Source of the DNA: Candidatus Nanohaloarchaea archaeon
Lineage (GTDB): Archaea; Nanohalarchaeota; Nanosalinia; Nanosalinales; Nanosalinaceae
Direction: 5' to 3'
Length of the DNA: 13,351 bases
Assembly: GCA_042218325.1 (NCBI GenBank)
Contig: JBDGRE010000007.1
Span: 1-13,351 of the forward strand
The number at the start of each line of letters is the position of its first letter. Position 1 is the stretch's first letter. Positions 1 to 13,351 of this stretch are shown here, piece after piece. The notes beneath the pieces were generated by a model, which worked only from the letters and a program-made list of their open reading frames with translations, was not told the DNA's origin and did no database searches. A program made the position numbers and the translations under genes.

Positions 1-913
1 CGTCCCAGTGCTGGTAAGGATTTGTCCCGTATCCTGATGCATCTACAGCTATCTGGGTTTCTACTTCATCCAACGGCTTCGCTGTTAGTTCCACAAGCTT
101 CTGTAGCAGCTTGTAGAGTTCTGGTTCGCTGTAAATGTTGTAGATGGTGTTGAAGTGCGGCACATCTTCGAGGTAATAGTCTTCCAGTTCTTCCAAGTCC
201 CCTACAAGGTCTCTTCCAGGTTTCCCTGTGTATTGATGGTAGAGTATGCAGAAAAGCTGGTCTCTGATACTGTAGCCGTTTGCTCCAAGCGACTGGTTTT
301 CTTGGTCCTGAACAGTTTTCGCTATTTCCGCAGCTATTCGCTTGAACATCGGTTTCTCGTTGGTCTTTGCTTCGTTGTAGGAAGACCAGTCTCTACCCTC
401 GTCCTCTGACTTATCATCCATATTTGAGATGTTTTCCTCAACTATAGATGGCTTATTTTTCTGTTCAAGCCCGTAGATAAGTTTACTGCTGCAGTTGTCC
501 TCGATGTAATCTGCGGTATGTTTAATGAGTCTTCGGATGTCTGGTGTTACCCGTTCTCTTTCAAATCTGCGTATGTTGGACTGTCCTGGCATACTTGTGA
601 GTGTAAATCCGAGGTCTTCTGCTATGTCAAGATGTGTTCTAATCTGTCTGCGAAGTTCCGATTTCTCCTGTATGCCCCTAACTTCCTTGTATACCAGGAA
701 TTTAACGAGTGCCATCGGCTCGGTTTCAATCATTTTCTGGCTGGTATACTGTTGATGGACACGCACTTTCAGAGGTCGTAGGTCAAGCAATTTCAGGAAC
801 TGGCTTACTCGAATATCTTCTCCAAGCTGGTTGAACTGCTGGTCTATCTCATCCTCTATCTTCTCTATATCCGTTTCAAAACCACTATCTCTGTCATCTC
901 TGAAGTCTTCCAT
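1..913 (-). CDS. IS5/IS4-like DDE transposase (DDE_Tnp_1 clan) with long N-terminal extension; runs off the window at its 3' end
   Basis: Not in the ORF track. Manual translation from ATG 913 is open for 304 codons: MEDFRDDRDSG...RDWSSYNEAKTNEKPMF...VPHFNTIYNI...LVELTAKPLDEVETQIAVDASGYGT. WxxYN, PHFNTI and AVDASG (first catalytic Asp, D291) are typical of IS5-like transposases. Confidence 0.85.
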   Translation of the reverse strand, partial: MEDFRDDRDSGFETDIEKIEDEIDQQFNQLGEDIRVSQFLKLLDLRPLKVRVHQQYTSQKMIETEPMALVKFLVYKEVRGIQEKSELRRQIRTHLDIAEDLGFTLTSMPGQSNIRRFERERVTPDIRRLIKHTADYIEDNCSSKLIYGLEQKNKPSIVEENISNMDDKSEDEGRDWSSYNEAKTNEKPMFKRIAAEIAKTVQDQENQSLGANGYSIRDQLFCILYHQYTGKPGRDLVGDLEELEDYYLEDVPHFNTIYNIYSEPELYKLLQKLVELTAKPLDEVETQIAVDASGYGTNPYQHWD

Positions 914-1471
914 TTAATGCTTCACCCGCTTGAAACCGTGTCCTTCTACCACGGAGTTTACTCGCCTCCAGAGTTTTGCTGTGACTTCGACATCTTGTTC
1001 GCAGTATTCGACTATCTCATCAATCTTACCTTGCTCGTATTTTTCTGGGACTGAACCGTTTTCCATCAGTTTTTCTTCTCCGAAGAAGAGTTTGATCCAG
1101 TCTTCCAGACCGCCTGAGTTGTTGCTGCTGTAGCGGTAGCCAACCTGTTTCATCACAGCCATCAGGTCTTCATACTGTGTGCGGAAGAATCCTCTGCCGT
1201 CTACTTGATGCAGTAAAGCTCGTGCGAAAATGAACCTGATGTCGAACAGGATATTGTAGCCGATTATGCAGTCAAAGTTTCTTCTACCGTAGAACTGGAG
1301 AAACTCCTCCAGCACTTCCTGCTCGTCCTCGGATTGGAAGCTGTAAGTCTTCTCCCTCTGCAAATCCTTCGCAACGATACAGATGATTCTGGACTCATAC
1401 GGCTGTAAGCCGTTAGTTTCGATGTCCAGAACCAACTCTCTCGAATATCGAGAGTCAATCGTTGGATTCAT
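914..1471 (-). CDS. Stand-alone DEDDy 3'-5' exonuclease (RNase H-like, PolB-exo/DnaQ-like)
   Basis: ExoI LDIETNG, ExoII IIGYNILFD and ExoIII EYCEQDV are all intact. Its TAA (916-914) directly abuts the transposase ATG (913). Confidence 0.9.
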   Translation of the reverse strand: MNPTIDSRYSRELVLDIETNGLQPYESRIICIVAKDLQREKTYSFQSEDEQEVLEEFLQFYGRRNFDCIIGYNILFDIRFIFARALLHQVDGRGFFRTQYEDLMAVMKQVGYRYSSNNSGGLEDWIKLFFGEEKLMENGSVPEKYEQGKIDEIVEYCEQDVEVTAKLWRRVNSVVEGHGFKRVKH

Positions 1472-1492
1472 ATTAGACTTGTTGTTGCCTAA

Positions 1493-1502
1493 CTTTTATA
1501 AA
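1493..1502 (-). promoter_or_regulatory. TATA box for the exonuclease-transposase transcript
   Basis: TTTATAAAAG on the minus strand 22-31 nt upstream of ATG 1471, consistent with an archaeal leaderless transcript. Confidence 0.6.
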
Positions 1503-1544
1503 GTCTTGATTCAGTCGTTGGATTTGCTCTTGATTCAGGCGAGG

Positions 1545-1553
1545 TTTAATAAG
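1545..1553 (+). promoter_or_regulatory. TATA box for the AbrB-wHTH pair
   Basis: TTTAATAAG 22-30 nt upstream of ATG 1575. Confidence 0.55.
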
Positions 1554-1574
1554 CGTATGATAGATATACTATAT

Positions 1575-1844
1575 ATGGTCAGCGAGTCCAACAAAGACGA
1601 TAAGCTGAAAGAAATCGAAGAAGCAATCGACTCCACAACCTCAATAATCGAAAAAACAGCGAAAGTAAGTAGTGATGGAAGACAAGTGCTGGTCAGATTC
1701 CCTTCAAAGATAAGTGAAGCTCTTGGAATTAAAAAAGGGGACAAAATAAAGTTTACAGCCGAAGTAGATAAAGAAAATCCCGAAAACAACGACCTAAAGG
1801 TCGAACATCAAAAGGTAGACGAAGATGACGAGAAGGAGAGCTAA
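1575..1844 (+). CDS. AbrB/MazE/SpoVT-family DNA-binding protein (89 aa)
   Basis: AKVSSDGRQVLVRFPSKISEALGIKKGDKIKF fits the swapped-hairpin pattern. Start moved from 1383 to ATG 1575, which avoids overlap with the exonuclease and lies behind a TATA box. Confidence 0.8.
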   Translation: MVSESNKDDKLKEIEEAIDSTTSIIEKTAKVSSDGRQVLVRFPSKISEALGIKKGDKIKFTAEVDKENPENNDLKVEHQKVDEDDEKES

Positions 1845-2037
1845 CTTCGACATATACGAAGAGAAGATACTGGAAGTCCTATACAAACACCCTGTATCTC
1901 TCAGCACATCAGAAGTTGCAGATAAAGCCGACATCGCCTGGGAAACAGCTAAAGATAGACTTGAAGATCTCTGGGAAGATCACTACATAGAAAGAGAAGA
2001 CAAAGGAAACAGCATAGAATGGTGGATCGAAGACTAA
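1825..2037 (+). CDS. Small winged helix-turn-helix protein
   Basis: KILEVLY...LSTSEVADKADIAWETAKDRLEDL...IERE...W is a wHTH pattern. It overlaps the AbrB gene by 20 nt. Confidence 0.8.
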   Translation: MTRRRANFDIYEEKILEVLYKHPVSLSTSEVADKADIAWETAKDRLEDLWEDHYIEREDKGNSIEWWIED

Positions 2038-2889
2038 TTATTTTTCAGCCAGAAAATCAGCGTGAACCCCCTTATCTTCCTTGAATACAGGATATTGAGA
2101 CCTCAAGGTTCGAGCCTGTTTAACTGACCATTCATTCCTGAGTCCAAGTTTCTTGCCTGCCTTCATCATAGGAACACCTATAAGACCTAAAGCACGCATC
2201 TTTTCAGCCGAAGGCTTTATTCTATCCCAGTGATCTACCATATCAATCTCGGTAAATCCTGTATCTCTCATCATCTCTTCAAATTCTTCATAATTTCTTC
2301 CTTCTGGTAGAGCCCAGCCTTCCAAAACATCTTCAATCTGCTTTCGGTCCTTTGAGGAATAATCTTGGACTTCAGGACTTTCTAAATCATAAGTTTCTCC
2401 AGTAAGCCAACCGTCAGATACCAAAATATTTCCTTCATCGTTAAGAACTCGATATGCTTCATTTAGAAACTCTTCTTTTGAATCAGAGTGCGAAACAGTT
2501 TCAATAGCAGCTATAGAATCAAAACTTTCTGAGTCGAATGGAAGATTATGGAAGTCTCCCTGTAAAAATTCAGTAGAGTCTTCAGTTCCTTTATTTCTGC
2601 TCATCTTTCTGGCTTTTCTGATGTGTCTATTGTTTAGGTCGAGACCATAAATCTCTGCATCTGTGTTTTCAGCCAAAAAGTTCGAAAATCCTCCTTTACC
2701 GCATCCGACAACTAGGACTTTATCTTCAGGAGAAATAGCTAATCTGTCCTGGTAATGCTGGTTGGAGTTCTCTATTGCTGTAGAATTAATATAGGAATCA
2801 AAACCGTAGTGCATCGTATCGTTACTCCAGAAAAACTCGTAGTCAAAGGCTGTAGAATCATATAAGTCATTAATGTCTTCAGAGTCCAT
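2038..2889 (-). CDS. Class I SAM-dependent methyltransferase, tocopherol/sterol-methyltransferase-like (283 aa)
   Basis: YEFFWSNDTMHYGF, motif I VLVVGCGKGG, GLDL, GDFHNLPFDSESFD, EAYRVL. Start moved to MDSEDIN (ATG 2889). Confidence 0.85.
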   Translation of the reverse strand: MDSEDINDLYDSTAFDYEFFWSNDTMHYGFDSYINSTAIENSNQHYQDRLAISPEDKVLVVGCGKGGFSNFLAENTDAEIYGLDLNNRHIRKARKMSRNKGTEDSTEFLQGDFHNLPFDSESFDSIAAIETVSHSDSKEEFLNEAYRVLNDEGNILVSDGWLTGETYDLESPEVQDYSSKDRKQIEDVLEGWALPEGRNYEEFEEMMRDTGFTEIDMVDHWDRIKPSAEKMRALGLIGVPMMKAGKKLGLRNEWSVKQARTLRSQYPVFKEDKGVHADFLAEK

Positions 2890-2941
2890 AACCTGTTTAG
2901 GGATAAATAATAATTTAAAATTGATTTGTATTTTGCTACTT
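2890..2941. promoter_or_regulatory. 52-bp divergent promoter region
   Basis: Central AT-only tract ATAAATAATAATTTAAAATT (2903-2922) lies at TATA distance from both ATG 2889 (-) and ATG 2942 (+). Confidence 0.6.
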
Positions 2942-4114
2942 ATGAATAGACACGACATAGTGGTTGTAGGTGCTGGACCTGCAGGTCTACAGTACGCCAG
3001 AGAACTTGCCGATGAGTATGATGTCGCTATTTACGAAAAAGATTCTGATATAACTGACAGAAAGAAGTCTACAGGCGGAACATTTCCAGAAATGATGGAA
3101 GAATTTAAGATTTCTGAAAGCCTTGCTATGGCGGAGACTGATGAAGTAGTTTTTATTTCACCTAATTCCGAATCAAGAGTAGATGTAGACGGATATGTAT
3201 TAGAATATGGAGATTTTCTTGAATACCTCTCTGAAGAAGCTCAAAACCAAGGAGCAGAACTAAATTTAAACTCAAATGTTACAGGTTACGACACAGATAC
3301 AAAAGGGGATATAAACTCCATTAATGTAGACGGGAGAGAAGTTGAAGCAGATTTATTTGTTGATGCTTCTGGACCTGAAGCAGTAATCGCACAAGACTAC
3401 CTCGGTTTAAATCCAAATGAAGACGATAGATGGATAGGGGTAGAGCAGGAACTACGAGGAGGGGATTATGATGGACAAATGGTGTTCGAGTTTGGTGATG
3501 TAGCTCCTGGAGGCTATGCTTGGGCTTTTGACGCAGGAGAAAACACCAAAGTAGGAGTTTGCTGGTCCAAAGAATTTTTCAGAAAACAAGATGGTGAAGG
3601 AACACTTCAAGACTACCTGCAAGACTGGATAGCACAACTCGAACTTGAAAATAACAGCGTGGAAGAAGTTCACGCAGGTAGTGCGTTCTCATATCCGTTT
3701 GATGTGGATAGGTCTGATGAAAGATTCCTTGCAGTAGGAGATACTGTAGCAAGTATTAATCCTCTGCTTTTGGAAGGTATAAGACCAGGTATGCAGTCTG
3801 CAAGGTATGCTGCAGAGATAACAGATGAAGCAATGGAACAAGGTGATTTATCTGCGAGAAACTTGCAGGGATACGACCAAAAATGGGACGAAGAAAAAGG
3901 CAAGAGCTTTAGAAAACAAAAACTTGCCCAAGAGCTTATCTACCAGCTTGATGATGACAGGTTAGACCAAACTATTGATAATGTGGCAGAACTTGATGAT
4001 GAATTAGTAGAAGACTTCGTTCACTACGATCTTGACCTACGAGATATGTGGAAAATTTATCCTTCGCTTAAAGCAAGAGACTTGATTAGAGTAGGAAGAT
4101 TTCTGTCTAAATAG
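2942..4114 (+). CDS. Geranylgeranyl reductase-family FAD oxidoreductase (digeranylgeranylglycerophospholipid reductase-like, 390 aa)
   Basis: VVVGAGPAG, KSTGGTF, VDASG, APGGYAWAF (YxWxF motif), KVGV, AVGD...INPLLLEGI. Start moved to ATG 2942. Confidence 0.88.
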   Translation: MNRHDIVVVGAGPAGLQYARELADEYDVAIYEKDSDITDRKKSTGGTFPEMMEEFKISESLAMAETDEVVFISPNSESRVDVDGYVLEYGDFLEYLSEEAQNQGAELNLNSNVTGYDTDTKGDINSINVDGREVEADLFVDASGPEAVIAQDYLGLNPNEDDRWIGVEQELRGGDYDGQMVFEFGDVAPGGYAWAFDAGENTKVGVCWSKEFFRKQDGEGTLQDYLQDWIAQLELENNSVEEVHAGSAFSYPFDVDRSDERFLAVGDTVASINPLLLEGIRPGMQSARYAAEITDEAMEQGDLSARNLQGYDQKWDEEKGKSFRKQKLAQELIYQLDDDRLDQTIDNVAELDDELVEDFVHYDLDLRDMWKIYPSLKARDLIRVGRFLSK

Positions 4115-4118
4115 AGAA

Positions 4119-4397
4119 TTAGAAATCTTCAAGCTTTCTTTCTCCTAAATCTTCTTTTCTGTCCAGAAACTTATCTTTCAGTGATTGGCTTAATGCTCCG
4201 AATAGCTGTGTAAAGTGGGTTTCTCCTACTTGTTCTGATTCTTTCTTAAAGCGGTCAAAGCTCGCAGCCAATTTCAAAGCTGATTCTTTATTTGTAGAAT
4301 TAAGCTTGTCAGCCGTTTTCTCCAAGAAGAATGTTTCAAGTTCTGCTTTCTTGTCTCTGTCTTCGGTTTCCAGTAGTTCCTCAAATTTTTCCTGCAT
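4119..4397 (-). CDS. Hypothetical charged helical protein (92 aa)
   Basis: E/K-rich composition and tight convergent packing (4-bp gap) with the reductase stop. No recognisable motif. Confidence 0.6.
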   Translation of the reverse strand: MQEKFEELLETEDRDKKAELETFFLEKTADKLNSTNKESALKLAASFDRFKKESEQVGETHFTQLFGALSQSLKDKFLDRKEDLGERKLEDF

Positions 4398-4409
4398 ATC
4401 TCTGAATTA

Positions 4410-4471
4410 TTGTGCGAAGGTTGATATTTTTGTGCAAAAATTGTGCAGAAGGGGAGGGTTTGTGCAAAGCC
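4410..4471. repeat. Four TTGTGCRRA repeats; candidate transposon end
   Basis: TTGTGCGAA 4410, TTGTGCAAA 4430, TTGTGCAGA 4441, TTGTGCAAA 4460. The cluster ends in TTTGTGCAAAGCC (4459-4471). Confidence 0.75.
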
Positions 4472-4990
4472 GCCTTCAAGAATGATGTAATTGGCGGCCA
4501 TGTCGAGATTGGCATCGGCCGCACCGAGGTCGGAAACGTTCACGTCGGATTGGGCTATCGAAAGATCTGACCAACCTATCGAAGAAGTATCCAGAGCCGC
4601 TTTAGGGACGTAACCGGCGCTTGTGTCCCAGACAGTCGTCCCGCTATCCACGATGTCGTGGCCGTTGATATCGTTCCCGTTGGAAAGCACGTCGCTGAGT
4701 GTCCCGGTTCCGCCGCCTCCGCTTGAGGATGCCAGCGGGATGAAACTGGAGACCGGTGAGGCGAGAGCGAGACCTCCGGCACCGAGACCGAGCATCTTGA
4801 GGAAGCTGCGGCGGTCGAGAGAACCATCGGAATCGTCTCCCTCGGTCTCGGACAGCTCCTGTAGCTTCTCCTCTATCTTCCGCGAGATGTAGTCGTCGCC
4901 AGTGTCTTCACCGGACAGCTTCTCGTGGAGCTTCTCCTCGACCTTCTGGTCGACTATCTCCTCGATTTTTTCCTCAGAATCCTCCGGCAT
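4472..4990 (-). pseudogene. Tat-motif fibre-like surface protein paralog A, 3'-truncated
   Basis: N-terminus is near-identical to 8235-9392 (DRRSFLKMLGLGAGGLALA). After ...ADANLDMAANYII the frame reads through the repeat cluster into basic, non-halophilic sequence overlapping 4119-4397, with a stop at 4274. Confidence 0.7.
4626..4972. repeat. 347-bp direct repeat, copy 1
   Basis: Identical by eye to 9028-9374 (offset 4402). Looser similarity continues through the start codon and promoter. Confidence 0.95.
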
Positions 4991-5018
4991 CTGGCTAACG
5001 GTAAGTTGTCTGCGGTTG

Positions 5019-5036
5019 TTTAAGAATTTCCCGGGG
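5019..5036 (-). promoter_or_regulatory. BRE/TATA-like promoter of paralog A
   Basis: CCCCGGGAAATTCTTAAA, matched by CCCCGGGAGCTTCTTAAG (9439-9422) at nearly the same distance upstream of the intact paralog. Confidence 0.6.
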
Positions 5037-5038
5037 CT

Positions 5039-5995
5039 CTAGATGTAGCCCATGTCCTGCAGCTGGTCCTTTGCCGCTTCTTTCTCCGCGTCGACGCCGC
5101 CCTCGCCGTACTCCCGGGCCTGTTCTTCCGCGTCCTCGGTGCAGCACTCCGCGTCCGTATGCCTGTAACCTTGGTCGTAAAGCTCCGGGTACGAGACGGA
5201 CTCCATCTTGATGTAGGCCCAGACGTTGGCCTCCTCCCAGTTCTTCAGCGGGTTGACGCGGGTGTACTCCGCGGGTTCCTCCTTTTCCTCGACCAGCTCG
5301 ATTTCAGGCTCCTTGTCCTCTCCCTGGGCTATCATGTCGCCGCCGCGTATGCCGGCTATCATGGTGTCGAAGCCGTGTTCCTCCCTGAACCGCTTCAGCG
5401 GGATGACCTTCAACGCGCCGCAGGACTCGGGCACGCCCCACTCCTCAGGCTTCAGGTTCTGGCGCTGGACCGGCTTCAGCTTGGTGTTCGTCCCGCAGTC
5501 GCCGCACTCGACCCGTTTCTCCCTCTCGTTCAGCTCCGCGATTTCTCCGCAGGCAGGGCATTTCCATTCTCCTGTATGCTCGCCGTGGTAGCCTCGCGGG
5601 TCGTACTCGTTGCGTATGATGTTGTCGAGGAACTCCTCGTACTTCTCTATGATTATCTGGTTTCCTATGCCGTTGAACGGGCCTACCGTATCCGCGCCCC
5701 GGTCGCCGGAGTCCTCCGCGAAGTCGCGGCGGAACTCGTACATCTCATCGAACTGGTTGCCGGTATCGATAACACCGAAAGGCACCGGGGAGACGCCCTC
5801 GTTAGGTCCGATCTCGTACAGAAGCAGGTCGGCGATGACCTGCGCCTCCTTGCCGCCGGTCCAGAGGAAGACGGTGTCGCCTTCATCTTCTTCGACTACC
5901 TCTTCAAGGGTGTCGATGGCCTCCTGTATCAGCGTAGTCTGTGAACCTTCTCCGGGTACGGGCGTCTTCATCGACGGCCGGGAGTTCCAGGTCAT
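5039..5995 (-). CDS. PAPS reductase-family protein, CysD (sulfate adenylyltransferase subunit 2)-like, with Zn-ribbon insertion
   Basis: PP-loop-like WTGGKEAQV, IDTGNQFDEMYEFR, RVNPLKNWEEANVWAYI, LYDQGY, C-terminal LQDMGYI. SD GGGGGTGA lies 6 nt upstream and there is an ATGA overlap with the upstream gene. Confidence 0.8.
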   Translation of the reverse strand: MTWNSRPSMKTPVPGEGSQTTLIQEAIDTLEEVVEEDEGDTVFLWTGGKEAQVIADLLLYEIGPNEGVSPVPFGVIDTGNQFDEMYEFRRDFAEDSGDRGADTVGPFNGIGNQIIIEKYEEFLDNIIRNEYDPRGYHGEHTGEWKCPACGEIAELNEREKRVECGDCGTNTKLKPVQRQNLKPEEWGVPESCGALKVIPLKRFREEHGFDTMIAGIRGGDMIAQGEDKEPEIELVEEKEEPAEYTRVNPLKNWEEANVWAYIKMESVSYPELYDQGYRHTDAECCTEDAEEQAREYGEGGVDAEKEAAKDQLQDMGYI

Positions 5996-7338
5996 TTCGT
6001 GTCACCCCCGAGCTGGGCCTCGATGTTCTCGTGTGCGAGTTCGACCTCGTCCTTCGTCCACTGCTTGACCTGCTCGGGCTGCAGCGGCGACTCCGTGACT
6101 TCGAGCCCGATGAAGTCTGTTATTATGTCGTACATGTCCTCCGGCTTGATGGTCTCCTTGTCAGGTATGTTCAGCTCTTTCGTGGCGCCGAAGCACGCCT
6201 CGCGGTCGTGGACCCCGGTCCTGTAGTAACCCATGCCTATCGGGTTCTCGTGGAGGTTGCCGGAGACGAACACTCCTTCTTTCCTGTCCGGGATGATATC
6301 GGGAACGCTCTCGTAGAAGTCCGCATCCTCGTCATAAAGCTCCCATTTGTACTTGACCGACCGGTACATGCCCGTGTCCATCAGCTCCTCGCGGAACTTC
6401 TCCTCGTTGAAATCCTTGCGGTCGACCAAGAGAGTGAGGCAGGAGTCGAACGGGTCGGCGCACACGACCTGCGAGTTCTCCTCTATCAGTTTTACACCGG
6501 GCCGGCCGAAAGTGAACTGGTTCTCCACGCGTTCGTTGACGGGGTGCATCTCGCCGCCCTGGTACTCTGTAAGCGTGTCGATGAAGTCGTAGTCGACCTT
6601 GTAGTCAAGCCAGCCCTCCTGCTTCAGCCACCTGTTTACGCGGAAAGTGTGGGTTAACTCGGTCTGGCCGTGGTCGCTGAAGAACATCAGGTCACCGTCT
6701 ATCTGGTTGTCTATCTCGGAAAGCAGTGACTGGATGTGGTCGATGAGGTGCTGCCTGTAAGGCTTGCCATTGCGGGTTTCTGTGTGCTGGAAGTGGCAGT
6801 AACTGTCGACCAGCCGGTAGCCGAGGAACACCACGTCGAACTCCTGGTGTCTCATCACCTCCTTGGCCCGGGTGAAGAAGTTCCGGGTCTGGTCCAGGAA
6901 GCTGCTGTACGTGGTGTCGGGATGGTCTCTTATCATGTCGCTCGCCGGCGCCGGCACGTTCACCAGCTGCGCGCCCTCCTGCGGGACGGTCTGCGACGCT
7001 CCCTGCAGAGCATCACCGTGAAGGATCGAGCCCTCGTTCCCGCTCTGGAAAGGAATCGAGAAAGGCATTCCCATCGCAAGAACCCGCTGGCCGTCCCTGA
7101 CCGCCTGGTCGATGAACGTCGACTTCCGGGGCCGCGTCGTCTGCTCGCCGCCGAACTTCGACACCTCCATCATACCGTTCTCCGCTGGGTTCAGTCCAGT
7201 ATAAATCGAGCTCATCACCCGCGGCGTGACACGCGGCACATCCGCGTCCATCTCGCCCTTGTGGATCTCCTCTAAGAAACCGTTCAGCTCCCGTGGAGAG
7301 AGTGCATCGATGAAAACAACAACATCCGTATCAGACAG
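5992..7338 (-). CDS. Alkaline phosphatase superfamily protein (type I phosphodiesterase/nucleotide pyrophosphatase-like), probable CTG start, 448 aa
   Basis: VVVFIDAL (upstream of ATG 7251), Thr nucleophile region PRVTPRVMSSIYTG, VDSYCH, FFSDHG, TGVH. SD AGGTGA lies 6 nt before CTG 7338. Confidence 0.85.
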   Translation of the reverse strand: MSDTDVVVFIDALSPRELNGFLEEIHKGEMDADVPRVTPRVMSSIYTGLNPAENGMMEVSKFGGEQTTRPRKSTFIDQAVRDGQRVLAMGMPFSIPFQSGNEGSILHGDALQGASQTVPQEGAQLVNVPAPASDMIRDHPDTTYSSFLDQTRNFFTRAKEVMRHQEFDVVFLGYRLVDSYCHFQHTETRNGKPYRQHLIDHIQSLLSEIDNQIDGDLMFFSDHGQTELTHTFRVNRWLKQEGWLDYKVDYDFIDTLTEYQGGEMHPVNERVENQFTFGRPGVKLIEENSQVVCADPFDSCLTLLVDRKDFNEEKFREELMDTGMYRSVKYKWELYDEDADFYESVPDIIPDRKEGVFVSGNLHENPIGMGYYRTGVHDREACFGATKELNIPDKETIKPEDMYDIITDFIGLEVTESPLQPEQVKQWTKDEVELAHENIEAQLGGDTK

Positions 7339-7375
7339 TTCTGGTCACCTTGTGGAAATTATTGACCGGTAATGG

Positions 7376-7382
7376 TTTTATA
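7376..7382 (-). promoter_or_regulatory. TATA box of the phosphodiesterase/CysD-like operon
   Basis: TATAAAA about 26 nt upstream of the SD at 7350-7345. Confidence 0.55.
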
Positions 7383-7481
7383 GCTAGCTGAGCCGGGAAA
7401 AACCGGCTTTTCTGACATTAACCCGTCAGTAAGCCTTGTCTATATAGATATTCGTCCCTAAATAGTATATATATAAGCCTT

Positions 7482-7895
7482 TCAAGCGATATTTTCGCCT
7501 GCCGAGTATGAAAGTATGGCCTGAATCGAGCTACCGCCAGTTGGTATAACACCACCGTTTTTCTTCAGAGACCCATTACTTCCGCCACTATCCCCTGAAC
7601 CAGCCCAACCACTAGCAATCGCACTTGTGGCAACTGCGTGTCTCTGTCCTTTCTGGTTAATTGTGAATCCTCTTGTAGCTATCGTTGTCTCCGTGGAAAC
7701 CCTGATTGTCACCCCAAGTTGCTCGCTTCCTGTCCGTCGACTCTGTCGGCGTCCAGTCCGCCCGCGTCCAATCCAAGCATTTCATAAACGACCGTATCAA
7801 CTATCTTAGAAATTCCGGACCTTAGCTCCTCGATACGCTCCTGCTTGTCTATCTTGACCTCAAGCTTCTAGAACCTGCTCTTCAGAATCCGGCAT
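7482..7895 (-). pseudogene. Decayed Tat-motif fibre-like paralog B
   Basis: MPDSEEQV / KLEVKIDKQERIEEL / RSFMK+MLGLDAGGL-DADRVDGQEASNLG / VTIRVSTETTIA... pieces lie in shifting frames and match paralog C motifs (MPEESDE, RSFLKMLGLGAGGL, GLDADTVDGKEASSL). Confidence 0.75.
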
Positions 7896-8234
7896 CTAAA
7901 ATCTGGAATTGGTTTCTCTGCAGCGAATAAAAACTTGGCTCAGACGAATTTCAGATTGAGAAATAACAATCTTTGGCCGGCCTTTTTTCCTCAACCCATC
8001 ATTGACTTGAGGTAGCTGCCCGTCAGCTCGAGCAGCCTCTTCAGCTCGATAATACCGGCCAAAAATAGGGTATTAAATGAATAACGCTTCAGGAGGACTA
8101 ACTAATCCTCATCAGCTGTTAATGCTATACAAATTTTCCAATAGAATAGGCGCTTAGCACAGAATTTTGAGGCTTGATAAAACAACAAATAATTACATTT
8201 ACTACAAGCACCAATTAAAAGACTCCATCGGCAT

Positions 8235-9392
8235 CTAAATAATCCGATTCTGGCCTATCTTTATTGTGCCGCTAACTGGTCCCCCAGGGTTATTATCGAT
8301 CACCTTTACACTGCTATTGAAATAAGCAGTTGCGTAATCGAAAGCTACCGAATTACTTGAGCTAGCGTGTATTTTCCAAGTTATCGTCGCGCTTGTGAGG
8401 GAAGGCACATTATTATCAGTTACTTTGCCCAAAGTGCCGCGAGGAGCTATGCTGCCGCTGCCGACTAGATTACCGTTATAATAGAAATATCCTCTGGCAG
8501 ACCCACTGAAAGTTATACCGATGTTGCCGCCAATATAACCGCTCATATTTTTAATTACCCTTGTTGTTGTGGTAGTTCCCGTAAAACCATCAGTGGAAGG
8601 ACCGACATAACCGAAATCTTCCGTGAACTTCATGGTTGTAGTAGTAGTAGTAGGAGATGCTCCTGGTTCGATTTTGAATGTTTCAGCAGGGTTGGGAGTA
8701 GCTATACTTTTCGCAGTAAGGGAGATGAGACTGTTAGAAGTGGACGTGCCCACCAAGCTTCCATTTCTGTACCATACTCCTTTAGCAGTACCGCTATTGA
8801 CCGAAAACCTCGCTCTATCGAAAATAACATCATTGAGATTAGTTGTGAAAGTATAGGTTTTACCTGTTGAAATCACCTTCGAAGCTACATCAGTAAAGAC
8901 AACCTGGCCGTTCGCATCCCTCTTAACTTTGGCTCTTTCCAAACTACTAGCCTCTTTACCATCAACTGTATCAGCATCAAGTCCAGCGGTCTGAACCACA
9001 CTCGAAGGTATGTGGCCAGCGCTCGTATCCCAGACAGTCGTCCCGCTATCCACGATGTCGTGGCCGTTGATATCGTTCCCGTTGGAAAGCACGTCGCTGA
9101 GTGTCCCGGTTCCGCCGCCTCCGCTTGAGGATGCCAGCGGGATGAAACTGGAGACCGGTGAGGCGAGAGCGAGACCTCCGGCACCGAGACCGAGCATCTT
9201 GAGGAAGCTGCGGCGGTCGAGAGAACCATCGGAATCGTCTCCCTCGGTCTCGGACAGCTCCTGTAGCTTCTCCTCTATCTTCCGCGAGATGTAGTCGTCG
9301 CCAGTGTCTTCACCGGACAGCTTCTCGTGGAGCTTCTCCTCGACCTTCTGGTCGACTATCTCCTCGATTTTTTCGTCGGATTCCTCTGGCAT
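8235..9392 (-). CDS. Tat-motif fibre/adhesin-like surface protein paralog C (intact, 385 aa)
   Basis: Acidic N-terminal ~58 aa, RRSFLK + hydrophobic stretch, GLDADTVDG motif (common in viral tail fibres), T/S/G/N-rich beta-type C-terminus. Start set at MPEE (ATG 9392) by homology with paralog A. Confidence 0.8.
   Translation of the reverse strand: MPEESDEKIEEIVDQKVEEKLHEKLSGEDTGDDYISRKIEEKLQELSETEGDDSDGSLDRRSFLKMLGLGAGGLALASPVSSFIPLASSSGGGGTGTLSDVLSNGNDINGHDIVDSGTTVWDTSAGHIPSSVVQTAGLDADTVDGKEASSLERAKVKRDANGQVVFTDVASKVISTGKTYTFTTNLNDVIFDRARFSVNSGTAKGVWYRNGSLVGTSTSNSLISLTAKSIATPNPAETFKIEPGASPTTTTTTMKFTEDFGYVGPSTDGFTGTTTTTRVIKNMSGYIGGNIGITFSGSARGYFYYNGNLVGSGSIAPRGTLGKVTDNNVPSLTSATITWKIHASSSNSVAFDYATAYFNSSVKVIDNNPGGPVSGTIKIGQNRII
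9028..9374. repeat. 347-bp direct repeat, copy 2
   Basis: Identical by eye to 4626-4972. Confidence 0.95.
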
Positions 9393-9609
9393 GTAAACTA
9401 TCCATAAGTTGGTCGCGCTCACTTAAGAAGCTCCCGGGGACTTCAGTGATCGCTTCATGCCAGTACGCTCAGGCCCTGTATCCCTCCGAAGTTCCGGTCG
9501 ACAAGACATCGCCAGATCACGTTATGAGGGCGCCGTAAAACACCAAATATATCCATAAATAGGCGAATCTTGGAAAAATTACTTAAATTTTGGAGTTAAA
9601 CCAGATTAC

Positions 9610-9783
9610 ATGCCGATAGAAGCCGAAGACGGAAGGGTATACATCCCGAAGGACCTGCGGGATAGAATGGGTTCGAGGTTTGAGCTGATAGACAGGGATG
9701 ACACGCAGACAGTTCCTCAAAACAACAGGCCTTGGAGCCGCCGCAATAGGAGTTCTCGCAGGAACACCGGCCTCCGCACTTAA
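9610..9783 (+). pseudogene. Truncated AbrB/MazE-type antitoxin-like gene reading out of frame into the next gene
   Basis: MPIEAEDGRVYIPKDLRDRMGSRFELIDRDD (GRVYIPKDLR AbrB motif), then Arg-rich out-of-frame sequence. TATA-like ACTTAAAT at 9581-9588. Confidence 0.65.
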
Positions 9784-9970
9784 CATCCGGGACAGTGAAG
9801 GCCTCAAGGTCTTCAGCGACGGCACAGAAAGAATGAGTTCCGCGGCCGGCCAGCCCTTCAAGATAAATGCCTCAAATCTCCATGTCCTGGATGGGGATAT
9901 AGAGGTAGGTCACAACTCAGGCGGCGATATAAGAATCACAGGTTCCCTGACAGAAGGAGCAAGTCTGTGA
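9698..9970 (+). CDS. Small Tat-signal secreted protein (90 aa)
   Basis: MTRRQFLK + hydrophobic region + ASA cleavage site, followed by a beta-rich mature part. Confidence 0.75.
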   Translation: MTRRQFLKTTGLGAAAIGVLAGTPASALNIRDSEGLKVFSDGTERMSSAAGQPFKINASNLHVLDGDIEVGHNSGGDIRITGSLTEGASL

Positions 9971-9986
9971 TCTGTTTCTGCTTGTC

Positions 9987-10082
9987 CTAGCCTTCAACAT
10001 GGTACCATTTTCCAGGTATTGTGTGGACTGAGGAGTTGCTGGGTGTTTGCCAGCCGACTGCTAAGCCGTCTCCTCCGCTTCC
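9987..10082 (-). pseudogene. Remnant resembling the C-terminus of a PA14 carbohydrate-binding domain
   Basis: GSGGDGLAVGWQTPSNSSVHTIPGKWYHVEG* with no start codon; resembles the GGGDxLxVxWxxP...IP end of PA14 domains. Confidence 0.45.
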
Positions 10083-10195
10083 TCACGCAAATTCCCCTCC
10101 TTGTCGCTCCACTTCTCCTTAACCTCATCAACGAAGTCCTTCGGAGAGCCAAGTTCGTTATCTTCCAGACCTAGACCTGATAAACTCAAACTCAT
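10061..10195 (-). CDS. Short acidic ORF or gene fragment (44 aa)
   Basis: MSLSLSGLGLEDNELGSPKDFVDEVKEKWSDKEGNLREEAEETA has halophile-like composition. It is below the ORF-track cutoff. Confidence 0.35.
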   Translation of the reverse strand: MSLSLSGLGLEDNELGSPKDFVDEVKEKWSDKEGNLREEAEETA

Positions 10196-10239
10196 AATGA
10201 TAAAGGCTAGTGAATACTCACTTCACACCAACCACAACC

Positions 10240-10246
10240 AAAAAAA
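10240..10246 (-). terminator. Possible oligo-T terminator downstream of the adhesin gene
   Basis: T7 run on the minus strand within a G/T-skewed tract that has further T5 runs. Confidence 0.3.
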
Positions 10247-10314
10247 GGCAATCCTCCCATCTCCAAAAAGTTAAAAACCCCTTCCTCCTGATAAAACCAC
10301 TCCAACCCGCCAAC

Positions 10315-10407
10315 TCACCCCACAACCTTTACCTTATCGAAAAACATAGTCAACGAAACACTGTTATGGTTATCATGGCTGACCTGATACAGTAGGAATA
10401 AGCTCCT
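10315..10407 (-). pseudogene. Orphan C-terminal lectin-like strands in frame behind the adhesin stop
   Basis: After TGA TAA the same frame reads RSLFLLYQVSHDNHNSVSLTMFFDKVKVVG*, similar to the internal domain end SVSRRMFFDVQKLVAG. Confidence 0.4.
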
Positions 10408-10410
10408 TTA

Positions 10411-13272
10411 TCACTGATTCAGACTTTTCATATCAAATTGATACACAAGATTATTTTGATTCGATCCTACCTGATGTCTCCCAACAATTACCTCATAGGC
10501 AGGATTATTGTAATTGCTGCTTGTATAGGTATATGCGCCGTTATCAATATTTACTTTCCAAGCTGAACCTGTCCAGCTTAACTTTATAGTATGAGTTCCC
10601 GACGATGCATCAATACCCGAATCATGGTAAGCACTCTGGTAGTCCCTCCAACCAGGATTACAAACTCCCGCATCATACACTGCAAATCTTTGAGTCCCAT
10701 ACTGGAAACCAACATTCATGATCTCACACCCACTCGAGTCCTGCAACTTGATTAAATTCCAGTGGCGATCCGATTGAGTAGAACCAGACCCCGAAACTGA
10801 ATCCATCGAATACTCAAACTCGAAGGTCCTCTGGGTTCCAGAACTGTATGAGAAATTTACTCCAGCATGATCAGGTATACTGTTATCCATAACGATATCG
10901 TACATCTCCCCTTTCGACTCATCTATAGACACCGACTCAGGGGTATTATCCACACTGTAGGAATCAGAGGTCGTGAATATATTCAAAACAGTATCAGAAG
11001 AAGTCTTCCTCTCATTCCCGTTCGCATCAATATAGTGAAGCATACTGTTCTCAATCCAGACGTTTCCTGGTGAAGCACCATTACTAACAGAACTTGCTAT
11101 ACCCTTAATCCAAATTTGATGAAGCGTGTCATAATTATCGCTGTCAGGGTAATCGTCACATTCCCACCTTGAACCACTTCCCCCTGGCTCTCCTATTGAC
11201 CAGTGATAGTTTGCACTATTATACATAGGGAATCTTGGCCCAAATAATGCAGGACTTGGTTCGGTTTCTCCTGTGTCTGCTCCTGCAGCATCTGGGAGAT
11301 TGCCGGAATGCTCGGGTAGCTTGGAGGAATCATTAGCTACTGAAACATACGAAACAGTTGTTGAATCGTCCAGAACCCCTTGAATGGCGTCAGGATCTTT
11401 ATTTATATAATGAACAACTCGGTTATGGTTGCTTGTTTCACATCTGAATCTTAAGGCCTTAATATTGTTTTGCGAGTAACCAAATCTGGATAAATCATCT
11501 TGGTGTGATAGCGCTCCATGACTTAGAGGCCATTGGTCTTCGGTAGGAGCTGGATCTGTATTCGCCTCGTGATCATAATTATAGATCAGAGTCCAACCAC
11601 TTCCCGATACTCCCATATCACAGTAGACCTTTTGAATTTCTGACTCATCGTTATTTGGATCAACGAAGTAAGTTCCATCTTTCGCAGAAGGTATATTTTG
11701 ATAAATCTGGTTACAGCTCAATGCAGGATTCTCCTGAGAACCAAGTTCCGGCTCCCCGACTAAAGCCCTCTCGTAACCGTTCTGGTCAATCCAGTGCATC
11801 GCCGAGCCTTCTATCCACCACGCACCGGTCGGCCCACCCGTCTTCGAACCCGCTCCCTGGTACAGTTGCTGGACTTCCTGCTGGGACAAGGCGCGGCTGT
11901 AGACACGGACCTCGTCTATTTTGCCTGCGAAATAATCTGGACCTCCGCCCCATCTTCCCAAATTCGTAGACCCTATCTTAGTATTCAAAGATCTCGACTT
12001 AGACTTAATGAGAGAACCATCATAGTATATCCTAAAGGTGCTCCCATTATAGGTGTAAGTTTGGTGGTGCCATCCGGTATAGGAGCCAGAAATACAGTAA
12101 TCTATATCAGCACTCCCCCATAATTGAGCTCTCCAGCAACCCGATCCAGCCCCCTCCCTCAAGGTCATAGCAAAATCTTCGCCGTCAGTTCCAGTTTTAC
12201 CTAGTGTGATTATACTGCCTCGGCTATCAGAATTCGCCTCATCAACCTTGTACCAAGCTGTAACTGTTCTAGCCTTACTCCCTGTGACAGCAGCACTATC
12301 CGGAATGTCCACATAATCATTACCGTCAAAGCTCAACGCATCATCAAACTTTCCCGTGGTCCAGGAGGGGTCGCTGGTTTCCGACGATGTTGATCCTCCC
12401 CTAGTTCCATCATTATTCCAGCCTGAATCATCAACTACAGTCTGTCCAGATCCGGAATCAAGATGGAAGTTGGCTCTAACACTTCCCGCAACAAGCTTTT
12501 GGACATCGAAAAACATTCTGCGCGATACACTACCTTTAGAATTTACGTTTGCACCAACTCCAATCCCACCTGAAGACATTATATTCGAGTCCGTGAAAGA
12601 CGTTTCGAGAGTCCAACTGGAGCTGCCAGGTTCCTTCGTATAAAAACTATGAGTATCTCCCGATACCACAATCTTCCAATCGCACCATTCTCCGTTAACC
12701 CCTGAACAGCCTGAAAAAGAACCAGAATCGATATTAGTCTTGGTGCCGCCTGAAAAATAGGAAATAGCCCAGCTTCCTCCGCCACCACCGCTACGGATAT
12801 AATAATAATTACCGGTATCCTGTCTTCTGTAAACTATCCCTCCATCAGCGTAATTTTCCCCGCTTGGCTTCTTAAAGGAGCCTGAATACACGAAGTTTTT
12901 GACAAACACTCTTTTTTCCAAAGTTATAATGGCTTCTTCACTCACTGAATTAGCATCTATATCAACCACATTTCCTGTAGTTCCATCAGGCTGGGTCACA
13001 CTGTTTATAGATGCAGAACCAACACCATTGTGCGACCACGAAGGATCTTGTGAATAATCTCCATCACTGAACCTATCAGATACAACAGAATTCGATAAAG
13101 ATTTGGATAACCAGTACTCCGTACTTCCATCCGCCCAGTGGAGGCTTGAGCCTTCGATCCAAAGAGAGCCTTGAGGGGCAGCTGAGTTAGAAGTAGAACT
13201 GAGTGAAAAAGCTGCAGCAGAGACAAACAGTATTAGAGCCAGTAAAAAGAAGGACTTATGTCTAGTACGCAT
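10411..13272 (-). CDS. Large secreted mosaic adhesin: ConA-like domain, LamG-like jellyroll, fibrinogen-like (YCDM) domain, C-terminal ConA-like domain (953 aa)
   Basis: Signal peptide MRTRHKSFFLLALILFVSAAAFS. LamG motifs ALSFDGNDYV, WHHQTYTYNG, FAGKIDEVRVYSRALS. Fibrinogen-like SCNQI...DGTYFVDP...VYCDM...GWTL. Three W-I-E repeats. Confidence 0.88.
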   Translation of the reverse strand: MRTRHKSFFLLALILFVSAAAFSLSSTSNSAAPQGSLWIEGSSLHWADGSTEYWLSKSLSNSVVSDRFSDGDYSQDPSWSHNGVGSASINSVTQPDGTTGNVVDIDANSVSEEAIITLEKRVFVKNFVYSGSFKKPSGENYADGGIVYRRQDTGNYYYIRSGGGGGSWAISYFSGGTKTNIDSGSFSGCSGVNGEWCDWKIVVSGDTHSFYTKEPGSSSWTLETSFTDSNIMSSGGIGVGANVNSKGSVSRRMFFDVQKLVAGSVRANFHLDSGSGQTVVDDSGWNNDGTRGGSTSSETSDPSWTTGKFDDALSFDGNDYVDIPDSAAVTGSKARTVTAWYKVDEANSDSRGSIITLGKTGTDGEDFAMTLREGAGSGCWRAQLWGSADIDYCISGSYTGWHHQTYTYNGSTFRIYYDGSLIKSKSRSLNTKIGSTNLGRWGGGPDYFAGKIDEVRVYSRALSQQEVQQLYQGAGSKTGGPTGAWWIEGSAMHWIDQNGYERALVGEPELGSQENPALSCNQIYQNIPSAKDGTYFVDPNNDESEIQKVYCDMGVSGSGWTLIYNYDHEANTDPAPTEDQWPLSHGALSHQDDLSRFGYSQNNIKALRFRCETSNHNRVVHYINKDPDAIQGVLDDSTTVSYVSVANDSSKLPEHSGNLPDAAGADTGETEPSPALFGPRFPMYNSANYHWSIGEPGGSGSRWECDDYPDSDNYDTLHQIWIKGIASSVSNGASPGNVWIENSMLHYIDANGNERKTSSDTVLNIFTTSDSYSVDNTPESVSIDESKGEMYDIVMDNSIPDHAGVNFSYSSGTQRTFEFEYSMDSVSGSGSTQSDRHWNLIKLQDSSGCEIMNVGFQYGTQRFAVYDAGVCNPGWRDYQSAYHDSGIDASSGTHTIKLSWTGSAWKVNIDNGAYTYTSSNYNNPAYEVIVGRHQVGSNQNNLVYQFDMKSLNQ

Positions 13273-13351
13273 CTGTTCCCACCGGTATTTGGAAGCTTTG
13301 AGTTGCGTTGGCGTTTCTAATCTCATTCCCGTTCATATCAAGGTCTCCGCC
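13262..13351 (-). CDS. 3' end of an upstream fibre-like gene (partial)
   Basis: GGDLDMNGNEIRNANATQSFQIPVGTDAY*. DLDMNGNEI resembles NLDMAANYI of paralog A. It overlaps the adhesin start by 11 nt. Confidence 0.7.
   Translation of the reverse strand, partial: GGDLDMNGNEIRNANATQSFQIPVGTDAY

Follow-up and report, generated by a model that had tools for sequence, protein, structure and literature searches.

The window, i.e. the whole stretch of 13,351 nucleotides analysed, is contig C33 in its entirety and opens within a gene for a DDE transposase, whose reading frame is incomplete because the contig end cuts it. Next to it lie six tightly packed genes, a repeat cluster, a rise in GC content and a gene for a predicted secreted protein, here called paralog A (Table 1), all found where the original prediction had placed them. 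Within the packed genes (i) the exonuclease stop codon abuts the transposase ATG (junction TAAATG), (ii) the AbrB-like and winged-helix genes overlap by 20 bp, (iii) the winged-helix and methyltransferase stop codons are 0 bp apart, (iv) the reductase and orf92 stop codons are 4 bp apart, and (v) two short spacers separate divergent genes (1472-1571 and, if the inner ATGs are used, 2890-2941). The repeat cluster finishes with ...TTGTGCAAAGCC at position 4471, and the GC content passes from 0.36-0.40 at 4051-4500 to 0.59-0.61 at 4501-4950 (overall, 0.414 for 1-4471 versus 0.593 for 4472-7251). The open reading frame of paralog A (4274-4990, minus strand) takes its final 65 codons from the transposon end described below.

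Table 1. Features of the left part of the window.
Feature	Position	Strand	Remarks
Transposase, N-terminal 304 residues out of ~490	2..913	-	DUF772, 29.7 bits (cut-off 23.1)
Predicted stand-alone DEDDy 3'-5' exonuclease, 185 aa, PolB-exonuclease-domain-like	914..1471	-	PF10108, 44.6 bits (cut-off 24); PF13482, 38.3 bits
Divergent spacer between exonuclease-transposase and regulator genes	1472..1571		direct repeats TCTTGATTCAG at 1504 and 1528
Small, tentatively AbrB/MazE-like protein, 90 aa from inner ATG	1572..1844	+	long ORF starts at 1383
Winged-helix DNA-binding protein, 70 aa	1825..2037	+	HTH_24, 28.4 bits
Cargo: class I SAM-dependent methyltransferase, 283 aa from inner ATG	2038..2889	-	Methyltransf_31, 83.2 bits; long ORF to 2958
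Cargo: FAD-dependent oxidoreductase, related to geranylgeranyl reductases, 390 aa from inner ATG	2942..4114	+	long ORF starts at 2873
orf92, acidic, conserved, first gene at left end	4119..4397	-	no family assigned
Transposon left end	4398..4471		terminal inverted repeat at 4460-4471, GGCTTTGCACAA on minus strand; terminal 12 nt identical to C10 right end
Target-site duplication, one copy	4472..4480		GCCTTCAAG on plus strand; second copy C10:180-188
Paralog A, 5' part, 173 codons, predicted secreted protein	4472..4990	-	frame runs on across the duplication

Contig C10 of the same genome holds the other end. It carries, in this order, the C-terminal 51 transposase residues (3-155, matching profile positions 440-490), ...TTGTGCAAAGCC (168-179), the nonamer CTTGAAGGC (180-188) and the 3' part of paralog A, which continues in frame for 166 further codons (189-686). 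The inverted end GGCTTTGCACAA is thus present on C10 as 12 perfect nucleotides (window 4460-4471 versus C10:168-179), and CTTGAAGGC is the reverse complement of window positions 4472-4480, i.e. a perfect 9-bp target duplication. It had been proposed that 4471 is the upstream end of a cargo transposon of more than 4.5 kb, and that leftward extension would reveal an inverted end past the transposase stop, a duplication of bases near 4472-4485 and the missing part of paralog A. All of this is found on C10, confirming both the observation and the prediction. We infer the join between C33 and C10, which lies outside the assembly; about 402 nt (~135 codons) from the middle of the transposase gene are unassembled in this copy. 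Very probably, window 1-4471, which makes up the larger part, the ~402 unassembled bases and C10:1-179 constitute one IS5-family unit transposon (‘transporter IS’) of ~5.05 kb, inserted in paralog A of a nanohaloarchaeon, in which a single pair of inverted ends brackets one DDE transposase gene plus seven others. The element is present in one copy in this genome, where no second transposase was found, and a homologue of paralog A in genome G017 is uninterrupted and reads through the equivalent point. Sequence spanning 4470-4490, deemed necessary to guard against a misassembly, is provided by a Logan contig of run X1 that covers 4417-4739 with 18 of 323 letters different, the sole bridging contig among those listed. 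In two more Logan contigs (runs X1 and X5) the match to the window breaks off precisely at 4472 and different DNA follows; the Logan contigs listed, a type of record that drops rare variants, include no empty-site allele.

The neighbourhoods of transposase homologues, to which the original prediction also pointed, agree with this reading, since cargo lies between the ends in those relatives that have both of them on a single contig. Metagenome contig L005 holds a complete element (7521-11497; 3,977 bp, six genes) whose ends match perfectly over 15 nt and which is flanked by the duplication TTTGACACC, and genome G065, which represents another genus, holds a 3,084-bp deletion derivative (L024 6410-9493) with the duplication AAAAAAAGA, so that a perfect 9-bp duplication accompanies all three two-ended elements, the one in the window included. 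The same terminus recurs at four left and six right ends, whose flanks differ. Nine of the ten ends listed start GGCTT(T)GCACAA, with that of G032 reading GACCTTGCACAA, and TGCACAA-type subterminal repeats lie 6, 25, 36 and 56 nt from the left tip at positions kept in the four left ends. Taken alone, the number of TTGTGCA copies in the window is unremarkable (three, all inside 4430-4466, versus 1.25 expected; 27 of 200 shuffles reach three); recurrence of the same repeat cluster at both ends of the L005 element is unusual (6 matches versus 1.46 expected; 0 of 200 shuffles). Cargo-bearing copies are found in three genera of two families with 89-97% identity at the protein level. The window and G065 elements share 93.7% nucleotide identity over 2,531 bp, as compared with a protein identity of 71-72% for the one flanking host gene considered, and this single-gene comparison suggests horizontal transfer.

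Six full-length relatives of the transposase comprise 490-491 residues (60-95% identity). The IS5-family model NF033579 (cut-off 140) matches the relative P0001 with 148.3 bits and the L005 transposase with 153.7 bits, covering residues 174-464 only, and it scores the G032 relative at 121.5 bits, under the cut-off. The 304-residue fragment encoded in the window alone has no match to this model at 1e-5, because most of the catalytic domain lies off the contig. P0001 carries the pattern D, D and Y-x2-R-x3-E-x6-K, which we take to be the Y-R-E-K type signature, and for the extra N-terminal region of 170 residues only 12 relatives were found among 1.84 billion representatives. Assignment to the IS1182 family was rejected (NF033551, 74.4 bits versus a cut-off of 270).

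Elements of the IS903 group have GGC ends and a 9-bp duplication, are ~1 kb long and contain, as their only gene, that of a transposase of ~300 residues. For comparison we used ISPam2 from the Paracoccus aminophilus plasmid pAMI5 and an IS from a Vibrio alginolyticus plasmid. Both of these 1.05-kb elements end in GGCTTTGTTGC, as the original prediction had stated for IS903-group IS5 elements, and ISPam2 is flanked by the 9-bp duplication GACCTGAGC. The present elements resemble them in (i) the terminal heptamer GGCTTTG (GGCTTTGTTGC... versus GGCTTTGCACAA...), (ii) the length of the target duplication, and (iii) the best NCBIfam model, NF033579 (363-366 bits for the 1.05-kb IS), and DDE chemistry with a Y-R-E-K type signature. 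They differ in size and gene content (~4-5 kb and 5-8 genes versus 1,051-1,054 bp and one gene of 305-310 aa), in having a transposase of ~490 aa with a protein identity of only 23-26%, and in the several subterminal repeats of their ends, whose arrangement differs between left and right. Hence, of the proposal that the element is an IS903-like IS5 transposon, the IS5 model, the ends and the 9-bp duplication stand, whereas plain membership of the IS903 group is ruled out because the transposase is of the long form (490-492 aa versus ~300 aa expected); the ~5.05 kb and 8 genes of the element likewise depart from the ~1-kb, transposase-only plan.

A real insertion might by now be dead, with a transposase gene disrupted somewhere in the missing stretch, leaving a fixed genomic island. 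The ~135 codons unseen in this copy mean that the gene may be broken, and the element is single-copy; moreover, transposase matches occur in 7 of 70 genomes and are mostly fragments or contain stops, so that the element may not be active at present, and many relatives have stops or deletions. However, both visible parts of the transposase are open and are 95% (the 304 residues in the window) and 94% identical to the intact, 490-residue P0001, and in run X1 two transposase variants coexist with the same end at another site, which suggests recent movement in that community. We consider a dead copy conceivable, if rather unlikely. Far less credible is an ordinary transposase-only IS located beside an older low-GC island, with genes 914-4471 outside the mobile unit. 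Such a view is in line with the usual make-up of IS903-type IS5 elements (1,051 and 1,054 bp in the plasmid relatives) and with the fact that L005 and the window have different genes between orf92 and the regulators, but the abutting exonuclease stop and transposase start leave no room for an inner end, and a search of the window that tolerated as many as 2 mismatches gave no end-like site besides 4460-4471. No inverted-repeat pair enclosing the transposase alone, named beforehand as an observation that would speak against a cargo transposon, is thus present in the window. Furthermore, the ends and 9-bp duplications of L005 and G065 enclose additional genes, and the duplication on C10 pairs with 4472-4480 and not with a site near 913.

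One may also ask if foreign low-GC DNA was wrongly joined to a 59%-GC contig at ~4471 during assembly or binning, given that the GC step is sharp, that several further low-GC contigs are among the 35 of this draft genome, and that the bridging Logan contig has 18 differences. Yet a chimera would not yield a perfect 9-bp duplication together with paralog A in frame on a second contig, and G044, G032 and G065 likewise show this low-GC end joined to host DNA of high GC, which makes this explanation highly improbable. We give hardly any credence to an integrated plasmid or virus remnant that contains an IS and was moved, as a 5-kb unit, by site-specific integration instead of the DDE transposase: low GC, small regulators, an exonuclease whose PHROG matches are viral DNA polymerases, and a location adjoining tRNA genes in G035 fit it, but no integrase, replication or capsid gene was found in 1-4471, inverted repeats, not att sites, mark the boundaries and are accompanied by 9-bp duplications of targets that are unrelated to each other, and the viral contig collection yielded no transposase relative.

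Within the IS5-family cargo transposon, orf92, the winged-helix gene, the AbrB-like gene and the DEDDy exonuclease gene form the conserved part. The exonuclease contains D16-x-E18, N73-x2-F-D77 and Y156-x3-D160, presumably the motifs Exo I, II and III. Its four acidic residues and tyrosine (D16, E18, D77, D160 and Y156) show no or almost no variation among 10 aligned sequences, consistent with a predicted activity of the DEDDy type. The order exonuclease-transposase recurs in G032 (53-54% and 35-39% identical, respectively), and in one case, the database fragment P0007, both proteins share one reading frame. L005 retains exonuclease remnants and the stop-ATG junction and persists without the enzyme. 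A relative in G035 has an exonuclease 93% identical to that of the window; the TGCACAA motif is absent from this relative. The winged-helix protein is 89% identical in L005 and 100% in G044. Its neighbour is 87% identical in L005, and its AbrB-like assignment is weak (TIGR01439, 17 bits versus a cut-off of 28.3; Atlas leads of 0.87-0.89 to MazE_antitoxin clusters). The spacer between regulators and exonuclease is conserved with L005 and is a candidate promoter/operator region. For orf92 (74% identical in L005, 84% in G065 and 83% in G044) no match was found in Pfam, NCBIfam, PADLOC or PHROG.

Between orf92 and the regulators lies a slot that is occupied by reductase plus methyltransferase, by reductase alone, by other genes or by nothing. 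The methyltransferase is 97% identical in G065 and optional, being missing in G044 and in a contig of run X5 (joint 2033 to 2932). The reductase has counterparts of 93% identity in G065 and 89% in G044, and nothing else that matches it in the phylum exceeds 40%. It is related to the geranylgeranyl reductase family with scores below every curated threshold (TIGR02032, 141.1 bits versus 158.8; NF041385, 235.8 versus 700; GGR_cat, 24 versus 27), and thus the cargo described as ‘isoprenoid-modifying’ merits this term, with that limitation, for the reductase and not for the methyltransferase, which is generic and reaches no NCBIfam model at its cut-off.

According to PMC9330008, transporter IS are IS derivatives in which a single pair of inverted repeats surrounds passenger genes, passengers that are therefore lost only by transposition-independent events. 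Like them, the present element combines a single IS-type transposase with non-transposition genes in one end pair, and on this count it is a transporter IS; its host, however, is a DPANN archaeon, and a conserved accessory set (orf92, two regulators, exonuclease) is found besides the exchangeable slot. No IS5-family or archaeal transporter IS was found described in the literature searched, and a review-type passage in the Discussion of PMC6563490 gives cargo-carrying DNA transposons as undetected in archaea. The element is not a composite transposon, having one transposase gene only and a left end that is a repeat alone, with no flanking IS pair. Composite and Tn3-family transposons of bacteria are similar in cargo, spread between taxa and, in some, regulators; a Tn3-type transposase, a resolvase and a 5-bp duplication are absent here. 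Casposons, which are self-synthesizing transposons of archaea and bacteria with Cas1 and a family B polymerase, resemble the element in being mobile in archaea, in having inverted ends, in duplicating their target and in carrying a gene related to PolB, which is here only a 185-aa exonuclease domain. A casposon was rejected, since no Cas1 or polymerase domain was found, matches being to exonuclease domains only, and the integrase is a DDE transposase.

By analogy with IS903-type IS5 elements, the transposase would bind the terminal repeat, and it probably also binds the subterminal TGCACAA repeats, arranged differently at the two ends; the whole segment would then be moved and joined to a target that had been cleaved with a 9-bp stagger. 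We infer the roles of the exonuclease and of the cargo as follows. Judged from gene order only, the divergently encoded AbrB-like and winged-helix proteins may regulate the operon of exonuclease and transposase, the exonuclease, whose translation would be coupled to that of the transposase, may aid transposition or repair while being dispensable for persistence, and the region between orf92 and the regulators may serve for passenger gene exchange. Nanohaloarchaeota probably depend on their hosts for membrane lipids. It is tempting, albeit doubtful at this stage, to regard the element as the founding example of an archaeal cargo-transposon family, in which a transposase with a coupled DEDDy exonuclease (fused in one variant) would recognise asymmetric multi-site ends via a lineage-specific N-terminal domain, AbrB-like and winged-helix proteins would provide self-regulation, and the slot would carry enzymes that modify lipids or quinones from one genus or family of Nanohaloarchaeota to another.

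As to the interrupted gene, paralog A has 126 of 138 N-terminal residues in common with paralog B (8235-9422), and its match to TAT_signal is weak (16.5 bits versus a cut-off of 22.7).

The window corresponds to the complete contig C33 of genome G000, a draft of 35 contigs and 1.07 Mb. A search of this genome for further copies of the element's end motif returned one other site, on a second contig, C10, and this site provides the right end of the transposon. Contig C10 opens within a reading frame whose 51 residues (i) align to positions 440–490 of the transposase profile and (ii) share 94% identity with the C-terminus of P0001, an intact transposase relative from the database that is itself 95% identical to the 304 residues encoded in the window; no second copy of the transposase N-terminus was found in the G000 genome. 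Past the transposase stop there follows ...TTGTGCAAAGCC, ending at C10:179, in the same form in which the repeat cluster of the window terminates at 4471, and then CTTGAAGGC, the reverse complement of window 4472–4480 and thus the 9-bp target duplication. Beyond the duplication, an open frame extends paralog A, the predicted secreted-protein gene interrupted in the window, in phase for 166 further codons. Since the transposase C-terminus, the terminal TTGTGCAAAGCC, the duplication and the in-phase continuation of paralog A all reside on C10, the insertion reads, in transposase orientation: 5' part of paralog A, 9-bp duplication, left end, orf92 (the family-less first gene), reductase, methyltransferase, two regulators, exonuclease, transposase, right end, 9-bp duplication, and 3' part of paralog A. 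If the transposase comprises 490 residues, the unassembled part amounts to 402 nt and the element to ∼5,052 bp.

The original prediction had placed the end of a large cargo transposon at 4471. With a left end located 3,558 bp from the transposase start, and the partner end, the duplication and the 3' part of paralog A recovered on C10, this observation is confirmed as a whole, and its interpretation as a cargo transposon with a single transposase is very strongly supported. The homolog of paralog A in another genome, G017, runs uninterrupted across the equivalent point; with the C-terminal part as query, no ortholog was found in the closed same-genus genome G001. The case shows that a contig break accompanied by a GC step can be resolved, in draft genomes, by seeking the duplicated target on another contig.

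The GC content is 41.4% for window 1–4471 vs 59.3% for 4472–7251, with the step located between 4351 and 4650; most large G000 contigs have 55–58%. Across this step, paralog A (4274–4990, minus strand), which shares 126 of its 138 N-terminal residues with its relative in the window, paralog B, extends for 65 codons into low-GC DNA. The genes of the element are packed as tightly as had been claimed from the sequence: the exonuclease stop and the transposase start are joined as TAAATG, one pair overlaps by 20 bp, the convergent gaps measure 0 bp and 4 bp, and two divergent spacers are short. The product of orf92 has no Pfam, NCBIfam, PADLOC or PHROGs family and no usable Atlas match, and scans of the window for tRNAs and Rfam families found none. 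For the genes of the element, PADLOC returned only generic matches: the exonuclease matched DEDDh and the methyltransferase mad2, and a reading as a defence system was not adopted.

Genes of the element within the window
Feature	Position	Strand	Remarks
Transposase, N-terminal 304 residues	2–913	-	runs off contig end; DUF772 match
Exonuclease, 185 aa	914–1471	-	PF10108, PF13482
Small AbrB/MazE-like gene	1572–1844	+	weak support
Winged-helix gene	1825–2037	+	
Class I methyltransferase	2038–2889	-	
FAD oxidoreductase, geranylgeranyl-reductase type	2942–4114	+	
orf92	4119–4397	-	no known family

Full-length relatives of the transposase score 148.3 and 153.7 bits on NF033579, the NCBI IS5-family model (cut-off 140 bits), with the match spanning residues 174–464 only of these long proteins. 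The nearest plasmid-borne relatives (23–26% identity) are single-gene insertion sequences of 1,051 bp and 1,054 bp whose transposases score 363–366 bits on the same model; their ends are GGCTTTGTTGC, and ISPam2, one of the two, shows a duplication of 9 bp. The element thus resembles IS903-type IS5 elements in its end heptamer, 9-bp duplication and best model, but differs from them in size, gene number and transposase length. A search with the extra 170 N-terminal residues of the transposase among 1.84 billion representative proteins yielded 12 relatives only (E up to 0.001); the six that were scanned, each longer than 440 aa, are DDE_Tnp_1 proteins. In genome G001, a 78-residue remnant (C1:31153–31386) is all that is present of the transposase family.

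A metagenome scan yielded a single close locus, L005, the distant loci L006–L008 (27–31%) being left out of the comparison, and a scan of genome contigs recovered again the G032 contig alone. In L005, the element occupies 7521–11497 (3,977 bp), is bounded by 15 perfect nucleotides (GGCTTTGCACAATAA) and a 9-bp duplication (TTTGACACC), and has in common with the window orf92 (74%), the winged-helix gene (89%), the AbrB-like gene (87%) and the transposase, here 491 aa long and 64% identical across the part present in the window; between orf92 and the regulators, it encodes instead a 157-aa family-less protein and a 298-aa protein with a RamC_N match. Genome G065, from another genus, contains a 3,084-bp deletion derivative (L024 6410–9493; duplication AAAAAAAGA) with orf92 (84%), reductase (93%) and methyltransferase (97%), which retains only the end of the winged-helix gene and transposase residues 316–491, and which matches the window element at 93.7% identity across 2,531 nt. 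In G044, from another family, the same left end adjoins DNA of 54–59% GC, and orf92 (83%), reductase (89%) and winged-helix gene (100%) are present without the methyltransferase; a contig of sequencing run X5 has this same arrangement with a matching spacer. The low-GC block (35–44%) of the G032 contig (L004, C56:1–4220) runs off the contig start, so that the element is again at a contig end, and comprises an exonuclease, a transposase and two family-less ORFs of 272 and 277 aa.

Four left and six right ends with differing flanks start with GGCTT(T)GCACAA, and one distant relative has GACCTTGCACAA. The ends of the transposon go beyond a simple inverted repeat: repeats of the TGCACAA type are located ∼6, 25, 36 and 56 nt from the left tip and, on the right, at distances of 6, 28 (inverted) and 46 nt from the tip, and these positions are conserved in all copies. 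In viral contigs, no relatives of the transposase were found, and the 15-nt end motif was matched 41 times singly and never as a pair, which we take for chance. The same cargo is present at 89–97% protein identity in three genera of two families. Among 70 genomes of the phylum, 13 have a match to the reductase at 1e-30, with no further match above 40% identity. The one flanking host gene compared is 71–72% identical between genera carrying the element. With this single host gene as the reference, the pattern fits a recent horizontal spread of the element.

The boundaries of the element, its 9-bp duplications and its single transposase are directly visible in these loci, as are the conserved and the variable genes and the occurrence in several genera, and a mechanism can be outlined. 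By analogy with IS903-type elements, the DDE transposase would cleave and join DNA with a 9-bp stagger. The arrangement of the genes and repeats furthermore suggests that the additional N-terminal domain of the transposase may bind the subterminal repeats, that the AbrB-like and winged-helix pair may regulate from the spacer at 1472–1571, which contains direct repeats and is conserved with L005, and that the region between orf92 and the regulators may serve as a cargo slot. The reductase is closest to the haloarchaeal digeranylgeranylglycerophospholipid reductase, yet scores far below the cut-off (235.8 vs 700), and the methyltransferase is generic by NCBIfam models. Hence, the earlier designation of the cargo as 'isoprenoid-modifying' is a reasonable lead for one gene, the reductase, and does not extend to the methyltransferase.

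The exonuclease exhibits the motifs D-x-E, N-x2-F-D and Y-x3-D, conserved in 10 aligned sequences. Its position ahead of the transposase is repeated in G032 (exonuclease 53–54%, transposase 35–39% identical), and again in G035, with an exonuclease of 93% identity on a contig that stops 88 bp past it. In L005, just the two extremities of the exonuclease gene remain (the first five codons and the last ∼40 bases, with the stop-ATG junction retained), so that ∼500 bp must have been deleted; this copy shows that the element can persist without the gene. We infer that the exonuclease is either functionally linked to transposition (end processing, gap repair) or simply coupled in expression. A predicted complex of transposase (alignment A1) and exonuclease (A3) obtained a score of 0.00 and a mark of 0.32, values that speak neither for nor against an association of the two. 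The element provides a natural setting in which to ask whether transposition can employ a 3'-5' exonuclease as an accessory factor.

P0007, a database fragment of 208 aa, joins an exonuclease C-terminus and a transposase N-terminus in one frame, with a sense codon at the position of the exonuclease stop of the window; as a lone record, it may be erroneous. Locus L032 (G035:C4, 8432–10160), beside a tRNA-Ser, is a compact relative without passenger genes in which orf92-like (29%), winged-helix (42%) and AbrB-like (39%) genes precede the exonuclease and the TGCACAA motif is absent; this mix of 93% and ∼40% identities suggests an exchange of modules between elements. The exonuclease homolog of genome G006 (29% identity) was rejected as the same module, being too distant. 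Its locus (L033, C40:1409–5883) also contains a transposase fragment ∼1.2 kb off and frames of 481 and 766 aa, which we read as putative type I restriction-modification genes.

Sequencing run X1, possibly the source sample, contains 95% of the sampled words. Its depth is 45–70 over window 1–680 vs 23.3 over the remaining element, and two variant contigs overlap at 1–680; if the community contained two variants of the transposase, the assembly would break within the transposase gene. One Logan contig matches 700–4446 without any difference (3,747 bp), and another, from X1, crosses 4417–4739 with 18 differences (323 bp). Two more, one from X1 and one from X5, track the element to 4472 and then enter other DNA; no empty-site allele was found among the Logan contigs listed, and stretches lacking coverage in X2, X3 and X5 were left out of this reading. 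That this copy is dead appears rather unlikely to us.

Insertion sequence derivatives with passenger genes within one pair of ends are described as a named class, transporter IS (PMC9330008), and the Discussion of a 2019 survey of thaumarchaeal mobile elements refers to cargo-carrying DNA transposons as undetected in archaea (PMC6563490). In the literature searched, neither this element nor an IS5 transposon linked to an exonuclease is described; in a preprint on nanohaloarchaeal mobile elements (10.1101/2025.02.15.638363), the main text is free of 'transpos', 'IS5' and 'exonuclease', and the supplements might list such elements. We assign the element to the transporter IS as an IS5-family member from DPANN archaea that combines a long transposase and multi-repeat ends with exchangeable cargo and a conserved accessory set, the exonuclease among it. 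In bacteria, DNA transposons with cargo are among the main routes by which genes spread; here, the boundaries of such an element and its target duplications are resolved to the base pair in DPANN archaea whose genomes measure ∼1 Mb, and the element represents a concrete vehicle for gene exchange among nanohaloarchaeal symbionts. As a compact system (12–15-nt ends, one transposase), it is also a candidate genetic tool for halophilic archaea.

Turning to the neighbouring DNA, paralogs A and B are 94.8% identical over a 5' block of ∼425 bp (window 4614–5036 and 9016–9439) that includes ∼46 bp upstream of the start; past residue 138, their C-terminal parts are unrelated and of lower GC. This arrangement looks like a common secretion leader to which different C-terminal modules have been joined. 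On C10, the 3' part of paralog A is closely followed, at 1002–2477, by a HEPN and nucleotidyltransferase pair (PF05168, PF01909) and by TatC (PF00902, 2.3e-53), the latter fitting the weak twin-arginine signal of paralog A. Contigs C3, C20, C21, C26 and C27 of G000 have 42–46% GC vs 55–58% for most, lack relatives of the element's proteins, and may be other mobile DNA or mis-binned. Two giant frames on contig C2 (70126–78267; 1,253 and 1,273 residues as read, one across an N stretch) contain a module 42–44% identical to paralog A residues 136–173 and are probably large surface proteins. Finally, the minus strand of window 10411–13326 encodes a 971-aa protein that contains a Laminin_G_3 domain (88.6 bits) and matches collagen and fibrinogen C-terminal domains over short stretches; three weaker paralogous stretches of this protein are located on contig C29.
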